Part shown: piece by piece, positions 1 to 64,000 of the stretch | How positions within the stretch are numbered: the stretch's first letter is position 1 | Layout of the letters: every line of letters starts with the position of its first letter | Assembly (NCBI GenBank): GCA_020444425.1 | Contig: JAHLLB010000021.1 | Location: 5,038-69,037 of the forward strand | From: a bacterium | GTDB taxonomy: Bacteria > Electryoneota > Electryoneia > Electryoneales > Electryoneaceae | DNA length: 64,000 nt | Reading direction: 5' to 3' | Made by a program: the position numbers and the translations under genes | The notes under the pieces: generated by a model | What the model was told of the DNA's origin: nothing | The model's database searches: none | What the model saw: only the letters and a program-made list of their open reading frames with translations

Positions 1-57
1 CAGCAACGCCAGCAGCAGGAAAAGCGGAATCGCGAGGTATGTGGTGCGAAATCTCAT
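1..57 (-). CDS. 5' end of a signal-peptide-bearing protein gene running off the left edge (partial)
   Basis: The reverse strand reads ATG (57..55) then MRFRTTYLAIPLFLLLALL, a basic N-terminus plus hydrophobic core. It starts 23 nt after the stop of the upstream gene. Only 19 codons are visible. Confidence 0.3.
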   Translation of the reverse strand, partial: MRFRTTYLAIPLFLLLALL

Positions 58-80
58 GTGCAGTGTGCCTCGTGACGCGT

Positions 81-3000
81 TCATTTCATCAACACGAGTT
101 TGCGCGTGAACGCTTTGTCGCCAGTCTTCAGGTGCAGCAGGTAGACGCCGCTCGCCAGCCCATCCGCACGCCAGCTCATGCGGTGGCTGCCAGCAACGTG
201 CCGCGCGTTCTCGAGCACCGCGACCCGCTGGCCGAGTACGTTGTACAGGATCGCCTGAACGCTCGCCGGTTTCGGCAGATCGTAGCGCAGGGTCAGGGTC
301 GAGTTGAACGGATTCGGCCAGACCTCACGCAGCGCGAACTCGCCGGGCAGGGTATTATCGTTGTCGTCCACGTCCGAATACGGATTCAATAGTGTGAACG
401 GCTGGTCGCTGTAAACCGTATCGCCCTGTGAGACTGCCATCACCGACCACGTGATCTCCGGCGAACCGTTCCACGTCAGGTCAAGATCGTCGAAATCGAC
501 CGTCAGTTGCGGATCGGTGCTTCCGGGAATCTCGACGGTCTCGTTGTACGAAGTGAGGCTGAGGGTGTACTCGGCGAAGGCGTACGGATCGTTGTCCACG
601 CACTCAGCCCAGGTGAACGTGACGATCTCATCCTGCATCGCAGTGCCGTCTTCCGGCGTCACCAGTGCGAACGGCTGCGGCTGCTGGAAGTTGACCTCAC
701 GGACCATGCGGACATCGTCGATGTACCAGCCGGCCTTGCCCAGATCACCGTGTGTCTTGCTTTCGAAGACGAGATCCGCGGTCGCGCCGTGCATGTGGCG
801 CAGGTCAACGACGACGGTTTGCCAGTCGCCGGTTTCACCGCTGTACACATCGGTTCCGTTATCGACACCCGATCCGGGGATGCGGAAATTGTAGCCACCG
901 ATCGGTTCTATCTTATCATAGCCTGGGGCGTCGGTTCCGAATTCGCCACCGTCGATGGCTGATCCGGGAACGTCCGGATCAACAGCGTACTCGAGCCACT
1001 GTTCGTAAACCAGCAGCAACGGACCATACTCCGGCGCGAGCATCTCGTTGATAATCAGGAAGGAGGGTACTTCCTGTGTGTACGGTCCGTCGAGAATGGT
1101 CCCGACGACATTCTCACCGCTGACTGCACCGGTCGGCCCGTACGTTGGAGCGCCGATCTGCCACTCACCCAGCGGGACGACTTCGCCGCCGGTATTCTCA
1201 AAGTCGATGACTTCGAACACGGACGAGGCGTTGGAAATGGTCGTCTCGTACCAGCCATCCTCGGGAAACGTCAACGGATTTCCGGTCGCAGACAGGTCTT
1301 CGGATTGCAGCTTGTAGGTAATCACGTCCCCTGCCTGTACGGGGACATTCTCCGGCAGACTGACGGACCAGACGTCGTTCTCACCGACCGGCTCGAGTTC
1401 GAGCGTACCCTGCGCCGCTCCATTCACCCGCCACAACACGGTGATGCTGGAGATGTCGGTTTGTTCCGGTGTGGCGTTGATCCACATCGGCCAGCCGGTG
1501 CGCGGGAAGGTGTCGGTGGTGAGCACGTTCAGCTCGATGCCGGTGACATCATCCGCTGTCACCTGAAGTGGAAGCGATAGCGGGCCGTAGTTTCCGCCGA
1601 GGTCCCGGATGCGCACTGCAACGTAGTTCTCTTCCTGGTACGGGAGCGTGGTGACGTAGGTCCAGTCATCGAGGCCGATCGCGCGCAGCCACGGGTCATC
1701 GTCCGAGGTCCAGATAATCGGCGAATTTTCGGTTGGCGGGTCGGTATCGGCGAGGATCTCGTAGGTGTATTGATGCCCGTCGACAACCGGCTGCCAGCTG
1801 ACCGCGACAGATCCCTCGCCGTCTTCATGCACTTCCAGCCCCTGGATTTGCGGCGGTGAGGCGATTGAAACCGGATCATCCCACCAGTCCAGCCAGTTCG
1901 AAATGGAATTCAGGAACGGTGCGTAGAACTCCAGCATCGGGGTGTACGTCGTGATCTCCGGCGGCAGTACCTGCAGGTTGAACATGCTCGCGCGCGGGTA
2001 GTTGTTGTCCTCGAGGTAGGCGGGCCACTCATCCATCTCAACGTGCAGGAACGGCTGAATCGACTGGAACGCGATGTAATTGTGCGACTCATCGTAGAGG
2101 TACTGATCCTGCTGATTGTTCGGATCGCCGCGCAGGGTTGTCGCCTGCGGAACACGCAGCGAATCATTCGGCCCAACGTGTACGTAATAGTTGAGCGTCG
2201 AATTCATCGCGTAGTAGTCGTTCACCGGCATCGCAGGCAGCGGGCCATCATTGCCGACATAGTCGCCTGCCGCGAACACCGGGTGCGGGGTCATGTGCGC
2301 CAAGTCGCGTCCTTCCTGCCGCAAGTCACGCATGGGCAGGTACGGCACGGTGTGCGTGTACCCGGCGGACAGGATGTTCGGTGTGTGCAGATCGTGGCTC
2401 GGGTCGAAGCTGTGCAGTTGGATGACAAACGCCGGGTGCGGATAGTAGCCGATGAATTCATCGGCGAAGCGTTCGGTGTAGCGTTGCAAGGGCAAACGCG
2501 GATTGCGGCTAGGATCGGACAGCGATTTGCTGTTGGAATAGCTGCCCTGTTCAGTCCACATCACCTCGCGCCCGGAACCATTGATACACAAGGCTCCCGC
2601 GTCAATTTCCAGGAACAGCTCGATGGCGGCATAGGGTGCGAAGAAGTCGTCGCACGGATGCACCACCTGCACCATGATGTTGGCACGAGTGGCATTCGGG
2701 TTGAAGATGAATACGCCCCAGCCGTTGTCGAAGGAACCGTAGATATCGTCGGCTGGATCGGAGGTGCCTGACGTGTCGACGTAGTCCATGTTCAGCTGTT
2801 CGCGGAGGATGTAGAAGGTGCGGCCGTAGTCGCTGTCCTCGAACTGCACGGTCTCGTAGTGGAATGTCGCGGCGGAATCCGCGACCATCGTCGCGGCGGC
2901 GTCCAGATCATCCGCAAACATGGCGAGAAAGATGTCGTCCCAGTGGTCGAGCAGCTGATCGCCGTACGGAGTGTCCGGGATGTAGCGGAAGGATCCGAAG

Positions 3001-3215
3001 CCGGTGGTCTGCGGATCAAGTAGTGAGGGACCGTAGTCGTTGTATCCGGAATCGGCGATGGCCTCGGATACGTGGCTGACCCAGTTGTCGTAAGCCGACC
3101 CCGGGTTGCTTCCGGCGAGAAATCCTCTCAGGCTGCCCGTCTCTTGAATAATCTGTCCCATGGCCGGAAACGCCACTAGCCACGCAACACACAACGCACT
3201 GACAAACGTCCGCAT
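81..3215 (-). CDS. large secreted protein with T9SS (Por) C-terminal sorting domain
   Basis: ORF track gives 81..3518; I start it at the internal ATG 3215 (MRTFVSALCVAWLVAFPAMGQ, signal peptide). The last ~80 aa (WPNPFNSTLTLRYDL...GVYLLHLKTGDKAFTRKLVLMK) fit the type IX secretion sorting-domain pattern. The family of the body is not recognised. Confidence 0.8.
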   Translation of the reverse strand: MRTFVSALCVAWLVAFPAMGQIIQETGSLRGFLAGSNPGSAYDNWVSHVSEAIADSGYNDYGPSLLDPQTTGFGSFRYIPDTPYGDQLLDHWDDIFLAMFADDLDAAATMVADSAATFHYETVQFEDSDYGRTFYILREQLNMDYVDTSGTSDPADDIYGSFDNGWGVFIFNPNATRANIMVQVVHPCDDFFAPYAAIELFLEIDAGALCINGSGREVMWTEQGSYSNSKSLSDPSRNPRLPLQRYTERFADEFIGYYPHPAFVIQLHSFDPSHDLHTPNILSAGYTHTVPYLPMRDLRQEGRDLAHMTPHPVFAAGDYVGNDGPLPAMPVNDYYAMNSTLNYYVHVGPNDSLRVPQATTLRGDPNNQQDQYLYDESHNYIAFQSIQPFLHVEMDEWPAYLEDNNYPRASMFNLQVLPPEITTYTPMLEFYAPFLNSISNWLDWWDDPVSIASPPQIQGLEVHEDGEGSVAVSWQPVVDGHQYTYEILADTDPPTENSPIIWTSDDDPWLRAIGLDDWTYVTTLPYQEENYVAVRIRDLGGNYGPLSLPLQVTADDVTGIELNVLTTDTFPRTGWPMWINATPEQTDISSITVLWRVNGAAQGTLELEPVGENDVWSVSLPENVPVQAGDVITYKLQSEDLSATGNPLTFPEDGWYETTISNASSVFEVIDFENTGGEVVPLGEWQIGAPTYGPTGAVSGENVVGTILDGPYTQEVPSFLIINEMLAPEYGPLLLVYEQWLEYAVDPDVPGSAIDGGEFGTDAPGYDKIEPIGGYNFRIPGSGVDNGTDVYSGETGDWQTVVVDLRHMHGATADLVFESKTHGDLGKAGWYIDDVRMVREVNFQQPQPFALVTPEDGTAMQDEIVTFTWAECVDNDPYAFAEYTLSLTSYNETVEIPGSTDPQLTVDFDDLDLTWNGSPEITWSVMAVSQGDTVYSDQPFTLLNPYSDVDDNDNTLPGEFALREVWPNPFNSTLTLRYDLPKPASVQAILYNVLGQRVAVLENARHVAGSHRMSWRADGLASGVYLLHLKTGDKAFTRKLVLMK

Positions 3216-3491
3216 ATCCCCGATCCCCTCGATGTGTGTGGAATAGAGGAACTTAGGCAACGAACGTTTCCCGTACAAGCGAGGGCCCGAAATCTCTGCG
3301 AATCTTTCCGTTTGTTCTCCGCAGACAAACAGCGGCTCCGGACCGTATCCGCATCGTGTGGTGAAAGACGCAATAGGGGGCGGTCCGCTTGCTTCGTGAA
3401 CGGGCACTCGGTACGTTGCAGAGTTACGGATGTGGACCCTCGTGAGTTGGTCCTCGCGAGGATGGGTCGCTGTATTCGGGGGAGCTCGAGC

Positions 3492-6485
3492 ATGCTGAAT
3501 TGCACAGGCAACAAACACTTCACCCGTTGGATTGGTTTCGCGCTGCTATTGATCGCTGCGGTGGTGATTTTGCCACCGTCAACGATCGTCGCGCAGACCG
3601 AGGCGCCGCAGCTGACGGCGGTCGAGGAGGACGGCGGAATTCGTCTCATCTGGACCCGTCCCAGCGAGGGCGGCCGCTGGGCCGTGCTTCGCAGCTTCGA
3701 CGAGTTCGGCCTGATCGAGGACACGCTCGCCTACACCAGCGACACCACCTGGTTCGACCCGGAAGGGCTTGAGTATCCCGGCACGCGGGCGTTCTATCGT
3801 GTTGTGCCGTGGGAACCGGACGACCCGCCGAACGACTGGGTAGGCATCGAGGGATATGAGGAGGCGCTCACTCTCGAGGTTTTCGACACCGACCGTGACC
3901 TCGATCCGGTGTGGAGCCAGGAAAACGGCGGCGCATTCGGCGAACCCGGCCAGCACCTGCTGCTCGGCGGGGACACGTGGAAAACCCAAACGCTGGACGA
4001 TCCGATTCCGCTGGACCGGGACATCATCTGGGCGGTGGACGCCATGAGCGACACCACCAGCCGTCTGCAGATGATCGGCTTCGGCGACGGCACGGACGAA
4101 ATGTGGTACGTGCTCTGGGGCCAGTACGCACCGAACACGGACAGCCTGATCTGGACCTACCAGGGCTGGTTCCCGGAGTTCGAGTGGAGCACGTTCAACC
4201 TGCCCATCGGTGAGGACTGGCATGGCCGGTTCGGCGGCAATCCGACGATCGACCGCGTCTTCTACGTCAACGATTCTTCCGATGATGATGATCAGGGCTG
4301 GCTGCGGATCGACAATTTGCGTGACGCGACCAACGCCCAGCCGAACCGTCCCGAGGTAAGCTTCGAATGGCAGTGGATCGAACACCCCGATCCGGATTCA
4401 GTCACGGTGCAGCTCGTCAACTGGTCAATGGACCAGGACAGCGACAATCTCACCTTCCTGTGGACCTTCGGCGACGGCACCAGCAGCGTGGTGGAACATC
4501 CACGGCACACATATCCGATTGAAGGCGAATGGCCGGTGACGTTACGTGTGGCCGATGGGTACGAACGCTGGGACATGTTGACGCAGACGATCAGTAACGG
4601 GATCATCACTCAGCCGCGTGGCAACTTCACCATCGGAAACGTGGGTGACGTCATTCTCGCTCGCGGGATCATCAATCGCATCAACGACCTTGGGCAGGAC
4701 GCGATTTTCGCCGGTGTGCAGGATCTGCTGGACGAATTCGACATGAACTTCGGCAATTTTGAGTGCCCGTTTACGGTCTCCTCCGACGGCCATCCGACCA
4801 AAGGCATCCTGTTCAAGGCTCGCCCTACGGACTCATCGATTCTGCAGAACGCCGGGTACAACTGGGTGTCCCAGGCGAACAACCACACGATGGATTACAT
4901 GCTCGAGGGGATGCTCGAATCGGGCGCGGTTCTCGACGACGCGGGCATTGCCTGGAACGGCATGGGCATTAACGACATCATGGCGCGGCAGCCGGTGCTG
5001 ATGAATTACAACCGGATGAAGCTTGGCATTATCGCGATGTGTAACCGTGACGGCCACTACAACAACTACCAGCCGTACCTGGACGCCGCGCGCGATCGTC
5101 CCGGATTCGCGCTTTGGAACCGCACCGGGATTGAGGCCACGGTCGGCCTGCAGGACTCAGTTGACATCCTGATGTACCAGGTTCACTGCGGCAGCGAATA
5201 CTCGTTCATTCCCCGTGACGGCGACAACTTTGAGGAACCACGGAAGGCTGATGAAGTCGAGATCGACGATCCGTACGTGATCTTCTCGCTGGAACCGGAT
5301 TCCGGCGAGGTGGCGCTACGGCACTACGCCATCGATCAGGGCGCGGATGTTGTCATCTGCCACCATCCGCACGTGATCCAGGGCGTTGAGGTTTACAACG
5401 GAAAGTTCATCGCGCACAGCCTCGGTAATTTTGTTTTCGACCTCAGCTACAACGAAACGATGCCGTCGATGGTCACCGAACTGATTGTCGGCGACGAGGA
5501 AATTGATGGCGCCCGGGTCTACCCGATCTGGATCGAGAACGACCTTCCGCTGCAGCCGACCGGCGAGCTGGCCCGCGCGATCACCGACTACCTGACCCAT
5601 TATTCGCGGCTGCTGAACACACATCTCACCCGTCCCCCGGACAACGAGGTCGCGGACGTTCAATTTGACACGACCTACGCGCGCGATTCCTCCATGGGAG
5701 TGCGCCAGGTGACGCTCAACGACCATCCGGGCGATTTGAAACGCACTGCGCCAATCTTCCTCAACTGGGAAGGGTATGTGACCAACGTTCGGGTGGAAGA
5801 TTATCCCGACGGCACCCAGATTCGCTACGGCCGAGATATCCTGCTCTGGGCGAACATGGAGGAAGAGGGTGCGGATGTGTGGGTGACGAACAGCCAGTAC
5901 GAGGGCTACAGCACCGAGGTGATGTACAAAGGGCTGCGCAGCCTGCAGATCCAACTGCCGGATGGCGTCTGGAGCAATTATATCAGCGATTTCCGCCGCA
6001 AGGTGAAACTGCAGAGCCAACTGGCACACAGCTTCTCCGGCTACATTCGCACGCAGAATGTGTCGGAAGCGTCGTTCCAGATCCGTTTCCACAACAGTCG
6101 TGACGGCAACTGGGTGAGCAACAACGAAATCAGCCAGTCTGGCACGCAGGACTGGACGCAGCTGTACATGGACTTCGATGACGTCGAGAATGACTGGAAT
6201 TTCCTCAACGTACGCTGCAACCAGGAACCTCCGGACGGATCCACGGGTACAGCATGGTATGACCAGTGTTCGTTTGTCGAGTGGCAGCCGTGGGAGGATG
6301 TAGCTGCGGACGGTTCGGTGGATCTGCCGTATCCGAATGGGTATCGTTTCGCGCAAATCCAGATTCCCGCAGCCAATGCGCCGCCGGACAACGAGATTGT
6401 GATCTACTACGAGCGTGAATGGCCGGCGATGTACGATCCGCCGCGAAACCTGCCGGACGGTGAGATGGTGCAGGCGTCCCACTGA
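3492..6485 (+). CDS. secreted multidomain CapA-family (PGA_cap metallophosphatase-like) protein with PKD-like domain
   Basis: ORF track gives 3234..6485; start moved to ATG 3492 (MLNCTGNKHFTRWIGFALLLIAAVVILPP, signal/anchor). PKD-like block FLWTFGDGTSSVVEHPRHTYPIEGEWPVTLRVADG. CapA-like motifs GDVILARG, NFECPF, ANNHTMDY, HCGSEYS, ICHHPHVIQG, SLGNFVFD. Confidence 0.75.
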   Translation: MLNCTGNKHFTRWIGFALLLIAAVVILPPSTIVAQTEAPQLTAVEEDGGIRLIWTRPSEGGRWAVLRSFDEFGLIEDTLAYTSDTTWFDPEGLEYPGTRAFYRVVPWEPDDPPNDWVGIEGYEEALTLEVFDTDRDLDPVWSQENGGAFGEPGQHLLLGGDTWKTQTLDDPIPLDRDIIWAVDAMSDTTSRLQMIGFGDGTDEMWYVLWGQYAPNTDSLIWTYQGWFPEFEWSTFNLPIGEDWHGRFGGNPTIDRVFYVNDSSDDDDQGWLRIDNLRDATNAQPNRPEVSFEWQWIEHPDPDSVTVQLVNWSMDQDSDNLTFLWTFGDGTSSVVEHPRHTYPIEGEWPVTLRVADGYERWDMLTQTISNGIITQPRGNFTIGNVGDVILARGIINRINDLGQDAIFAGVQDLLDEFDMNFGNFECPFTVSSDGHPTKGILFKARPTDSSILQNAGYNWVSQANNHTMDYMLEGMLESGAVLDDAGIAWNGMGINDIMARQPVLMNYNRMKLGIIAMCNRDGHYNNYQPYLDAARDRPGFALWNRTGIEATVGLQDSVDILMYQVHCGSEYSFIPRDGDNFEEPRKADEVEIDDPYVIFSLEPDSGEVALRHYAIDQGADVVICHHPHVIQGVEVYNGKFIAHSLGNFVFDLSYNETMPSMVTELIVGDEEIDGARVYPIWIENDLPLQPTGELARAITDYLTHYSRLLNTHLTRPPDNEVADVQFDTTYARDSSMGVRQVTLNDHPGDLKRTAPIFLNWEGYVTNVRVEDYPDGTQIRYGRDILLWANMEEEGADVWVTNSQYEGYSTEVMYKGLRSLQIQLPDGVWSNYISDFRRKVKLQSQLAHSFSGYIRTQNVSEASFQIRFHNSRDGNWVSNNEISQSGTQDWTQLYMDFDDVENDWNFLNVRCNQEPPDGSTGTAWYDQCSFVEWQPWEDVAADGSVDLPYPNGYRFAQIQIPAANAPPDNEIVIYYEREWPAMYDPPRNLPDGEMVQASH

Positions 6486-6557
6486 GGTTGAGGGACGAAA
6501 TCCCCGGGTGCTTGTGATTGCGTGGAAGCACGCGTCCTGCTACATTTCGGGCGATTT

Positions 6558-6639
6558 GCGCGAGTGGTGGAATTGGCAGACACGCAGGTTTTAGGCACCT
6601 GTGCCGAAAGGTGTGGGGGTTCGAGTCCCCCCTCGCGCA
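6558..6639 (+). tRNA. tRNA-Leu (anticodon TAG), class II with long variable arm
   Basis: Hand-folded cloverleaf. Acceptor GCGCGAG/CTCGCGC plus discriminator A; D-arm GTGG-AATTGGCAGA-CACG; anticodon stem CAGGT/ACCTG with loop TTTAGGC (anticodon TAG); variable arm TGCCGAAAGGTGT; T-arm GGGGG-TTCGAGT-CCCCC. CCA is not encoded. Confidence 0.85.
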
Positions 6640-6686
6640 CGTGGACCACGTACCCCGGCATCTTTGGCAGCCGGAACATACGTTCG

Positions 6687-7094
6687 ATGAGGAGTGTGAC
6701 TGTGGCAGAACAGGATTACCGTGCAGCGACCAGCCTGATCATTGTCGCCAACGAGTACCCGGACCAGGATTTCCGCGAGAAGCGGGAACAGGCGCATGAG
6801 GGCGTGTACTTCAAGGAAATTTACATGCGCTGGCGTGACCTGTTCGCGCTGCTGCCGTCCGCCAAGGACGTGAAGTGGAACGAAAAGATCGACTTCGATG
6901 ATGCGGACATGTTCTACAACACGATGCGGTTGGTGGTGGAATCGGACGCGACCCCGCCGGATCTGTACGCGGACATTCTGGCGGCGACGGACGGCTTGAC
7001 GATCCGCTGGAGCGAATTCCTCGATCTGGTCCCCACTGCGGCGTCGGTTGACTGGTTGGCGGAATCGGAGCGCTACACGCATCCGGAAAAGTAA
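6687..7094 (+). CDS. hypothetical protein (135 aa)
   Basis: ORF track 6522..7094 overlaps the tRNA, so the first ATG after the tRNA is used (MRSVTVAEQDY...). GC3-rich codon usage matches the neighbours. No recognisable motif. Confidence 0.5.
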   Translation: MRSVTVAEQDYRAATSLIIVANEYPDQDFREKREQAHEGVYFKEIYMRWRDLFALLPSAKDVKWNEKIDFDDADMFYNTMRLVVESDATPPDLYADILAATDGLTIRWSEFLDLVPTAASVDWLAESERYTHPEK

Positions 7095-7150
7095 CCGCGC
7101 TCAGTATTTGGAGTTGCGGCATCAGTTCACATTTTAGTGCGCTAACCTCA

Positions 7151-7181
7151 CCCCTGTCCCCGACTCGGAGACGGGGGTTTG
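7151..7181 (+). terminator. candidate rho-independent terminator
   Basis: CCCCTGTC-(11 nt)-GACGGGGG stem (one G-U pair) followed by TTTG, 57 nt after the stop at 7094. Confidence 0.35.
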
Positions 7182-7394
7182 CTCATCGCTTGCATTAACG
7201 AAATCAAAGTCTAACTTGGCTCGCGGGCGCCGTGAGCGATCACGGCGCCCGCTCCTGTTGCAGTTTGTGACAAGAGTGCACGGTTTTCTTGGCCGTGCAC
7301 GTTGTGTAAAATTAAGAAGATGCATCGCGAAAAAACGTAGGCGCCGAGGTGTTGGTCCTCGTGCGACTCGGAACCGCGTAGCCGTGGGAGAGCT

Positions 7395-8756
7395 GTGAAC
7401 GTCAAGGAACCGGTACAGGAAGGTTGTGTGGTGCGGATCGGCATTGAACTGACCGCCGATGAACTGCAACCGCATGTCGAAGAATCGTTGAAGACGCTGC
7501 GCAAGACGGCGAAGCTTCCGGGCTTCCGTCCGGGCAAGGTGCCGGACAAGATTCTCAACCAGCGTTTCAGTCGTCAGATCAAGGAAGATGCCGCGGAAGA
7601 GGCGATCAAGGCGATGCTGCCGGACGCGTTGAAGGAAAGCGGCATCAACCCACTCGCGCTCTCCCCCGTCGAGGACACGGAATACGCTGAGGACGGCAGC
7701 TTCAGCTTCACCGCCGTGCTCGAAGTCGCGCCCGAATTCGACGTCGACAAGTGGAAAGAGGCGTCGGTGGAACGTTTCGTCGTCGACATCACCGACGAAG
7801 ACGTGAAGCGTCACATTGAGACGATGCAACGCGACAAGGCCGTTGTCACCGAGGGCGACGAAAATTCGACCGCATCAGCGGGCGACCGGTTGACCGTCGG
7901 AATGCAGGAAGTGGACAAGAGCGGTGTTGCGATTGTCGGCAACAAGCGCGAAACGCTGGTCTTCGAACTCGGCTCGGGTTACCTCGGCAAGGACGCCGAC
8001 GACAAGCTTCCGGGCATGAAGATCGACGAAACGCGCCGGATCGAAATCCAGGAAGACGAACCGCAGATCATCGAAACCCCGAGCGAGGGTGTCACGTTCT
8101 GGGACGTTCACCTGAAGTCGTTGGAGAAGATTGAACTGCCGGAGTTGAACGACGATTTCGCGGCGCAGGTGGACGAAAAGTTCGAAAGCTATGCGGACTT
8201 TGAGAAAAACGTCCGCGATCAGCTCAACACTTTTGCCCAATACCAGGCGAACCAGCGTTCGGCAGGCTCTTTGCGTGAGGCAGTGATCGGAGCGTACGAT
8301 TTTGAACTACCGCCGTCGCTGCTGAACCAGACCCTGGAAGACATGATCCAGCGTCAGATCCAGGAGTCCGGCAACGCGTACGATGCGAACACGCTGCGCC
8401 CGTACCTCGCGCCGCTGGCCGAACAGGAACTGAGATGGTTCTTCCTCCGCCGCCGTCTGATCGAAGCGGAAGGTATTGAGGTCACGGACGGAGAGATCGA
8501 GCAGCAGGTGGAGAACTACCACAAGGCTCATCCGGAAACCGACCTCGAGCAGTTAAAGCTGATGTTCAAGACCGGTGAGAAACGTGAGCAGCTCGCTGAC
8601 GAGATCATCATGGGCAAGGTGATGGAAGTGCTGCGAAACGGCGTCAAGTGGGAAGACAAGCCGGTTTCGTTCATGGACATCCTGATGGACGCTCGGGCTC
8701 AGCAAGTGCAACATGGGGCCCATGAGCACGATCATGACCATGATCACGCTGATTAA
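7395..8756 (+). CDS. tig: trigger factor
   Basis: GTG start. N-terminal ribosome-binding signature KLPGFRPGKVP, length 453 aa, and classical position upstream of clpP-clpX-lon. Confidence 0.9.
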   Translation: MNVKEPVQEGCVVRIGIELTADELQPHVEESLKTLRKTAKLPGFRPGKVPDKILNQRFSRQIKEDAAEEAIKAMLPDALKESGINPLALSPVEDTEYAEDGSFSFTAVLEVAPEFDVDKWKEASVERFVVDITDEDVKRHIETMQRDKAVVTEGDENSTASAGDRLTVGMQEVDKSGVAIVGNKRETLVFELGSGYLGKDADDKLPGMKIDETRRIEIQEDEPQIIETPSEGVTFWDVHLKSLEKIELPELNDDFAAQVDEKFESYADFEKNVRDQLNTFAQYQANQRSAGSLREAVIGAYDFELPPSLLNQTLEDMIQRQIQESGNAYDANTLRPYLAPLAEQELRWFFLRRRLIEAEGIEVTDGEIEQQVENYHKAHPETDLEQLKLMFKTGEKREQLADEIIMGKVMEVLRNGVKWEDKPVSFMDILMDARAQQVQHGAHEHDHDHDHAD

Positions 8757-8815
8757 ATTAGGGTATTCGGGAAAATCGTTTCCTGGCTGTCACCCAACGG
8801 GAGTTTGGAGATTTC

Positions 8816-9445
8816 ATGGAACAGACGGTTGGACAGTTGATTCCGATGGTGATTGAGCAGACCGGTCGTGGCGAACGTGCGTTCGACATTTACAGCCGCT
8901 TGCTCAAGGAACGGATTATCTTCCTCGGCACGCCGGTCGACTACCACATGGCGAACCTGATTATCGCGCAGTTGCTTTTCCTCGAGGCTGAGGATCCGGA
9001 ACGCGACATCAGCATTTACATCAACAGCCCCGGCGGATCCGTCAGCGACGGCCTCGCCATCTACGATACCATTCAGTACATCCGTCCAGATGTGCAGACG
9101 ATCTGCATTGGCCTGGCAGCCTCGATGGGCGCGTTGTTGCTCGCAGCGGGTACCAAGGGCAAGCGCAGCTCGCTGCCGAACAGCAAGATCATGATCCACC
9201 AGCCGTCCGGCGGTTTTCGTGGCACAGCGGCCGACATTGAGATCCACGCGCGCGAAATCCTCAAGGAACGCGAACGTTTGAACCGCATTCTTGCGCATCA
9301 CACCGGGCTGGATGTGGAGCAGATCTCGAAGGATGTCGACCGTGACAACTTCCTCGATCCGCAGGAAGCGTTGGAGTACGGGATCATCGACAAGATTCAG
9401 ACCTCTGATCGCAGTGACAAGAAATCGGATGATGACAAGAAGTAA
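8816..9445 (+). CDS. clpP: ATP-dependent Clp protease proteolytic subunit
   Basis: [38 protein letters not shown] (catalytic Ser), MIHQPSGG. Confidence 0.95.
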
Positions 9446-9469
9446 CACATGAGTTCCTGGAGCTGACCG

Positions 9470-10729
9470 ATGAGTGACAACCCTCGTGAAATGAACCGAT
9501 CAGTCCAGCGTTGCAGTTTCTGTGGGCGTGGTTCGGATCAGACTCAGGTCATGATCAGCGGCCCGAAAGGGGTGATGATTTGTGACCACTGCATCCGGGC
9601 GTCCAACCAGATCATCCGGCAGAACCAGTCGGCGAAGCAGGTGAAGCCGCTCGATTCTTTTCCTGTGCCGCAGGAGATCAAGCGCCGGCTGGATGAGTAC
9701 GTTATTGGTCAGGAAGAAGCGAAACGCAAGATCGCGGTGGCGGTCTATAACCATTACAAGCGTGTCAACAATCGCACGCTTGAGGACGACATCGAGCTGG
9801 ACAAGAGCAATATCGTCCTGCTCGGCCCCACCGGCACCGGCAAAACGCTGATCGCGCAAACGTTGGCGCGGATGCTGCAGGTGCCATTCGCGATCGCCGA
9901 TGCGACCACGCTGACCGAAGCGGGATATGTCGGTGAGGATGTCGAGAACGTACTCGTTCGTTTGCTGCAGGCTGCGGAGTATGACGTCGCCTCGGCAGAG
10001 ATCGGGATCGTCTACATTGACGAGATCGACAAAATCTCGCGCAAGTCGCAAAACACGTCGATCACACGTGACGTCAGCGGCGAAGGTGTGCAGCAGGCGT
10101 TGCTGAAGATGCTGGAGGGTACGGTTGCCTCTGTTCCGCCCGAGGGTGGCCGCAAGCATCCGGAGCAGAAGCTTGTCAGCATCGACACGAAGAACATTCT
10201 CTTCATCTGCGGCGGTGCGTTCGAAGGCCTGGACGACATCGTCAAGCGCCGTGTCAACGAGCGCGCGATGGGATTTGGCGCGGATGTGTCAAGAGTGCAG
10301 CGGACATCGACGTTTGATTTCCTCCGTCAGACACAGCCGAAGGACATGATTCAGTTCGGCTTGATCCCGGAGTTGGTTGGCCGGATTCCGGTAATCGCGG
10401 CGATGGATGAGTTGAGCGAAGATGCGATGCTGCGCATTCTGACCGAGCCGCGCAATGCCGTGACCAAGCAGTTCAAGCGGCTGTTCCAGATGGAAGGCGT
10501 GGAGCTCGAGTTTGACCCCGAAGCGTTGATGGAAATCGTGCGTCAGGCGCAGGAGCGCAAGATCGGCGCGCGAGCGTTGCGTGCGATCATGGAACAGGCG
10601 ATGCTTGATCCGATGTTCACGATTCCGTCGCACAAGGAAATCAACCGCGTCCGGATCACAAAAGAGGTGGTGACCGGCGACGCGGAACCGATCTTCGAGG
10701 AGATCAACGAAAACCGGAAAAGCGCCTGA
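9470..10729 (+). CDS. clpX: ATP-dependent Clp protease ATP-binding subunit ClpX
   Basis: N-terminal C4 zinc finger (CSFCGR...CDHC), Walker A GPTGTGKT, Walker [17 protein letters not shown]. Confidence 0.95.
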
Positions 10730-13083
10730 TGGCAGACCCTGAAGCCGCCAACGGGGAGGATCTGCAACAGACCATACCCGACCTGCTTCCTGTTTTCCCG
10801 GTCCGAGACCAGATCATCTTTCCCCGCATGGTGTTCCCGCTGCTCGTGGGGCGTGAGGGCACGCTCCGCGCGGTCGAGGCGAGCATGATGCAGGAGCGCC
10901 TGCTGCTGCTTCTCGCGCAGAAGGATTCCGGGTCCGACGACATCACGTTTGACGAACTGTACCAGGTCGGTGTCGTCGCCAAGGTCGTGCAGGTGATGAA
11001 GCTGCCAAACGGGCTGGTCAAGGTTCTGGTCGAAGGCTTATCTCGTGCGCAGGTGGTCGAACCGGTCGATCAGGAAGGCTATCTCGGCGCCCGTCTCACC
11101 CCTGTTTTCCCCAGTGACCGTCAGGATATCCGCCTTGAAGGCGCGATGCGGCATGCGATCACGTTGTTCAAGGAATATGTTCCGCTCAACCGGTCGATTC
11201 CGGACGAGCTGCTGTATGCCATCGAAACGCTGAAAGATCCCGACCGCATCAGCGATTTTCTCGCCGCACAGTTGACCGTCCCCTACCAGCGCAAGCAGAA
11301 GATTCTCGAAGCGATTTCGACGTACGAGCAGTTCATCGAAATCGCGAACCAGATCGCGCACGAAATCGAAGTGCTGCAGGTCGAGCGCTCGATCGAAAGC
11401 CAGGTTCGGGAACGGATCAGTGTCTCGCAACGCACCTTCTTCCTGCAGGAACAGCTGCGCGCGATCAAACGCGAACTGGGCGACGAAGCCGAGGACGAGT
11501 TTGGCGACATCAACGCCTACCAGAAGAAGCTTGAGGAGACCAAGCTCAGCGCGGAAGCAAAGGAAAAGGTCGTGGAGGAGCTCAACCGGCTGAAGTCGAT
11601 GCCGATGATGTCGCCGGAAGCGACGGTTGTGCGCAACTACATCGACTGGGTGCTGGCGATTCCGTGGAACAAGAAAACGCGGGACCGGCACGACATCGCC
11701 AAGGCGCGCGAGATCCTCGACAACGATCATTACGGTCTCGAGAAGCCGAAGGATCGCATCCTCGAACACCTCGCGGTGCTGTCGCTGGTCAAGCAGATCC
11801 GTGGGCCGCTTCTGTGTCTCGTCGGACCGCCGGGGGTTGGCAAAACCAGCCTCGGGGCGTCGATTGCGCGGGCATTGAATCGCAAGTTCGTGCGCATCAG
11901 CCTCGGCGGCGTGCGTGACGAAGCCGAGATCCGTGGCCACCGTCGCACCTACATCGGCAGCCAGCCAGGCCGCATCATCCAGTCGATGAAGAAGGCCGGG
12001 GTGACCAACCCGGTGTTCCTGCTGGACGAAGTCGACAAGATGAGCACGGATTTCCGTGGTGATCCCGCCTCCGCCCTGCTCGAAGTGCTCGATCCGGAAC
12101 AGAACCGCACCTTCTCCGATCATTTCCTCGAGGTTGATTACGATCTCAGCCAGGTGATGTTCGTGTGCACGGCGAACACGCGGGACGGCATCCCGTTGCC
12201 GTTGCAGGACCGCATGGAGATCATCGAGCTGCCGGGTTACCTGACCGAAGAGAAAATGCACATCGCGGAAGGCTTCCTGATTCCGAAGCAGCTCAAGGAA
12301 CACGGCCTCGACTCGAAGAAAGTACGCTTCACACGGGACTCCGTGCTGCGCATCATCGAGGAATACACGCGTGAAGCGGGTGTACGTGAACTGGAACGCA
12401 TCATCGCGCGCGGGGTACGCCGTGTCGCACGCCGGCGTGTTGAAAACAAACGGCTGAAGAAGGCCGAGGTGATCGGCGCGGGCCGGCTGAAGTCGTTGCT
12501 CGGCCGATCAACCCACTACAAGCAGGAACTCGACCTCAAGCCGATGGTCGGCGGCGCGGTGGGATTGGCGTGGACACCCGTCGGTGGCGAAGTCCTGCGC
12601 ATCCAGGTCCGGACCATGCCCGGCGAATTCAAGCTGACCCTGACCGGACGCCTCGGCGACGTGATGAAGGAGAGCGCGCAGGCGTCACTCAGCTACATCC
12701 GCAGCCTCGCGCATGAGCTCAACATCCCGCAGGAAATGATCGACAAGCGCGAGATCCACATCCACATCCCCGAGGGCGCGGTGCCGAAGGATGGACCATC
12801 CGCCGGTGTTACGTTGGCGACAGCCCTGCTCAGCGCGTTGACAGGAAAACCGGTGCGCGGCGACCTCGCGATGACTGGCGAAATCGGCCTGCAGGGCGAA
12901 GTTCACCCCGTCGGCGGTATCAACGAAAAGGTGATGGCCGCACAACGTTCCGGTGTGAAGACGATCCTGTTGCCCGAACGCAACCGTCCCGACTGGGATG
13001 ACCGTCCGCGCGGCGTCGGCCGTGGGCTCGAGGTGCATTTTGTGTCGCGTGTGGATGAGGTGTGGGAACGGGCGATGATATGA
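10729..13083 (+). CDS. lon: Lon protease (LonA)
   Basis: ATG overlaps the clpX TGA by 1 nt. Lon N-domain ([13 protein letters not shown]), Walker [10 protein letters not shown], protease motif PKDGPSAGV (catalytic Ser). Confidence 0.95.
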
Positions 13084-13090
13084 ACTAATC

Positions 13091-13119
13091 TTGATTATCT
13101 TAAAGGAGCTTTGTATACT
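13091..13119 (+). promoter_or_regulatory. candidate sigma70-type promoter of the AT-rich island operon
   Basis: TTGATT (13091..13096), a 17-nt spacer, then TATACT (13114..13119). It lies ~30 nt upstream of the AGGAGG/ATG of the small ORF. Confidence 0.4.
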
Positions 13120-13150
13120 GACAAAAGAGAAAGAGCGACAAGGAGGAATT

Positions 13151-13360
13151 ATGCCTGAGACATTGTTGCCTTCGTTGGCCGTCAAGCGAAGTGAATCTTC
13201 ATTGCTTGACAAGAATCCGCTGCTATCAACCATTTCAACCAATGAGTCAGAAAAGCCCGATAGAGACAAGCACAGAATATCGCAGTCGTTGCGCACCTCT
13301 ACATTGACAGACGTTCGCTCAGAAATGCCTGATAGAGACAAACATAAAAGAATAGCTTGA
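13151..13360 (+). CDS. 69-aa candidate RiPP precursor peptide with two repeated core motifs SE(K/M)PDRDKH
   Basis: Perfect SD AGGAGG (13141..13146) lies 4 nt before the ATG, and the stop is 7 nt before the ATP-grasp ATG. The two repeats (13247..13279, 13319..13354) differ by 3 synonymous changes, 1 nonsynonymous change and one in-frame codon, which favours coding. The ORF track offers a longer TTG-start version, 13091..13360. Confidence 0.55.
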   Translation: MPETLLPSLAVKRSESSLLDKNPLLSTISTNESEKPDRDKHRISQSLRTSTLTDVRSEMPDRDKHKRIA

Positions 13361-13367
13361 TACTCCA

Positions 13368-14303
13368 ATGCTTACAATCCTCACCAGCGATGACGATGCG
13401 ACATCTGACTTTTTCTGCGAATTTCTTGATGCTGAAAAAGCAGATTATAATCGTCTAAACGTTAATACTTTGGTATCATCAAATTCAATTATGATTAATA
13501 ATAATACTACTGATTATACTATTGGCACTAATAGACATAAATTATATAACAATGGTATTGTTTGGTATAGAAGACCTTCTCCACCAAAACTCGCTAGGTT
13601 TAATTCAGATGAACGAGAATTTCTATACAGAGAGTGGCTAGAGATAATTGATGCAATATCTCTATGTCTATGCGACTCCATTTGGATTAACTGGCCGTAC
13701 AATAATTCATTAGCGGATAACAAGATATACCAAATGAGAATAGCAGACAAATGCGGATTTAATGTTCCTTTGTGGATATTGACTAACTCGTATTCAGATA
13801 TTTATGAGTTTGTTATGCTTCACCAAAGCCTTGTAAAGCCATTATCATACGGATCATTCGGACTAGATGAATCAATGGCCATTTATTCAACGATATTAAA
13901 TCCGACGGACATTGAAGAAAATAAAGTATCTCACACACCAGTGTTATTTCAAAAAGTAATTCATAAAGCTTACGATGTACGTGTTACTGTTTTTGGAGAT
14001 AAGGTATTTGCTCACAAAATTTGTCCTAAAGATAATTTTAAGAAACATATAGATTGGCGTGCATATGAACCAAATAGGCTAATTATGAGTGATATAAATA
14101 TTCCTGAATCTGTAGAAGTATCAATTATGAAACTTATGTTGCATTTTAAACTCCGTTTTTCAGCTATTGATTTTTCCGTAACAGAGAAAAATATTTGGTA
14201 TTTTTTAGACTTAAATCCTAATGGTCAGTGGGGATGGCTTGAAATCGCATGCAATACACCTATGCGCAGATCATTTTACGATCATATATTGAGTTTATCA
14301 TGA
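13368..14303 (+). CDS. ATP-grasp ribosomal peptide maturase, MvdC/MvdD-like (graspetide ligase family)
   Basis: The family pattern is present throughout: MLTILTSDDDATSD, VWYRRPSPP, NKIYQMRIADKCGFNVP, LVKPL, DVRVTVFGDKVFA, IDWR, FSAIDF, FLDLNPNGQWGWLE. Very AT-rich codon usage, unlike the flanks. Confidence 0.75.
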   Translation: MLTILTSDDDATSDFFCEFLDAEKADYNRLNVNTLVSSNSIMINNNTTDYTIGTNRHKLYNNGIVWYRRPSPPKLARFNSDEREFLYREWLEIIDAISLCLCDSIWINWPYNNSLADNKIYQMRIADKCGFNVPLWILTNSYSDIYEFVMLHQSLVKPLSYGSFGLDESMAIYSTILNPTDIEENKVSHTPVLFQKVIHKAYDVRVTVFGDKVFAHKICPKDNFKKHIDWRAYEPNRLIMSDINIPESVEVSIMKLMLHFKLRFSAIDFSVTEKNIWYFLDLNPNGQWGWLEIACNTPMRRSFYDHILSLS

Positions 14304-14974
14304 ATATTAGTACATGGACAATTGATAGTCCCAGAGAATATTTGAATCTTATAAGATTATCTTTCTTTCATATTCCCCCTCAAAAACTATATTCTGATAT
14401 AGATTGGAAGTTAATGGAAGAATATCTAAATAGCACAAGCACTGAAACATCAAAAAATGAAGAAGGTCTGATGGAAGAATACACTCTGCTACAAGAGGAA
14501 CACAAAAGCATTGAACGTTCAAAGGAATCTATCGAGTCAAAAGCGAAAATGGTGATAGCCCAATCAAGCACGATTATCATTGTGCTGTCATCTCTCTTTG
14601 CATTATTAGCATATAACACATCAAACTTAGGATCATTAAAAATATTTATCGTCATAATACTATCTCTTGTATTTTGGATTTCTATCAATTATTTCTCTGC
14701 AACAATTTATTCTATTCATGCAATACAGGTTGGATATTCTGTAAAAACACACGTTATAGAATCTGTAAGAGGATACGCACTGATGAAGTTATATGTAGAA
14801 GATAAAAGAGAAATCATAATATCACACAGGTTCATCACGATGATAAAGGCGACTTACTTAAAAGTATCTCTTGCTTTTTTCAAAATAGCGATGATATGGA
14901 CGGTAATAACGATATTAACAGTTGTATTATTTATAGGTACTAGCATATTCTCTACTAGCCTAGTCAAACAGTAA
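14300..14974 (+). CDS. membrane protein of unknown function (charged helical N-terminal half, three predicted TM helices)
   Basis: ATG 14300 overlaps the ATP-grasp TGA (ATGA). ORF track gives 14249..14974. Charged segment EEYTLLQEEHKSIERSKESIESKAK is followed by hydrophobic stretches IAQSSTIIIVLSSLFALLAY, IFIVIILSLVFWISINYFSATIY and LAFFKIAMIWTVITILTVVLFIG. Confidence 0.65.
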   Translation: MNISTWTIDSPREYLNLIRLSFFHIPPQKLYSDIDWKLMEEYLNSTSTETSKNEEGLMEEYTLLQEEHKSIERSKESIESKAKMVIAQSSTIIIVLSSLFALLAYNTSNLGSLKIFIVIILSLVFWISINYFSATIYSIHAIQVGYSVKTHVIESVRGYALMKLYVEDKREIIISHRFITMIKATYLKVSLAFFKIAMIWTVITILTVVLFIGTSIFSTSLVKQ

Positions 14975-15175
14975 TATGCTTAGATAAGATTTATATATTG
15001 TTATTGCAAAGAAAAAATTCCAAATCAACACACTTTATTAGGTATTGAAATAGTTATAAAAACCAAGCTCTACTCCCTCCTCAACTACCTCGTCGCGTCC
15101 TGTTTTGCGACTCGGACGACCTGTGCGATGTTGACCAGAACAGCGGCCCACTGATAGTCCATACAAGGCTGCGTA

Positions 15176-15210
15176 TTTCCTCACAGCTCAAACCTCACAC
15201 CTCATACCTC
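15176..15210. repeat. heptanucleotide tandem array (5 units, NNNNCTC; GAGGTNT on the reverse strand)
   Basis: tttcctc acagctc aaacctc acacctc atacctc, ending 4 nt from the stop codon (15215..15217) of the minus-strand gene. Confidence 0.7.
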
Positions 15211-15214
15211 CACT

Positions 15215-15688
15215 TCACCCATACACAGGCGGATCGCGGCGGGAATCTTCGGGCAGGATGCGGGTCAGTGTCAGGGTTAACGTGCCGTCGTCGGTGAGGT
15301 CGCCTTCGACGTCGTCCAGGGAGTCGTTGGCGAAATCGAGGCTGGCCAGTTCGAGCGAGCGGGCGGTCATGCCGTGCGGGCGGAAGGTTCCGGTCGCGGC
15401 GTCGGCGGGGATGTCGTCCAGGTGGCACTTGATGCTGAACTGCACCCGGTTGGCGAGCACGACCATATCGACACGGAATGTCGACTCGCCGTCCTCATTG
15501 AGCAGACCCTCGATCACCTCTTCACACACCCCGAGCACCGCGACGATGATCCGTTCCAGCTCGAACGCATCGGTACGCAGCCGGCGCAGGGTGACATCGA
15601 CCTTCTCCGCGATCATGCCAAGGAAGGACGTGTCGGCGGGGTATTCGAGCCCCCAGCGGATGGAGAAGACGTTACGGTTCTGGCCCAT
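15215..15688 (-). CDS. hypothetical protein (157 aa)
   Basis: GC3-rich, protein-like composition (MGQNRNVFSIRWGLEYPADTSFLGMIAEKV...). The overlapping plus-strand ORF 15258..15728 is Ser/Arg-rich and looks like a shadow. Confidence 0.55.
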   Translation of the reverse strand: MGQNRNVFSIRWGLEYPADTSFLGMIAEKVDVTLRRLRTDAFELERIIVAVLGVCEEVIEGLLNEDGESTFRVDMVVLANRVQFSIKCHLDDIPADAATGTFRPHGMTARSLELASLDFANDSLDDVEGDLTDDGTLTLTLTRILPEDSRRDPPVYG

Positions 15689-15692
15689 GGAT

Positions 15693-15790
15693 GACGGTAC
15701 TCGGTTGTCGGTTGACGGTTGTCGGTAATCGGTGGCCGGTAAACGGTATTTGGTTTACCGTAGCCCGTAGCTCGCAGCCCGCAGTCCACG
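15693..15790. repeat. heptanucleotide tandem array, 14 degenerate units
   Basis: gacggta ctcggtt gtcggtt gacggtt gtcggta atcggtg gccggta aacggta tttggtt taccgta gcccgta gctcgca gcccgca gtccacg, with strict 7-nt register. It is followed by cgtctgcaagca, a truncated copy of the GTCTGCTTGCAGAC hairpin module. Confidence 0.75.
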
Positions 15791-15855
15791 TCTGCAAGCA
15801 AATGTGAACCTGATCGTCGTTGCTGACAACTGATTACTGAGCACAGAGAACTGTC

Positions 15856-16506
15856 TCACAGAATCCCCATCGAGCGGAGGAAGCCGGCGTCGAGATACGG
15901 ATTGGTTTGTCCTTCTTCGCGGATCGTGGTGGACGGTCCGTGGCCGGGATGCACCTTCGTCTCGCCGGGCAACGCCAGCAGTTTGCTACGGATGCCGTCA
16001 ACCAGTGCGCGTCCATCGCCACCGGGGAAATCAAACCGTCCGATCCCGCCCGCGAACAACGTGTCGCCTGCGAACACATGCCCGCTGTCGTGGTAAAAGA
16101 CGACATGGCCCCGGGTGTGACCGGGAATGTGGATGGTTTCAAGGGTCAGCTCGCCCCAGGTCAGCGTGTCGCCGTTGTCCACGGTCCGTGTCGGGTTGCC
16201 GACATTGAGATCTGCCCCGAAATGTACTGCGAGGTTCAGTTCCGGGTTGGTCAGCATCGGAGCGTCCTCCGGATGGCAGACCACCTCAGCCTTCGGGTAG
16301 CGGTCCCGTAGTTCCGCGACGGCTCCGATGTGGTCGGCATGGCCATGCGTGATCAGTATCGCGGCGGGTTCGATTTCCCATTTGTTGAACGTGTGGACGA
16401 AGCGTTCCGCTTCCGCGCCGGGATCGATGATAACGGCGTCGTTTCCCACGCGCGCGATGAACGCGTTGGTTTCCAGATCTCCCACGGTCAGGCGAACGAT
16501 GTCCAT
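15856..16506 (-). CDS. MBL-fold metallo-hydrolase (hydroxyacylglutathione hydrolase-like)
   Basis: ORF track gives 15856..16539; start set at MDIVRLTVGDLETNAF. Motif THGHADHIG plus downstream HIPGHTRGH and GDTLF. Confidence 0.8.
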   Translation of the reverse strand: MDIVRLTVGDLETNAFIARVGNDAVIIDPGAEAERFVHTFNKWEIEPAAILITHGHADHIGAVAELRDRYPKAEVVCHPEDAPMLTNPELNLAVHFGADLNVGNPTRTVDNGDTLTWGELTLETIHIPGHTRGHVVFYHDSGHVFAGDTLFAGGIGRFDFPGGDGRALVDGIRSKLLALPGETKVHPGHGPSTTIREEGQTNPYLDAGFLRSMGIL

Positions 16507-16597
16507 GACAACCTCAAAGCGTGCAGAAATGAAAAACATCGGTCATGCAGAGCATAACCGATGTTACAAACTGGTCACGGATCAGCCAACCGGCTGA

Positions 16598-18226
16598 CTA
16601 GAACTCACGGAGATACTGCTCGACGAATTCGTTCGGGCGTGACGCCTGGCCGGTCGCGTTGAGCAACAATTCGTTGTACTCCCACAGGGCTCCGTGCTTG
16701 AAGATATGCTCCTTGAACCATTCGCCGATGTGGGCGTCATCCATCCACAGCACCGGGTCCTCGAAGTTGAACTGCTTGATCATCGCGGACGCGAACTGGG
16801 ACGCGTGCCACTCGCCGAGGATGTGGTTGTGCGACTGGACCGGATCCAGCAGCAGCGTCGGGTGCATGACCCAGTCCGCCATGTCTTCACGTCCGGCGGG
16901 ACGGCGCAACAGCTGGAATCGTTCGACCAGGTCCCACCAGCGGTTCTGCTGGTTCTGGTCCGGATCACGGTACAGGCCACGCTCGAAGTGGATCAGCACC
17001 ATCCGCCAGCGGCCTTCAATAATCTGCTGGTAGCGAAGCTCGGTCGGCATTTTCTTGTCGAGGCCACGGATCTGGCTGCCACGCAGGGCGAACATGTTGA
17101 GCAGCCACTCGAAATCGGTCGCGCGGCGTGCGAAGAATCGTCCGACGCCTTCCAGCAGACTCGGGTGCGCGGGTTTGCGCAGGGTGTGCGGCAGGTGCTT
17201 GTCGATCCGGGCAACGTAGCTCGCCTTGCCGAACACGCGCAGAATCTCTTCCGCACCATCCTTGTTCGGTGCCGGGGAGAGCAGCATGCGGAATCCACCC
17301 GACCGGTCAAGGTCGATGAACTCCATCTTCGGATGGACGCTGGTCTGCGTGATCGTCTCGTCCTTGAGGATGCGTTCGGTGGGCAGGCCGACTCCGTTAT
17401 AATATTTCGTTGCCCATTCGAACGGGTCCTTCTCGGCGTACAACGAGTCCACGTTGGTCTCAAACACACCCGGGACTTTCGCAAAGTACGGATCGGAACA
17501 GTACCACGGCTCGAGGTTGATGGCATCCACCTGGAACTTGTCGGAGAGCAGCCGGTCGAGCTGCGCCTTCATCCGGCGGTAGGGTTCCTCCGTGGCAGCA
17601 GCAAAGCTGCTGAGCGCGCTGAACATGCGCGTCTCGTTAATCTCCTGCAGTTCCATGTTCATCCGGTAAAAATCCGGGAATCCGATGGAACGAGCGGCGA
17701 CATTGCGTGCCTTCGCCAGCTCGACGATACTTGGCACCAGATCCGGGCCGTAGGTCTTGCCCGCTTCCCACGCCTGCTTGCGTGCCTCGATGTCGTCACT
17801 CTTGGACATCATCCGCTGTACTTCGGCCATGGTTGACCGCTGCCCGTCCAGTTCAGGGCGGAAATTGCGGATCTTTGCCTCGAGCGCTTTCTCTTTCGAG
17901 ACGATGGAATCATGCACCTCTTCCGGGTACATGTTCGGTGCCATTTCGTAGCGCATGAGGGTGGCCCAGCGTCGCAACAGGACATCCTGCACGCCTGGGT
18001 CGGAAAGCCGTTCGCCGATTTCGTCAAACAGCTGACGGTCGCCCAGTTCCTTGCGGTAGGCAAGTTCGGCCTCCTGACTCCTGGCCATCGTCTCGTCATC
18101 CGGCGACTGCATCGCCTGCCAGTTTGCCGTAGCACGATTGACCCGAATCGGGGTGAAACGTTTTTCCGTGGATTCGAGAATATCTCTGAGAGCGCTTTCG
18201 ACTTCCGGGTTTCCGGTCACCGACAT
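16598..18226 (-). CDS. M3/M2-like (gluzincin-fold) peptidase homologue without a recognisable HExxH motif
   Basis: 542 aa with the overall layout of oligoendopeptidase-F/ACE-like enzymes (ANWQA near the N-terminus, LLEGVGRFFA where the third-ligand Glu helix is expected). Where HExxH is expected the sequence reads RVFGK, and there is no HExxH anywhere in the ORF. Confidence 0.5.
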   Translation of the reverse strand: MSVTGNPEVESALRDILESTEKRFTPIRVNRATANWQAMQSPDDETMARSQEAELAYRKELGDRQLFDEIGERLSDPGVQDVLLRRWATLMRYEMAPNMYPEEVHDSIVSKEKALEAKIRNFRPELDGQRSTMAEVQRMMSKSDDIEARKQAWEAGKTYGPDLVPSIVELAKARNVAARSIGFPDFYRMNMELQEINETRMFSALSSFAAATEEPYRRMKAQLDRLLSDKFQVDAINLEPWYCSDPYFAKVPGVFETNVDSLYAEKDPFEWATKYYNGVGLPTERILKDETITQTSVHPKMEFIDLDRSGGFRMLLSPAPNKDGAEEILRVFGKASYVARIDKHLPHTLRKPAHPSLLEGVGRFFARRATDFEWLLNMFALRGSQIRGLDKKMPTELRYQQIIEGRWRMVLIHFERGLYRDPDQNQQNRWWDLVERFQLLRRPAGREDMADWVMHPTLLLDPVQSHNHILGEWHASQFASAMIKQFNFEDPVLWMDDAHIGEWFKEHIFKHGALWEYNELLLNATGQASRPNEFVEQYLREF

Positions 18227-18411
18227 TCTCCTGCTTGGGAAGCTGATGCGGACAAGTTGTTTTGCGGACGGGATTTCTCACTCTTCCCCGTACAGCCCGG
18301 GAAGGTACGTTTACACATGGTTCCAGTGCAAACCTCATTTCCCACTCATCGTTCCTCCCCTCTCAAGGCAGGGGTGAGCGAATATGCTTTGGATGTGTTA
18401 CCTTTTTCACC

Positions 18412-19137
18412 ATGGCGCAACTTGAAGTGTACCGCATCGAACACGATCAGCTGGATGAATCCGCTGGGACCGCCGTGCTTACAGGCGATGAGGCGCATCA
18501 CCTGCTCCGGGTCCGGCGTGCGACTTCCGGCGACCGGGTGATGCTGATCGACGGGCATGGGACTGCGTGGGCTGCCGAACTGCGAGAGGTGGACGGTAAA
18601 ACGGCGCTCTTCTCAATGGATGAACGGTTCGATTCCTGGCGCGAACCTCCGGTTCAGGTTCATCTCGGGCTGGCGATCCTGAAGGGCGATCACTGGTTTG
18701 CGGCGTTGGACGGTTGCGTGCAGGCGGGAGTACACGAAGTGACACCACTGACCAGCGAACGCAGCATCGCCGGCTGGAAAGACAACAAGGCTGTGCGTGC
18801 GGACCGTCGCTCGCTCGAAGCGGCGAAACAGTGCGGACGTGGCTGTGTGCCTCCAGTACACCCCGTACAACCCCTCGTCCGGTGGTGCATCCAAGTTGCA
18901 GACGCAACGCACAAGCTGATCGCTGAGCCGGGTGGTGAACCGTTGCCCACGCTGATCCCGGGCGAAACTGCGGCGGTCGCCATCGGACCGGAGGGCGGAT
19001 TCAGCGACGCAGAGCTCGAACAGTTCGCTGAACACCGCTTTGCCCGGGTTGATCTGGGGCCGCGCCGGTTCCGGGCGGAAATGGCGGCGATGGTGAGTGT
19101 TGCACGGCTGATTGGCCTCGCCGAATCAGCCACCTGA
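18412..19137 (+). CDS. rsmE: 16S rRNA (uracil1498-N3)-methyltransferase
   Basis: ORF track gives 18262..19137; start at MAQLEVYRIE. Motifs GDEAHHLLRVRR and IGPEGGFSDAELE. Confidence 0.8.
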   Translation: MAQLEVYRIEHDQLDESAGTAVLTGDEAHHLLRVRRATSGDRVMLIDGHGTAWAAELREVDGKTALFSMDERFDSWREPPVQVHLGLAILKGDHWFAALDGCVQAGVHEVTPLTSERSIAGWKDNKAVRADRRSLEAAKQCGRGCVPPVHPVQPLVRWCIQVADATHKLIAEPGGEPLPTLIPGETAAVAIGPEGGFSDAELEQFAEHRFARVDLGPRRFRAEMAAMVSVARLIGLAESAT

Positions 19138-19185
19138 CGAAAAACATACGTTTTCAAGATAACCTGAAACGAAGAGACGAGACCC

Positions 19186-20166
19186 ATGGCTGACACGCAC
19201 TACCAGGTGATTATCCTTGGCAGCGGCCCTGCTGGCTACACTGCTGCGATCTACGCGTCACGCGCCCATTTGAAGGTTTTGCTGCTGGAAGGATTGAACT
19301 CCGGCGGCCAGTTGATGATCACGACCGATGTGGAAAATTACCCCGGTTTCCCGGAAGGTGTTACCGGCCCGGACATGATGGCTGACTTCCGCAAGCAGGC
19401 GGAACGGTTCGGCACCGAGATGGTCGCAATGGATGCCGTCAAGGTCGACCTGACCAGCGGCCGCCCGTTCAAGGTATGGACCGATGAGACTGAATACACC
19501 GCCGACTCAGTGATCATTTCCACCGGCGCCACCGCTCGCTACCTCGGCATCGAAAGCGAAGAGAAGCTGAAGGGCTTCGGCGTCTCGGCGTGCGCGACCT
19601 GTGACGGTTTCTTCTTCACGGGCAAGGAAGTCGCGGTCATCGGTGGTGGTGACACCGCAATGGAAGAAGCGACCTACCTGACCCGTCACTGCACCAAGGT
19701 GCACGTGATTCACCGTCGTGACGAACTTCGCGCGTCCAAGATCATGCAGAAGCGCGCGTTGAACAACGAAAAGATCGTCATGCACTGGAACAAGACGGTT
19801 GCTGAAGTTCTCGGCGACACCGAAAATGGCGTCACCGGCCTGAAGCTGGAAGATACCGTGACCGGCGACATCAGTGAGCTGCCGGTGGAAGGCATGTTTG
19901 TCGCGATCGGCCACAAGCCGAACACCGAGCTGTTTAAAGGCGTGATCGATCTCGACGAAACCGGCTACATCAAAGCTGATCCGGGCAGCAGCTACACGAA
20001 CATCGAAGGCGTTTTCGCCGCAGGCGACGTGCGCGACAGTGTCTACCGCCAGGCAATCACCGCCGCCGGCACCGGCTGCATGGCCGCGATCGACGCCGAA
20101 CGCTGGCTCGAGGCGCAGGAAGACGCGGAAGAGACGGTTGATGAAGATGTCATCGTCGTGAAGTAA
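19186..20166 (+). CDS. trxB: thioredoxin-disulfide reductase
   Basis: GSGPAGYTAAIY FAD motif, redox-active CATCDG, second dinucleotide fold VIGGGDTAMEEA. Confidence 0.95.
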   Translation: MADTHYQVIILGSGPAGYTAAIYASRAHLKVLLLEGLNSGGQLMITTDVENYPGFPEGVTGPDMMADFRKQAERFGTEMVAMDAVKVDLTSGRPFKVWTDETEYTADSVIISTGATARYLGIESEEKLKGFGVSACATCDGFFFTGKEVAVIGGGDTAMEEATYLTRHCTKVHVIHRRDELRASKIMQKRALNNEKIVMHWNKTVAEVLGDTENGVTGLKLEDTVTGDISELPVEGMFVAIGHKPNTELFKGVIDLDETGYIKADPGSSYTNIEGVFAAGDVRDSVYRQAITAAGTGCMAAIDAERWLEAQEDAEETVDEDVIVVK

Positions 20167-20192
20167 TATTTATTGCCAGCTTTAGAACTTGC

Positions 20193-20224
20193 AATGCCAC
20201 GGATTCGCGTCCGTGGCATTTTCA
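20193..20224 (+). terminator. rho-independent terminator after trxB
   Basis: AATGCCACGGA-ttcgcg-TCCGTGGCATT (11-bp stem) followed by TTCAT, 27 nt after the stop. Confidence 0.7.
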
Positions 20225-20308
20225 TATCCCTGCGTGTCCGAAGGATATCCGTAACTCTCAGTTCATCCCGATCTGAATGGAGAGCGGGACAAACCTGGAC
20301 TCATCCTT

Positions 20309-21091
20309 TCAGAACACGTCGATCTTCGGTTCGGGCAACGCGGATAGCAGAACGATGGTGTAGATCCCGATCAACGTGATGATCGCGCCTCCGATCAGGA
20401 GCAACGCCAGGCCGAGCCAGTTGCGTTCGCCGTCGCGCACGACGACCGTTTTGGCGACCATGTCGAACGCTCGCTGCCGGTTCGAGGTGAACGGGATGAA
20501 AAGGGCGTCCAGCGCGAGGATGTCGAAGTAGTACGACAGCCGCCGCACCAGCGCCGTGCCGAGGTGGATCGGCGACCCGTCCTCTTTCAGCACCCGCATG
20601 CCGAGCACACGCTTGCCAATAGTCCAACCGAACACCGATTCCATCACCGGGAAGTAGAGCAACGCAATGCCGGTCGCGGTCAGGGCGGTCAACGAAATCA
20701 GCACCAGTTCGATCGCGTTGATGTGCACCTGTGGCGGGTTAATCCCACCCCAGTTGAACGAGAAGAACACGTCCGGATCAGCCAGCCCCATCGGCACCAC
20801 CAGCAGCAGAAACACACCGGGGAAGATGAACATCGTCGACAGGGCAGCGTCCAGCATGAACGCGACGAACCGTTCGAGGATGTTCGCGTACTTGAGCGGC
20901 CGGGATTGCATGAACTCTGCGGCTACTTGTCGTGGCGGGCCGAGTTTGTTCGCGATCTCGTCCTCACTGAGTCCCGCCTCCTGCATCGCCATCACCTGCT
21001 CGCGCAGGTCGGTGAGGAATCGATCCTTATCGGCGCTCTTGGCGGCGAGGTGCATGCGCACGTCGCGGAAGTAATGTTCAAGCCTGCTCAT
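20309..21091 (-). CDS. RDD-family membrane protein with DUF1700/HAAS-like N-terminal helical domain
   Basis: ORF track gives 20309..21166; start at MSRLEHYFRDVRMHLA (ATG 21091), overlapping the PadR stop by 14 nt. C-terminal RDD-type motifs GWTIGKRVLGMRV and QRAFDMVAKTVVV. Confidence 0.7.
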   Translation of the reverse strand: MSRLEHYFRDVRMHLAAKSADKDRFLTDLREQVMAMQEAGLSEDEIANKLGPPRQVAAEFMQSRPLKYANILERFVAFMLDAALSTMFIFPGVFLLLVVPMGLADPDVFFSFNWGGINPPQVHINAIELVLISLTALTATGIALLYFPVMESVFGWTIGKRVLGMRVLKEDGSPIHLGTALVRRLSYYFDILALDALFIPFTSNRQRAFDMVAKTVVVRDGERNWLGLALLLIGGAIITLIGIYTIVLLSALPEPKIDVF

Positions 21092-21431
21092 GGTTGTCCT
21101 CCCTGCCTGCGATGAATCCGTCCACGATGTCACGAAACGCCTGCCATTCCTTTTGCAGGTCGCCAAGACGGATTCGTCCCTTGTCTGTCAACTTGTAGTA
21201 CTTGCGCGGCACGCCACGTTTCGGATTGTCGCGGTACGATTCGATGTAGCCATCATCCTCGAGCCGGTACAGCACGGGGTACAGCGTGCCTTCCTTGATC
21301 TGGAAGAAGTCCCCGCCGCGCCGTTCGAGGGTTGAGACGATGTCGTAGCCGTACCGGTCCTCCCCGTCGAGCATCGTCAGCAGAACGAGTTCGATGGTGC
21401 CGCGTTTCAGTTCACGTCGTACCGATTCCAT
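21078..21431 (-). CDS. PadR-family transcriptional regulator
   Basis: Winged-helix pattern GTIELVLLTMLDGEDRYGYDIV...IKEGTLYPVLYRLEDDGYIES...RKYYKLTDKG. Confidence 0.9.
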   Translation of the reverse strand: MESVRRELKRGTIELVLLTMLDGEDRYGYDIVSTLERRGGDFFQIKEGTLYPVLYRLEDDGYIESYRDNPKRGVPRKYYKLTDKGRIRLGDLQKEWQAFRDIVDGFIAGREDNHEQA

Positions 21432-21550
21432 CTCGGCCTCACGATATACTTTGTGTACCTAGGTATATGGTAACAGAAATTAGTTGGTGAGTCAAGAGGC
21501 TCTGCCAGGATTGGCGGAATGATGCTCGTGGAGGTGGGTTGGGGGGCCTG

Positions 21551-21578
21551 TCGGTGGTCGGTGGTCGGTGGTCGGCAG
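21551..21578. repeat. heptanucleotide tandem array (TCGGTGG x3 + TCGGCAG)
   Basis: tcggtgg tcggtgg tcggtgg tcggcag, in the intergenic region upstream of padR. Confidence 0.75.
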
Positions 21579-21880
21579 GTTGGATTTCCGACTCAGGGCA
21601 GACAACCCCGATAGGCGCCGAAACACACCAGCGGTCAATCACGGGCACCAATCCATCGATCTTGCCCGTATTGGCTTTGACAACGCGGACCTGAACCCCT
21701 GAAAGGGGACATCTGGCGGCGCTCGAAAATTGTGAATCGGTGAGGTCACACGATTCTACCAGACACCGACTCTTCGACCTGTCACCGGTTTGTGCCGACA
21801 GGTGTCCCCAGAACCTGCGGTGGTTCCCTGCTACCGGAGAATCCCGACCAGCTCTAATACGTTCGAGGCAAATACAAAAT

Positions 21881-21910
21881 CGGGGACACTTGACGGAGCA
21901 AGTGTCCCCG
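21881..21910 (-). terminator. GGGGACACTT-family palindromic hairpin acting as a likely terminator of the FG-GAP gene
   Basis: CGGGGACACTTG-acggag-CAAGTGTCCCCG (12-bp stem). On the minus strand it is followed by ATTTTGTATTT, and it lies ~50 nt downstream of the stop at 21959. Confidence 0.6.
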
Positions 21911-21928
21911 ATTAATTGGTGTTTCTCA

Positions 21929-21956
21929 GGACTCGAGACTCAAGACTCGGGACTCA
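21929..21956. repeat. heptanucleotide tandem array (RGACTCR x4)
   Basis: ggactcg agactca agactcg ggactca, ending 2 nt from the stop codon 21959..21961. Confidence 0.7.
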
Positions 21957-21958
21957 CG

Positions 21959-23440
21959 TCACTTCATCAACACGATCTTCTGCACCGCGTTTAGCTGTCC
22001 CGGCACATCCGCGCGGACGAAATAGATCCCGCTGGCGATACCGGTACCATCGAACGTAAACGACTGCAGTCCAGCCGGTTGGGTTGATGAACTCAGCACT
22101 GCGACCTGTTCGCCGAGGGTGTTGTAGACGGTCAGGTCCAGCTGTGACGAGTGCGGCAGGGCGATCTCGATGGTGGTACTCGGGTTGAACGGGTTCGGGT
22201 AGATCTTGTTCAGCTCGTACACCTGCGGCAGGTTGGACGCAACCGCCCCTTCCGTAACCCCGACATAGAGCAGGTTCTTGTACCAGGCGATGGTGTTGTC
22301 ACCCCATGAGGAGGACAGGATGTCGTTGTCACCGTCGCCGTCAAGATCGGCGCAGTAGATGCCGGAGACGTGGTCAATTTCGTCGGTGATGACGTAGTAC
22401 TGGCCGAACGTGCCCTCACCGTCGGTGTTTTCGAACCACACGATCAAGCTATCTGAGGAGGATGCGGCGACGAGGTCCATGTCTCCGTCGTCATCGATAT
22501 CGACGCTGAACAGGATTTCCGCCCCTGTAATCTGATCACTGATCTGTTGGGCAACGCCGAAGCTGCCCTGGCCATTCGTATTCTCATGCCACGCGATCAG
22601 GTTTTCGTCTGCCTGGTAGGAGGCGGAGAGAACATCCTGGTCACCGTCCCCGTCCAAGTCATTCGCACAGACAGACCTGAAATTCCACGTGCTGGACACA
22701 ATCACCATCTCAGGGCCGAATGATCCGGCGCCGTCGAGGTTTTCACTCCACGCAACCATGCCCCGCACAGCACTACTGGAGGCGAAGAGGAGGTCGTGAT
22801 CAGAATCGCCATCAATATCCGGCGCACATAAAGAATTGATGGAGTAGTTGATATCGGCCAAAACCTGCTCGTCGGCGAACGATCCGGCCCCGTCCTCGTT
22901 CTCGTACATCTTGATTTCGGTGCCCTGGGCTGAGATGACGTCTTCGTCCCCATCCCCGTCCATGTCCGAACTGCGGACGGCGGTGATGTCCCAGGTGTTG
23001 GTGGCGATGACCAGTTCGTTGCCAAAGCTACCCTGGCCATCCAGGTTCTCGAACCAGACGATCTTCTGTTCATTCTGGGAAACGGCAGAAATGACATCGG
23101 GATCGCCGTCGCCGTCGAGGTCGGCGCCATAAACGAACGAAGCGCGGTCGAGCGTTTGCGTAATCACGATGGGTTGGCTGAACACCCCCGTACCGTCGAG
23201 ATTCTCGAACCATTCCACGGTGCTGTCCGTCGCCGACGCGGCGAGAACGTCAAGGTCGCCGTCGTCGTCCATGTCAACGCTGAATACCGCCTGCGCGCCA
23301 TCGGCCTGATCGCTGATGACGATCTGTGAACTGAAGGAAACCGGCTGCGCGAACATGGCGGACGGCAGAAGAACGAGCAGTGTGGTAAGCAGACACCACT
23401 GCCCGACAGTTCTCCCCCACTCGTACAACGTTTTCATCAT
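21959..23440 (-). CDS. FG-GAP/VCBS-repeat secreted protein with T9SS C-terminal sorting domain
   Basis: Repeated D.DGDGD.DV...W.EN.DG.GSF units. Signal peptide MMKTLYEWGRTVGQWCLLTTLLVLLPSAMFAQ. C-terminus YPNPFNPSTTIEIAL...GIYFVRADVPGQLNAVQKIVLMK. ORF track extends to 23467. Confidence 0.85.
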   Translation of the reverse strand: MMKTLYEWGRTVGQWCLLTTLLVLLPSAMFAQPVSFSSQIVISDQADGAQAVFSVDMDDDGDLDVLAASATDSTVEWFENLDGTGVFSQPIVITQTLDRASFVYGADLDGDGDPDVISAVSQNEQKIVWFENLDGQGSFGNELVIATNTWDITAVRSSDMDGDGDEDVISAQGTEIKMYENEDGAGSFADEQVLADINYSINSLCAPDIDGDSDHDLLFASSSAVRGMVAWSENLDGAGSFGPEMVIVSSTWNFRSVCANDLDGDGDQDVLSASYQADENLIAWHENTNGQGSFGVAQQISDQITGAEILFSVDIDDDGDMDLVAASSSDSLIVWFENTDGEGTFGQYYVITDEIDHVSGIYCADLDGDGDNDILSSSWGDNTIAWYKNLLYVGVTEGAVASNLPQVYELNKIYPNPFNPSTTIEIALPHSSQLDLTVYNTLGEQVAVLSSSTQPAGLQSFTFDGTGIASGIYFVRADVPGQLNAVQKIVLMK

Positions 23441-23551
23441 GCCCCCTATGCCCATCGATCTGTCCAACTCGAACCAGAATATACCTCTCCCACACCAGCG
23501 TAACAGGATTTGATTGAAAATATTCCAACAAAAACAGGGAAGCGCTGGGGC

Positions 23552-23587
23552 AATAAGAAAGCCCGTGCGGGTAACACCAACACGGGC
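23552..23587 (-). terminator. candidate rho-independent terminator after the bifunctional nuclease gene
   Basis: On the minus strand, GCCCGTG-(13 nt)-CACGGGC followed by TTTCTTATT, ~35 nt after the stop at 23621. Confidence 0.45.
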
Positions 23588-23620
23588 AACAGGTTAGTCG
23601 CTGAAATAGACCGGCGTATG

Positions 23621-24217
23621 CTACGAAGTTGAGGGTTCGTCGTCCCCGTTGCTCTCCTCGGGAGCGTGCTCACCTCCCACGCTCTCCAGCACCTTGATCT
23701 CGTCCCGGATGCGTGCGGCTTCCTCGTACTCTTCCTTCTCAACCGCTTCCTTCAGCCGGCGGTTGAGTTCCATCAGCTTGTCTTCCTTGCTCGGACCGGT
23801 GGTCTCCGCCTGGGCGATCTCGCCACGCATCCCGGCTTCGGTAAACACATGCGGTGCGACGAAGATGTCTGCGTCAGTTTTCAACGCCAACGCGATGGCA
23901 TCGCTCGGGCGCGCGTCCACTTCCTTGCGGCCGTCCTGTGTATCAACGTAGACCGTGGCGTAAAAGGTGTTCTCCTTGAGGTCGGTGACCTCGACACGGG
24001 ACACCTTCGCTGCCGACGCGTCAAGCAGGTTCTGAAACAGGTCATAGGTGAGCGGACGGACATACTTCAGCCCCTGTAGCAACAGGGAGATGGTGTGCGC
24101 CTCGGTTGCACCGATAAAAATCGGCAGCCACTGCTCTCCGTCCTTCTCTTTCAGGATCACCACGTAGCCCTGGTACGGTGGGCTGATGGAAATGCCGGTG
24201 ACCTCTACGGGAATCAT
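23621..24217 (-). CDS. bifunctional nuclease (BFN/DUF151) family protein with C-terminal UVR motif
   Basis: N-terminal MIPVEVTGISISPPYQGYVVILKEKDGEQWLPIFIGATEA...RPLTYDL pattern. C-terminal EEYEEAARIRDEIKVLE (UvrB/UvrC-type motif). Confidence 0.75.
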   Translation of the reverse strand: MIPVEVTGISISPPYQGYVVILKEKDGEQWLPIFIGATEAHTISLLLQGLKYVRPLTYDLFQNLLDASAAKVSRVEVTDLKENTFYATVYVDTQDGRKEVDARPSDAIALALKTDADIFVAPHVFTEAGMRGEIAQAETTGPSKEDKLMELNRRLKEAVEKEEYEEAARIRDEIKVLESVGGEHAPEESNGDDEPSTS

Positions 24218-24306
24218 TCAAGCCTCTTCTGGGTCAGGGGTTATGTCAGGCACAGGGCCGGGCATGGCAGATGTGGCACAATTGTGGCTCGCGCCATAGA
24301 TCAGGC

Positions 24307-24335
24307 AAAATAGGAGAAACACAAAATGGTGTCAA
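24307..24335 (-). promoter_or_regulatory. candidate promoter for the bifunctional nuclease gene
   Basis: On the minus strand, TTGACA (24335..24330), 17 nt, TATTTT (24312..24307), ~90 nt upstream of ATG 24217. Confidence 0.3.
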
Positions 24336-24573
24336 GGTGGGAGGGAACGATCCATCCGACACGAGCCCGAGAGCGCATCGGAGGTTACCGGCCTTCTCCA
24401 GAACAACGAACCCGCGTCAAAGTGTATACGCGACCACGTGTTTATCAGGCATCCCCAGCGATTCGCAAGTCGGGAAGATCGTGTCGCCGGTACTGTCTCC
24501 CACGAGATGAATACCGTCAGCGTACACGGGCGGGAAAAGTGGCGTGAGCACTGCTCCGGCCCATGTCTCGCAG

Positions 24574-24599
24574 CCGCGTCCGCAAGCGGACACGGGCAC
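24574..24599. repeat. copy (reverse orientation) of the 26-nt hairpin module GTGCCCGTGTCYGCTTGCRGACGCGG
   Basis: ccgcgtccgcaagcggacacgggcac is the reverse complement of the module found at 43233..43258 and 43839..43864, with two compensatory changes in the stem. It lies ~40 nt downstream of the lexA stop. Confidence 0.65.
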
Positions 24600-24634
24600 A
24601 AACGAATGACGGGCACCAACTTTACGAGTACCTT

Positions 24635-25333
24635 CTAATAGCGGCGGAAGAGGCTGACGACGATCCCGAGGATCAAGAAATCTTCCCGTGTCGGGTCGAC
24701 CATGATCGGTTGCATGTACTGGTTCGCCGGACGCAGTTCGATCTGGCTCTTGCCCGGGTGGTAATACTTGACTGTCGCCTCCTCGCCGATCAGCGCGACG
24801 ATGATCTCGCCGGGACGCGCGTCGTCCTGCTTACGGCAGAAGACAACGTCTCCGTCGTGTATGCCGGCGTCGATCATCGACTCGCCCTTGACCCGCAACG
24901 CGAACACCTCGCCCTTGGGAGCGTAATCGGCGTCGATGGCAATGTGGCCCTGCAGGTTGTTTTCCGCGAGCAACGGAGCACCGGCAGCGACCGCCTCACC
25001 GTAGATCGGAATCTCGACGACGGAGGTGGTTGGATAGATCATGTCGCTGAGTTCGACAATCCGCGCGCCGGAATCCCTGTGCGAATCATCACGCGGTCCG
25101 AACGCGACTTCCTGCCCGGCATCTGTCAATTCGATTGCGCGGCTGCGGTAGCGCTCGCGGACGATATACCCTTTCTTCTGCAGCGCTTCGAGGATGCTTC
25201 GGACACCGTTCGTGCTGCGGATTCCTTCCGCCTCGCCGATGTCGCGGAAGGTGGGCGGGTAGCCGTTCTTCCGGAGTCCGTCCCCAATCCGTTTGAGCAC
25301 CGATTCCTGGCGTGGGGTCAATGGTTCAGCCAT
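24635..25333 (-). CDS. lexA: LexA repressor
   Basis: N-terminal winged HTH (LTPRQESVLKRIGDGLRKNGYPPTFRDIGEA), cleavage-site region VAAGAP, S24 peptidase motifs VKGESMIDAGI and EATVKYY. Confidence 0.9.
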   Translation of the reverse strand: MAEPLTPRQESVLKRIGDGLRKNGYPPTFRDIGEAEGIRSTNGVRSILEALQKKGYIVRERYRSRAIELTDAGQEVAFGPRDDSHRDSGARIVELSDMIYPTTSVVEIPIYGEAVAAGAPLLAENNLQGHIAIDADYAPKGEVFALRVKGESMIDAGIHDGDVVFCRKQDDARPGEIIVALIGEEATVKYYHPGKSQIELRPANQYMQPIMVDPTREDFLILGIVVSLFRRY

Positions 25334-25339
25334 GGCTGA

Positions 25340-25386
25340 CTCCTGTTCAAGAGATGTTCACTGAACAAAAGGTAATTGAACAGGAG
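25340..25386. promoter_or_regulatory. nested palindromes carrying four TGTTCA/TGAACA hexamers: candidate LexA operator and/or SD-sequestering stem
   Basis: CTCCTGTTCA (25340..25349) and TGAACAGGAG (25377..25386) form a perfect 10-bp inverted repeat. They enclose TGTTCA-C-TGAACA (25355..25367). GTTC-N7-GTTC is also present. The left arm is the lexA Shine-Dalgarno sequence on the coding strand. Confidence 0.45.
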
Positions 25387-25393
25387 TTCAGAA

Positions 25394-25846
25394 TCAAGAG
25401 GAGTGTGTCTTTTCAAGAAGTAATGTGACCGGTCCGTCGTTGACCAGCGAAACCTGCATCATCGCGCCAAATCGGCCGGTTTCAACATGCAGCCCCGCTT
25501 CTTGGAGCCGCTTCGCGAAGTACGCAACAAGGGGTTCGGCCTGCTCGGGCCGGGCGGCGTGAACAAAGCTCGGACGGCGGCCCTTGCGGCTGTCGGCGTA
25601 GAGGGTAAACTGGCTGACAACGAGAACAGACGGGTTCGGCTGATCGCTGAGCGAGAGGTTCATCTTCCCCTCATCGTCCTCGAAAATGCGCAGTCCGGCG
25701 ACCTTGTCCGCGAGCCAGTCGGCCTCGGCTTCGGTGTCGTCGTGCGTTGCCCCGACCAACAGCACAAAGCCCGGCCCGATCTTGCCAACGACTTCCCCTT
25801 CCACCGTCACCGACGCGGATGATACTCGTTGCAACACGATACGCAT
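25394..25846 (-). CDS. dtd: D-aminoacyl-tRNA deacylase
   Basis: ORF track gives 25394..25891; start at [33 protein letters not shown]-terminal SQFTLYAD and NDGPVT motifs. Confidence 0.9.
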
Positions 25847-25863
25847 GACAACCCGATGCTCCG

Positions 25864-26979
25864 TTAGAAGTTCGCCCCAACGCTGATCCATGGGAAGACA
25901 ACATAGTCGACATCATGTCCCATTTCACGTGCCAGCGCAACGTCGAGCACGTAATGAGTGCTGATCCAACGCACGCCGAACGAAACCAGTGGATCAATCT
26001 TGTGCGGGATGAAGTAGTTCTCGGTGACAATCGCCAACGACCGTTTCACACGCCACATCCCGCCGATCATCAGGAAATCGCCGAGGTCAGGTTCATCCGA
26101 TTCGTCAAAGATCCCGCCACCAATCACCAGGGTCGTGTTGGCGTCGCCGAAACTGAGGACGCCATAGGTCACCGACGTCGTTTTCAGGTTTGACCATTCG
26201 GTATCCGCAAACAGGGTCCGGTTACCCACCGCAATTGCGAGGGAATCGGTCTCGACCAGCGTGATCTGACCGGAAACCCAGCCGAGTGAAAACAGCGGAC
26301 CGCCGAGCGGCATCAGGCTGCCTCCGATCGAGGTGCGGAACGGCATGCCGAGCTCCAGCGTCGGCATAATGATGAAGTGGTGCACATAATACCCGTGGCC
26401 GAATTCACGGCTGCGTCCGGTTGGACCGAAGAAGAGGCGATTGTTCGGGTCACGGAACCAGACGAAGCCTCGTTCCGCGAGCACCGGATCGGCAAGGTCA
26501 ACATGCGCAATGTCGCTGACTGGCAAGCGGTGCTGCCCGTAGCGCGAGTTGACCAGCAGGTAGTCGCCGGTCCAGCGGGTGATGAAACCGTTGATCGGGT
26601 CGGCGTCATACGGCTCGACCACTGCGGGGATACCTTCGGAGGTGCTGGTTCCGTAGCGGAGGGAATCCTGGTATGCGAGGACTCGCGGCAGCACGTCCAG
26701 CAGTTCGTGATCCAGCAGGTATTCGTGTTCGAAATGCTCGATGCCGTCAAAACTGAACACGACCATCTTCTCAGCGAGGCTGGACGTGGACTTGAAAATC
26801 AACGCACGGTCAAAGCCGAACACGTCGGAGAAGAGATCGTACTCTTCCGCCTCTGCAACGGTGATCGTATCGCCGATGGGATGGTTCAGGAAGGGTGTGC
26901 GGGCGAACGCGGGATTGTGAGATAACGTCATCTGCAGCAGGAGTGCCAACAGGGTGAACCGTGCGCCGAGCTTCATCAT
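25864..26979 (-). CDS. uncharacterised outer-membrane-type protein, paralogue 1
   Basis: Signal peptide [26 protein letters not shown], Gly/aromatic-rich C-terminal half, terminal Phe (WISVGANF). Homologous to the next gene. Confidence 0.65.
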
Positions 26980-27112
26980 CCGCCCCCCGATGATAGAGTT
27001 GGAAACGCTGAGTCGTGGTGTCATCTTTATCTAACATAAGCACCTTAATTCCATTGTACGCAACATCCGCTCCGTGTCAGCAGCAAACAGCCAAATTCGC
27101 GCATACTCCAGA

Positions 27113-28219
27113 TCAGAAATGCACGACGAAATCGACCCACGGAATCCCTAACGCCTCGAATTCTCCTGCCAATGGCCGGATGATCGCGAAATCGACGGAT
27201 AACTTGTCGCCGAACCAACGCATTCCGAGCGACACCACCGGCCAGTCCACACCCGGAATCATCCAGTTTTCCGTGATCAGTTTGGCCCTTCTGCCGGTCT
27301 GTAATTCACCACCGATCACCACGAACGGTCTGTCTGCGAGCTCAAACCCATCGACGAAGCCAAATCCCAGACCGAAGGTTCCGGATGCCTTCGAGCTCCC
27401 GGCACTGCCAACCCCGTAGATGATTCCGGCGTTCTGACCGTCCCCGCCGCTCATTAATGTGGTCAGGTTGCCGACGGCGAAGGAATAGTTGTCCGTGTCC
27501 ACAATCCCGACTTGCCCGGTGAACCAGCCGAAAGTAGCGTACGGGATCGACCACGGGAAGAATGCCCCGCCAACGGAGATCTTGTGTCCGAAACCGACCT
27601 GGAGACCGGGCATGACGGCCTCGTACACTGCGAAGTAACCCTCTCCCTTGCCCAGGCTGCGTCCGGTTGGCATGAAGAACAGGCGGGTACGATTGGCGTC
27701 AACGATTTCAGTGAACTGGGCGTATTCGGTAACCCGCTGCTGAACCTCGATGTCGTCGATTTGTTCGATGGGGATGTCACTGTAGCCGAACTGGGTGGTG
27801 ACGTGCAAGCTGAACCCGGTCCATTCGGTGATTTTTCCGAACACACGCGGGCCGTGTTTCGGTGTGATCTCGACCGATACGCCGTCCGAAACCGGGAGTC
27901 CGTCGTTTAAGGAATCTGCCCTGTCCAGCACCAATGGCAGCACACGGAACACGGAATTGTCGATCAGGTACGTGGTGCCATAACGGGAAAAGACATCTCT
28001 GGAGTAAACTCGGAGGATCTTCACATGGGTGTAGACCGAATCGGCGATCACCGCAGAATGGAAGTCGGGTACATCACGGAAGAGGGAATACTGGTCGGCT
28101 TCGCAGGCGGTGATCGTGTCGCCGATGCTGTGCTGCAGTATCGGCTGCCGTGCGTGTGCAACACAGGGTAGCAGCAACAAGGCAAACGCCAGCGTTGACC
28201 ACATTCCACACCGCGCCAT
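27113..28219 (-). CDS. uncharacterised outer-membrane-type protein, paralogue 2
   Basis: Signal peptide ...WSTLAFALLLLPCVAHA. Shares the blocks IGDTIT, LFF.PTGRS, ITEN..IP and terminal PW....V.F with paralogue 1. Confidence 0.65.
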   Translation of the reverse strand: MARCGMWSTLAFALLLLPCVAHARQPILQHSIGDTITACEADQYSLFRDVPDFHSAVIADSVYTHVKILRVYSRDVFSRYGTTYLIDNSVFRVLPLVLDRADSLNDGLPVSDGVSVEITPKHGPRVFGKITEWTGFSLHVTTQFGYSDIPIEQIDDIEVQQRVTEYAQFTEIVDANRTRLFFMPTGRSLGKGEGYFAVYEAVMPGLQVGFGHKISVGGAFFPWSIPYATFGWFTGQVGIVDTDNYSFAVGNLTTLMSGGDGQNAGIIYGVGSAGSSKASGTFGLGFGFVDGFELADRPFVVIGGELQTGRRAKLITENWMIPGVDWPVVSLGMRWFGDKLSVDFAIIRPLAGEFEALGIPWVDFVVHF

Positions 28220-28336
28220 CCATCACCCCCCGTAGTACCGATGTCAGGCGGAACGTTTCCGCCACGTCAGTAAGATAAGGCGAAACGGTATGGTATTACT
28301 GCGAACAGGTGAAAAAGCCGACACTAAACGGACAAA

Positions 28337-31300
28337 TCAGCCGACAGTCTCCAGCCGCAGGTTGCCCTCGCCGAGCAGTTCTTCGACGGCCTTGATGAAC
28401 TCGTGGTGCGGGTTGACTTTATAGCGCGTGCTGGTCATGATCCAGCGGCCACCGTCGCCGTTGTGGAAATGGATCTTCAGCGCCACCCCGCCCGGATTGT
28501 CGCGCAGGATCTTTTCGAGGTTGAACATCGCCTGCGCGTCGCGGTCGCTGTCCCAGCGGATGCGCACCGCGCGGATCAGGCGTTTGGTGGCGACTTCCAG
28601 CGCTTCCATGTCCTCAACGATCAGCTCGACCTGTTCCTGCTGGATCTTCACCTTGCCGGCGATGAGGAACGGTTCATCCTCCTTCATCACCTCGCGGACC
28701 TTTTCGAATGCTCGTGGGAAAATCAGCAGCGGGATGATGCCGGTGAGGTCCTCGAGCTTGGCGCGCGCCATCATGTCGCCGTTGCGGGTCTGGCGCTTTT
28801 CAATCGAGTTGAGCAGGCCGACGAGACGCAGCGAGGTGCCGTCCTGCAGTTCGGGCAGGTCGACGATCTTATGCATGGAGAGCGCGTCCGCTTCGAGACG
28901 GTAGCGTAACAACGGATGTCCTGAGAAGTAGAAGCCGAGGCGTTCGCGTTCGGCGGTGAGCAGGTCTTTGACACTCATTTCCGGCGCGTGCGGCAGTTCC
29001 GGGCGTGGCAGACCGCCCATGTCGTCATCGTCATCCTCATCGCCGCCACCAAACAGGCTCACCTGTCCGCGCGCTTTCTCTTCCTGCAACTGACGGCCAT
29101 AGGTCATCGCACGTTCGACGCACTGGTACTGCTGGTTTCGATGGCCTTCCAACTCACGTGCCGCTCCGGCGAGGATCAGGTTCTCGAGTACGGCCCGGGT
29201 GACCATGCGGCTGTCGATGCGTCCCGCGAGGTCGAACAGGTCGCGGAAGCTGCCGCCGGAATCTCGTGCGCCGAGGATGTTCTGGATCGCGCCGGAACCC
29301 ACGCCCTTGATCGCGGTGAGGCCGAACCGCACCTCGCCGCTTTCGGTGACGGTAAAATCTTCTTCCGACTCGTTGATGTTCGGCGGCAGAACTGGAATGC
29401 CCATGCGGCGGCATTCCTCGAGGAACAGGACGACTTCGTCCGTGTTGTCCTTGCGGCTGGTCATCGACGCCGCCATGAACTCCGCCGGGAAGTGCGTTTT
29501 CAGGTAGCCGGTCTGGTAGGCAACCAGCGAATACCCGGCGGCGTGGGACTTGTTGAAGCCGTAGGACGCGAACTTCTCGATCAACGCCCACAGTTCCATC
29601 GCCTTGGACTTATCGAGGCCGGATTCGCGGCAACCTTCGACGAACTCCGGCATCATCTCGTTCATCAACTTCAGCTTCTTCTTGCCCATCGCACGGCGCA
29701 GCAAATCGGCTCGACCGAGGCTGAAGCCGGCGATCTGGTTCGCGATCTGCATCACCTGTTCCTGGTAGACGATGATGCCGTACGTCTCGTCCAGGATCGG
29801 CGCCAGCTTCGGGTGCAGGTAGGTGACTTTCTGGCGGCCGTGCTTACGCGCGATGAAGTCGTCGATGTTCGCCATCGGGCCGGGGCGGTAGAGCGCGTTC
29901 ATCGCGATCAGGTCTTCCAGCCGTTCCGGCTGCAGCTTGCGCAGGTTTTCGCGCATGCCACCGGATTCAAACTGGAAGATGCCGATGGTGTCACCACGGG
30001 CAAACAGATCGTAGGTCGGCTTGTCGTCAACCGGGATCTCATCCAGCTCAAGCTCGATGCCTTTTTTGCGGATCAATGCCAGCGCGTTTTCGAGGATGGT
30101 CAGCGTCTTCAGCCCGAGGAAGTCGACCTTGAGCAGCCCCAGCGCTTCGGAGTTGTTCATGTCGAACTGGACGACGACACCTTGATCGCCCGCCTTGCTG
30201 AGCGGGGCGAATTCGGTAATCGGCTCGGGGGTGATGATGACACCGGCGGCGTGTACGCCCTGGTTACGGACGGTGCCTTCGAGGGTCAGCGCGCGGTCCA
30301 TCAATTCACGGTACTCGGGCCGTGAGTCGATCAGCTCACGCAATTCGGGAACAACCTTCAACGCCTCGGATAGTTTCTTCGCCTTGCCCTGCACGGGGTC
30401 AGGAATCAACTTCGCGATGGCGTTGACCTCGTCCAACGGCAGAGCCATCACCCGGCCAACATCCCGGATCACCTGCTTCGACAACATGCGGCCGAAGGTG
30501 ATGATCTGCGAAACGCAGTCCGCGCCGTACTTCTTGCGCACGTATTCGATCACTTCCGCACGGCGGGAGTCGGAGAAGTCAACGTCGATATCGGGGTAGG
30601 ATTCGCGTTCAGGGTTGATAAATCGTTCGAACAGCAGGTTGTAGCGCATCGGGTCGATGTTCGTGATCCCGATGAGGTACGAGACCAGCGATCCCGCCGC
30701 GCTGCCACGTCCCGGCCCGACCGGAATCAGGCGTTCTTTCGCGAACATGATGAAGTCGCGCACGATGAGGAAATAGGACGACAGGTGCTTGGTCTGGATA
30801 ATGTCGAGCTCGAACTCCATCCGCTGGTAGAGGTCGTCCGTGACATCATCGTAGCGTTCCGGCAGCCCTTCCTCGCACAACATCCGCAGGTATTCGAAGT
30901 CGTCGTTAACTCCGGCGTCCGTCGGGATGGTGAATTCGGGGAAATGCTTCTCGCCGAACTTGAGTTCGAAGTCGATCTTGTTCGCTATCTCGAGCGTGTT
31001 CGAGATGGCTTCGGGTCTGCGGGCGAACAACGCCTGCATCTCGTCCGGAGATTTGAAGTAGTACTGGTCCCCTGGCAGCTTCGGACGAGACGGGTTATTG
31101 ATATCTGTGCGCATGCCGACGCAACGCAGCACATCATGCGCCTCGGCGTGTTCCTGCTTCAGGTAATGGACGTGGTTCGACGCGACCACCGGAATGCCCA
31201 GTTCCTTGCCCAGCTCGATGTGGAACTGGTTGTTGCGTTTCTCATCGTCTAAGTGATGGTCCATCAGCTCGAGGTAGAAGTCGTCGCCGAACAGTTCGCG

Positions 31301-31792
31301 CAGTCGCAGGACGACATTCCGTGCTTCGTCTTCCTTGCCCAATGACAGCATGCGGTTCGGGTGGCTGAGCGGAGAACCGGACAGGCAGATCAGGCCTTCA
31401 TGGTGCTTCTCGAGCAGTTCGTAGTCGATGCGCGGTTTGTAGTAAAAGCCCTGCAGGTAGGCTTTGGACGACAGCTTCATCAGGTTGCGCCAGCCGGTAG
31501 CGTTCTTGACCAACAGGGGCAAATGGTACAGGGTCGGGATGCGACCGTGCATGTCCGGGCCATGATCCTTGCGATTGCCTTCGATGACGAAGAACTCGCA
31601 GCCGAGGATCGGTTTGACGCCGACCCGCTGCATCGCCTGGAAAAATTCCGGCGCGCCGCAGAGGTTGCCGTAGTCGGTCAGCGCGACCGCCGGCAGTTGC
31701 ATCCGTTCCGCTTCCTCCGCCAATTCATTGATGTGGATGGTGGCTTCGAGGAAGCTGTATTCGCTGTGAACGTGCAGATGGGCGAAGCTCAT
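28337..31792 (-). CDS. dnaE: DNA polymerase III subunit alpha
   Basis: ORF track gives 28337..31873; start at MSFAHLHVHSEYSFLEA (PHP domain). Polymerase core motifs follow (DIDVDF, GLLKVDFLGL, FNKSHAAGY), with an OB fold at the C-terminus. Confidence 0.95.
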   Translation of the reverse strand: MSFAHLHVHSEYSFLEATIHINELAEEAERMQLPAVALTDYGNLCGAPEFFQAMQRVGVKPILGCEFFVIEGNRKDHGPDMHGRIPTLYHLPLLVKNATGWRNLMKLSSKAYLQGFYYKPRIDYELLEKHHEGLICLSGSPLSHPNRMLSLGKEDEARNVVLRLRELFGDDFYLELMDHHLDDEKRNNQFHIELGKELGIPVVASNHVHYLKQEHAEAHDVLRCVGMRTDINNPSRPKLPGDQYYFKSPDEMQALFARRPEAISNTLEIANKIDFELKFGEKHFPEFTIPTDAGVNDDFEYLRMLCEEGLPERYDDVTDDLYQRMEFELDIIQTKHLSSYFLIVRDFIMFAKERLIPVGPGRGSAAGSLVSYLIGITNIDPMRYNLLFERFINPERESYPDIDVDFSDSRRAEVIEYVRKKYGADCVSQIITFGRMLSKQVIRDVGRVMALPLDEVNAIAKLIPDPVQGKAKKLSEALKVVPELRELIDSRPEYRELMDRALTLEGTVRNQGVHAAGVIITPEPITEFAPLSKAGDQGVVVQFDMNNSEALGLLKVDFLGLKTLTILENALALIRKKGIELELDEIPVDDKPTYDLFARGDTIGIFQFESGGMRENLRKLQPERLEDLIAMNALYRPGPMANIDDFIARKHGRQKVTYLHPKLAPILDETYGIIVYQEQVMQIANQIAGFSLGRADLLRRAMGKKKLKLMNEMMPEFVEGCRESGLDKSKAMELWALIEKFASYGFNKSHAAGYSLVAYQTGYLKTHFPAEFMAASMTSRKDNTDEVVLFLEECRRMGIPVLPPNINESEEDFTVTESGEVRFGLTAIKGVGSGAIQNILGARDSGGSFRDLFDLAGRIDSRMVTRAVLENLILAGAARELEGHRNQQYQCVERAMTYGRQLQEEKARGQVSLFGGGDEDDDDDMGGLPRPELPHAPEMSVKDLLTAERERLGFYFSGHPLLRYRLEADALSMHKIVDLPELQDGTSLRLVGLLNSIEKRQTRNGDMMARAKLEDLTGIIPLLIFPRAFEKVREVMKEDEPFLIAGKVKIQQEQVELIVEDMEALEVATKRLIRAVRIRWDSDRDAQAMFNLEKILRDNPGGVALKIHFHNGDGGRWIMTSTRYKVNPHHEFIKAVEELLGEGNLRLETVG

Positions 31793-31968
31793 CGGGTTTA
31801 GCTCGTTTAGGTAACAACTGCAACTGTTTACATGCACTGTTCTTACGATTTTCCAATCGATATTAATTTTCATTCAATGTGAACAAACAAATTCAAAGGC
31901 AACTATGTAGTTCTAAGTCTGGTTCAACTTAATTACTCATCGATCATGGTATCGGCAGTAAATGATCG

Positions 31969-34830
31969 CTATTTTTTTGTGGGATTGCCAATTTCCTCAC
32001 CCGATAGACCAGGTTCACGTACAAGAAGTTCGCGGATGGAACTGATGTCCGGTAAATCCAGAGTTTTTCGAAATGCATCATCTATTTCATGTCGAACTGG
32101 ATCTACATCAAGTTCGGCGATGGCCAATAGTTGCTTCTTGGCAAGTACATCGTAAGCCTCGCCAAGTTCAGTTAGTATTTCCTTTGACAAATCCTTAACA
32201 TTGAGAACCTGCATCGAAGCCCATGCAGGTTTCTTCATTTGCATCCATGAGCCTCTAGTTATTGCACGTCGTCCATAGTAGGACAGCACTCCGAAGGTCG
32301 AGTTGAACCAGAGTAATAAGGCTTTTCGCTGATTAGCTGAGAGTTTGGCGTCATTGAACGCCCACCAAGTATTGCCGAGAACCTCCTTGTCAAACCCTGT
32401 CGCGATAGTACGATGTGTGTTTGTCCAGAGCCTTGAGACCAGCAGCGTTTTTCCCGCTTTCGACCAAACAGCATTAGCGTCTTTGAGCTTTCTTTTTGGA
32501 AGGGCTTTTGTTCGCGCAATCAGTGTGGCATTTGGCTCTTGAGCAATTGTCTGAACTTTTGTCGCGTCATGATTCCAGAACGCGGTATACGGTGACCACG
32601 TGCTTGCTGAATCATCCACTTCAAAAGCATCGAAAATATCTCTGACATCATAACCAAGTTCGCCAAGCTCATCGAGACGGCACAACTTAACTTTCTTCCC
32701 TGTTGAGCTGCCGGGAACGCGAATTTCATGGTTGTTGTTCAGCTGCCAGTACGCTTGCATCAAATGGCGCTGTGCAAATATGGCACCTGTCCAATTATCG
32801 CCACCTTCGGGAGCCGGAAGGCTAGCCATCTCACCAATGACCCGCGTACCGGTTCTCACGATTCTAGTTTCTCCTACCCTTTGTCCGACATTTGCGATTT
32901 CGCAAGCAATTCGGGACGCACAATCTAACGCTTCATGAATCGTGCGTGGGTTGTGCCACAAGTTCACGTAGATTGTCGTTCCAGGCTTCTCTTTCACCTG
33001 CAAACGCCGAGCAATAAACAATATCTCGGACAAATGGGTATTTTCTGAGAAGTTGGGTCGCTCATTGTCATGGCTGGTAATGACCACCTCTAAGTGAAAT
33101 TCAGTCGCAATAAGTCTTCGTATAGCACGCCAAGCTTCGCCGGTTGCTAAAGCCACTGGAAGGACAAAGGCAATGCGTCCCCCCCGTTTCGTATGAAGAT
33201 TTGCCAACGGCACAAACAGTGCCCCAAGCCCTGCGGTACCACTCACAGAGAACATTTTCGCCTGTTTAGAAAGAGCTTTTTGCAGTGCCGAACGTTCCTG
33301 AGGCAGGGAACCAAAAAGCCGGTTTCCATAACGGCTACTGGTAAATGGCGGATTCAAAACGCAAAGGTCGAGTTTCGGTACTTTCGCGTTAGTGTAGGTT
33401 GATTTTGATGCGCCTGTGCGAACCACATCCAACTGTGTATCGTCAAGTGCAAACTGAGTTCTAATCTCTTGACCTTCGAGGAAGTCGAGACTTCCAAGAC
33501 GCGGACGCCCATGGTCCAGCCCCATCGGCATGACGAACAGGTTCATGTTGCGGAAGGCCACGTCCGGGGCTAGGAGTGCTAGCGTAGAAGCGGTAAGATG
33601 AACCGCTGTAGGCAGAACATCATAGCCATGCATGACATTTTGCATAAGGGTTTGGTGAAGTATCGAGACATCTTTATCACTTAGAGAAAGATCCTGCTCA
33701 GCGCGGTCCCTGATGTGTCGATCAGTCAGTGCTTGCGCCGCAGCCATAAGAAGTGTACCAGTACCACAAGCGAGATCTGCAACTTTAAAATCAGCTAGCT
33801 CGCGTGGAGAGGCAAAATCATTTTTCCAGTCCAGTGCAAAAACAAGTTTTAGAAGCAAAGTAGCAGCTGAGACTGACGTATAATAGGTTCCAAGAAACTT
33901 TGCATCATGCAAAAGCCAATGGTATATGCGGCCCATAAGATCATGCCGCAAAGCAGCCTGCTGTCGACAAATAGCTTGTGCTTCACCTAGTAATGCCTTC
34001 ACTGCGAGCGTTGAATTCGGACTTGATGGAAGCTCGTCCAATAACCGTTCACCGAGCTGAAAGATTGGGACGTAATTGATATTCTCCCAAATCCAGTGCC
34101 AATGTTTGGATGTCGCGTCAACTACATCGGTGTTTTTTTCAATCTTTCGGAGTGTTTCGACCCGAGTGTCCGTTATAGAAAGCTGTTCCTGGAAAATGAA
34201 AGCGTTTGCAAGAACAAGTGCCGAAACTTTCGCAGCCGTATCGCGCCGATCAATTGTATTTGCTGGTTCCTCGCCTTCCGGTGGAATGATACCGAGAATA
34301 CGTGATAGACGATCACAGGCACCGGGCTGTCCATTCCAAAGTCGCGCGACTGTCTCCAACTGCGCCGATAGAGATTTAGCCACTTGCTCGACGATATCGT
34401 CTTGGGACAGCGCTTCCTGGACGCGTCTGAGCGCATCCATGAGTGAGGCTGGCGTTCCTTCGAACCACTCTTCACTTTCGTGAGATTCTGATACGATTCG
34501 ATAACGAAGTTTTGCGTTTTCAAGTGTTTCGATGATCTTGGTGGTTGGTGCAGAACGAAGTTCTAACGGATAGACAGCAGCAGCGGCTATGTGCGCAATG
34601 CCACTCGAAACGCGTTTACGCGCATCTTCGAGAACAACATCATAGGCAGAAGGATGATCGGTGAACTTTCCCTCTATGACGATACGCAAACCACGCATCT
34701 CAAATATCACATCAGGTCGATGTTTGCCGTGAACATGAATGGTCTCAGCGTCGGCAGTGACACCAAGCTTTGAAATAAGTATTGCGAGCTGAGTGTTGAC
34801 TGCTTCTTCGCGGTTTCTTTGCGCATTCAT
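31969..34830 (-). CDS. Type IIG/IIL-like restriction-modification enzyme (N-terminal PD-ExK nuclease-like domain + gamma-class N6-adenine DNA methyltransferase + C-terminal specificity region)
   Basis: 953 aa. N-terminus HGKHRPDVIFEMRGLRIVIEGKF (PD...ExK, HSDR_N-like). SAM motif I VADLACGTGTLLMAAA, motif IV LCVLNPPF, and a long C-terminal region. Lower-GC, differently biased codon usage compared with the flanking murA and dnaE. Confidence 0.7.
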   Translation of the reverse strand: MNAQRNREEAVNTQLAILISKLGVTADAETIHVHGKHRPDVIFEMRGLRIVIEGKFTDHPSAYDVVLEDARKRVSSGIAHIAAAAVYPLELRSAPTTKIIETLENAKLRYRIVSESHESEEWFEGTPASLMDALRRVQEALSQDDIVEQVAKSLSAQLETVARLWNGQPGACDRLSRILGIIPPEGEEPANTIDRRDTAAKVSALVLANAFIFQEQLSITDTRVETLRKIEKNTDVVDATSKHWHWIWENINYVPIFQLGERLLDELPSSPNSTLAVKALLGEAQAICRQQAALRHDLMGRIYHWLLHDAKFLGTYYTSVSAATLLLKLVFALDWKNDFASPRELADFKVADLACGTGTLLMAAAQALTDRHIRDRAEQDLSLSDKDVSILHQTLMQNVMHGYDVLPTAVHLTASTLALLAPDVAFRNMNLFVMPMGLDHGRPRLGSLDFLEGQEIRTQFALDDTQLDVVRTGASKSTYTNAKVPKLDLCVLNPPFTSSRYGNRLFGSLPQERSALQKALSKQAKMFSVSGTAGLGALFVPLANLHTKRGGRIAFVLPVALATGEAWRAIRRLIATEFHLEVVITSHDNERPNFSENTHLSEILFIARRLQVKEKPGTTIYVNLWHNPRTIHEALDCASRIACEIANVGQRVGETRIVRTGTRVIGEMASLPAPEGGDNWTGAIFAQRHLMQAYWQLNNNHEIRVPGSSTGKKVKLCRLDELGELGYDVRDIFDAFEVDDSASTWSPYTAFWNHDATKVQTIAQEPNATLIARTKALPKRKLKDANAVWSKAGKTLLVSRLWTNTHRTIATGFDKEVLGNTWWAFNDAKLSANQRKALLLWFNSTFGVLSYYGRRAITRGSWMQMKKPAWASMQVLNVKDLSKEILTELGEAYDVLAKKQLLAIAELDVDPVRHEIDDAFRKTLDLPDISSIRELLVREPGLSGEEIGNPTKK

Positions 34831-34859
34831 TTTGCTTGCCTTTACCTAAACAAGAGACT

Positions 34860-36122
34860 TCATCGTTCACCCACCCGATCAATGATTGCGCCGAGCGCGC
34901 GCAACTTGTCTTCCAGTTTTTCGTAACCTCGGTCGAGATGGTAGATCCGGCTGATGTGGGTTTCGCCCTCCGCCGCCAGTCCCGCGAGCACGAGACACGC
35001 CGACGCGCGCAGATCGGTCGACATCACCGGCGCGCCTTTCAGCTTCGACGGTCCCTGCACCTTGGCGACGTTTTCCTTCATCGTCACCTTCGCACCCAAC
35101 CGCATCAGTTCGGCGACGTGAGTGAAACGATCCGGATAAATGGTGTCGGTGACGAAACTGGCGCCGTTCGCCATGGACATCAGCGCGATCCACTGCGCCT
35201 GCATATCGGTCGCAAATCCGGGGTAGACGGCGGTTTCGACGTCCACCGGACGCAACTCGCCGTTGCGTTTGACCCGGATGCCATCCACGGTGACGGTCAC
35301 ATGCAGCCCCGCCTCCACCGATTTCGCGATGACCATGGTCAGGTGTTCCGGTTCCGCGCCCTTGAGGACGATCTCGCCGCCAGTCATGCCGACTGCCGCG
35401 AGGTACGTTCCCGCCTCGATACGATCCGGGATAACCGCCTGCTGCACGGGTTTCAGGTCACGTGTTCCGACAATGCGTAGCGTGCTGGTGCCGGTGCCTT
35501 CGATGGTCGCGCCCATCTGCTGCAGCATGCGCACCAGGGCGGTGACCTCCGGTTCCCGGGCGACGTTGTCGAGGACCGTCTCCTCCGGGATCGTCGCCGC
35601 CACGAGCAGCAGGTTGACCGTCGCACCGACACTGGGAAAGCTGAGCACGAAGTTGGTTCCGTGGATATTGGCCGCGTCCGCGACAACGTAGCCTTCGTCG
35701 AGGTCGATACTCACACCCATCGCCTCGAAGCCCTTCATGTGGATGTCCACCGGACGCGGACCCCACGCGCAGCCACCGGGCAACGAGACCTTGCCCTTGC
35801 GCAGCCGTCCGATTAACGCCCCGAGGGCGTAAAACGACGCGCGCATGGTCTTCACCAGCTCGTACGGCGCGGTGTCGGAGGTCAAGTTGGCGGCATCCAG
35901 CGACATCGTACCGGCGTCCCGGTCATGCTCAACTTCGAGACCGAGGTTGGCGAGCACACGGCCCATCGTGCCGACGTCCACAAGACGCGGGACGTTGCTG
36001 AGCGTCGTCTTGCCTGGTGCGAGCACGGCGGCGGCCATCAACGGTAACGCGGCGTTCTTCGCGCCCGCGACCTGGATGTTGCCGTACAGCTCGTGCCCGC
36101 CCTGGATGATCAGTTTGTCCAT
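34860..36122 (-). CDS. murA: UDP-N-acetylglucosamine 1-carboxyvinyltransferase
   Basis: MDKLIIQGGHELYGNIQVAGAKNAALPLMAA, active-site region LPGGCAWGPRPVD, 420 aa. Confidence 0.95.
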   Translation of the reverse strand: MDKLIIQGGHELYGNIQVAGAKNAALPLMAAAVLAPGKTTLSNVPRLVDVGTMGRVLANLGLEVEHDRDAGTMSLDAANLTSDTAPYELVKTMRASFYALGALIGRLRKGKVSLPGGCAWGPRPVDIHMKGFEAMGVSIDLDEGYVVADAANIHGTNFVLSFPSVGATVNLLLVAATIPEETVLDNVAREPEVTALVRMLQQMGATIEGTGTSTLRIVGTRDLKPVQQAVIPDRIEAGTYLAAVGMTGGEIVLKGAEPEHLTMVIAKSVEAGLHVTVTVDGIRVKRNGELRPVDVETAVYPGFATDMQAQWIALMSMANGASFVTDTIYPDRFTHVAELMRLGAKVTMKENVAKVQGPSKLKGAPVMSTDLRASACLVLAGLAAEGETHISRIYHLDRGYEKLEDKLRALGAIIDRVGER

Positions 36123-36150
36123 GTTTCGGCTATTGGCTATGGGCCGTTGG

Positions 36151-37821
36151 CTATAGGCCCGGGTTTACGTTGGCTGGATTGTGTTCAATCAACTCTCTCG
36201 CGGCGGCGCGGCTGCCATCGGTAACCGACTCGCCACCGAGTAGGCGCGCGATCTCGTCGATTTGTTCCTGACTGCCGACGGGCAGGTTGCGCATCGTGAC
36301 CTTCGTAGAATCTGCGCCGGTCTGTTTCTCGATCACGAAATGGTGGTCGGCGAGGCTGGCGATCTGCGGCAGATGGGTCACCAGGATCACTTGCCGGATC
36401 CGGCTCAGCTCCTTCAACCGCAGCCCGACCTGACGCGCGGTCTTGCCGGAAATGCCTGTATCGACCTCGTCAAACACCAGCACCGGCGGCAGTCCCTCCG
36501 GCGGGCTTAGCCCGCGCAACAGCAGCATCATTCGGCTAAGTTCACCGCCGGACGCCACCCGCTGCAATGCCTTCGGTTCATGGCCCGGGTTGAAGGAGAT
36601 GCGGAACTCGTAACGGTCCCACCCATCCGGACCGACGCAGTGCGCACCACTGTGGGGAAACTCGACCGTCTCCCCCTCTTCCTCTACACGATGGATCTCG
36701 AAGCGCGGTTTCTCGACACCCACCGAGCGCAGTCCTTCTTCCATCGCCGCCTGCATCTGCGGCAGGATCGACACTCGAGCCGCGGATACATTCTCGCACG
36801 CCGTTTCCCAGCGTTCGAGGTGCTTTCTGATCTCACGGTCGAGCCGGTCACGTTCGCGCTGCAGGTCCTCGCTGTCATCTTCCCGTGTGCGCAGGTCGCG
36901 CCAGGTGTCGAGCAGCGCCTGCATCGAGCCGCCGTACTTGCGGATCAGACGCAACAATTGCCCATGCCGGTCGCGTACCTGTTCCAACTGATCCGGGTCA
37001 AGATTCACATCATCGCGGCGGTTGGCAAGATCGAGGGACGCCTGGCGCAAGACGTCCAACGCTTCATTCAACGCTGTTTCCTGCGACTTCAGGGACTCGT
37101 CAATGCGCGCCAGGTCACGTACTTCCTGGATGATCGCTGCCAACTGGTCGGAGACTGGCGCGTCCCCCTGGTCCAGCGCGTCCACGGTGTTGCTCAATCC
37201 GGTGAGCAGGCTTTCCGCTCCCTCGAGCAAGCGAATTTCACGCTCGAGCTCATCCTCTTCGTCCGGTTTCGGATCGAACGAATCGATTTCGGCCAACTGA
37301 TACCGCGCCAGCTCTTCGGTTTCCTTCAGCCGTGTGATCCGGGCTGTCAGCTTCGCGCGCCTGTCCTTGAACGACTGATACGTCGCGTGCAACTCGCCCA
37401 ACTCGGTAACGTCGGCTTCCAATCCGCCGAAACGGTCGATGTGCTCGAGGTGCGTGGCAGGATCGAGCAGGGTTGCGCCGTCCCGCTGCGCGGTCAGCTC
37501 CACCCAGCGCCGTCCCTCCTCTTTCAGGGCGGCGATGGTGGTGGCGGAATCGTCGATCCGGGCCTTGGTGCGTCCGTCCGGACCGACTTCGCGGATCAGC
37601 GCACGGGTGCTGCCGTCCTGTTCGAACAACGCTGACACATTCGCCCGGTCCTCGCGCACGATGTCCGGATAGGCACGCTCGCCAAGCGTGAGCGCGATCG
37701 ATCCAATCAGGATTGACTTGCCCGCGCCGGTTTCGCCGGTGATCACATTCAGGCCGTTGGCGAATTCGAGTGCGAGTTCGTCGACGAGCGCGATATTCTT
37801 TATTTTCAACGATTTAAGCAA
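36151..37821 (-). CDS. recN: DNA repair protein RecN
   Basis: TTG start. MLKSLKIKNIALVDELALEF, Walker A GETGAGKS, long coiled-coil middle, ASGGELSRMML signature, Walker B VLVFDEVD. Confidence 0.9.
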   Translation of the reverse strand: MLKSLKIKNIALVDELALEFANGLNVITGETGAGKSILIGSIALTLGERAYPDIVREDRANVSALFEQDGSTRALIREVGPDGRTKARIDDSATTIAALKEEGRRWVELTAQRDGATLLDPATHLEHIDRFGGLEADVTELGELHATYQSFKDRRAKLTARITRLKETEELARYQLAEIDSFDPKPDEEDELEREIRLLEGAESLLTGLSNTVDALDQGDAPVSDQLAAIIQEVRDLARIDESLKSQETALNEALDVLRQASLDLANRRDDVNLDPDQLEQVRDRHGQLLRLIRKYGGSMQALLDTWRDLRTREDDSEDLQRERDRLDREIRKHLERWETACENVSAARVSILPQMQAAMEEGLRSVGVEKPRFEIHRVEEEGETVEFPHSGAHCVGPDGWDRYEFRISFNPGHEPKALQRVASGGELSRMMLLLRGLSPPEGLPPVLVFDEVDTGISGKTARQVGLRLKELSRIRQVILVTHLPQIASLADHHFVIEKQTGADSTKVTMRNLPVGSQEQIDEIARLLGGESVTDGSRAAARELIEHNPANVNPGL

Positions 37822-38015
37822 GAACTAGCCCCGGGATGAATGACGAAAGATACGCTCCCGGATGGTGCGATTGCTCGCTCGGAGCGTCAACAAGAAGTGC
37901 TCGGATGACGGGGGTGAAACCGGAGACGGGATAAGCCGACTCTCCCTCCGGACATCAGCCCGGAGGGAGAAGAATCGAATCACATTAAGGGAACCGAACT
38001 TTTTCCGGTTCGTGT

Positions 38016-38618
38016 TTATCCTGAATAGTCGCTGAAACTCGAGATGAGTTCTTCCATCGACTTGTGCGCACCCTCAAGGTCGAGGGAATAGATGCGCATG
38101 TCGTGGTAGCGGCCATACCGATCTTTGATATGATCTTTCAGGGTCGCTTCACGTGCGAATCCGAAGGTTTTCAGCATCTTGATGCCGTCAACGTGGTCTT
38201 TCGTCAACTGTGCGTAGAGTTTTTCGATCTCCATCGCTTGCGCGAGTGGGATCATTTCTTCGAACAATACAGTTGCAAGGCCATAGCGCCGATACTCAGG
38301 GTGTGAGACGAAGATGACGCGACCGACATGGCGGGTCCACAGCGCTTGCCCATGGTAGAGGGCGAGGGAACCGATAATCTTTCCATCATGCCAGGCAACG
38401 AGGAAGATGGCGCGATTATCTTCGAGTTGACGTTTCAGGACGCGTGGGTAATGCGGGGAGTTAACGTCATACGGCAACCGTGCAAGTGATTTGTCATCCA
38501 ACGTGCTGTACATCTCCATCAGATCGTTGAGCTGGGAAGCATTCAGCAGGTTGATTTCAACTTCGAGATGCCTCCTGACCTTGATGGACAGTGGTAAGCG
38601 ATTGTCTGTCTTTACCAT
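38016..38618 (-). CDS. GNAT-family N-acetyltransferase
   Basis: Acetyl-CoA binding pattern VSHPEYRRYGLATVLFEEMI (Q/R-x-x-G-x-A-like) and GNAT-sized beta/alpha layout, 200 aa. Confidence 0.75.
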   Translation of the reverse strand: MVKTDNRLPLSIKVRRHLEVEINLLNASQLNDLMEMYSTLDDKSLARLPYDVNSPHYPRVLKRQLEDNRAIFLVAWHDGKIIGSLALYHGQALWTRHVGRVIFVSHPEYRRYGLATVLFEEMIPLAQAMEIEKLYAQLTKDHVDGIKMLKTFGFAREATLKDHIKDRYGRYHDMRIYSLDLEGAHKSMEELISSFSDYSG

Positions 38619-39278
38619 CAGTTCCTCCGATACTCGGCGGGATTACCACCGCAAAAGGGTTGCGCGAACGGTGCGTCAAAGATCCGGACGGGGCATGAAC
38701 TTGAGGGGGTCAGCTGTATTGTAACATCCGTCGTTTCATGCCTTAGCATCAGGATACGCGTTCCCGGCGCGTTTGTCAATCGAATGTGTGAAAATCTTAA
38801 TTTTGCTGGCGAACTGCTACTCAAATCCTGACTCCGGAGTCATCGAATGAAACTATTTCATGTTTGAAATCGTTTTGCATTGGAGTTCGGAATGTTGCAT
38901 CTTGGTTACGTCTTCGGGGGATACTCATGAAGATTCATCCGAACAAGAAGTCAACCGTTTGGGGATTCGCCAGCCATCGACGGCCCACCCTGTTTCAATC
39001 CCTGAGTTTTCACGGATCAGCTTTTCTGAATTTCTGTGTTCAGAGAGCTAGGTAATGAGTTAGGGAAGCCTTTAAACAATGAAAAGTCAGGGGTTTAGCT
39101 TTTGAAGCATGGGAAAAGTTTGGTGTAGCTAATATTTGATATACAGTTGAATAAGGTTTGCAAAGCGTTACGAAAAACGAAAAAGGCGATGAGTTGTAAA
39201 TACATAAGTTAGCCTGGATAAACAATTTAACGTGTTGTTTTTCAAAGAGTAAACGGGAGACACCCTGAGAGACAACAC

Positions 39279-39307
39279 TTGACAGAGTGTAGGATAGAGG
39301 TTATCTT
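39279..39307 (+). promoter_or_regulatory. candidate sigma70-type promoter
   Basis: TTGACA (39279..39284), 17 nt, TATCTT (39302..39307), ~125 nt upstream of ATG 39432. Confidence 0.3.
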
Positions 39308-39431
39308 TGCGGCCCCGAAGAGTAGATGACAGTTGCAGGCTGGGCAGCCTTGCAGTCAACCTTCGGTCAGCTTCGCGGTAGTGAAAGAGGCGCGAGTATC
39401 CACAGCTGCCCCGACATGGAGGAGAGATACC

Positions 39432-39779
39432 ATGAGCCCTACCGTAGAGATGTACGAACAGAGCATGCCGACTCTGGACGAGATTGAACGTGAGCTCGAG
39501 ACGTGGGAAGAGCGTATCAATAGTTGGGCGGATCGGATTCCCTGGAGTGAGCCGGAACAGCGTGGCAATGCGTTGACGACGGCGAAGTTCCTTCGCAAGA
39601 TGGTTGCTGAATCCTGGATTCACCTTCTCGCCTGCCGCGCGCGTGGCGCGGACCTGATGGATCCTTCGGCCTTCCGTACCCGCCGGATCTTCCGTCAGCT
39701 GAACGAATACGCCCCCGGGTTGATCGAGAAGATGGAATCTCGTCTGCCGGAATCTGTCCCGAGCATGGCGGCTGCCTGA
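39432..39779 (+). CDS. hypothetical protein (115 aa)
   Basis: ORF track gives 39333..39779; the internal ATG is preceded by GGAGAG. Helical-looking sequence (MSPTVEMYEQSMPTLDEIERELETWEERINSW...), no recognised motif. A clean terminator follows. Confidence 0.5.
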   Translation: MSPTVEMYEQSMPTLDEIERELETWEERINSWADRIPWSEPEQRGNALTTAKFLRKMVAESWIHLLACRARGADLMDPSAFRTRRIFRQLNEYAPGLIEKMESRLPESVPSMAAA

Positions 39780-39819
39780 TCGATCTACGCAGCACGAGTT
39801 ACCTGCATTGACGACAAGA

Positions 39820-39842
39820 CCCCACGATTTCGTGGGGTTTTT
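39820..39842 (+). terminator. rho-independent terminator
   Basis: CCCCACG-attt-CGTGGGG followed by TTTTT. Confidence 0.75.
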
Positions 39843-39869
39843 CCTCTCTCGGGGAGGGTACGGTTCCGG

Positions 39870-40916
39870 TCAATGGTGTCGCTTGCTTGCCGGTTTCTGT
39901 TTCAGAAACTCGCGTTCTACTCCGGCGAGGGTTTCCGCAAACTCCAGGTCGTCCCGCAGTTTGTACCGCACCTGCCGCCGCATGTGGGCCATCGCGCTAC
40001 CGCTGATGTTCAGCCTCTCCCCCAGTTCACGGATGCCACCGTTTCCAATCAGATGCCGCATGGCCAGTTCGACGAGGATTTTCCGTCCCGGGTGACGGGC
40101 GCGTGCGCGCAGGAGATCATCCGGTGGGACTTCATACGATCGGGCTACGGCCCGGACGAGTCGGTTGAAACGAACCCGGATTTCGTTGCGATTGACACCG
40201 TTCCCCTTTGCCGGCAAAGGGGAATGCGCGCCGGTGCGTCCGCGCGCGCGTTCGTAGTGTTCCTGAATGAAGTCCTTGCTGCCGAGCAGGCTCATCGCCT
40301 TGACCTGGTCGAACACGTCGGGCTGTTTGCTGACGTTCTTCGCGCCCTGCATGATGTACCAGAACGGGGCTTCGTCCGGACGTCCCGGTTGCAAATGCGC
40401 CAGCCGGCGCACGGCTTCGCGGCGGTTGAACCACGCCGGGCCCTCTTCCTGTCCACTGTAGATCGGCAGTGATGTCCAGCGTGTCTTCAGAATTTCGCCG
40501 ATCTTGCGCGCTTCGCTCTCGTTGGACCAGTGCCCGCCGATGACGGGTGCGAGGTGGATCCGTTGCAGCACATCGGCGAACAACGGACCGTCCTGCACCA
40601 GGATCGAACGGTGCCGGTCGCGGATCTTCGGGAGATCACGAAAGTTCAGCGCCTTCAGCCGGTTGAAGTATCCGGCCTGGCAGCGGTGGATAAAGCTGGA
40701 GAGAGGAAGTTGGCCGGAACGGACAAACAACAGCGCGGAATTCGGCAGCAGGGCATAGGCGAAAATGGTGACGCCGTACGCTTCGGTGGCGTCCCCGATG
40801 GACGCGAGGAACAGGCCGCGTTCTTCTTCCGATACGAACAGGTCAGTATCGGGTCGAACGCGGATCTGCAGGATGTAGAGAGCGTCTGGGATGTGGATGC
40901 GCACGGGTCGAGCCAT
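39870..40916 (-). CDS. IS200/RayT-like Y1-transposase-fold protein fused to a DnaA C-terminal-type HTH domain (HUH motif degenerate)
   Basis: ORF track gives 39870..40952; start at MARPVRIHIPDALYILQI. N-terminal domain follows the Y1 transposase layout, but the HUH position reads LLPNSALLF. C-terminus RKILVELAMRHLIGNGGIRELGERLNISGSAMAHMRRQV resembles the Bac_DnaA_C HTH. Confidence 0.6.
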   Translation of the reverse strand: MARPVRIHIPDALYILQIRVRPDTDLFVSEEERGLFLASIGDATEAYGVTIFAYALLPNSALLFVRSGQLPLSSFIHRCQAGYFNRLKALNFRDLPKIRDRHRSILVQDGPLFADVLQRIHLAPVIGGHWSNESEARKIGEILKTRWTSLPIYSGQEEGPAWFNRREAVRRLAHLQPGRPDEAPFWYIMQGAKNVSKQPDVFDQVKAMSLLGSKDFIQEHYERARGRTGAHSPLPAKGNGVNRNEIRVRFNRLVRAVARSYEVPPDDLLRARARHPGRKILVELAMRHLIGNGGIRELGERLNISGSAMAHMRRQVRYKLRDDLEFAETLAGVEREFLKQKPASKRHH

Positions 40917-41106
40917 GGCGCCCAAGGTAGAGAACAAGAAGTGCCGCGACAAGCGCGCTCGGGGGCGGGAGCTGTTGTGAAATTCTTGTTAGTTCAGTAA
41001 TTAAGCTATTGGTAAATAAAAATATGGGACTCGTTTGCGGCTTAGCTTTCCTCCCGCAGTATCGTTAGCAGATGAATACATCGCGACTTGCAGCTACAAC
41101 CCATCG

Positions 41107-41143
41107 CAAAAGCGGTCACGTGTCGATGCCACCACATGACCGC
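41107..41143 (-). terminator. candidate terminator after nadA
   Basis: On the minus strand, GCGGTCA-(18 nt)-TGACCGC followed by TTTTGC, ~50 nt after the stop and beyond the heptamer array. Confidence 0.35.
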
Positions 41144-41158
41144 TGCAAATGCTCATTG

Positions 41159-41193
41159 TCCGCCGACCGTAGCCCGCAGTCCACAGCCTTCAG
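41159..41193. repeat. heptanucleotide tandem array (5 units, NCCNYAG)
   Basis: tccgccg accgtag cccgcag tccacag ccttcag, directly abutting the nadA stop codon (41194..41196). Confidence 0.7.
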
Positions 41194-42348
41194 TTACCCC
41201 GTGATCTCGAACATGCGTTGTAGCGCGATGTTGGAGAGGCGGCGGGTTTCGTCGTCAACGGTGATCTGCCAGCGATATTCACCGTTCACCAGCGCCTTCA
41301 TGCTGTCCCGCAAGGCTTCCGGGCTGATCCGGAACATGGTTGAGCAGAGGCAGGCGTACGGCGCGAGGCTGAACACTTCCTTACCGTCCGCGGCCATCTC
41401 CGCGCCGAGCCGGTTGACGAGGTGATTTTCGGTGCCGACGGCCCACTTCGTACCTGCGGGCGCCTCACGGATCGTCTTCAGAATCCCACCGGTGGAACCG
41501 GAATAGTCGGCTTTCTGCACCACCTCATGGCTGCACTCGGGGTGCACGATGACCTTGATCTCCGGGTCACGTTTGCGCCACACATCCACGTGTTCCGGGA
41601 CGAAGTGCTGGTGTACGCTACAGTGCCCGCGCCAAAGCAGGATGCGGGAGTTTTTGATCGTGTCACGGTCATGCCCACCGAGATCCTCTTCCGGATCCCA
41701 GACAATCATATCGTCCAATGGCACGCCGAGATCGTAGCTGGTGTTGCGGCCCAGGTGCTGATCGGGGAAGAAGAACAGTTTTTCGCCGCGTTCCAGCGCC
41801 CACTTGATGATCTTCTGTGCGTTGGAGGAGGTACAGATCGTGCCGCCGTGCTTGCCGACAAACGCCTTGACGTCGGCGGTGGAGTTGATGTATGTGACCG
41901 GCGTGATCTTCGTGGTGTCGTAAAACTGGCCGATCTGCTCCCACGCGTCCTCGATGTCGTCAATCTCGGCCATGTCGGCCATGGTGCAGCCTGCACGCTT
42001 GTCCGGCAAAATGACGGTGACATCCTTCGGCGTGAGCATGTCGGCGGTTTCAGCCATGAAGTGCACACCGAGGAAGATGACAAACTTCGCATCATCCATT
42101 TTCGCTGCGTACTGGCTGAGCGCGAGGCTGTCGCCGCGTTTGTCGGCGAACTGGATGACTTCGTCCCGCTGGTAGTGATGCCCGAGCAGGACCAGATCCG
42201 ATCCTAGCTGTGCGCGCAGGTCGCGGATCTCGTCAATCAGCTGCGGCGGGATGATCGGATCGCCCATTTTCGTGACATCGGCAATGGGTTGTTCCGGATT
42301 CCAACGGACATCCATCTTGTCGGTTACATCTGGGGTCTTGATCGCCAT
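41194..42348 (-). CDS. nadA: quinolinate synthase
   Basis: LLGHHYQRDEVIQFAD, VHFMAETADML, CTMADMA, and conserved Cys-containing blocks (ICTSSNA, HPECSHEV). Confidence 0.9.
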   Translation of the reverse strand: MAIKTPDVTDKMDVRWNPEQPIADVTKMGDPIIPPQLIDEIRDLRAQLGSDLVLLGHHYQRDEVIQFADKRGDSLALSQYAAKMDDAKFVIFLGVHFMAETADMLTPKDVTVILPDKRAGCTMADMAEIDDIEDAWEQIGQFYDTTKITPVTYINSTADVKAFVGKHGGTICTSSNAQKIIKWALERGEKLFFFPDQHLGRNTSYDLGVPLDDMIVWDPEEDLGGHDRDTIKNSRILLWRGHCSVHQHFVPEHVDVWRKRDPEIKVIVHPECSHEVVQKADYSGSTGGILKTIREAPAGTKWAVGTENHLVNRLGAEMAADGKEVFSLAPYACLCSTMFRISPEALRDSMKALVNGEYRWQITVDDETRRLSNIALQRMFEITG

Positions 42349-42520
42349 GGCAACAGCATCCTCGGGGGCGGTTCAAACCAAAGATTCACGCGAATGAACC
42401 GTGAATATAACAGCCTGATTCGGCCTCAACCCGGCTCGGCTCGGCGGGAATATCCATCGGTTAGCGTATTCTAACTCTCTCACGTTGCAGTGGGGTAAAC
42501 GTTTCAATGGTGCGAATGCC

Positions 42521-44404
42521 TCATGGGGCCGCGAACGGTCCATACGCCGGTGCTTGCGGATGCTGCAGATCGGTCAGCCGCCATGCTTTCATCCGCACCC
42601 AACGGTTGCGGTGACGGACCGAATCCAGCGGCAACGGTTCGACTGCGGAAAACCGTGGCGCGAAGTGCTTTTCCGGGTCGATGTCGTAGCGTGCCTGGGT
42701 GATGAAGACGCCGGACCAGCGTTCGTACTGCGTCTCCGGTGCCCACCATGCGAACATGTGGGAATCGACCGGGTTGAGCAGCACGATGGTGTGTGCACCC
42801 TGATCCGCCCACGCCAGCTCGCCGGCGGTGAACCACTTGTGCGCGAAGATGAGATCGTTTTCGGTCAGTTCGCCGGACTGCTCGAGCTCATCCAACGCCG
42901 CCCTCCACCCTGCCGGGTCAAGCGTTGGGTCGGAACGTGGTTCCAGAGGAATGAACCCGGTTGCTGCCTGAATCACAACCAACAAGACCAGCAGCAGGTT
43001 CACACCGATCGCGATGGCGATGTTGCGTTGCACGCGAGTTGTCCACGCAAACCCTCCCGCCGCCAGCACGAACGCCGCAGCGTACCCCGGCATGGTCCAA
43101 TGCGGCAAGATGCCGCGAGTCAGTCCGATCAAGGTGATCCCGATGACCGGTGTCAGGAAAAATGCGACGAGCCAGCGGTCACTGGGCGAGGTGTGAGGTG
43201 TGAGGTGTGAGGTATGAGGAACAGCATTAGACGTGCCCGTGTCTGCTTGCAGACGCGGCCCCGAGACTGCTTGCTCAACGTTCGTGCCCGCAGCTTCACC
43301 ACTCGACTTCCTCAGGTCGGTCGATCCTGACGTGCGAGTACGTCGTGGCACACCGGGTTCCACAGGGGACACTTTCTCCGAAAGTGTCCCCTGTGACCGG
43401 CGTCTCCGGAACGCACCCCAGAACAGCACCACCGCCAGCCACGGTGTCAGGTACCCGATCTGCCCGCCGATCGCCTGCCCGATCAGATCGAAGCGCAGTC
43501 GCAGTTCGCCGCTGGTCCCTTTGCCGAGCTGTTCGGCGAACGAGATCCAGTGATTGTTCGCGTTCCACCAGATCGTCGGCGCGAACACCAGCACTGCGAT
43601 CACGAGTGCTAAATACAGCCGCCAGTCCAACCACCAGCGACGCAGCTGCTTGTCGTAGATCGACGCAATCACCAGCGACGCCGGCAACAACACGGCGTGG
43701 TACTTGGCGAGCAGCGCCAGTCCGGTGAAGACGCCCAGAAGGGCGAACAGCAAGGTCCGTTGGACGTAGGTCTGAGGTGTGAGGTGTGAGCTATGAGGAA
43801 CACCCTCACCCACATCACCACTTGTTCCCGTTTCCAAAGTGCCCGTGTCTGCTTGCAGACGCGGACGCTCCGCAGCTTCACCACCCGGCTTCCCTACATC
43901 TGTCGATCCCGACGTGCGAGCACGTCGGGGCACACCTGCCGGGGACACTTTCGGAGAAAGTGTCCCCGTATCGACTGTATTCCGCAACCGTTCGGCAACC
44001 ACCAGTGCCCAGACCCACGCCAGCAACAGGGCGTTGTCGGGGATCACGAACGCCCCCGCACCGACGAGGAAATAGGGGGCCGCGTGGAGCAGGAGCACCG
44101 CGAACCGGGCGGCGTTGCGGTTGTATACTCGTCCCGCGAGCAGGTAAACTCCGGGCAGGGTGAGGGTAAAGGCCAGTACCGCACCGAGACGCAGGGTCAG
44201 CGGGGTCCACAGTCCGGTCAGCCAGGTGCCAAGGCCGGCGATCAGTGCAACTGCTGGCGGATGGTCGAAATAGCCCCACGCGAGGTTGCGGGCGAAAAGA
44301 TGGTAGTAGGCTTCGTCAAAGCCGGGCCCGATCATTCCTGACAGTGCGAGGCGCACGGCGAACGATACGGCAAGCGTGACCCAGAAGACACGATCACGGA
44401 ACAT
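42521..44404 (-). CDS. ArnT/PMT-like (GT39/GT83-type) membrane glycosyltransferase carrying two in-frame repeat-element insertions
   Basis: GFDEAYYHLFARNLAWGYFDHPPAVAL signature and many TM helices. The ORF is open to 44482, so the start is uncertain (MFRDRVFWV at 44404 preferred). Two ~65-aa low-complexity inserts are encoded by the repeat copies listed below. Confidence 0.75.
   Translation of the reverse strand: MFRDRVFWVTLAVSFAVRLALSGMIGPGFDEAYYHLFARNLAWGYFDHPPAVALIAGLGTWLTGLWTPLTLRLGAVLAFTLTLPGVYLLAGRVYNRNAARFAVLLLHAAPYFLVGAGAFVIPDNALLLAWVWALVVAERLRNTVDTGTLSPKVSPAGVPRRARTSGSTDVGKPGGEAAERPRLQADTGTLETGTSGDVGEGVPHSSHLTPQTYVQRTLLFALLGVFTGLALLAKYHAVLLPASLVIASIYDKQLRRWWLDWRLYLALVIAVLVFAPTIWWNANNHWISFAEQLGKGTSGELRLRFDLIGQAIGGQIGYLTPWLAVVLFWGAFRRRRSQGTLSEKVSPVEPGVPRRTRTSGSTDLRKSSGEAAGTNVEQAVSGPRLQADTGTSNAVPHTSHLTPHTSPSDRWLVAFFLTPVIGITLIGLTRGILPHWTMPGYAAAFVLAAGGFAWTTRVQRNIAIAIGVNLLLVLLVVIQAATGFIPLEPRSDPTLDPAGWRAALDELEQSGELTENDLIFAHKWFTAGELAWADQGAHTIVLLNPVDSHMFAWWAPETQYERWSGVFITQARYDIDPEKHFAPRFSAVEPLPLDSVRHRNRWVRMKAWRLTDLQHPQAPAYGPFAAP
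43188..43391. repeat. mosaic palindromic repeat element, copy A (inside the glycosyltransferase CDS)
   Basis: Modules in order: (GAGGTRT)x5 heptamers; GTGCCCGTGTCTGCTTGCAGACGCGG hairpin; CGCAGCTTCACCAC; GTCGATCCTGACGTGCGAGTACGTCG hairpin; GGGGACACTTTC-TCC-GAAAGTGTCCCC hairpin. Same order as copy B. Confidence 0.8.
43774..43967. repeat. mosaic palindromic repeat element, copy B (inside the glycosyltransferase CDS)
   Basis: Same module order as copy A with different internal spacers. The terminal hairpin is GGGGACACTTTC-GGA-GAAAGTGTCCCC, so its loop is the reverse complement of the loop in copy A. Confidence 0.8.
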
Positions 44405-44432
44405 GGTGGCGAAGGTGACAGATTCCGAAAGC

Positions 44433-44990
44433 ATGGCGAAAGGTACAGCATCCAGCGGCGGGCCGGAAGGCGGCAGGTTCAAACAGGGCCCGCAACCGGG
44501 GTCGCTGACCCGTGTGCTGCTGGTCGACGATAACGACCGTTACGCCAAGTCTTTAACCGAGGATCTGCACCGTCGCGGGGTCGAGGACATCGTGCGTGCG
44601 GTGAACGCGAAGGAAGGCGTGGAACTGTTGCGTGCCCGTGGGGACGAGTTCGACGGCGTCGTCTCCGACATCTCGATGGAGCATCAGATCAGCGGGTTGC
44701 GTGTGCTGCGGGTCGCGCGTGCCCTCGACAAACAGCGGCGGGCGACAGTGATTGCCAGGACGGATGATCCGCGCCAGCAAAGCTTGCGCGGGCATCAAGC
44801 CCAGGACGAATCCACAACGCTTCGACCCCTGATGGTCGCGTGCGCCACCACCGGCCTCGACACACCGGCCGGCTATCAGTTCAACAAGTTCCTGCTCGGC
44901 ACGTTGTACCGTTGCGACTTCCTGATCCCGAAACGCCCGATCAAACGCGACGGGAAGGTGTTCTGGATTCGAGGGGCAAAGGTGTGGTAG
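44433..44990 (+). CDS. receiver-domain-like protein (atypical response regulator)
   Basis: ORF track gives 44376..44990; start uncertain (MAKGTASS at 44433 avoids overlap with the divergent gene). RVLLVDDNDRY...DGVVSDISME resembles a CheY-like acidic pocket and phospho-acceptor. The C-terminal part is unfamiliar. Confidence 0.45.
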   Translation: MAKGTASSGGPEGGRFKQGPQPGSLTRVLLVDDNDRYAKSLTEDLHRRGVEDIVRAVNAKEGVELLRARGDEFDGVVSDISMEHQISGLRVLRVARALDKQRRATVIARTDDPRQQSLRGHQAQDESTTLRPLMVACATTGLDTPAGYQFNKFLLGTLYRCDFLIPKRPIKRDGKVFWIRGAKVW

Positions 44991-45085
44991 AACTGGTAGC
45001 GAGGCTTGTAAGTCACTCCCAGTAAAACAGCGTTGTAGCCGGATATAAGATTCCTTAAGATATTACTAGGCAAAGGGAGCCACTC

Positions 45086-46540
45086 ATGAAATATTCTACC
45101 ATTATCACCCTGTTCCTGCTCGTGACTTTCTCCGTAATTCCCTCTTTTTCACAACCTCCGCAGCGAGAGTGGAGAAGGAATTGGGGGTTTCCCTACACAA
45201 ACGAAGCTGCCTACTCTGTGGCAAGCCTTCCGGGGAATGGCTTTGTCGTGGGTGCAAGTACGCGCATCTTCAGCAATTCTGGCTTGTTACTTGGTTTTAC
45301 CCAAGCTGGCAATGTGATTGGATATCAACCAGAGCTGCCTACTGGACGGATCTACTCGATTGCCACTCTACCTGAAACAGGCACGGCATGGATTAGTAAT
45401 GGCAACAGCATCATCTTGGGTTTCACACAGTTTTCAGGTGAAACGCCTTGGAGCCATACGCTCCCAGGGTTTTCTCGAGTTGTCACAAATAGTAACAATA
45501 ACATTGTTACCGCTGTGTCAACTGACAATGTGATCGGAGCACCGGTTGAGCTGAGAACTTATAGCAATACAGGCACCTTACTGACAACAGAAAACTACTA
45601 CTTGGATAATAACGGCGAATCAGCAATTTCTTCTTTATCAATAACAAGTTCGGGACAATATCTAATGAGTGGTGTGATTTCAATTAACGATGAATTACAA
45701 GGATGGACCTTGAGACTCGATGAAAATGGTGATTCTTTGAATGTCATTTATTATCGTACATACATGCACACCAGTCCCGCGCACGATAACGGCTTTTATG
45801 CTTTTTCACTCCTAACCAATGAACTTGCGAGATTCAGTGCTACGGACGAACTCGTCTGGGAGACAAATGTCGACCATTATCATGAGCCGGATGCCCCAGT
45901 CCCAACCGCCGATGGTGGAGTAATTGTACTTGGTTTTACAGGTGATGGACCGCCTTCAGCCGTAGCGGACAAGTTCGATGCTGCTGGTAATGCACTTTGG
46001 AGTTATCAGACTCAAGGGCCTTGGTTTGAGGATACGTACGCCTATGACGGGATCGGTCTTGAAGATGGCTACCTGTTGGTCGGAAAGACTGATTGGCCGC
46101 AGCAGGATTACAATTATTCGCAAATCTGGGTCGAACGACTCGGTTTGGACATCACGGATCAACGGATTCTCGCCTGGCCAGCTCGGGATAGTGTTGTCGT
46201 CCTGCCGGGGGAATCGTTCCGTTGGAATGGCCGGCTGAAAAATAACCTTTCTGAACCAGTAACTACTGATGTCTGGGTTCAGGTGTTAACGCCTGGTGGC
46301 ACACTCACGGACCCGGTTCACCTTTGGGAAGATGTTGCTTTGTCTGCCGATGAGGTGATTCAGGTTTCACCATTCCAATATGTACCTACATGGGTTGAAC
46401 CGGGAACGTATCACTATCTCGTCCGGATCGGTGACTATCCGCAGGAGAGGTATGAGGATGTATTTCAATTCACTGTGGCCAGCACCAGTTCAACCAGTAG
46501 CCCTTCAGAACCTGACGATTGGCGGCTTCGGCTGCGTTAA
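45086..46540 (+). CDS. secreted hypothetical protein (lower-GC gene)
   Basis: Signal peptide MKYSTIITLFLLVTFSVIPSFSQ. Repetitive beta-rich sequence with no recognised motif. Codon usage is visibly less GC-rich than the neighbours. Confidence 0.6.
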   Translation: MKYSTIITLFLLVTFSVIPSFSQPPQREWRRNWGFPYTNEAAYSVASLPGNGFVVGASTRIFSNSGLLLGFTQAGNVIGYQPELPTGRIYSIATLPETGTAWISNGNSIILGFTQFSGETPWSHTLPGFSRVVTNSNNNIVTAVSTDNVIGAPVELRTYSNTGTLLTTENYYLDNNGESAISSLSITSSGQYLMSGVISINDELQGWTLRLDENGDSLNVIYYRTYMHTSPAHDNGFYAFSLLTNELARFSATDELVWETNVDHYHEPDAPVPTADGGVIVLGFTGDGPPSAVADKFDAAGNALWSYQTQGPWFEDTYAYDGIGLEDGYLLVGKTDWPQQDYNYSQIWVERLGLDITDQRILAWPARDSVVVLPGESFRWNGRLKNNLSEPVTTDVWVQVLTPGGTLTDPVHLWEDVALSADEVIQVSPFQYVPTWVEPGTYHYLVRIGDYPQERYEDVFQFTVASTSSTSSPSEPDDWRLRLR

Positions 46541-46582
46541 GGGGGGGATTCACAAACAACCCTAGCGACCGCTTTGGCAACA

Positions 46583-46629
46583 CCGTACTACACCAGCCCG
46601 CAGTCCGTAGCCCGCGGCCAGCAGCCCGC
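46583..46629. repeat. heptanucleotide tandem array (~6.5 units, NCCGYAG)
   Basis: ccgtact acaccag cccgcag tccgtag cccgcgg ccagcag cccgc, abutting the stop codon at 46630..46632. Confidence 0.7.
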
Positions 46630-48381
46630 TCAGTCGTAATCCCTCACCAGCCGGATCCCACCGACATCGTAGTCGCCGCCGTTGGGTGTGCCACGGTTGG
46701 CGACACGCAACCGGCTGCCGGGGTTGTGCCAGCAGCCGCCGCGCAGCACGTGTACGGTGCCGAGGTTCGGCCCCTGCGGATCGACAACCGGGCTGTTACG
46801 GTAGTAGCCGGCGCCATACCAGTCGGAGCATCGTTCCCACGCGTTCCCGAGTACGTCATACAGTCCCCACGGGTTCGGCAGCTTCTGCCCCACCGTTTTC
46901 GGGCGGGGGGGATCGTTGTTGTCATCGAACCACGCGTACAGTTCCAGCTCGGAATAGTCCGGATCGTCGCCCCACCAGAACCGTGTGCTGTCATTTCCCG
47001 CGCGGGCGAACAGTTCCCACTCGGCTTCGGTCGGGAGACGCCACGGGTTGTTCGGCAGATCGGCGTTCAGTGCCGGCAGCAGGTCCTGTTCGACGAACTC
47101 GCTGGTTACCTGCGTCACCGGGTAATCTGGGCCGACGAAGACCGACGGATTGTAGCCGGTCAACGCTTCCCACTGGGCTTGTGTCAGCTCGTATTTGCCG
47201 ACATAGAACCCCTGGCTGATGGTCACCGGGTGCCGTGGGTATTCGTCCGACTGGCCGTCCAGTTCATCGATTTGCGCGCCCATCATGTACGATCCGGCTG
47301 GGATGTAGGCCATGTTATACAGCAGGCCGGTGTTGCCCAGTTCAAATTCCTGGTCGCCCGGGGGCGGTGGTGCGGCGACGATGGTGAATTTCTTCAGGTA
47401 GCTGCTGTTGTAGTTGAGCAGCCGCCGGGTTTGACTCGCTGCCTCGCCCAACGCGCCGAAGGCGTACCCGTTGGACGGCATCGGTGTCACGAACAGGTCT
47501 TCCGCGGACAAGCCTTCGTTGGGATAGAGGAACCAGTCGCCGGCGGGCAGGGATGTGGTCCCGGACTGCAAGGGCGTCAGCTGGTTGTTTGCATCGAGCA
47601 GGCCGATATCCGTACTCACTGCCATCCGGATGGTGGTGGTCAGAGACACACCCGGGAAGATGAACTCGTCCGTGGTCCAGTCGGTTTTCATCGTGTGGAT
47701 GCCGAGCTGGGCGTTCCATTGCGTCGGGAAAGACCAGTGATAGGTGTAGGTTCCGAACAGGACGTTGTCCGGATACGGTCCGATGCCTGCGCTGATCGCG
47801 GCTTCGTTGATGAAGTCCGTGAACGCGGTCGTCTGATCGATAAACAGCGCCTGCACCACTTCCGGGGACTGGAATTCGTAGTAGTTCAGGGCGGTGTAGG
47901 CGTCCTCGAGCTGTTGATCGGTCCACAATGACATCTGAATCTGTTGGCGGACAACATCCTGCATCAGGTTGTTGTCGATGAACGCGGTCAGCCAGTCGTA
48001 AATCGACGAGCCGGACCCATTCAGCATGTTGCTCACCCGGTTGAACATCCGCAATTCTTCGCTGCTGAACTGGGAAGCGAAGTAGACGGCGAAGGTGTTC
48101 CAACCCATCGTCTCGTCGTCGGCCACCACGCGTTCAACATAATCGACCGTGGCATTTGTAATCGCCGCCGAGACCAGTGTACCGAGCGACAACTCTTCCA
48201 GGTTGCCCGTTCTCGGCTGGCCAACAGCGGTAAAATCATCGGTTTCGATGGTTATGTAGGATGGACGGGATGCTGTAATGGGGGAATGGTCGGTCGCCTC
48301 ACCGGCCAGCGCCAGCCAGGGCAACAGCAGAACCATCAGGGGGACAAAAATTAACAGACCGGAAGGCCGGGTCATTTCCAC
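46630..48381 (-). CDS. secreted protein with C-terminal formylglycine-generating-enzyme (SUMF1/FGE-sulfatase) domain
   Basis: Signal peptide MEMTRPSGLLIFVPLMVLLLPWLALAG. C-terminal motifs YPRHPVTISQGFYVGKYELTQAQW, RLPTEAEWE, NPWGLYDVLGNAWERC, LRGGCW. Confidence 0.8.
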   Translation of the reverse strand: MEMTRPSGLLIFVPLMVLLLPWLALAGEATDHSPITASRPSYITIETDDFTAVGQPRTGNLEELSLGTLVSAAITNATVDYVERVVADDETMGWNTFAVYFASQFSSEELRMFNRVSNMLNGSGSSIYDWLTAFIDNNLMQDVVRQQIQMSLWTDQQLEDAYTALNYYEFQSPEVVQALFIDQTTAFTDFINEAAISAGIGPYPDNVLFGTYTYHWSFPTQWNAQLGIHTMKTDWTTDEFIFPGVSLTTTIRMAVSTDIGLLDANNQLTPLQSGTTSLPAGDWFLYPNEGLSAEDLFVTPMPSNGYAFGALGEAASQTRRLLNYNSSYLKKFTIVAAPPPPGDQEFELGNTGLLYNMAYIPAGSYMMGAQIDELDGQSDEYPRHPVTISQGFYVGKYELTQAQWEALTGYNPSVFVGPDYPVTQVTSEFVEQDLLPALNADLPNNPWRLPTEAEWELFARAGNDSTRFWWGDDPDYSELELYAWFDDNNDPPRPKTVGQKLPNPWGLYDVLGNAWERCSDWYGAGYYRNSPVVDPQGPNLGTVHVLRGGCWHNPGSRLRVANRGTPNGGDYDVGGIRLVRDYD

Positions 48382-48520
48382 GTTCCTCGTTCAACGATAC
48401 GCTGCTCGCATTCACTCGTGCCGGGTGCCCAACAATCGCGAGACCGTTCCGTGTCCCTCGCCCGGACCTACAGCTTTGTAATGTACGAACGGCGATAAAG
48501 TTTGACAAGAACATGAAAAA

Positions 48521-49276
48521 TCAGAAATCAGCGGTGCGCTCGAGAGCAGCTTTGGTGAAATCGTCCTCGGAGTAAGGCACATCGAACTCGATTCCGGTGA
48601 TTTCGAACCGGGTCCATTTGTCCACGGTGATGTGGCTACGGATCATCGTGCTGGTCGCAAACCAGCGTGCGCCGAACTGCTGGATCTTCTCGACGCTCAT
48701 CTCCTTGACCGGATACTGGGACGCGTCAAAGTTTAGCACGCGAGTCGCAACATTGCGCGCCTTGTCGATGGTGATTTCGCGAAACGGGTAGGAGACGGTC
48801 ATGTCTTTCGCCTCCATCCGGATCTCGACGGTGCTGTCGGTCTCAGCGGTGATGGTCGCGTTGTACTTGTCTGCCCAGGACGAGGATTGCGTCATGTCTT
48901 CGTAGGACATGTCGCTGCCCTGCACCCCCTCCCGAAGCATATGTCCCTGCACCAGCATTGTGCGATCCACACGCGGGAAGTAAATCCACAGCTGATCGTC
49001 GCGGCGGAGGTAGCGTGTGCCGGCGTCACGCGGCGGCTCGAGGTATTCCATCAGCGCGTACTGGTCGCCGACGACATGCCCCTTCATCTTGAACACACGC
49101 TCCTGTCCGGAGGGCAGGTGAACGGTCATCACGGCGGTGTATTTCGCCGATTCCATCACCTGGTTACGGTCGAGGGCGTTCAGCCAGTCGAGGGCGGATT
49201 TCTCGGCGGAAGCCGTCCCGGGGATGTGCACACACAGGATCAGCACCAGCATATGTGAATAACGTAGCAGCTTCAT
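48521..49276 (-). CDS. LolA-like outer-membrane lipoprotein-sorting protein
   Basis: Signal peptide, then the pattern typical of lipoprotein-sorting proteins encoded next to FtsX-type permeases (YTAVMTVHLPSGQERVFKMKGHV...YLEPPRDAGTRYLRRDDQLWIYFP). Confidence 0.65.
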   Translation of the reverse strand: MKLLRYSHMLVLILCVHIPGTASAEKSALDWLNALDRNQVMESAKYTAVMTVHLPSGQERVFKMKGHVVGDQYALMEYLEPPRDAGTRYLRRDDQLWIYFPRVDRTMLVQGHMLREGVQGSDMSYEDMTQSSSWADKYNATITAETDSTVEIRMEAKDMTVSYPFREITIDKARNVATRVLNFDASQYPVKEMSVEKIQQFGARWFATSTMIRSHITVDKWTRFEITGIEFDVPYSEDDFTKAALERTADF

Positions 49277-49279
49277 GTC

Positions 49280-50515
49280 CTATACACTCCGCAAAGCCTT
49301 CGCGGGTTCTAACCGTGCGGCGACCCGAGCCGGGTACCACGCCGCGAGCACGGCGATGACCAGTCCGAGCAGGCTCGCCTTGATCGCCGTGACGAGACTT
49401 GGTTCGGGATAGAAGACCGTATTCATCGGCAGATCCATCGTCTTGACGATCTCACTGAAGTCGATGCCGACCCGGCCCAGCCAGATCGAGACTGCCATCC
49501 CGATGATCAGGCCGAGAATTGTCCCGACAACCCCGACCAGCGCCGACTCGGTCATCACGAGCCGGATGACGGTGCGGCGATCAAACCCCATCGCGCGCAA
49601 GGCACCGATTTCACGTGTCCGTTCCATCACCGACATCAACACCGTGTTGACCACGGTGACAAGGGCGATAATGCCGAGCAGGCCCATCAGCACGACGGTA
49701 AACACCCGCGCGGGTGCCATCATCTCGTACATCGAGCCCTGTTGCTGCCACGGAACGGCCTTGATGTGCTCAAAGCCAGCCTCGTCAATCGCCTGCTGGA
49801 TCTGCGCCGCGACCGGGATCGCGGCTTCCATCCCGCCGTCAATCATGAGCGTAATGTTGAGCGCGCGATCCTCCATCGCCAGCTGGTACTGTGCGGGTGC
49901 GAGCGGAACGTAAAACGCGCGGCGATCCAGCTGGGAAATGCCGCTTCTGAATGTACCGGTGACGGTGTAGACGCCCGGCCCAAGGCCCCCGTACGACGTC
50001 GACGCGACGAAAAACAGTTCATCACCAACGTTGAGCTCGAGCTTTTTCGCCAGTTCGTAACCGATCAGGAGTTCATCAGCATCATCAGCGGGGACTCGTC
50101 CCTCGCTGACCCAGTCGTCCAGCTCGATCAGGCCTCGTTCCCGGGACGGTGTCACGGCCGTCCCGTAGGCCGGGATCGCGCCGTCCGGTCCGTCGAGCAG
50201 CACACCGAAGCGGATGCGTGGGCTGGCCTGCTTAACGGCCGGGATGGATTCGATCACGTGCAGCAGGCTGTCGACGCCGGTCAATCCCTGGTCGAGCGAC
50301 AGCATGCGGACTCGATCCACCGCCGCTTCCGGCATGATCTTGACGTGCCCGGCTTCGATGCGGACGTACGATTCGAAGAAGCCGTTTACGGCACCCTCGA
50401 CGTACGCGTCCATGAAGGTCGCGGCAGCGACCGCCAACGCGATGGCGAGGGTGGTCAGCAGGCTGCGTCCGGGACGGCGGCGGGTGTTGCGGAAGGCGAG
50501 ATGCGTGATGCTCAC
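49280..50515 (-). CDS. ABC transporter permease, FtsX/MacB-type
   Basis: GTG start at 50515 overlaps the upstream TGA (GTGA). ORF track extends to 50578. AFRNTRRRPGRSLLT N-terminus, large periplasmic domain, and a C-terminal FtsX 3-TM bundle with REIGALRAMGF. Confidence 0.85.
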   Translation of the reverse strand: MSITHLAFRNTRRRPGRSLLTTLAIALAVAAATFMDAYVEGAVNGFFESYVRIEAGHVKIMPEAAVDRVRMLSLDQGLTGVDSLLHVIESIPAVKQASPRIRFGVLLDGPDGAIPAYGTAVTPSRERGLIELDDWVSEGRVPADDADELLIGYELAKKLELNVGDELFFVASTSYGGLGPGVYTVTGTFRSGISQLDRRAFYVPLAPAQYQLAMEDRALNITLMIDGGMEAAIPVAAQIQQAIDEAGFEHIKAVPWQQQGSMYEMMAPARVFTVVLMGLLGIIALVTVVNTVLMSVMERTREIGALRAMGFDRRTVIRLVMTESALVGVVGTILGLIIGMAVSIWLGRVGIDFSEIVKTMDLPMNTVFYPEPSLVTAIKASLLGLVIAVLAAWYPARVAARLEPAKALRSV

Positions 50516-51747
50516 AGCCGGCCCTCCCGCAGGGCGCGTACCACTTCGCCCCGCTGCGCCCTGTAGGCCGCGGTCCAACTCGCCAGCGCAGTCAGGATCA
50601 GACCGAATGACAAGGTGATGATCGGGTTGGACGCGTGCAGACTTGGGTAGAACGATGTGTTGATCGGGATGCCGGATTGCACATCCTCATACGCCTCGAG
50701 ACTGATCCCGACGTTGTGCAGCCACAGAACGATCGCGCTGCCGAAGAGTAAGGCTAACACTCCCGCCAGCAGCCCGATACTGATGCCTTCGAACAGGAAC
50801 AGGCGGCCAATCATTGAACGTTCGAACCCCAGCGCGCGCAACGCACCGATCTCCTGCGTGCGTTCGTGCACCGCCATGATCATCGTGTTCGACACCGCGA
50901 CGGCAGCGATCAACGCGAGGATTGCGACGACGACGCTCATCGCGATCCGCCGGAACTGCATCACGTAGAGAAAGCCGGCTGCAGCTTCCTCCCAGGTCTG
51001 CCACTCGAGGGTCGAACCGTGCATGTTGAGCTGTTCGCGAAGTTTGTCGGCGTTCTTGCGATTGCCGCCGAGAACGGCGAGTTCGTTGGCAGAATCGTTG
51101 ACCAACGCGAGCTGTTGTGCGTCGGTGAGGCTGACGTACGCGCTTTGACCGTCCACGGCCGGATGACCGGTGTTGAGAATGCCGATCACCGGCAGCCGCA
51201 GCGAATTCAACGCGCCCGGCGCAGAACGGGCGAACAGGGTTGGCCGGTCACCGACCGTAAGCCCCATGTCCTTCGCCAGCTTGCGGCCGATTAGCACACC
51301 GCCCTTGTGGTCGAGTGACTCGCCACTCTGCAATTGATCAAGGGTGGCGTAAACGGTGCGGTCGCGTTCAGGATCGACACCGACGATCTCGATGAATGCT
51401 TCTTCGGTGCCGACGATCAGTTGGCCGGGGATGTGCAGCCGGACGGTGGTCTGGACGTCGAGCTCATCCGCCAGCGCGTCGCGTAACGAATCGGCGCTGC
51501 CGAACAGCTTGTCGAGGGTACGGAAGGTGTCGTCGTTGAGGTAGCCCTGCGGAAAGCCGCGCAGGTGGGCGGTTTCGTACTGGATGTAGCTGTCCAGCGC
51601 CTGGTCGGTGAGACCGTCCAGCATGGCGTACGCGACGATCATCACGATCAGGCCCATGGTCAGGCCGGAAACGGTCAGCGCGGTGCGGCGTTTCTGCCGC
51701 CGCAGGTTGCGCAACGCGAGCCGGATGGCGATCAGCGTGTTACGCAT
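50512..51747 (-). CDS. ABC transporter permease, FtsX/MacB-type
   Basis: ALRNLRRQKRRTALT N-terminus, QEIGALRALGF motif, 411 aa like its paralogue. Confidence 0.85.
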   Translation of the reverse strand: MRNTLIAIRLALRNLRRQKRRTALTVSGLTMGLIVMIVAYAMLDGLTDQALDSYIQYETAHLRGFPQGYLNDDTFRTLDKLFGSADSLRDALADELDVQTTVRLHIPGQLIVGTEEAFIEIVGVDPERDRTVYATLDQLQSGESLDHKGGVLIGRKLAKDMGLTVGDRPTLFARSAPGALNSLRLPVIGILNTGHPAVDGQSAYVSLTDAQQLALVNDSANELAVLGGNRKNADKLREQLNMHGSTLEWQTWEEAAAGFLYVMQFRRIAMSVVVAILALIAAVAVSNTMIMAVHERTQEIGALRALGFERSMIGRLFLFEGISIGLLAGVLALLFGSAIVLWLHNVGISLEAYEDVQSGIPINTSFYPSLHASNPIITLSFGLILTALASWTAAYRAQRGEVVRALREGRL

Positions 51748-52406
51748 CCATCCACCATTTCGACAACGGTATCCACTCGTTCGAGCAGGCGTGGGTCGTG
51801 CGATGCGAAGACGAACGACACGCCGAGCTCATTGCGCATCTCGTTCATCAGGTCGACAATCGCCATCCCGGTGGACCCATCGAGGTTGGCGGTGGGTTCA
51901 TCCGCGAGCACGATCGGCGGGTCTTTCACCAGTGCCCGCGCGACGGCGATGCGTTGCTGCTGCCCGCCGGAAAGCTGGGTCGGGTTGCGGTCTTCCATGC
52001 CTTCGAGACCAACGCGGCGAAGCATCTCGTACGCTCGTTTCTTCCGATCCTGCGTGGAGATGTGCGGCAGAATCTCGAGCGGGAGAGCGACATTTTCGGC
52101 GGCGGTCAAGACCGGCACGAGGTTGAACTGCTGGAAGATGAAGCCGATGCGTTCCCGCCGTAGACGGGTGCGTTCTTTGTCGGAAAGGTCGTTCAGGCGT
52201 TGGCCGGCGACGGTCACCTCGCCCTGGTCCGGCACATCGAGCGCGCCGATCATGTTGAGCAAAGTGGTTTTTCCGGAGCCGGACGGTCCAGCGAGCGCGA
52301 GGAACGAGGCGGGCTGAATGTCGAGCGTGACATCCCGCAGCGCCTTCACCCGGCCCTGGTTGTAGGATTTGCTGACATCGTGGACCTGCACGACGGGGCT
52401 GTTCAC
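51732..52406 (-). CDS. ABC transporter ATP-binding protein (LolD/MacB-type)
   Basis: GTG start overlaps the upstream TGA. Walker A GPSGSGKTT, signature LSGGQQQRIAVARAL, Walker B IVLADEPT. Confidence 0.9.
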   Translation of the reverse strand: MNSPVVQVHDVSKSYNQGRVKALRDVTLDIQPASFLALAGPSGSGKTTLLNMIGALDVPDQGEVTVAGQRLNDLSDKERTRLRRERIGFIFQQFNLVPVLTAAENVALPLEILPHISTQDRKKRAYEMLRRVGLEGMEDRNPTQLSGGQQQRIAVARALVKDPPIVLADEPTANLDGSTGMAIVDLMNEMRNELGVSFVFASHDPRLLERVDTVVEMVDGCVTR

Positions 52407-53176
52407 GCGTCCTCGTCCTCCTCGTCCCGGTACTTCATCTCGTCCAGCCGCTTCTTGATCAACCCTTCGATATCGAGCATTTGCACACTGCCGTCCACAT
52501 AGCTGATCGTGTTCTCACGGATCTGCTCCTTGAGATCCTCGATCGCGCGGACCGTCGCGCTGATCACCCGGCACTGTCGGCGGGTGACGTCCTTCAGTTT
52601 CGCGACCATTTCCGGGTTGTCATCGGGCGTGATCTGCGCGCCCATCTCGATGCTGGCGACGGCGTTGTTGATGTAATGCGAAATCGTGATCAGCAGCGTT
52701 TCGTAGGTTCGGCGCCGTTCCTGTTCGCCTAGTTTCTCGCGCGCCTCCTGCTCCAACCGTTGCAGCTTGAGCGTATTCCGGACGCGCGCTACAAGCTCGT
52801 TCGGATTGTACGGCTTGGTGATATAGTCCACCGCGCCCAGCTCAAGACCCGCCATCTTCGATTCGATGTCGCTACTGGCGGTGACAAAAATGACCGGCAG
52901 TTCCTCGAATTCCGGTTCCTTGCGCAACTGCTCGAACATGGTGAATCCGTCGATGTCCGGCATGCGGATATCGAGCAGCAGCAGGTCCGGCTTGTTCTCG
53001 ACGACTTTCGCAATGCCCTCACGTCCCCCACGCGCCGTGATCGTGCGGTAGCCCGTGCGTTGCAGGGAACGCTCGGCGAGTTCCAACGCGAGCGGTTCAT
53101 CGTCCACGGCGAGGATCAGCGCGTTTTCCGGTGCATCCAGGTTTGGCTTGCTGTGGTGTGGCTGTCCTGTCGTCAT
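52403..53176 (-). CDS. response regulator (receiver domain plus C-terminal coiled-coil region)
   Basis: ILAVDDEPL, LLLLDIRMPDIDG, VIFVTA, DYITKPY receiver motifs. No DNA-binding output domain recognised. Confidence 0.85.
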   Translation of the reverse strand: MTTGQPHHSKPNLDAPENALILAVDDEPLALELAERSLQRTGYRTITARGGREGIAKVVENKPDLLLLDIRMPDIDGFTMFEQLRKEPEFEELPVIFVTASSDIESKMAGLELGAVDYITKPYNPNELVARVRNTLKLQRLEQEAREKLGEQERRRTYETLLITISHYINNAVASIEMGAQITPDDNPEMVAKLKDVTRRQCRVISATVRAIEDLKEQIRENTISYVDGSVQMLDIEGLIKKRLDEMKYRDEEDEDA

Positions 53177-53491
53177 GCGGCCTCAGCGGTGGTGAACAGA
53201 TCTATTCGGTACACGTTTGCCGGAAGGTAGCGGTTGGCATGAAACGAGACAAGAGAGTCTGTTCACAAACTGGACCTTAACTCTCTAAACAAGAAGCAAG
53301 GATTCAGGATTCCCAAATACTACATGGAAGTACGTCGATGGCGAAACTTCTTGCAATGCAATTCTGAGTTCGACTTGACAATAAAGTTAGGTATTCTTAA
53401 CTTTGGCCTTGGTTTTCTGAATTTGCATCAGCAACTCGGATTCAACAACACCGGAATCGACAACACTCTGACAGACAATGGGGAGGGAACC

Positions 53492-53908
53492 ATGCAACGA
53501 TCCATAATCCGAAACGGCTTTATACTCCTGCTTATCTCGATGCTCGCGGGATTTCTTATTCCCGCAATGGAGATTCCTCGTCTCGGCCTGTCCGCTCACA
53601 CCATCGGCTTGCTCAGCGGCGCTCTGCTGATTGCCATTGGCTCAGCCTGGCCACAATTTCGCCTGACCCATCGTCAACAGGGGGTGATGTTCTGGACCTG
53701 GCTGTATTCCAGTTATGTAAACTGGCTGGCCGTATTAATCGGAGCATTGCTTGGAACAGGTAAGATGACGCCGGTTGCTTCTGGCGGGATGGAAGGTTCA
53801 CCCGCGACGGAAGGGCTGATATCGATCCTGCTGATAACCGTCGCGCTGACATCCGTGATCGCTGCGGTGATGTCCCTGTACGGGTTGCGCGGCAAGCAAA
53901 CTGATTGA
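53492..53908 (+). CDS. small integral membrane protein (4 predicted TM helices)
   Basis: ORF track gives 53324..53908; the internal ATG is preceded by GGGAGGG. Hydrophobic segments run throughout (GFILLLISMLAGFLIP, LLSGALLIAIGSAW, and others). Confidence 0.55.
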   Translation: MQRSIIRNGFILLLISMLAGFLIPAMEIPRLGLSAHTIGLLSGALLIAIGSAWPQFRLTHRQQGVMFWTWLYSSYVNWLAVLIGALLGTGKMTPVASGGMEGSPATEGLISILLITVALTSVIAAVMSLYGLRGKQTD

Positions 53909-54127
53909 ATTCAACCCTGAAGGTTGCAGCAGGTGGAGTTCTCCTAGATCCGGATGCAGTTGGAGGCGATGTCCTTGATCTTCGCGGTCATTGCTGTGCC
54001 GGAAGACGTTTAGAGGTCGCAGAAATCGCGAATGCTGCGTTCATATCGCACAGGATCTGCTTGCGCGGCGCATTCCCACAGTCCTCGAAACCGTTAACCG
54101 TCACTATCTCCCCACCCAAGGAATCCA

Positions 54128-55372
54128 CTACGCCGCAAACAACGAATACACGCGTTGCAGCGAATCGGCGAGGGCATCGATGTCGTCGGTGGTGTTGTAG
54201 AGGTAGGCGCTGGCGCGGACGGTGGACGAGCAGCCGAACGCTTCGACCAGCGGTTGCGCGCAGTGGTGGCCGGTGCGGACAGCGATCCCGTCGGCGTCAA
54301 GCATTTGCGCGATGTCATCCGGGTAGACGCCGTGGACGTTGAATGAAAACACGGCGGTACGGTTGTCGGCGTCCGGCGGACCATACAGGGTCAGGAAGGG
54401 TAGCGCGCCGAGTTTTTCCAGGGCATAGGCCGACAGCTCGCGTTCATGTGCGGCGATGGCTTCCATGCCGATTGAGTCGAGATAATCGAGCGCCTTGTGG
54501 AAGGCGATCACACCGGCGATGTGTGGCGTGCCCGCCTCGAACTTGTGCGGCAAGCCGGCGTAGGAAACGTCGAACCAGCTGACGTGCTGAATCATCTCGC
54601 CGCCGGTCATCCACGGTTCCATCGCGTCGAGCAGGTCGTACTTGCCGTACAGAACCCCCACCCCGGTCGGTCCACACATCTTGTGCGCGGAAAAGGCGTA
54701 GAAGTCGACGTCCAGGTCCTGCATGTCAACGGGCAGGTGTGGCGCGGCCTGGGCGCCGTCGACGACGACTTTTGCGCCGATCGCATGCGCGCGTTCAGCG
54801 ATCTCACGGATCGGATTGACGGTGCCGAGCACATTGGACGCGTGCGCCACCGCGACCAGTTTCGTGTTCGGTGTCAGTGACTTCTCAAGTGACTCGAAGT
54901 CAAGCCGGTACTCGGAGTCATAGTCAATGTATGCGAGCTCGATGCCATGCGATTTCGCGAGCCGGATCCACGGGACCAGGTTCGCGTGGTGTTCCATCCT
55001 CGTCAAAACAATCCTGTCACCCCTGCCGACATTCTGTTCCGCCCAGCAACGGGCGACGATGTTCAACGCCTCGGTGGTGCCACGGGTGAAAACGACTTCC
55101 TCACGGCGGGTCGCGTTGATCCAGCTGGCGACACGGTCACGAGTGCGTTCGAATGCGGCAGTGGTTTCGTTGGCGAGGGTGTGTGCGGAACGGTGGACAT
55201 TGGCGTGCAGAGTCTGCCCGACTTCGCGTTCCCGGTCGATCACCTGCCGGGGACGTTGCGCCGACGCCGCACTGTCGAGGTAGACGAGCGGATTCCCGTG
55301 CACCTGCCGTTGCAGGATCGGGAAGTCTTCACGCAGGACGCGCGGATCGAATGTCAGGGTTTCAGTCTGCAT
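54128..55372 (-). CDS. sufS: cysteine desulfurase SufS
   Basis: ORF track extends to 55390; start at MQTETLTFDP. VYLDSAASAQRP, PLP-Lys region FSAHKMCGPTGVGVLYG, active-site loop RTGHHCAQP. Confidence 0.9.
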   Translation of the reverse strand: MQTETLTFDPRVLREDFPILQRQVHGNPLVYLDSAASAQRPRQVIDREREVGQTLHANVHRSAHTLANETTAAFERTRDRVASWINATRREEVVFTRGTTEALNIVARCWAEQNVGRGDRIVLTRMEHHANLVPWIRLAKSHGIELAYIDYDSEYRLDFESLEKSLTPNTKLVAVAHASNVLGTVNPIREIAERAHAIGAKVVVDGAQAAPHLPVDMQDLDVDFYAFSAHKMCGPTGVGVLYGKYDLLDAMEPWMTGGEMIQHVSWFDVSYAGLPHKFEAGTPHIAGVIAFHKALDYLDSIGMEAIAAHERELSAYALEKLGALPFLTLYGPPDADNRTAVFSFNVHGVYPDDIAQMLDADGIAVRTGHHCAQPLVEAFGCSSTVRASAYLYNTTDDIDALADSLQRVYSLFAA

Positions 55373-55391
55373 GTGTCCATCCAAAAACAAC

Positions 55392-55533
55392 GACGTCCAC
55401 GAAACACGCGAAAATAGACGAAAACAAACATCAACTCATTACAACAAAAACATTTCAAACACTACAAGATGATCTTAAGATTTCTTATCTATCTTTTAAT
55501 CGTTCAGTTCTTTTCGCGTTTTTCGTGGACGTC
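55392..55533. repeat. 142-bp AT-rich segment bounded by 23-bp inverted repeats (MITE-like element or long stem-loop) inside the suf operon
   Basis: GACGTCCACGAAACACGCGAAAA (55392..55414) pairs with TTTTCGCGTTTTTCGTGGACGTC (55511..55533), 22 of 23 complementary. The pairing extends imperfectly ~10 nt further on both sides. The 96-nt interior is very AT-rich. Confidence 0.65.
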
Positions 55534-55540
55534 TTTGTAT

Positions 55541-55852
55541 TTACACCGCGACCAAGATGCGTCCGTTCTCGACCTTGGTCTTGAAGGTGCTCAGGCCGAA
55601 CACGGCGGGCATGCGAGTGACGGACCCGTCGCGCACGTCGAATCGTGCGCCGTGACGGTGGCAGATGACCTCGTGATCATCCACCTCTTCCCCGTCCAGG
55701 TCGCCGCCGTCGTGTGTACAATACGGGCTTAGCGCGCGGATCTCGCCTTCGTCGTTTGCCAGCAGCACACGCTTGCTGCCGGCTTCCACAATCATCGTCT
55801 TGTTTTCCGGCAGATCGTCAACTGCCATCACATCCACAAATTCAGCCGCCAT
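55541..55852 (-). CDS. Rieske (2Fe-2S) ferredoxin-like protein
   Basis: CTHDGGDL and CHRHGARF (C-x-H ... C-x-x-H) motifs, 103 aa, embedded in the suf operon. Confidence 0.85.
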   Translation of the reverse strand: MAAEFVDVMAVDDLPENKTMIVEAGSKRVLLANDEGEIRALSPYCTHDGGDLDGEEVDDHEVICHRHGARFDVRDGSVTRMPAVFGLSTFKTKVENGRILVAV

Positions 55853-57077
55853 GACGGCTATCCCCCATCAGTTTGTTCAACAAGGCCTCACGGCCGGTTT
55901 CCACGTATCCCTTCGGCAGACGCTCAAGCACCGCCTCATAGTACCCGGCGAGGATGATGCGCATCGCCTCATCGCGATGAATGCCGCGGCTCTCGAAATA
56001 AAACAGCTGCTCTTCCTCGAGCGGACCGACGGTCACACCATGCGAGCATTTGACGTCGTCGTTCACGATTTCCAGTTCCGGGATGGACTCCACGTGTGCC
56101 GTTTCGCTCAGCAGCAGGTTCCGGTTCTCCTGGTACGCTTCGCAAACCGCAGCGTGTTCGTCAATCGCGATCAGGCCCGTGTAGGCGGACATCGAATTGT
56201 CACGCAGCGCCACCTTGTACAGCAGGTCGGAGAAAGATTCACCGGACGTGTGCTGGTGGCGGGTGTGCATGTCAAAGTGCTGCTCTTTGTCGCCCAACAG
56301 CAGGCCGGACCAGCGGCTCGACGCGCCCCGTCCCGCCAGCAGTGTCGACCAGTTGATCTTGGCGATACCGGCGTTCAACGACAGGCCGGTGCTCTGCAGA
56401 TCGACATCACGGCCGATCTTGTTGCGCTGCGTCAGGAACAGCGTCTGGTTGTCCGGCAGGTCGACGGTGGTCGCGATTTTGACGCGTGCGGCGTCATGGG
56501 CGATCACCTCGACTACGGAATTGATCTGGCCGTGGACGCCGGACTCGCCGTTGTATTCGTCCACGATCGACACTTCGGCATTCTTGCCGGCGATCACCAG
56601 CAGCCGTGTCGCGAACAATCCGCCATTCGTGGAACGGCGCAGATGGATCGGCGCCTCGAACTCGGCGTTGTCCGGGATGATCAGCACCCAACCCAACCGG
56701 GCGGCAGCGAAGTTGAACGCTTCGAATGTGTCAAAATCTGGGCCGACCAGCGATCCGAGGTGCTGTTGCAGCAGGTCGGCGTGCGACTCGGCGGCTTCCT
56801 CGAGTTCGATCAGTTGCACACCGGCATCGGTCGCCTCGGCGGGCAGATCGCCCTCGAGCGAACCGGTGATCACGGCGGAATCAAAGTCTTCCGTCGGCAC
56901 GAACACGCGCGGATCGGTGTATCGCCAGAGGTGCTTCACCCGGTCTGGCAGCGGCAGCGAGGAATAGGTTTCCCACGCCTGCTTGCGCTGTTCGTACAGC
57001 CAGTTCGTCTCGTCATCCAGGGGGAGACGGAACTCAGCCGTTCTTGTATCTATCGTTGTGTTGTTCATGGTACTCAT
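55842..57077 (-). CDS. sufD: Fe-S cluster assembly protein SufD
   Basis: Position between sufB and the Rieske gene. C-terminal beta-helix region with ...VKCSHGVTVGPLEEEQLFYFESRGI... typical of SufD. Confidence 0.85.
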   Translation of the reverse strand: MSTMNNTTIDTRTAEFRLPLDDETNWLYEQRKQAWETYSSLPLPDRVKHLWRYTDPRVFVPTEDFDSAVITGSLEGDLPAEATDAGVQLIELEEAAESHADLLQQHLGSLVGPDFDTFEAFNFAAARLGWVLIIPDNAEFEAPIHLRRSTNGGLFATRLLVIAGKNAEVSIVDEYNGESGVHGQINSVVEVIAHDAARVKIATTVDLPDNQTLFLTQRNKIGRDVDLQSTGLSLNAGIAKINWSTLLAGRGASSRWSGLLLGDKEQHFDMHTRHQHTSGESFSDLLYKVALRDNSMSAYTGLIAIDEHAAVCEAYQENRNLLLSETAHVESIPELEIVNDDVKCSHGVTVGPLEEEQLFYFESRGIHRDEAMRIILAGYYEAVLERLPKGYVETGREALLNKLMGDSRHGG

Positions 57078-57079
57078 CG

Positions 57080-58558
57080 TTACCCGACACTCCCTTCCAT
57101 CTCGAGTTCGATCAGGCGGTTGAGTTCGACGGCGTATTCCATCGGCAGTTCCTTGACGAACGGGTTGAGGAAGCCGTTGACGATCAACAGGCGTGCCTCA
57201 TCCTCGCTCAGACCACGGCTGGTCAGATAGAACACCTGCTCTTCCGCGACCTTGGACACCGACGCCTCGTGTTCGATGGAAACCTTCTCGTTGTCGATTT
57301 CCATCGTTGGATAGGTGTCCGTGCGCGACTTGTCGTCCAGCAGCAGCGCGTCACACTCGACGTTCACCTTGCTGTTGATCGCGTTCGGATATGCCTTGAC
57401 GAGGCCGCGATAGGACGACCGTCCGCCATCCTTGGAGATGGACTTCGCGGTGATGCGGCTGGACGTGTTTGGCGCAGCGTGAATCACCTTCGCGCCGCTG
57501 TCCTGGTGCTGGCCATTACCGGCGAACGCGACAGTCAGAATCTCACCCTTCGCACCTTCGCCGACCAGATTGATGCACGGGAACTTCATCGTCAGCTTCG
57601 ATCCGATGTTGCCGTCCACCCATTCGACGACAGAATTCTTGTGCGCCATCGCGCGCTTGGTCACCAGGTTGTAGATGTTCGGTGCCCAATTCTGGATGGT
57701 GGTGTAGCGGATGTAGGCGTCATCCAGCGAAATCAGTTCAACGACCGCCGAATGGAGCGAGTTCGAAGTGTACACCGGTGCGGTGCAGCCCTCGATGTAG
57801 TGAACTCGCGCGCCCTTGTCGGCGATGATCAACGTGCGTTCGAACTGGCCCATATTCTCCGCGTTAATGCGGAAATAGGCTTGCAGCGGGACGGAAACAT
57901 CCACACCCGGCGGCACGTAGATAAACGACCCACCGGACCAGACAGCCGAGTTCAGCGCGGAAAACTTGTTGTCCTCCGGCGGAATCACGGTCGCGAAGTA
58001 TTTCTTCACGATGTCTTCGTGCTCACGCAGGCCGGAATCCATGTCCATGAAGATGACACCCATGTCCGTGAGTTCCTGCTTCACGTTGTGGTACACCACC
58101 TCGGACTCATACTGCGCCGACACGCCGGCGAGGAACTTGCGTTCCGCTTCCGGGACACCGAGCCGGTCAAATGTCTTTTTGATGTTCTCCGGGACATCAT
58201 CCCAGGTTCGGCCCTGGAATTCCGCCGGCTTGATGTAGTAGTAGATATCGTCGAAGTCGATCTCGTTGAGCAACTTGGTGTTGCCCCAACGCGGCATCGG
58301 CTTGGCGTAAAAGGTGTCGAGCGCCTTGTGCCGGAATTGACGCATCCACTCGGGTTCCTTCTTCATCAGGCTCATCATCTCGACGACCTCATGATTCAGG
58401 CCTTTCGCGCCCTTGTGGAAATACTCTTCCGGATCATGAAACCCGTACTTCGTGAGGTAATCCGATCCGATCTGACGCAGTCCGGCGTTCTGTTCTGGTT
58501 CGCCGGGCTTTGCGCCATTCTCGATCAAGGTTGTATCTGGATGCAGTAGTTCTGCCAT
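57080..58558 (-). CDS. sufB: Fe-S cluster assembly protein SufB
   Basis: 492 aa with conserved blocks [55 protein letters not shown]. Confidence 0.95.
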
Positions 58559-58741
58559 GTTTGTATCCTCCGTCGGAGGTGAACTTCATATTCATCATGA
58601 GTAGCGGTTCGATCTGAACAGGTCACGTTCTGTCTGTTCTTGATGAACTCAGATAAGCTGGATCTTCTTCACTTCATTCAGAATGACTTGGCACCCACCA
58701 GTCCCTGGTATTCAATCAGGCAGCCACTGAGAACCTGTGTT

Positions 58742-58762
58742 TGACTCACCACTCACAACTCA
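58742..58762. repeat. heptanucleotide tandem array (3 units, NNACTCA)
   Basis: tgactca ccactca caactca, ending 10 nt from the sufC stop codon (58773..58775). Confidence 0.55.
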
Positions 58763-58772
58763 TCACCTGAAA

Positions 58773-59537
58773 TCACGCCGCAACCGCTTCTTCCTTGAGC
58801 CAGTCGTAGCCGAGATCTTCCAGCTTGTGCGCGAGTTCCGGGCCACCGCTTTGCACGATCTTGCCATCCATCAACACGTGCACATAATCCGGCTGGACAT
58901 AGTTCAGGATGCGCTGGTAGTGGGTGACCATCAGGGCCGTATTCTCGTCACCGGCGATTGCGTTGACGCCTTTGCTGACGATCTTCAGCGCGTCGATGTC
59001 GAGGCCGGAGTCGGTCTCGTCCAGAATCGCGACCTTCGGCTTCAGCATCGCCATCTGCAAGATCTCGAAACGCTTTTTCTCACCGCCGGAAAAACCGTCG
59101 TTGACGAAACGCTCAGCGAATTCTTTCTTCATCTCGAGCAGTTCGAACGCGGCGTTGAGATCCTTGCGGAACTGACGCAACGTCTCGGCGGAATCGCCGT
59201 GACGAGCCTTCATCGCGGAACGCATGAACGCGGTCACACTCACACCCGGAACCGCCATCGGGTACTGGAAGGCGAGGAACAGACCCGCGAGGGCACGCTC
59301 GGTGGCGTCCATCTCGAGCAGGTCTTCACCGTCGATCTTGACCGACCCGGAGGTGATCTCGTAAGCTGGATGCCCGGCGATCGCGTTCGCCATGGACGAT
59401 TTGCCGGACCCGTTCGGGCCCATGATCGCGTGCTTCTCACCACGGTTGAGCGTCAACGAGACACCCTTCAAGACTTCCACCCCTTCGACCGTAACATGCA
59501 GGTCTTTGATCTCGAGCAGGGGGACCTTGTTACTCAT
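58773..59537 (-). CDS. sufC: Fe-S cluster assembly ATPase SufC
   Basis: ORF track extends to 59546 (GTG); ATG 59537 preferred (MSNKVPLLEIKDLHV). Walker A GPNGSGKSS, signature FSGGEKKR, Walker B AILDETDSGLD. Confidence 0.95.
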   Translation of the reverse strand: MSNKVPLLEIKDLHVTVEGVEVLKGVSLTLNRGEKHAIMGPNGSGKSSMANAIAGHPAYEITSGSVKIDGEDLLEMDATERALAGLFLAFQYPMAVPGVSVTAFMRSAMKARHGDSAETLRQFRKDLNAAFELLEMKKEFAERFVNDGFSGGEKKRFEILQMAMLKPKVAILDETDSGLDIDALKIVSKGVNAIAGDENTALMVTHYQRILNYVQPDYVHVLMDGKIVQSGGPELAHKLEDLGYDWLKEEAVAA

Positions 59538-59586
59538 GCTGCGCACTCCGTTCTATCGTTATCGTTTTGATGTTTAAGCCTCTTCC

Positions 59587-59728
59587 GGGGACACTTACTC
59601 CGTTAAGTGTCCTTGGATATTTCTACGATCACTCCGACGCGGACACAGATTCTGACGGGGACACTTACTCCGTTAAGTGTCCCCGGATGATCCTATGATT
59701 GGGGACACTTTGGGGACAAAGTGTCCCC
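59587..59728. repeat. cluster of three GGGGACACTT-family palindromic hairpins (REP-like)
   Basis: GGGGACACTTA-ctccg-TTAAGTGTCC(tt) at 59587..59612; GGGGACACTTA-ctccg-TTAAGTGTCCCC at 59657..59684; GGGGACACTTTG-gggac-AAAGTGTCCCC at 59701..59728. They lie between the Rrf2 regulator stop and the sufC start. Confidence 0.8.
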
Positions 59729-59752
59729 GCTACGCAGTCATTCTCCGATTCG

Positions 59753-60238
59753 TCAACCCATCTGCGCCTTGGCGAGCTGTTGCTTTGCCAGGTCGACAAT
59801 GCTCATCCCGGCACCATCGCTGGCACGGACGACATCCTCCAACGTCACCTGGCTGAGCAGGCTGTTGATCAGATGGTTCATCCCTGCCCAGACCCCGCGT
59901 ACCGAACAGTCCTCACTGTGGACACAGTTCTGGTCGCTGGCCGGGCTGCCGTAACGGTCGCAATGAGATGGGCCGAACAACGGTTCGCCGAGCGCTTCGA
60001 ACGCCTCGGTCAACCGGATCGCATCGGGCGTTGTCGCGAGGATGTAGCCACCGTTGCGCCCGCGCACCGAATCCACCAGCCCCGCCTGCCGCAGCAGATT
60101 CATGATCTTCGCCGCGTATGGCTGACTCATGCCCTCGTCCCCGCCGATGTCGGCGAGGGTAAGCGGCACACCGGGTCCCCTTTTCGCAAGCAGGACCAGG
60201 CAGCGGAGCCCGTATTCTTCAGTGGCCGTGATTCTCAT
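59753..60238 (-). CDS. Rrf2-family transcriptional regulator (IscR/SufR-like, Cys-containing)
   Basis: ORF track gives 59753..60424; start at MRITATEEYGLRCLVLLAK. HTH MSQPYAAKIMNLLRQAGLVDSVRGRNGGY. Cys cluster CDRYGSPASDQNCVHSEDC suggests Fe-S ligation. Confidence 0.85.
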   Translation of the reverse strand: MRITATEEYGLRCLVLLAKRGPGVPLTLADIGGDEGMSQPYAAKIMNLLRQAGLVDSVRGRNGGYILATTPDAIRLTEAFEALGEPLFGPSHCDRYGSPASDQNCVHSEDCSVRGVWAGMNHLINSLLSQVTLEDVVRASDGAGMSIVDLAKQQLAKAQMG

Positions 60239-60310
60239 GGTGGTTGCCGGAAACCGGTTCCAAGTGTTCGTTCGACCTGAAAGAGCTACAAAAAAGTACA
60301 GATTAACGTC

Positions 60311-60336
60311 AAAGAAAAAGGCGTCGTTTCGTCGCC
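60311..60336 (-). terminator. candidate rho-independent terminator
   Basis: On the minus strand, GGCGACGAAACGACGCC (interrupted stem) followed by TTTTTCTTT. It lies ~170 nt downstream of the AhpD-like gene and just upstream of the Rrf2 gene. Confidence 0.4.
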
Positions 60337-60503
60337 TTGTCTGCCTGTATCCGTTGGATGCTTCAAACGGCCCGAAGTTCCATTCGGAGCGCTCCGGGGA
60401 TCCTGCCCCGCAAATCCGATACAATAAAGTATAGTTTTAAAGCGTCAATGTCGAGGCCCGGTCTCCATGATCTCCTCGATCCGAGAATCCCATGAAAAAG
60501 TGA

Positions 60504-60890
60504 TTACGCATCCTTCGCCGCATCCAGCTGTTCCCAGCGAGCAAACGCGCGGCGCAGGTGCGGCACGACGATCGACCCACCGACGATGTACGCGATGGTC
60601 ATCGCCTCTTCGTACTCCTCGGCGTTGACGCCCAATTCGTGGCACTGGACGGTGTGGTAGCTGATGCAGTCGTCACAGCGCAAGACGGTTGACGCAACGA
60701 GTCCGAGCAGCTCTTTGGTTTTGCCGTCGAGCGCGCCGTCCTTGTACGCCATCACGTCCAGATTCATCAGGCGCTTCATTGACGTGCCAGCGTACTTGAG
60801 AATCAACTCATTACCCTCTTCGCGCTCTTTGTGGTACTGCTCCAGTGATGCGTTATCCACGAAAACCTCTCTCTCAACCACGGAATACAC
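60504..60890 (-). CDS. carboxymuconolactone decarboxylase / AhpD-like family protein
   Basis: KTKELLGLVASTVLRCDDCISYH, the CxxC-containing AhpD core pattern, 128 aa. Confidence 0.8.
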   Translation of the reverse strand: MYSVVEREVFVDNASLEQYHKEREEGNELILKYAGTSMKRLMNLDVMAYKDGALDGKTKELLGLVASTVLRCDDCISYHTVQCHELGVNAEEYEEAMTIAYIVGGSIVVPHLRRAFARWEQLDAAKDA

Positions 60891-60926
60891 AGAATAAACG
60901 GAAAGTAAAAACCTGACTTACGGCTG

Positions 60927-61313
60927 CTATCGGACAAACCGCTTGATCTTCGCCTGAGGAACATTGCTGAAATTCACCAGAAATCCCAGACGCATACCGC
61001 TTGCTCTCAAGTAATTAATTAGCTGCGCCTCATGTTCGGGTAGAAGTGCTTTCACTGATTTCAATTCCACGATGATTTTCCCGAAGCAGACAAAATCGGG
61101 TTGAAAGGTATGAGCAAGTGGATCGCCCTTGTATTGAATTTGCAACTGAGGTTGGGATTCAAAAGGAATACCCTGCAACGCAAGTTCTCTTTCCAGTCCT
61201 TCCTGATAGACAGATTCCAGGAAGCCTGCACCGAGGTGCTTGTAGACCTCAATGATTGCCCCTCGAATCAGGAAGGACTCGTCTTGGTAGAGTAGCTTTT
61301 CGTCTTTATTCAT
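60927..61313 (-). CDS. GxxExxY protein (PD-(D/E)xK-fold family)
   Basis: IRGAIIEVYKHLGAGFLESVYQEGLERELALQGIPFESQ...YKG...FQPDFVCFGKIIVELKSVK...HEAQLINYLRASGMRLGFLVNF matches the family pattern along its whole length. Lower GC than the neighbours. Confidence 0.8.
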   Translation of the reverse strand: MNKDEKLLYQDESFLIRGAIIEVYKHLGAGFLESVYQEGLERELALQGIPFESQPQLQIQYKGDPLAHTFQPDFVCFGKIIVELKSVKALLPEHEAQLINYLRASGMRLGFLVNFSNVPQAKIKRFVR

Positions 61314-61360
61314 TCAGGTTTCTTCCGTTTATTCCGTGTATTCCGTGGTTCAATCGTCCT

Positions 61361-61837
61361 TCAGTTCTTCCCCGGTGTTTTTTTCAGGATACCAACGACC
61401 TCGATTTTTTCCGGGGTGACGGTCATCGATTTCAGTTCGCCCCACTGCTGAGCGCGTGGCGGGATACGTGCGATGATACGCTTGCCGTCCATCTGGATCC
61501 GTTTGTCACCCTTGGCGCGGAGCATCAGTTCGATCGGTTTGCGCAGCAGGATCGAGAGGTTGGTGTTGAACGAGATCCGGTCCGGGTGTACCTGGAAGTC
61601 GTCCAGCTTGATCTTCGCCTTGATCGGATCGATGACACGCATGTGGATCGTTCCGTTTTCAAGATCCATGACTTCCGCGCGGCCGTGCGCAGGCGTGCCC
61701 TGCATCAGCTCGGGGAATTCGTGCTTCTGGATGATGATGGTGAAACCGTCCTTCGCCGCTTCGAGGTCGATCGGTTCACCGGCTTTATGCTTGCGCTGGA
61801 TCTCCTTGAGATCTGCGACAGTCAGGGTCATCGGCAT
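61361..61837 (-). CDS. hypothetical protein (158 aa)
   Basis: Host-like codon usage, no competing frame, no recognised motif. Confidence 0.55.
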   Translation of the reverse strand: MPMTLTVADLKEIQRKHKAGEPIDLEAAKDGFTIIIQKHEFPELMQGTPAHGRAEVMDLENGTIHMRVIDPIKAKIKLDDFQVHPDRISFNTNLSILLRKPIELMLRAKGDKRIQMDGKRIIARIPPRAQQWGELKSMTVTPEKIEVVGILKKTPGKN

Positions 61838-61870
61838 GGGAAATGTCCTTTGGTAACCAAATGGTGGGTA

Positions 61871-64000
61871 TCACTGGGATTCAGAGTCCTCGGGTGCCGG
61901 ATCTTCCGCACTGTCGGACGTTGTCCCGTACTTGTCTTTCAGGTCCGCTAGCAGGCGCAGGGCTTCCAGCGGGGTCAGGTTGTTGAGGTCGAGGTTGCCC
62001 AGCTCGTCCCGCACTGCGCGCTCTTCCACGGTGAACAGCTGCAGCTGCAACGGATCGTGCTGGGTCTGAATCTCACGTGTCTTCGGTTTCGCCAGCCGGG
62101 GCAGGTTATCCTCGGTGAATTCGGTGGCTTCAAGGGTTTTCAACACCTCGGTCGCGCGGTCGATCACGGGTTGTGGTACACCGGCAAGCCGGGCGACCTG
62201 GATGCCGTAGCTCGCGCCGGACCGTCCCGCCGACACCTTGCGCATGAAGATGATCCGTTCGCCCCATTCCTTTACCTGTACGTGCAGATTAAACACGCGT
62301 TCCAGCACCGACTCCAGCTCTGTGAGTTCGTGGTAATGGGTGGCGAAGAGGACTTTGGGGCGTTCGCCATCGTCCGCAACGGGGAAATTGTGCAGGTATT
62401 CGACCATTGCCCACGCCAGCGACAGGCCGTCGAAAGTGGAGGTACCGCGTCCGATTTCGTCGAACAGGATCAGGCTGCGTCCGGTGCAGTTGTGTAGAAT
62501 GTTGGCGGCTTCGTGCATCTCGACGAGGAAGGTTGATTCCCCGCCCGCGAGATTATCGGACGCTCCAACTCGGGTGAACACGCGGTCGGTGAGGGGGATG
62601 CGAGCCTCGTCGGCGGGGACATACAGCCCGGCGTGCGCCATCAGCACAACCAGCCCCACCTGCCGCAGGTACGTCGATTTGCCGCCCATGTTCGGGCCGG
62701 TAACCAGTGCGATCTGACGGTGGCCGTCCCCGATCTCGAGGTCATTGGCGATGAACGATTCCCCGGCGGGCAGCAGGTTCTCAATCACCGGGTGACGATT
62801 GCGCACCAACCGCAGGCGACCGTTCTGGTGAATCGACGGACGGGTGTATTTCTGTGCGGCAGCGAGTTCGGCGGAGGCCGCGAGCACGTCAAGCAACGCC
62901 AGCGAGTGCGCGTCTTGCTGGATCGGGCCAGCGTGTGACGCTACCCGGTCGCAGATCTCGTCGAAGAGTTGCTTCTCAATCTCGAGAATTTCCTCTTCAG
63001 CACGGGTGATCTTCTCTTCCCACACCTTGAGGTCGGGCGTGATGAAGCGTTCGGCGTTGACCAGTGTCTGTTTGCGGATGTAATCCTCGGGCACACGGTC
63101 GAGGTTCGCCTTGCTCACCTCGATGTAATACCCGAACACTTTGTTGTAGCCGATGGCGAGGCTGTTGATACCGGTGCGCTGGCGTTCCTCCTCCTGCCGG
63201 GAGAGGATGACGTCCTTCCCACCCTTTGCAATGGTACGGAGTTCGTCGAGGCGTTGGTCGTAACCGTCCGCGATCGCACCGCCGTGGGCCAGTGTCGCCG
63301 GCGGCGATTCCTTGATCGCACGCTTCAGTTCGTCCGCGAGCTCGTCCAGCGGATCAATCCGGTCACGGCAGAACTGGATCAGCGACGCCTGCGCCTCCTG
63401 GATCACGATCAGGATGCCGGGCAACGATAGCAGGGTATCACGTAGCGCGGCAGCGTCACGCGGGGTTCCGCGCCGGGTGGTCAGGCGCGCGGTGTGGCGT
63501 TCGAGGTCGCCGAGCTGACGTAACCGTTGGCGCAGCTGGTTTCGCAAATTTTGCTGCTCGAAGAATTCCTGCACTCCATCGAGCCGGACTTCGATCTGCT
63601 GCTTGTCGAGTAAGGGTCGCAGCACGTGCTGCACCAGCAGCCGCCGTCCGAACGGTGTCACGGTGCGGTCGATGTGGGCGAACAGGGTCGAGGCGGCATC
63701 GCCGGAGCGTAACGGTTCGACCAGCTCGAGGTTGCGGCGGGTGGCGGCATCAATGAGCAGGAAGTCATCCAGCGGGAGACGACTCAGCCCCTGAATGTGT
63801 CCGGGATCGGCACGGAGGTTCTCCTTGACGTAGTGGAGCGTCGCACCTGCGGCACTGGAGGCGGCTTCATCGGATTCGAGCCCGAATCCTTTCAGCGTCT
63901 GGACCTTGAAGTGGCCGGTGAGCGTGTCACGGGCGAAATCGGAATCGAAGATCCAGTCCGGCAAGGGCGTAAGCATCGTATTCGGCGGCAGCAATGGACG
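61871..64000 (-). CDS. mutS: DNA mismatch repair protein MutS (N-terminus beyond the right edge)
   Basis: Walker A GPNMGGKST, STFLVEMHEAANIL, DEIGRGTSTFDG, ATHYHELT. The reading frame stays open to the window edge and the N-terminal mismatch-binding domain is missing. Confidence 0.95.
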   Translation of the reverse strand, partial: RPLLPPNTMLTPLPDWIFDSDFARDTLTGHFKVQTLKGFGLESDEAASSAAGATLHYVKENLRADPGHIQGLSRLPLDDFLLIDAATRRNLELVEPLRSGDAASTLFAHIDRTVTPFGRRLLVQHVLRPLLDKQQIEVRLDGVQEFFEQQNLRNQLRQRLRQLGDLERHTARLTTRRGTPRDAAALRDTLLSLPGILIVIQEAQASLIQFCRDRIDPLDELADELKRAIKESPPATLAHGGAIADGYDQRLDELRTIAKGGKDVILSRQEEERQRTGINSLAIGYNKVFGYYIEVSKANLDRVPEDYIRKQTLVNAERFITPDLKVWEEKITRAEEEILEIEKQLFDEICDRVASHAGPIQQDAHSLALLDVLAASAELAAAQKYTRPSIHQNGRLRLVRNRHPVIENLLPAGESFIANDLEIGDGHRQIALVTGPNMGGKSTYLRQVGLVVLMAHAGLYVPADEARIPLTDRVFTRVGASDNLAGGESTFLVEMHEAANILHNCTGRSLILFDEIGRGTSTFDGLSLAWAMVEYLHNFPVADDGERPKVLFATHYHELTELESVLERVFNLHVQVKEWGERIIFMRKVSAGRSGASYGIQVARLAGVPQPVIDRATEVLKTLEATEFTEDNLPRLAKPKTREIQTQHDPLQLQLFTVEERAVRDELGNLDLNNLTPLEALRLLADLKDKYGTTSDSAEDPAPEDSESQ

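Follow-up and report, generated by a model that had tools for sequence, protein, structure and literature searches.

The window analyzed here, a 64-kb stretch of bacterial DNA, carries three genes on its forward strand directly downstream of lon, whose stop codon lies at 13083. These genes are predicted to encode a 69-amino-acid (aa) precursor peptide (13151 to 13360), a 311-aa graspetide-type ATP-grasp macrocyclase (13368 to 14303) and a 224-aa membrane protein, which we refer to as the partner (14300 to 14974). An AGGAGG ribosome-binding site, read from the sequence on the same strand (13141 to 13146), is located 4 nt before the ATG at 13151, the ATP-grasp ORF starts 7 nt after the precursor ORF, and the start of the partner gene overlaps the end of the ATP-grasp gene via ATGA. 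All of these elements had been proposed in a sequence-only reading of this DNA, and their coordinates were confirmed, as was the AT-rich block of approximately 2 kb following lon, whose core spans 13084 to 15060 in the GC profile. The same reading had noted a promoter-like TTGATT-N17-TATACT. This motif is present on the forward strand (13091 to 13119) and matches the consensus at 9 of 12 positions, but it is weak evidence for a promoter, since AT-rich DNA often yields matches of this kind; 17 were observed in the block, compared to 9.8 expected. A 227-aa minus-strand ORF (12685 to 13368) that overlaps both lon and the peptide gene was judged to be spurious.

The AT-rich block is part of a segment that is foreign to its surroundings. 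The 1-kb windows at 13001-14000 (38.7% GC) and 14001-15000 (31.2%) are the two lowest in the 64 kb, and 300-nt windows from 13050 to 15149 range from 30 to 44%, compared to 53 to 65% in the flanks. In a blastn comparison with a close relative (L006), whose lon is 92% identical in nucleotide and 97% identical in amino acid sequence, homology ends at 13079 and restarts at 15177, and therefore the replaced segment comprises positions 13080 to 15176, with no strand assigned. This 2.1-kb insert has a GC content of 31-39%, compared to approximately 60% for the genome, and its 2097 bp take the place of 569 bp in L006. The replaced segment is slightly longer than the AT-rich block; its last ~115 bp are GC-rich, yet have no match in L006. 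The corresponding site is occupied by hicA/hicB in L006 and by hicB and an FRG-domain gene in a second sister genome, L008, so that the position just downstream of lon is a variable hot spot. The island was acquired horizontally, as had been suggested, and both its GC content and the comparison with L006 support this origin. Consistent with the earlier description, we found no integrase and no convincing flanking direct repeat at the island, and the sole tRNA in the window, tRNA-Leu at 6558, is not nearby. No RNA family was identified by an Rfam scan of 12500-15800, the 3' tail of the island has no special fold (z = 0.35), and no protease or transporter gene is encoded in the island.

The precursor peptide is composed of a putative leader (approximately residues 1 to 25) followed by two core repeats, STISTNESEKPDRDKH (residues 26 to 41; 13226 to 13273, forward strand) and TSTLTDVRSEMPDRDKH (residues 49 to 65; 13295 to 13345, forward strand). 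A precursor with repeated cores had been postulated, and two lines of evidence support it. First, the peptide gene contains a direct repeat of 31 nt, with copies at 13247-13277 and 13319-13349 that are 84% identical and spaced by 72 nt, or 24 codons, and three of the five differences are synonymous (CCC/CCT, AAG/AAA and CAC/CAT). Second, the peptide fits the pattern TxTx(2-8)[ED]..Dx[DE] twice, like the precursors in homologous loci, and the second core matches the family consensus TxTxTx[VI][RK]xExPDxD when compared with the cores of L051, L055, L108 and L042. Its cores (T/S...E...DxD) and its position immediately upstream of the ATP-grasp gene are those of a precursor; no significant family match was found for the peptide in Pfam, NCBIfam or PADLOC. 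The core is unusually basic (…E-x-P-D-R-D-K-H). The leader, MPETLLPSLAVKRSE, has no aromatic residue, and it is missing both the P[FY][IL]xx[FY]-type aromatic motif of most family leaders and the thuringinin-branch leader motif (P-hydrophobic-hydrophobic...aromatic, for example PYIxxY or PLILDY).

The profile scores of the ATP-grasp protein point to a peptide maturase rather than to a RimK- or GshB-type enzyme, as had been predicted from motifs that are all present in the translation. The best match is TIGR04187 (5.6e-58, residues 3-305), followed by MvdC (6e-44), grasp-with-spasm (9e-30) and MvdD (1.3e-29), compared to 1.6e-4 for RimK, and the closest solved structures in a PDB search are CdnC (3e-24), AMdnB and MdnB/C. 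Because no NCBIfam maturase model gives the protein a score that reaches its curated cut-off (for example, 196.6 bits compared to 350 for TIGR04187 and 150.4 compared to 425 for MvdC), we assign it to a predicted divergent lineage outside the curated subfamilies. It is at most 33% identical to any of 5.8 billion proteins, and identities are flat across the family, at 27-33% to every subgroup; the nearest relatives, at 30-33%, all have the MvdD pre-ATP-grasp domain. The enzyme and 14 of its relatives have 22 invariant columns in common, and position 281 is Asp in the window enzyme and an invariant Glu in the 14 relatives.

The membrane partner has a cytoplasmic helical N-terminal part (residues ~1-80), two transmembrane (TM) helices (TM1 and TM2, ~82-137), a basic loop of ~50 aa and a third TM helix (~187-223). 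The three TM helices recognized in the initial reading are supported by hydropathy and by an AlphaFold2 model, which is all-helical (pLDDT 70.8). The basic TM2-TM3 loop suggests that the N terminus is inside, in agreement with a natural fusion in Chitinophaga rupis that is described below. A Foldseek search of the model against the PDB gave no match below E 1.7, and we know of no transporter fold that resembles this three-TM protein. A word-index search with the protein returned only itself, and exhaustive phmmer returned two weak matches, P0046, which directly follows an ATP-grasp gene and a two-repeat precursor (LTKTKIRSESPD / ETYTCVRSESPD), and P0045, which does not adjoin an ATP-grasp gene. 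Against a profile built without it, the window protein scored 48.4 bits, whereas none of 300 shuffled sequences exceeded 7.8 bits. The partner is invisible to pairwise search and recognizable by profile. It had no significant match in Pfam, NCBIfam or PADLOC, and a scan of 62 partner proteins against Pfam and NCBIfam revealed no consistent family except C-terminal collagen repeats in five members, along with one SLATT_1 match at 1.2e-3.

To examine how general this gene arrangement is, we surveyed 80 loci from species-representative genomes that encode the closest ATP-grasp relatives. In 55 of the 80, the ATP-grasp gene is immediately followed, on the same strand, by a homologous TM ORF; nine of the ten best matches have this ORF, and the tenth locus is cut off by a contig end. 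In most loci, upstream ORFs encode precursors with two to four repeats of TxTxT..E..DxD, and both the partner and repeat precursors accompany every one of the closest relatives for which this can be judged. Loci lacking the partner are mostly Actinobacteria of the SAV_5884 type. Two near homologue loci, L001 and L004, have no TM partner and, taken by themselves, suggested that the trio was not conserved, a view that the 80-locus survey reversed: homologous loci do have a syntenic small ORF and TM partner, the lack of which had been named earlier as a refuting outcome. Start/stop overlap of the ATP-grasp and TM genes is the rule in the surveyed loci, and in Chitinophaga rupis a single 534-aa ORF combines the ATP-grasp (residues 8-324) with the TM module (358-526). 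Coupling of the partner to the enzyme is almost obligatory, and the two are fused in one species. The DNA that carries the cassette includes plasmids, a plasmid-prophage with ParB and a temperate phage of Leptospira.

We consider it likely that the island is a horizontally acquired, divergent graspetide (omega-ester peptide) cassette of the thuringinin branch that landed in the post-lon hot spot of a Calditrichota-like genome and works as follows. The 69-aa precursor would be made with its N-terminal leader and two cores, and the leader would be bound by the ATP-grasp enzyme. The enzyme would use ATP to activate Glu and Asp side-chain carboxylates as acyl phosphates and close macrolactone rings by joining them to Thr and Ser hydroxyls of the same repeat. 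The example of thuringinin suggests about two rings per repeat, each with a loss of 18 Da, and lactams with Lys may form as well. The enzyme probably acts on the inner side of the membrane, where it would dock onto the helical, cytoplasmic N-terminal part of the partner, and a partner oligomer would then most likely release the crosslinked peptide. [quoted passage not shown] In the most likely reading, the locus is a mobile cassette for a graspetide, and its enzyme works on the partner at the membrane. The data show the homology of all three genes to this family, the conserved synteny, the enzyme-partner fusion and the foreign origin of the DNA, and from these we propose the crosslink chemistry and positions, the docking, the export role and the bioactivity. 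Points against this reading are the maturase scores below the cut-offs, the Asp at position 281, the leader without the aromatic motif, the absence of protease and transporter genes from the island, and a partner that has no known transporter fold and whose family recurrently matches only PycTM.

One alternative, which we consider possible though unlikely, is a conflict or abortive-infection module in which the three-TM protein is a pore-forming effector similar to PycTM or SLATT and the ATP-grasp and peptide form the sensing or signaling part. The crosslinked peptide could open the pore, or hold it closed, during phage infection; in another form, the graspetide would block a phage protease inside the cell. 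This alternative gained some support from the partner family, whose sole recurrent database match is the cell-killing effector PycTM. The PADLOC model PDLC02364 was matched by 13 of the 62 partner proteins at E<=1e-3 (best 1.8e-7), PDLC02365 by 11 and PDLC02363 by 7, whereas reversed versions of the same 62 proteins gave no PycTM matches. These matches cover most of the profile (for example, positions 21-153 of 160), and there are additional matches to CBASS 2TM effector models in single members and a precomputed PF18967 match in three. However, the window protein itself reaches PycTM only at E 0.8, below significance, so that its link to PycTM would run via the family profile. Likewise, no pyrimidine cyclase (PycC) is present among the three ORFs of the island and no cNMP-binding domain was found, and the ATP-grasp family is not among the PADLOC models.

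The genomic context also bears on this alternative. In a survey of the two nearest ORFs on each side of approximately 37 loci, conducted without a matched control set, defense-related neighbors included GajB (E down to 1e-241), AAA_21/AAA_15 ATPases, ThsB TIR, GmrSD, nSTAND3, HerA, a Schlafen-type helicase, Type ISP, DUF3375, HEC-06/08, MADS and DRT. In one locus, L039, the neighbors are genes for an OLD-TOPRIM ATPase and a UvrD helicase, and a gene for a U49/M48-like peptidase immediately precedes the ATP-grasp gene. The HicAB pair and the FRG-domain gene at the same post-lon site, together with the plasmid and phage copies of the cassette, are consistent with a role in conflict, but variable islands also house bacteriocin and RiPP clusters, and in published work thuringinin-type precursors are matured to stable peptides of the protease-inhibitor type. 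A literature search for ATP-grasp enzymes linked with SLATT or PycTM found nothing relevant. The PycTM likeness of the partners, the defense, plasmid and phage context, and the HicAB or FRG-domain genes at the post-lon site go beyond the searchable literature. We speculate, as a doubtful extension, that the partner in thuringinin-type (and possibly plesiocin-type) loci is a PycTM/SLATT-like pore-forming effector and not an exporter, and that the trio serves as a mobile system for immunity or addiction, with a genetically encoded peptide, crosslinked by the ATP-grasp, gating the membrane effector in place of the cyclic nucleotide of Pycsar or CBASS.

Some of the same observations could be read as evidence for an addiction module that stabilizes mobile DNA, in which a membrane toxin is held in check by a short-lived or crosslinked peptide and loss of the island kills the cell. 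A toxin-antitoxin pair, HicAB, occupies the hot spot in the sister genome, copies of the cassette reside on plasmids and the ParB-carrying plasmid-prophage, and the partner resembles pore-forming effectors. Nevertheless, a 311-aa ATP-dependent enzyme would be unusual in a toxin-antitoxin pair and precursors with up to four cores are hard to explain as antitoxins, and we regard this explanation as very improbable. An ATP-grasp of primary metabolism, such as RimK or glutathione synthetase, that merely lies next to unrelated genes, as implied by source annotations that label some homologues 'RimK-type ligase', was rejected with near certainty given the RimK score of 1.6e-4 compared to 5.6e-58 for the maturase model, best structures that are all graspetide cyclases, and the conserved precursor and partner.

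The proposed graspetide cassette adds a very divergent member whose core is unusual in being basic, and it comes from a phylum that has been sampled poorly. [quoted passage not shown] Because this protein is coupled to the enzyme and in one case fused to it, appears remotely similar to Pycsar membrane effectors, and often occurs among defense genes and mobile elements, the function of the partner and the role of graspetides in their producers can be tested directly.

The trio had not been recognized as a described system. [quoted passage not shown] The earlier expectation of a GNAT and a C39-peptidase ABC exporter applies only to microviridin-type loci. Microviridin (group 1) and plesiocin (group 2) resemble the window locus in the ATP-grasp macrocyclization of a ribosomal precursor, but microviridin loci encode a second ATP-grasp, a GNAT and an ABC/C39 exporter, all of them missing from the window island with its single ATP-grasp, and the plesiocin core is TTxxxxEE. 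PycTM of Pycsar, and the related CBASS 2TM/SLATT proteins, are similar to the partner as small helical membrane modules with family-level profile matches, whereas the window partner is encoded with an ATP-grasp and a peptide instead of a pyrimidine cyclase or a cyclic-nucleotide-binding domain. Group 5/6-type omega-ester peptide loci (for example, on P. aeruginosa RW109, Sinorhizobium and Croceicoccus plasmids, and in Bacteroidota) have the same order of precursor, ATP-grasp and overlapping ~220-aa three-TM protein, and are often on plasmids or beside transposases. They differ in their cores (LxTKTxxxxExDDD or TETFTKxxGExxDSD, in three to four repeats), and their ATP-grasps are 28-33% and their TM partners 11-19% identical to those of the window, the latter recognizable by profile only.

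The thuringinin branch ('Branch_Thuringinin' of Makarova et al. 2022) comprises precursor cluster 13, in which a Thr/Glu/Asp core is repeated several times in tandem, and membrane-protein cluster 18; the cluster in Bacillus thuringiensis, assigned to graspetide group 3 by Lee et al., consists of the TgnA precursor, the TgnB ATP-grasp and an adjacent membrane protein. A TgnA-like locus on B. thuringiensis pHS18-2 (L046) is ordered ATP-grasp, 361-aa TM protein, precursor. In leave-one-out profile searches, the TM proteins of L046, L039 and the window scored 27.7, 30.7 and 48.4 bits, respectively, compared to at most 8.2 for shuffled sequences, which suggests that the window protein belongs to the thuringinin-locus membrane-protein family, with the L046 locus providing the equation with cluster 18. 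The window locus differs in that its precursor comes first, not last as it does in L046 and L039; it has two cores instead of three or four, a basic core tail (PDRDKH compared to DPDEY) and a leader without the PYI..Y motif; its 224-aa partner lacks the extensions of ~120 aa that the 361-aa Bacillus protein has at its N and C termini; and the ATP-grasps are only 27% identical. Both have a single MvdD-type ATP-grasp, tandem Thr...Glu...Asp-x-Asp cores in the precursor, and a homologous membrane protein whose translation is coupled to that of the enzyme, and neither has a transporter or protease. Based on these sequence relationships, we classify the window locus as a graspetide locus of a known type, probably a divergent one within the thuringinin branch.

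In 1-kb windows, the block after lon has a GC content of 31-39%, compared to 46-64% in the rest of the window, and is the window's strongest compositional outlier; the sequence-only reading had judged it strikingly AT-rich by eye. Its three ORFs are tightly coupled on one strand: a 69-aa peptide (13151-13360) with AGGAGG in front, a 311-aa protein (13368-14303) that starts 7 nt past the peptide gene, and a 224-aa protein (14300-14974) that overlaps the 311-aa ORF by ATGA. This layout and every motif quoted in that reading were recovered in the sequence and its translations. The peptide gene contains an internal 31-nt direct repeat, 84% identical and spaced by exactly 24 codons. Three of the five differences between the copies are synonymous, which argues that the repeat is translated, and the second core, TSTLTDVRSEMPDRD, fits the family consensus TxTxT..[RK]xE..DxD residue for residue.

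No tRNA, integrase or flanking direct repeat was found at the island borders, and an Rfam scan found no RNA family within or close to the island. Judged by the relatives of its Lon, the host is close to Calditrichota MAGs. The closest genome (L006; Lon 97% identical in amino acids) is collinear with the window to 13079 and again from 15177, with 569 bp in between compared to 2097 bp in the window. These 569 bp code for the toxin HicA and the antitoxin HicB (L006 8442-8848), and in another host relative the site equivalent to window 13080-15176 carries HicB and an AT-rich 306-aa FRG-domain protein (L008 8582-9814; Pfam E values for the cargo of both genomes, 2.8e-20, 1.3e-13 and 7.3e-17). Given this varied content, the interval from lon to a conserved 157-aa gene is a hot spot for the exchange of small mobile cargo. 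A short-read contig common to six samples carries the identical island as well. The 157-aa acidic protein beside the hot spot (15215-15688, minus strand) is kept in both relatives and has no Pfam family. Elsewhere in the window, an ORF of 953 aa (31969-34830, minus strand), in a stretch of 48-50% GC where the window is about 60%, contains an N6 DNA methylase domain and may be a further acquired gene for restriction-modification or defence, and a 484-aa ORF without a Pfam match (45086-46540, plus strand; 46% GC kilobase) is another compositional outlier.

The assignment of the 311-aa protein to the peptide-maturase ATP-grasps was upheld. [quoted passage not shown] A primary-metabolism ATP-grasp is excluded by these structures and by the RimK match of only 1.6e-4. 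The enzyme is divergent: it scores under all curated cut-offs of the maturase models and forms a singleton cluster, and its nearest relatives among 5.8 billion proteins are 30-33% identical. At residue 281, which is probably metal-binding, it has Asp (LDLNPNGQW) in place of a Glu (FLExNPNGQW) that is invariant in 14 of 14 aligned relatives; it retains the remaining invariant residues (Lys, Arg, Asp and Asn).

Two of the nearest homologous loci (L001 and L004) lack the membrane partner, but other loci and a survey of 80 genomes show that the trio is conserved. In three loci (L036, L037 and L039), the ATP-grasp is directly followed by a membrane protein built like that of the window: the N-terminal part is helical and charged, two neighboring TM helices come next, and a basic loop of some 50 residues separates them from the third. 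When the window TM protein was the sole query, an exhaustive HMMER search recovered P0046 (E 3e-4), a protein whose gene overlaps the ATP-grasp stop codon and is preceded by a gene for a 90-aa precursor with the cores LTKTKIRSESPD and ETYTCVRSESPD, both clearly akin to DVRSEMPD of the window peptide. The same trio, with LLTKTxxxxExDDD-type cores, is found on plasmids of P. aeruginosa, Croceicoccus and Sinorhizobium. The survey drew on ATP-grasp relatives in species-representative genomes, of which the 80 best were scanned with local profiles. A partner-family ORF lies directly downstream on the same strand in 55 of them; 24 have no partner match, among them 17 Actinobacteria of the SAV_5884/tgmB type and two loci cut by contig ends, and one (L096) has a match on the opposite strand only. 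With the Actinobacteria and the two cut loci set aside, about 90% of the remaining loci have the partner. Most loci have upstream ORFs with two to four repeats of the core consensus, so that the synteny of small ORF and TM protein, proposed as a check in the sequence-only reading, was borne out. In Chitinophaga rupis DSM 21039, a single 534-aa ORF (L083 4980-6584) joins an ATP-grasp (residues 8-324) to a three-TM partner module (358-526), a natural fusion of the two proteins.

From the family, we would expect the ATP-grasp to use ATP to join Thr/Ser to Glu/Asp as macrolactones inside each repeat; in thuringinin, every core carries two rings. The near-obligatory translational coupling and the natural fusion suggest that the enzyme would act on or at the membrane partner. 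The partner family has no model in Pfam or NCBIfam, and an AlphaFold2 model of the window protein (mean pLDDT 70.8), which had no structural neighbor in the PDB, shows TM1 as the continuation of one long helix from the cytoplasmic portion, followed by TM2 and by another long helix whose end forms TM3. The basic TM2-TM3 loop points to an N-in topology, which would place the N-terminal helices in the cytoplasm, in agreement with the fusion. Five partners (L036 1239-2072 and four others; alignment A3) have C-terminal collagen-like G-x-y repeats (Pfam Collagen, best E 9.7e-14) that would face the cell exterior, and Bacillus-type partners have a C-terminal domain of about 120 aa instead. Partners of the P0049 class (for example, L119 5948-7153), mainly from sphingomonads, form a second size class of about 380-400 aa with an extra domain and match AbiZ weakly (E 0.015-0.03). 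A 174-aa protein, P0045 (L040/L041), weakly resembles the window TM protein (E 9e-5); it has no adjacent ATP-grasp, and its gene is preceded by one for a 306-aa protein without a family match. The TM module may be used in other systems too, or P0045 may be a false positive. For the membrane proteins of thuringinin-branch loci, Makarova et al. 2022 (PMC8939145) guess a role in transport, since other exporters are missing from these loci. We rank export or scaffolding first among the readings of the partner because of that guess, the lack of another exporter, and the behavior of the peptides as stable products of the protease-inhibitor type.

Alternatively, the partner could be a PycTM-like effector in phage defence or addiction. 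Pycsar, an anti-phage system, has PycTM as its membrane effector. With PADLOC, 13 of 62 partners match PycTM (best E 1.8e-7) in alignments that cover most of the 160-position profile, and scattered members match CBASS 2TM effector models; reversed versions of the same 62 proteins, a control for hydrophobic bias, gave no PycTM matches. The window partner itself reaches only E 0.8, so the link runs through the family profile. Three family members have a precomputed match to PF18967, the Pfam PycTM/DUF5706 family, but a local Pfam-A scan of the three found none at E<1, perhaps because model versions or filters differed. At 900 bp from the partner, the host encodes a conserved protein with a metallo-beta-lactamase fold (15856-16539, minus strand) that weakly matches Apyc1, an anti-Pycsar phosphodiesterase family (E 8e-4, below cut-off). 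Its closeness is probably coincidental, since it is also present in relatives without the island.

The cassette also often lies among defence genes. In about 37 loci, the two closest long ORFs in either flank of the trio were chosen by length (136 proteins). Among these, Pfam identified AAA_21, UvrD helicase, nSTAND3, GmrSD, HerA, AAA_15, ThsB-TIR, ResIII, Schlafen-type helicase, Type ISP, DUF3375 and phage integrases, and PADLOC identified GajB (E down to 1e-241), HEC-06, HEC-08, MADS and DRT components. A rough tally gives at least some 18 defence-type proteins among the 136, far above the expectation for random genes, which was estimated rather than taken from a matched control set. One thuringinin-type locus (L039 1-3004) directly follows an OLD-TOPRIM ATPase and UvrD helicase (Gabija-like); just before its ATP-grasp is a 206-aa U49/M48-like peptidase (precomputed Peptidase_U49; Peptidase_M48 at 1.1e-4 in our analysis) that could cleave the leader or the core, or else act as a Lit-like effector. 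Copies of the cassette also occur on a plasmid-like contig with relaxase and primase and beside transposases, and a complete trio (106-aa three-core precursor, ATP-grasp and 207-aa partner at 102 bits; L127 3173-5074) is carried by Leptospira phage vB_LalZ_80412-LE1 (KF114876.1), which encodes ParB and is a temperate phage or plasmid-prophage. Profile similarity and neighborhood are the whole basis of the effector reading, and we consider it unlikely, second to export or scaffolding. Our literature search found no paper connecting the graspetide membrane partner with PycTM. Analysis of this locus has brought to light a testable and seemingly unreported connection of a widespread graspetide partner to the membrane effectors of anti-phage systems.

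The thuringinin branch of graspetide ATP-grasps was defined previously (Makarova et al. 2022, PMC8939145). In a thuringinin-type locus on B. thuringiensis plasmid pHS18-2, the order is ATP-grasp, 361-aa membrane protein and TgnA-like precursor. In leave-one-out tests, the profile of the other 60 partners gave this membrane protein 27.7 bits and the L039 homologue 30.7 bits, and that of the other 61 gave the window TM protein 48.4 bits; no shuffled sequence scored above 8.2 bits. Because these scores join the window protein to thuringinin-type membrane proteins, the sequence-only reading identified the parts correctly but was mistaken in proposing an undescribed system: the trio belongs to this published family, and there is good support for reading the locus as a mobile graspetide cassette of the thuringinin branch. 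The window locus differs from the Bacillus type in gene order; its other differences are the number of precursor cores, a basic PDRDKH tail on the core, a leader without the usual aromatic motif, and a minimal partner of 224 aa. It is an ordinary locus for its family, though a very divergent example.

What the first reader, a model, noticed from the sequence alone, without database searches (positions are those of the whole stretch)
42521..44404. Two ~200-nt mosaic palindromic repeat elements inserted in-frame in a membrane glycosyltransferase gene
The ArnT/PMT-like ORF (DEAYY...DHPP signature) stays open across two copies of the same element (43188..43391 and 43774..43967). Each copy has the same module order: a GAGGTRT heptamer array, a GTCTGC-TT-GCAGAC hairpin module, CGCAGCTTCACCAC, a CGACGTG...CACGTCG hairpin and a GGGGACACTTTC-NNN-GAAAGTGTCCCC hairpin. 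Both copies are read in the same element frame. They give related ~65-aa low-complexity inserts (GTLS.KVSP...GVPRR.RTSGSTD...GEAA...PRLQADTGT...VPH.SHLTP.T) that fall between hydrophobic segments, that is, in loops. Without them the protein would be the usual ~510-520 aa. Both copies are also open on the opposite strand (the plus-strand MPVSACRRG... ORFs). This is the behaviour known for Rickettsia palindromic elements that colonise coding sequences. The terminal hairpin loops are reverse complements (TCC versus GGA), as expected if the palindrome flips. Pieces of the same modules occur in intergenic DNA at 15176..15210, 15785..15800, 21881..21910, 24574..24599 and 59587..59728.
Basis: seen in the sequence. 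Interest (0 to 1): 0.7.

Follow-up and report, generated by a model that had tools for sequence, protein, structure and literature searches.

The report
Hairpin-repeat clusters inside a glycosyltransferase gene
Two related ~200-base clusters of small hairpin repeats plus 7-base tandem repeats sit in-frame in two loops of an ArnT-like membrane glycosyltransferase gene of an uncultured bacterium; the insertions are real and lineage-specific, but this kind of event is already known from Rickettsia palindromic elements and intragenic REP clusters.

Summary
The GT39/ArnT-like gene (42521..44434, minus strand, 637 aa) reads through two paralogous repeat clusters with the same module order, in the same frame. 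That frame is the only one of six that is open through both.

Of 30 orthologues, 27 have short, length-conserved loops at both sites. The three closest relatives carry nothing, or different hairpin or heptamer inserts, at the same two loops.

The host gene is under strong purifying selection (dN/dS 0.076). The insert peptides evolve neutrally (pN/pS about 0.9) and are predicted to be disordered. They probably lie in cytoplasmic loops.

The interpretation needs correcting. No further copy of the ~200-nt "element" was found anywhere. What is dispersed are its 20-30-nt hairpin modules (M1, M2, M3) and heptamer arrays. These are REP-like repeats specific to this lineage. They normally lie downstream of genes (M3: 20 between convergent genes, 12 tandem, 0 divergent) or upstream of start codons.

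The two inserts are best read as paralogous clusters of REP-like units, not as a defined mobile element.

The neighbouring response-regulator-like gene carries a third in-frame M1-type insert.

Verdict: a new member of a known kind, of moderate interest.

The parts
42521..44434 (-). Host gene: GT-C fold, GT39/ArnT-like membrane glycosyltransferase, 637 aa including both inserts
   Evidence: ORF. PMT_2 scores 59.3 bits. AlphaFold model pTM 0.80; best Foldseek match is ArnT 5F15, E 6.6e-8. Synteny RR-GT-NadA is conserved in L001-L003. dN/dS against L001 is 0.076.
43187..43399 (-). Insert at loop site 2 (copy A). About 72 extra residues between the flanking residues ...FRRRR and DRW...
   Evidence: Absent from 27 of 30 orthologues. 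pLDDT below 50 for residues 337-344 and 355-405 of the 627-aa model. Only frame -1 is open.
43188..43219 (-). Heptamer array A: (ACACCTC) x4.6 on the coding strand, encoding PHTSHLTPHTS
   Evidence: TRF, period 7, 96% matches. The empty site in L002 already has CCTCATACCTCACA at this position.
43233..43258 (.). M1 hairpin module, copy A (GTGCCCGTGTCTGC-TT-GCAGACGCGG)
   Evidence: 26 of 26 nt identical to copy B. 26-31-nt blocks that are 97-100% identical occur in intergenic DNA of the congener (L044, L065). Compensatory stem variants are seen.
43288..43354 (.). D1 segment, copy A. Unique to the two copies; includes a decayed M2 hairpin at about 43327-43346
   Evidence: 85% identical to 43870-43936. 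Not found anywhere else.
43361..43395 (.). M3 hairpin, copy A: 16-bp perfect stem, loop TCC on the + strand
   Evidence: The M3 family has at least 26 copies in the sampled part of congener genome CAXXKJ01.
43769..43978 (-). Insert at loop site 1 (copy B). About 62 extra residues between the flanking residues ...ERLRN and QRT...
   Evidence: Absent from 28 of 30 orthologues; P0003 has a different insert at the same place. pLDDT below 50 for residues 161-200. Only one frame is open.
43768..43798 (-). Heptamer array B. The degenerate inverted heptamers at 43803-43821 pair with it in the predicted fold
   Evidence: TRF; fold.
43839..43864 (.). M1 hairpin module, copy B
43870..43936 (.). D1 segment, copy B, including the intact M2 hairpin CCCGACGTG-CGAG-CACGTCGGG (43908-43929)
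   Evidence: The variant CCCGACTTG..CAAGTCGGG, with compensatory changes, occurs in L002, L003 and CAZKGR01.
43940..43968 (.). M3 hairpin, copy B: 13-bp stem, loop GGA. Exact reverse complement of the copy A hairpin
   Evidence: Pair I1, 100% complementary over 27 nt.
44745..44820 (+). Third in-frame insert, in the neighbouring response-regulator-like gene (44433..44990). About 24 extra aa, containing an M1-family hairpin at 44769-44791
   Evidence: Protein and DNA alignments with L001-L003. Hairpin. Its flank GATGATCCGCG is identical to that of the M1 copy in the L003 GT gene.
21878..21913 (.). Intergenic M3 hairpin, followed by a heptamer array at 21925-21956
59587..59728 (.). Three M3-family hairpins in tandem between convergent genes
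24574..24597 (.). M1 variant with a compensatory stem (GTCCGC..GCGGAC), at a gene edge
15179..15210 (.). Intergenic heptamer array of the same unit type (CCTCACA)

Best explanation
Each insert is a cluster of small REP-like palindromic units (M3, M2, M1) joined to a heptanucleotide array.

This lineage, an uncultured bacterium probably near Calditrichota, carries the same kind of cassette all over its intergenic DNA. There the hairpins lie downstream of genes and the heptamer arrays lie upstream of start codons.

The cassettes landed in two short, probably cytoplasmic, loops of a GT-C glycosyltransferase. They survived because they are in the one orientation and frame without stop codons, and because the loops tolerate a disordered spacer of 62-72 aa.

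The two clusters are paralogues. One composite was most likely copied to the second loop, by ectopic conversion or by movement as a block, after the split from the congener. Alternatively both came from an unseen master copy.

Shown: the insertions are lineage-specific; the modules are dispersed, structured repeat families; the host gene is constrained; the insert peptide is not.

Inferred: the route of insertion or copying; the cytoplasmic placement; that the full-length protein is made.
For: Lineage-specific insertion at shared sites.
- Orthologue alignments place the extra sequence in the window lineage.
- At the same two loops, P0002/L001 carries two M4 hairpins. P0003/L003 carries M2b, M1 and other hairpins at site 1 and a (CTCACAG)4 array at site 2. 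L002 is empty apart from a heptamer pair.

The modules are independent repeat families.
- M1 and M3 blocks of 26-31 nt that are 97-100% identical occur at many intergenic sites of the congener, even though synonymous divergence between the two genomes is 0.49.
- The stems of M1, M2 and M3 show compensatory variants.
- By flanking gene orientation, M3 copies split 20 convergent, 12 tandem and 0 divergent.
- Hairpin-plus-heptamer-array architecture recurs in intergenic DNA: 23 of 56 arrays lie within 80 nt of a module.

Constraint on the host, none on the insert.
- dN/dS is 0.076 overall and 0.059-0.075 in each of the three gene segments.
- Between inserts A and B, pN is 0.21 and pS is 0.235.
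- Only 9.6% and 5.9% of shuffled inserts stay open in frame.
- Only one of six frames is open through each copy.
- The inserts have pLDDT below 50 while the core is above 90. The fold matches ArnT.
- No terminator-like site is created in the gene.

Timing. Divergence between A and B (about 0.2) is below the window-L001 dS (0.49). This fits a duplication after the split.

A third case. An in-frame M1-type insert lies in the adjacent gene.

Precedent. Intragenic REP clusters that encode 43-82 aa, and double insertions in a single ORF, are described in PMC3733652.
Against: - Only 64 kb of this organism's genome is available. A genome-wide family of the full composite cannot be excluded.
- The congener loci were picked because they contain M3, which is an ascertainment bias. 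My module patterns are also conservative; they missed the M1 variant at 44769.
- No mobilising enzyme was found. A phmmer search with E. coli RayT against the sampled loci gave nothing.
- Whether hairpins target heptamer arrays, or simply share intergenic space with them, is unresolved.
- Cytoplasmic placement rests on counting helices and on the positive-inside rule, not on a topology predictor.
- Expression of the full-length protein is not shown.
Confidence: 0.7

Rival explanations
1. A single ~200-nt non-autonomous mobile element (RPE- or MITE-like) exists in many copies in this genome and transposed twice into the gene.
For: - The two copies have the same module order.
- They share an otherwise unique 67-nt D1 segment.
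- The rest of the organism's own genome could not be searched.
Against: - No other full copy in the 64-kb window or in about 430 kb from three related genomes.
- The D1 pattern scan of metagenome contigs gave only chance hits.
- A profile of the insert peptide found no true match in 1.84 billion protein representatives.
- There are no terminal inverted repeats or target-site duplication at junctions compared with the empty sites.
- The modules occur separately elsewhere.
Confidence: 0.15
2. The two clusters were built independently, module by module, at each loop (convergent accretion).
For: - The modules do occur singly and turn over fast. L001 and L003 carry different sets at the same sites.
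- The M3 loop is flipped between the two copies.
Against: - The D1 segment is shared and found nowhere else.
- The module order is identical.
- The peptides are 68% identical over the full length.
Confidence: 0.05
3. The inserts are selected functional additions, for example regulatory disordered cytoplasmic regions rich in Ser, Thr and Arg, rather than tolerated passengers.
For: - The frame is kept open in both.
- Both probably lie in cytoplasmic loops.
- The same loops are hit repeatedly in relatives.
Against: - pN/pS between the two copies is about 0.9.
- pLDDT is below 50.
- 27 of 30 orthologues lack any insert.
- Relatives carry unrelated peptides at the same sites.
Confidence: 0.05
4. 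The inserts are an assembly artefact, or the gene is a decaying pseudogene.
For: - The window comes from a metagenome-type contig.
- Repeats are a classic source of misjoins.
Against: - Both inserts preserve the frame. Shuffled inserts of the same length stay open in 9.6% and 5.9% of trials, about 0.6% jointly; the multiple-of-3 lengths make chance preservation rarer still (my arithmetic).
- dN/dS is 0.06-0.08 in all three gene segments. The window lineage has 9 lineage-specific amino-acid changes and L001 has 5.
- The congener's 4.5-Mb contig carries an analogous in-frame insert at site 2.
Confidence: 0.03

Closest known systems
Rickettsia palindromic elements (RPE), as summarised in PMC3733652
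   Same: - Palindromic repeats inserted in-frame in genes that stay functional.
- They add loop-like peptide segments.
- Copies also occur in intergenic DNA.
- One ORF can be hit twice.
   Different: - The host lineage is unrelated (uncultured, probably FCB group; inferred).
- The unit here is a cluster of three separate short hairpins plus a 7-nt array, not a single element folding as one long hairpin.
- The whole cluster is not shown to be a repeated family.
- In the sampled DNA only two adjacent genes are hit, not many genes.
REP elements, including intragenic REP clusters (GTAG- and CGTC-tagged; Di Nocera et al. 2013, PMC3733652)
   Same: - Palindromes of 20-40 nt with compensatory stem variation, in many copies.
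- Mostly found between convergent and tandem genes.
- Occur as singles, dimers and clusters.
- Intragenic clusters encoding 43-82 aa, and different REPs at the same site of orthologous genes, are described.
   Different: - The modules have no GTAG or CGTC tag, no AT-first stem and no CCA tail architecture (sequence compared).
- No flanking RAYT gene was found.
- The start of M3, GGGGACAC, fits the GGGGWSAS motif reported for the inverted repeats that flank TIRYT genes. This is only a lead.
Heptanucleotide tandem arrays: TAACTGA repeats of Beggiatoaceae, Cyanobacteria and Bacteroidetes (PMC4679880) and the long simple sequence repeats reviewed there
   Same: - 7-nt tandem units, mostly intergenic and just upstream of start codons.
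- One orientation is barred from coding DNA because it carries stop codons.
   Different: - Many different unit sequences occur in one genome.
- The arrays are coupled to hairpin repeats.
- Here two arrays lie deep inside a coding sequence.
Bacterial MITEs that insert in frame, such as ERIC/YPAL and Nezha (named in PMC3733652), and the small dispersed repeats nested in heptamer repeats of Nostoc (recalled from memory, not checked here)
   Same: - Small non-coding repeats that can add peptide segments.
- Repeats nest within other repeats.
   Different: - No terminal inverted repeats or target-site duplication are present.
- No related transposase was found.

Membership tests
Rickettsia palindromic elements (RPE) | In-frame insertion in ORFs that remain intact and constrained | tested here: met
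   The frame is open through both inserts. dN/dS is 0.076. Orthologues lack the inserts.
Rickettsia palindromic elements (RPE) | The whole element is a dispersed repeat family with many genomic copies | tested here: inconclusive
   No further full copy in the window, in 430 kb of congener DNA, in the metagenome scan or in the protein representatives. The organism's own genome beyond 64 kb is not available.
Rickettsia palindromic elements (RPE) | The element folds as one long palindrome or hairpin over its length | tested here: not met
   RNA folds show three separate local hairpins plus an unstructured heptamer tract.
Rickettsia palindromic elements (RPE) | Sequence similarity to the RPE-1 to RPE-8 consensus sequences | not tested
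   No RPE sequences were at hand. The Rfam gathering-threshold scan of the window found only one tRNA.
REP elements (GTAG type, mobilised by RAYT) | Short (20-40 nt) imperfect palindromes in many copies with compensatory stem variation | tested here: met
   M3 has at least 26 copies in CAXXKJ01 and 14 in CAZKGR01, from a truncated scan. M1 and M2 have compensatory stem variants.
REP elements (GTAG type, mobilised by RAYT) | Located mainly between convergent and tandem genes, downstream of coding regions | tested here: met
   M3: 20 convergent, 12 tandem, 0 divergent. M1 lies 5-13 nt after stop codons in L044 and L087.
REP elements (GTAG type, mobilised by RAYT) | Conserved GTAG tetranucleotide at one end | tested here: not met
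   Module sequences begin CGGGGACAC (M3), GTGCCCGTG (M1) and CCCGACGTG (M2). None has GTAG.
REP elements (GTAG type, mobilised by RAYT) | A cognate RAYT gene flanked by the repeats | tested here: inconclusive
   A phmmer search with E. coli RayT against 1741 ORFs of the related loci gave no hit, but only about 5% of the congener genome was sampled. The window does encode a Y1_Tnp-like + DnaA_C protein, but it lacks the HUH motif and the catalytic Tyr.
CGTC-tagged REPs (PMC3733652) | Terminal CGTC, a stem of 8-9 bp starting with A-T pairs, a loop of 4-5 nt and a CCA tail | tested here: not met
   Compared by eye with the description. CGTC occurs only inside the stems of M1 and M2, the stems are GC-first, and there is no CCA tail.
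MITE | Terminal inverted repeats and a target-site duplication | tested here: not met
   One end is a heptamer array and the other is a hairpin. No duplication is seen at the junctions when compared with the empty sites in L001 and L002.
GT-C fold glycosyltransferase, GT39/ArnT-like (host gene) | PMT_2 domain, an ArnT-like multi-helix fold with a C-terminal soluble domain, and a conserved acidic motif in the first loop | tested here: met
   PMT_2 scores 59.3 bits against a cutoff of 26.1. Foldseek to 5F15/5EZM gives E 6.6e-8 and TM 0.54-0.61. G-P-G-F-D-E-x-Y-Y is nearly invariant in 31 sequences.

The most novel reading that the evidence does not exclude
The cassettes may not be passive passengers. 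This reading has three parts.
- Hairpin modules are inserted specifically at the edge of heptamer 'seed' arrays. Site 2 has such a seed in every member of the clade, and window and L001 carry different hairpins at exactly that edge.
- The 7-nt arrays now inside the coding sequence act as slipped-strand frameshift switches. They would make a surface-glycan-modifying enzyme phase-variable.
- The conserved, catalytically dead Y1-transposase/DnaA_C protein encoded 1.6 kb away is the factor that binds the hairpins.
Probability: 0.07. Interest if true: 0.65.

Novelty: new member of a known kind. Interest (0 to 1): 0.35.

Why it matters
This is a clean, comparative example of selfish hairpin repeats adding 60-70-residue segments to an essential-looking membrane enzyme, outside Rickettsia and the proteobacterial REP hosts.

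Four related genomes show the same two loops empty, seeded with heptamers, or filled with different module sets. That gives a natural series for asking how such repeats enter coding DNA and how proteins tolerate them.

It also flags a practical issue. This lineage's genomes are full of hairpin and heptamer repeats, which can inflate or distort gene calls.

It does not reveal a new kind of system.

Tried and rejected
- Word-index search with the 79-aa insert peptide: nothing scored, uninformative.
- Exhaustive HMMER profile of both insert peptides: two hits, both unrelated repetitive proteins.
- Pattern scan for D1 in metagenome contigs: 19 hits, all matching only the specified bases, so chance.
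- Viral contigs: M1 gave 0 hits and M3 gave 1. No link to phages.
- Look-up of the window's own protein, to reach the rest of the contig: not on record.
- RayT homologue search. None in the related loci. The one hit, in an unrelated alphaproteobacterial locus, is 3.3 kb from the palindrome.
- Hairpin at 40199-40226 inside the 360-aa gene: not an insertion, because the length is conserved in orthologues.
- Candidate intragenic M1 and M3 copies in L087, L077, L027 and L038: these lie at over-extended ORF starts or in shadow ORFs, so are probably intergenic.
- L028 (N-terminal region) and L069 (C-terminal tail): left as ambiguous terminal cases.
- Adjacency of hairpins and arrays as proof of targeting: rejected as proof, because both are confined to the small intergenic fraction.
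- One literature search on 'heptameric' returned only irrelevant papers.
Full report
OBSERVATION

The region holds one long minus-strand ORF, 42521..44482. The likely start is the ATG at 44434, giving 637 aa. This matches the database protein P0001, and its N-terminus MLSESVTFAT matches the closest orthologue.

The protein is a PMT_2/GT39 protein (59.3 bits, cutoff 26.1). An AlphaFold model built on 31 homologues has pTM 0.80 and pLDDT above 90 over 295 residues. Its best structural match is ArnT (5F15, E 6.6e-8).

Two segments, about 43188-43395 and 43768-43968, align at about 80% identity. They share, in the same order:
- a GAGGTGT heptamer array;
- a 26-nt block that is identical in both (M1, hairpin GTCTGC-TT-GCAGAC);
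- a 67-nt segment that is 85% identical (D1, containing the CGACGTG..CACGTCG hairpin M2);
- a terminal hairpin GGGGACACTTTC-NNN-GAAAGTGTCCCC (M3).

The two M3 copies are exact reverse complements, so only the 3-nt loop is flipped. Pattern counts are far above shuffled expectation.

One correction is needed. The inserts are not open on the opposite strand as a whole. The plus-strand heptamers give TGA in all three frames. Exactly one of six frames is open through each copy, and it is the same element frame as the gene's.

ARE THEY INSERTIONS?

Yes. The three closest orthologues lie in conserved synteny, with a response-regulator-like gene, the GT gene and NadA in the same order. In an alignment of 31 proteins both loops are short and conserved in length: RLRExxIxRT at site 1 and RRRxxxxDRW at site 2. 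Only the window, P0002 and P0003 depart from this.

The relatives are informative:
- L002 is empty at both sites but has the heptamer pair CCTCATACCTCACA at site 2.
- L001 is the congener, at about 87-92% nucleotide identity. At exactly that point it has two copies of a different hairpin, M4 (CCACGGAC-NNNN-GTCCGTGG), again with flipped loops (TAAA and TTTA).
- L003 has a (CTCACAG)4 array at site 2. At site 1 it has a different cluster containing M2 and M1 variants with compensatory stem changes. It also has a 15-nt insertion that creates an M4 palindrome at a third site.

So these loops are recurrent landing or tolerance sites, and their content turns over quickly.

IS THE GENE ALIVE?

Between window and L001, dN/dS is 0.076 (dS 0.49). 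It is 0.059, 0.075 and 0.059 for the parts before, between and after the inserts. There is no excess of amino-acid changes on the window branch: 9 against 5.

Shuffled inserts stay open in frame only 9.6% and 5.9% of the time. Keeping both open, with lengths that are multiples of three, therefore points to selection on the reading frame.

The insert peptides themselves evolve neutrally (pN 0.21, pS 0.235 between copies). They are modelled as low-confidence coil between well-modelled helices. No terminator-like site is created.

I counted helices from the periplasmic C-terminal domain and applied the positive-inside rule to the flanks (ERLRN/QRT and FRRRR/DRW). On that basis both loops are probably cytoplasmic, away from the periplasm-facing DEAYY catalytic loop. 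This placement is inferred, not computed.

WHAT IS THE 'ELEMENT'?

A scan of one genome per species for the M3 palindrome found it concentrated in three related MAGs. The main one is CAXXKJ01, the closed congener.

In about 430 kb from these genomes, blastn with both copies finds only the separate modules. M1 and M3 blocks of 26-31 nt are 97-100% identical, and M2-like hairpins and heptamer arrays also appear. No second composite and no D1 turn up.

D1 is also absent from the metagenome contigs; the matches there are chance only. A profile of the insert peptides finds nothing real among 1.84 billion protein representatives.

The modules behave like REP elements:
- Conserved outer sequence with compensatory inner-stem variants. 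M1 has GTCTGC/GCAGAC, GTTTGC/GCAAAC, GTCAGC/GCTGAC and GTCCGC/GCGGAC. M2 has CGACGTG/CACGTCG and CGACTTG/CAAGTCG.
- Singles, dimers and tandem clusters occur.
- Location is downstream of genes. M3 splits 20 convergent, 12 tandem and 0 divergent. M1 lies a few bases after stop codons.

Heptamer arrays with many different units are everywhere (56 in 433 kb). They are often next to the hairpins. In the window they sit 1-26 codons upstream of long ORFs.

In gene orientation, the GT inserts have the layout of an ordinary intergenic cassette of this lineage: hairpins followed by a heptamer array. Compare L044, L060, L041 and L006.

The copies have no terminal inverted repeats and no target-site duplication. 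They fold as separate hairpins.

HOW DID TWO COPIES ARISE?

The shared unique D1 and the identical module order argue for common descent of A and B, not independent accretion. Their divergence (about 0.2) is below the window-L001 dS (0.49), and L001 lacks the composite. The duplication therefore probably post-dates that split.

The route is inferred. It could be ectopic conversion between loops, movement as a block, or two insertions from an unseen master copy.

The higher identity of M1 and M3 than of D1 fits either constraint on the hairpins or homogenisation against other genomic copies.

Loop flipping occurs in two independent hairpin pairs. This fits inversion within a perfect palindrome, or insertion in either orientation.

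HOW GENERAL IS CODING-SEQUENCE COLONISATION HERE?

It is limited in the data at hand. Across about 19 kb of collinear alignment between window and L001, covering roughly 17 genes, there are only four differences:
- the two GT inserts;
- an insert in the adjacent response-regulator-like gene;
- a two-unit (14-nt) change in an intergenic heptamer array.

The third insert (about 44745-44820) encodes about 24 extra residues. It contains an M1-family hairpin with the same GATGATCCGCG flank as the M1 copy in L003.

Other apparent intragenic copies in the congener lie at ORF ends, or in over-extended or shadow ORFs. So this divergent gene pair is a local hot spot, rather than one case among many.

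COMPARISON WITH KNOWN SYSTEMS

Di Nocera et al. 2013 (PMC3733652) describe the following:
- REPs inside genes in several species;
- clusters encoding 43-82 aa in Thauera and R. conorii;
- double insertions in one ORF;
- different REPs at the same site of orthologous recB genes.

Functionally this finding is the same phenomenon, and the analogy with RPEs holds.

Membership is another matter. The modules lack the GTAG or CGTC tag architecture. No RAYT flanked by them was found. The composite is not a single long palindrome.

The start of M3 (GGGGACAC) fits the GGGGWSAS motif of the repeats that flank TIRYT genes. This is a lead only.

Heptamer arrays upstream of start codons are known from Beggiatoaceae, Cyanobacteria and Bacteroidetes (PMC4679880).

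A SIDE FINDING

The gene at 39870..40952 is syntenic in all four genomes. It encodes a divergent Y1_Tnp (IS200/RAYT-like) plus DnaA_C protein. The evidence is:
- NCBIfam REP_Tyr_transpos, E 0.061;
- DnaA domain IV, E 0.42;
- remote homologues carrying PF01797 and PF08299.

Its HUH motif and catalytic tyrosine are both replaced: NHYHL to NSALL, and RYIHLNPV to QRIHLAPV. It cannot be the nuclease that moves the hairpins. It could still bind them, but that is speculation.

VERDICT

The feature is a pair of paralogous clusters of REP-like hairpins plus heptamer arrays, tolerated in-frame in two loops of a constrained ArnT-like gene, with a third small insert next door.

It is a new member of a known kind, in a poorly known lineage. 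The best named relatives of its proteins are Calditrichota and Candidatus Electryonea MAGs. Interest is moderate.

Noticed in passing
window 39870-40952 (-): A 360-aa protein, syntenic in all four related genomes. It is a divergent IS200/RAYT-like Y1 transposase domain fused to a DnaA C-terminal-like domain. Both the HUH motif and the catalytic tyrosine are replaced, so it looks like a domesticated, catalytically dead transposase. It is conserved at 42-78% identity in MAGs labelled Calditrichota or Candidatus Electryonea and in others labelled only 'bacterium'.
   Followed up: partly
window 44433-44990 (+), insert about 44745-44820: The response-regulator-like gene divergent from the GT gene carries its own lineage-specific in-frame insert of about 24 aa, containing an M1-family hairpin (44769-44791). 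It also has a 9-aa N-terminal extra segment relative to L002 and L003.
   Followed up: partly
window 15179-15218, 15692-15789, 21548-21578, 21925-21956, 36128-36159, 46594-46629, 58744-58766: Heptanucleotide tandem arrays with many different unit sequences. Most lie 1-26 codons upstream of long ORFs. The array at 46594-46629 differs from the congener by exactly two units (14 nt).
   Followed up: partly
L003 2921-2940 (GT orthologue, about codons 43-50): A 15-nt in-frame insertion creates a perfect M4 palindrome (CCACGGAC-TGAC-GTCCGTGG). Its left arm overlaps native sequence (CGGACTG). This suggests insertion at a microhomology or a templated inverted duplication.
   Followed up: no
L044 100-400; L096 2143-2266: In the congener, a tandem repeat of a 69-nt unit that contains M1. 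Separately, a 17-unit (CTTTCGA) array lies directly beside an M3 hairpin.
   Followed up: no
L028 6287-6311; L069 3036-3060: M3 hairpins read in frame near the N-terminus of a 1201-aa ORF (GTLSEKVSP, the same frame as in the GT gene) and in the C-terminal tail of a 390-aa ORF (GDTFSESVP). It is unclear whether these parts are truly translated.
   Followed up: partly
L004-L102 (genome-contig scan): The palindrome GGGGACACTT..AAGTGTCCCC also occurs in several copies in unrelated MAGs (Ruminococcus, Lachnospiraceae, Burkholderiaceae, Desulfuromonadales, Woeseiaceae). By my estimate this is far more than chance would give for 20 fixed bases. Its start fits the GGGGWSAS motif reported for TIRYT-flanking repeats.
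   Followed up: no
window 31800-34870: About 2.7 kb is present in the window but not in the congener L001, between the DnaE and EPSP-synthase genes. It has low GC (0.48) and a 953-aa ORF (31969..34830, minus strand). Other low-GC stretches lie at 12-16 kb and 38-40 kb. These may be acquired islands.
   Followed up: no
window 44432-44435: The ATG of the GT gene (minus strand, 44434-44432) and an ATG in the frame of the divergent response-regulator-like gene (plus strand, 44433-44435) overlap in the palindrome CATG. L002's called genes overlap by 2 nt in the same way; L001's RR gene is called with a later start.
   Followed up: no
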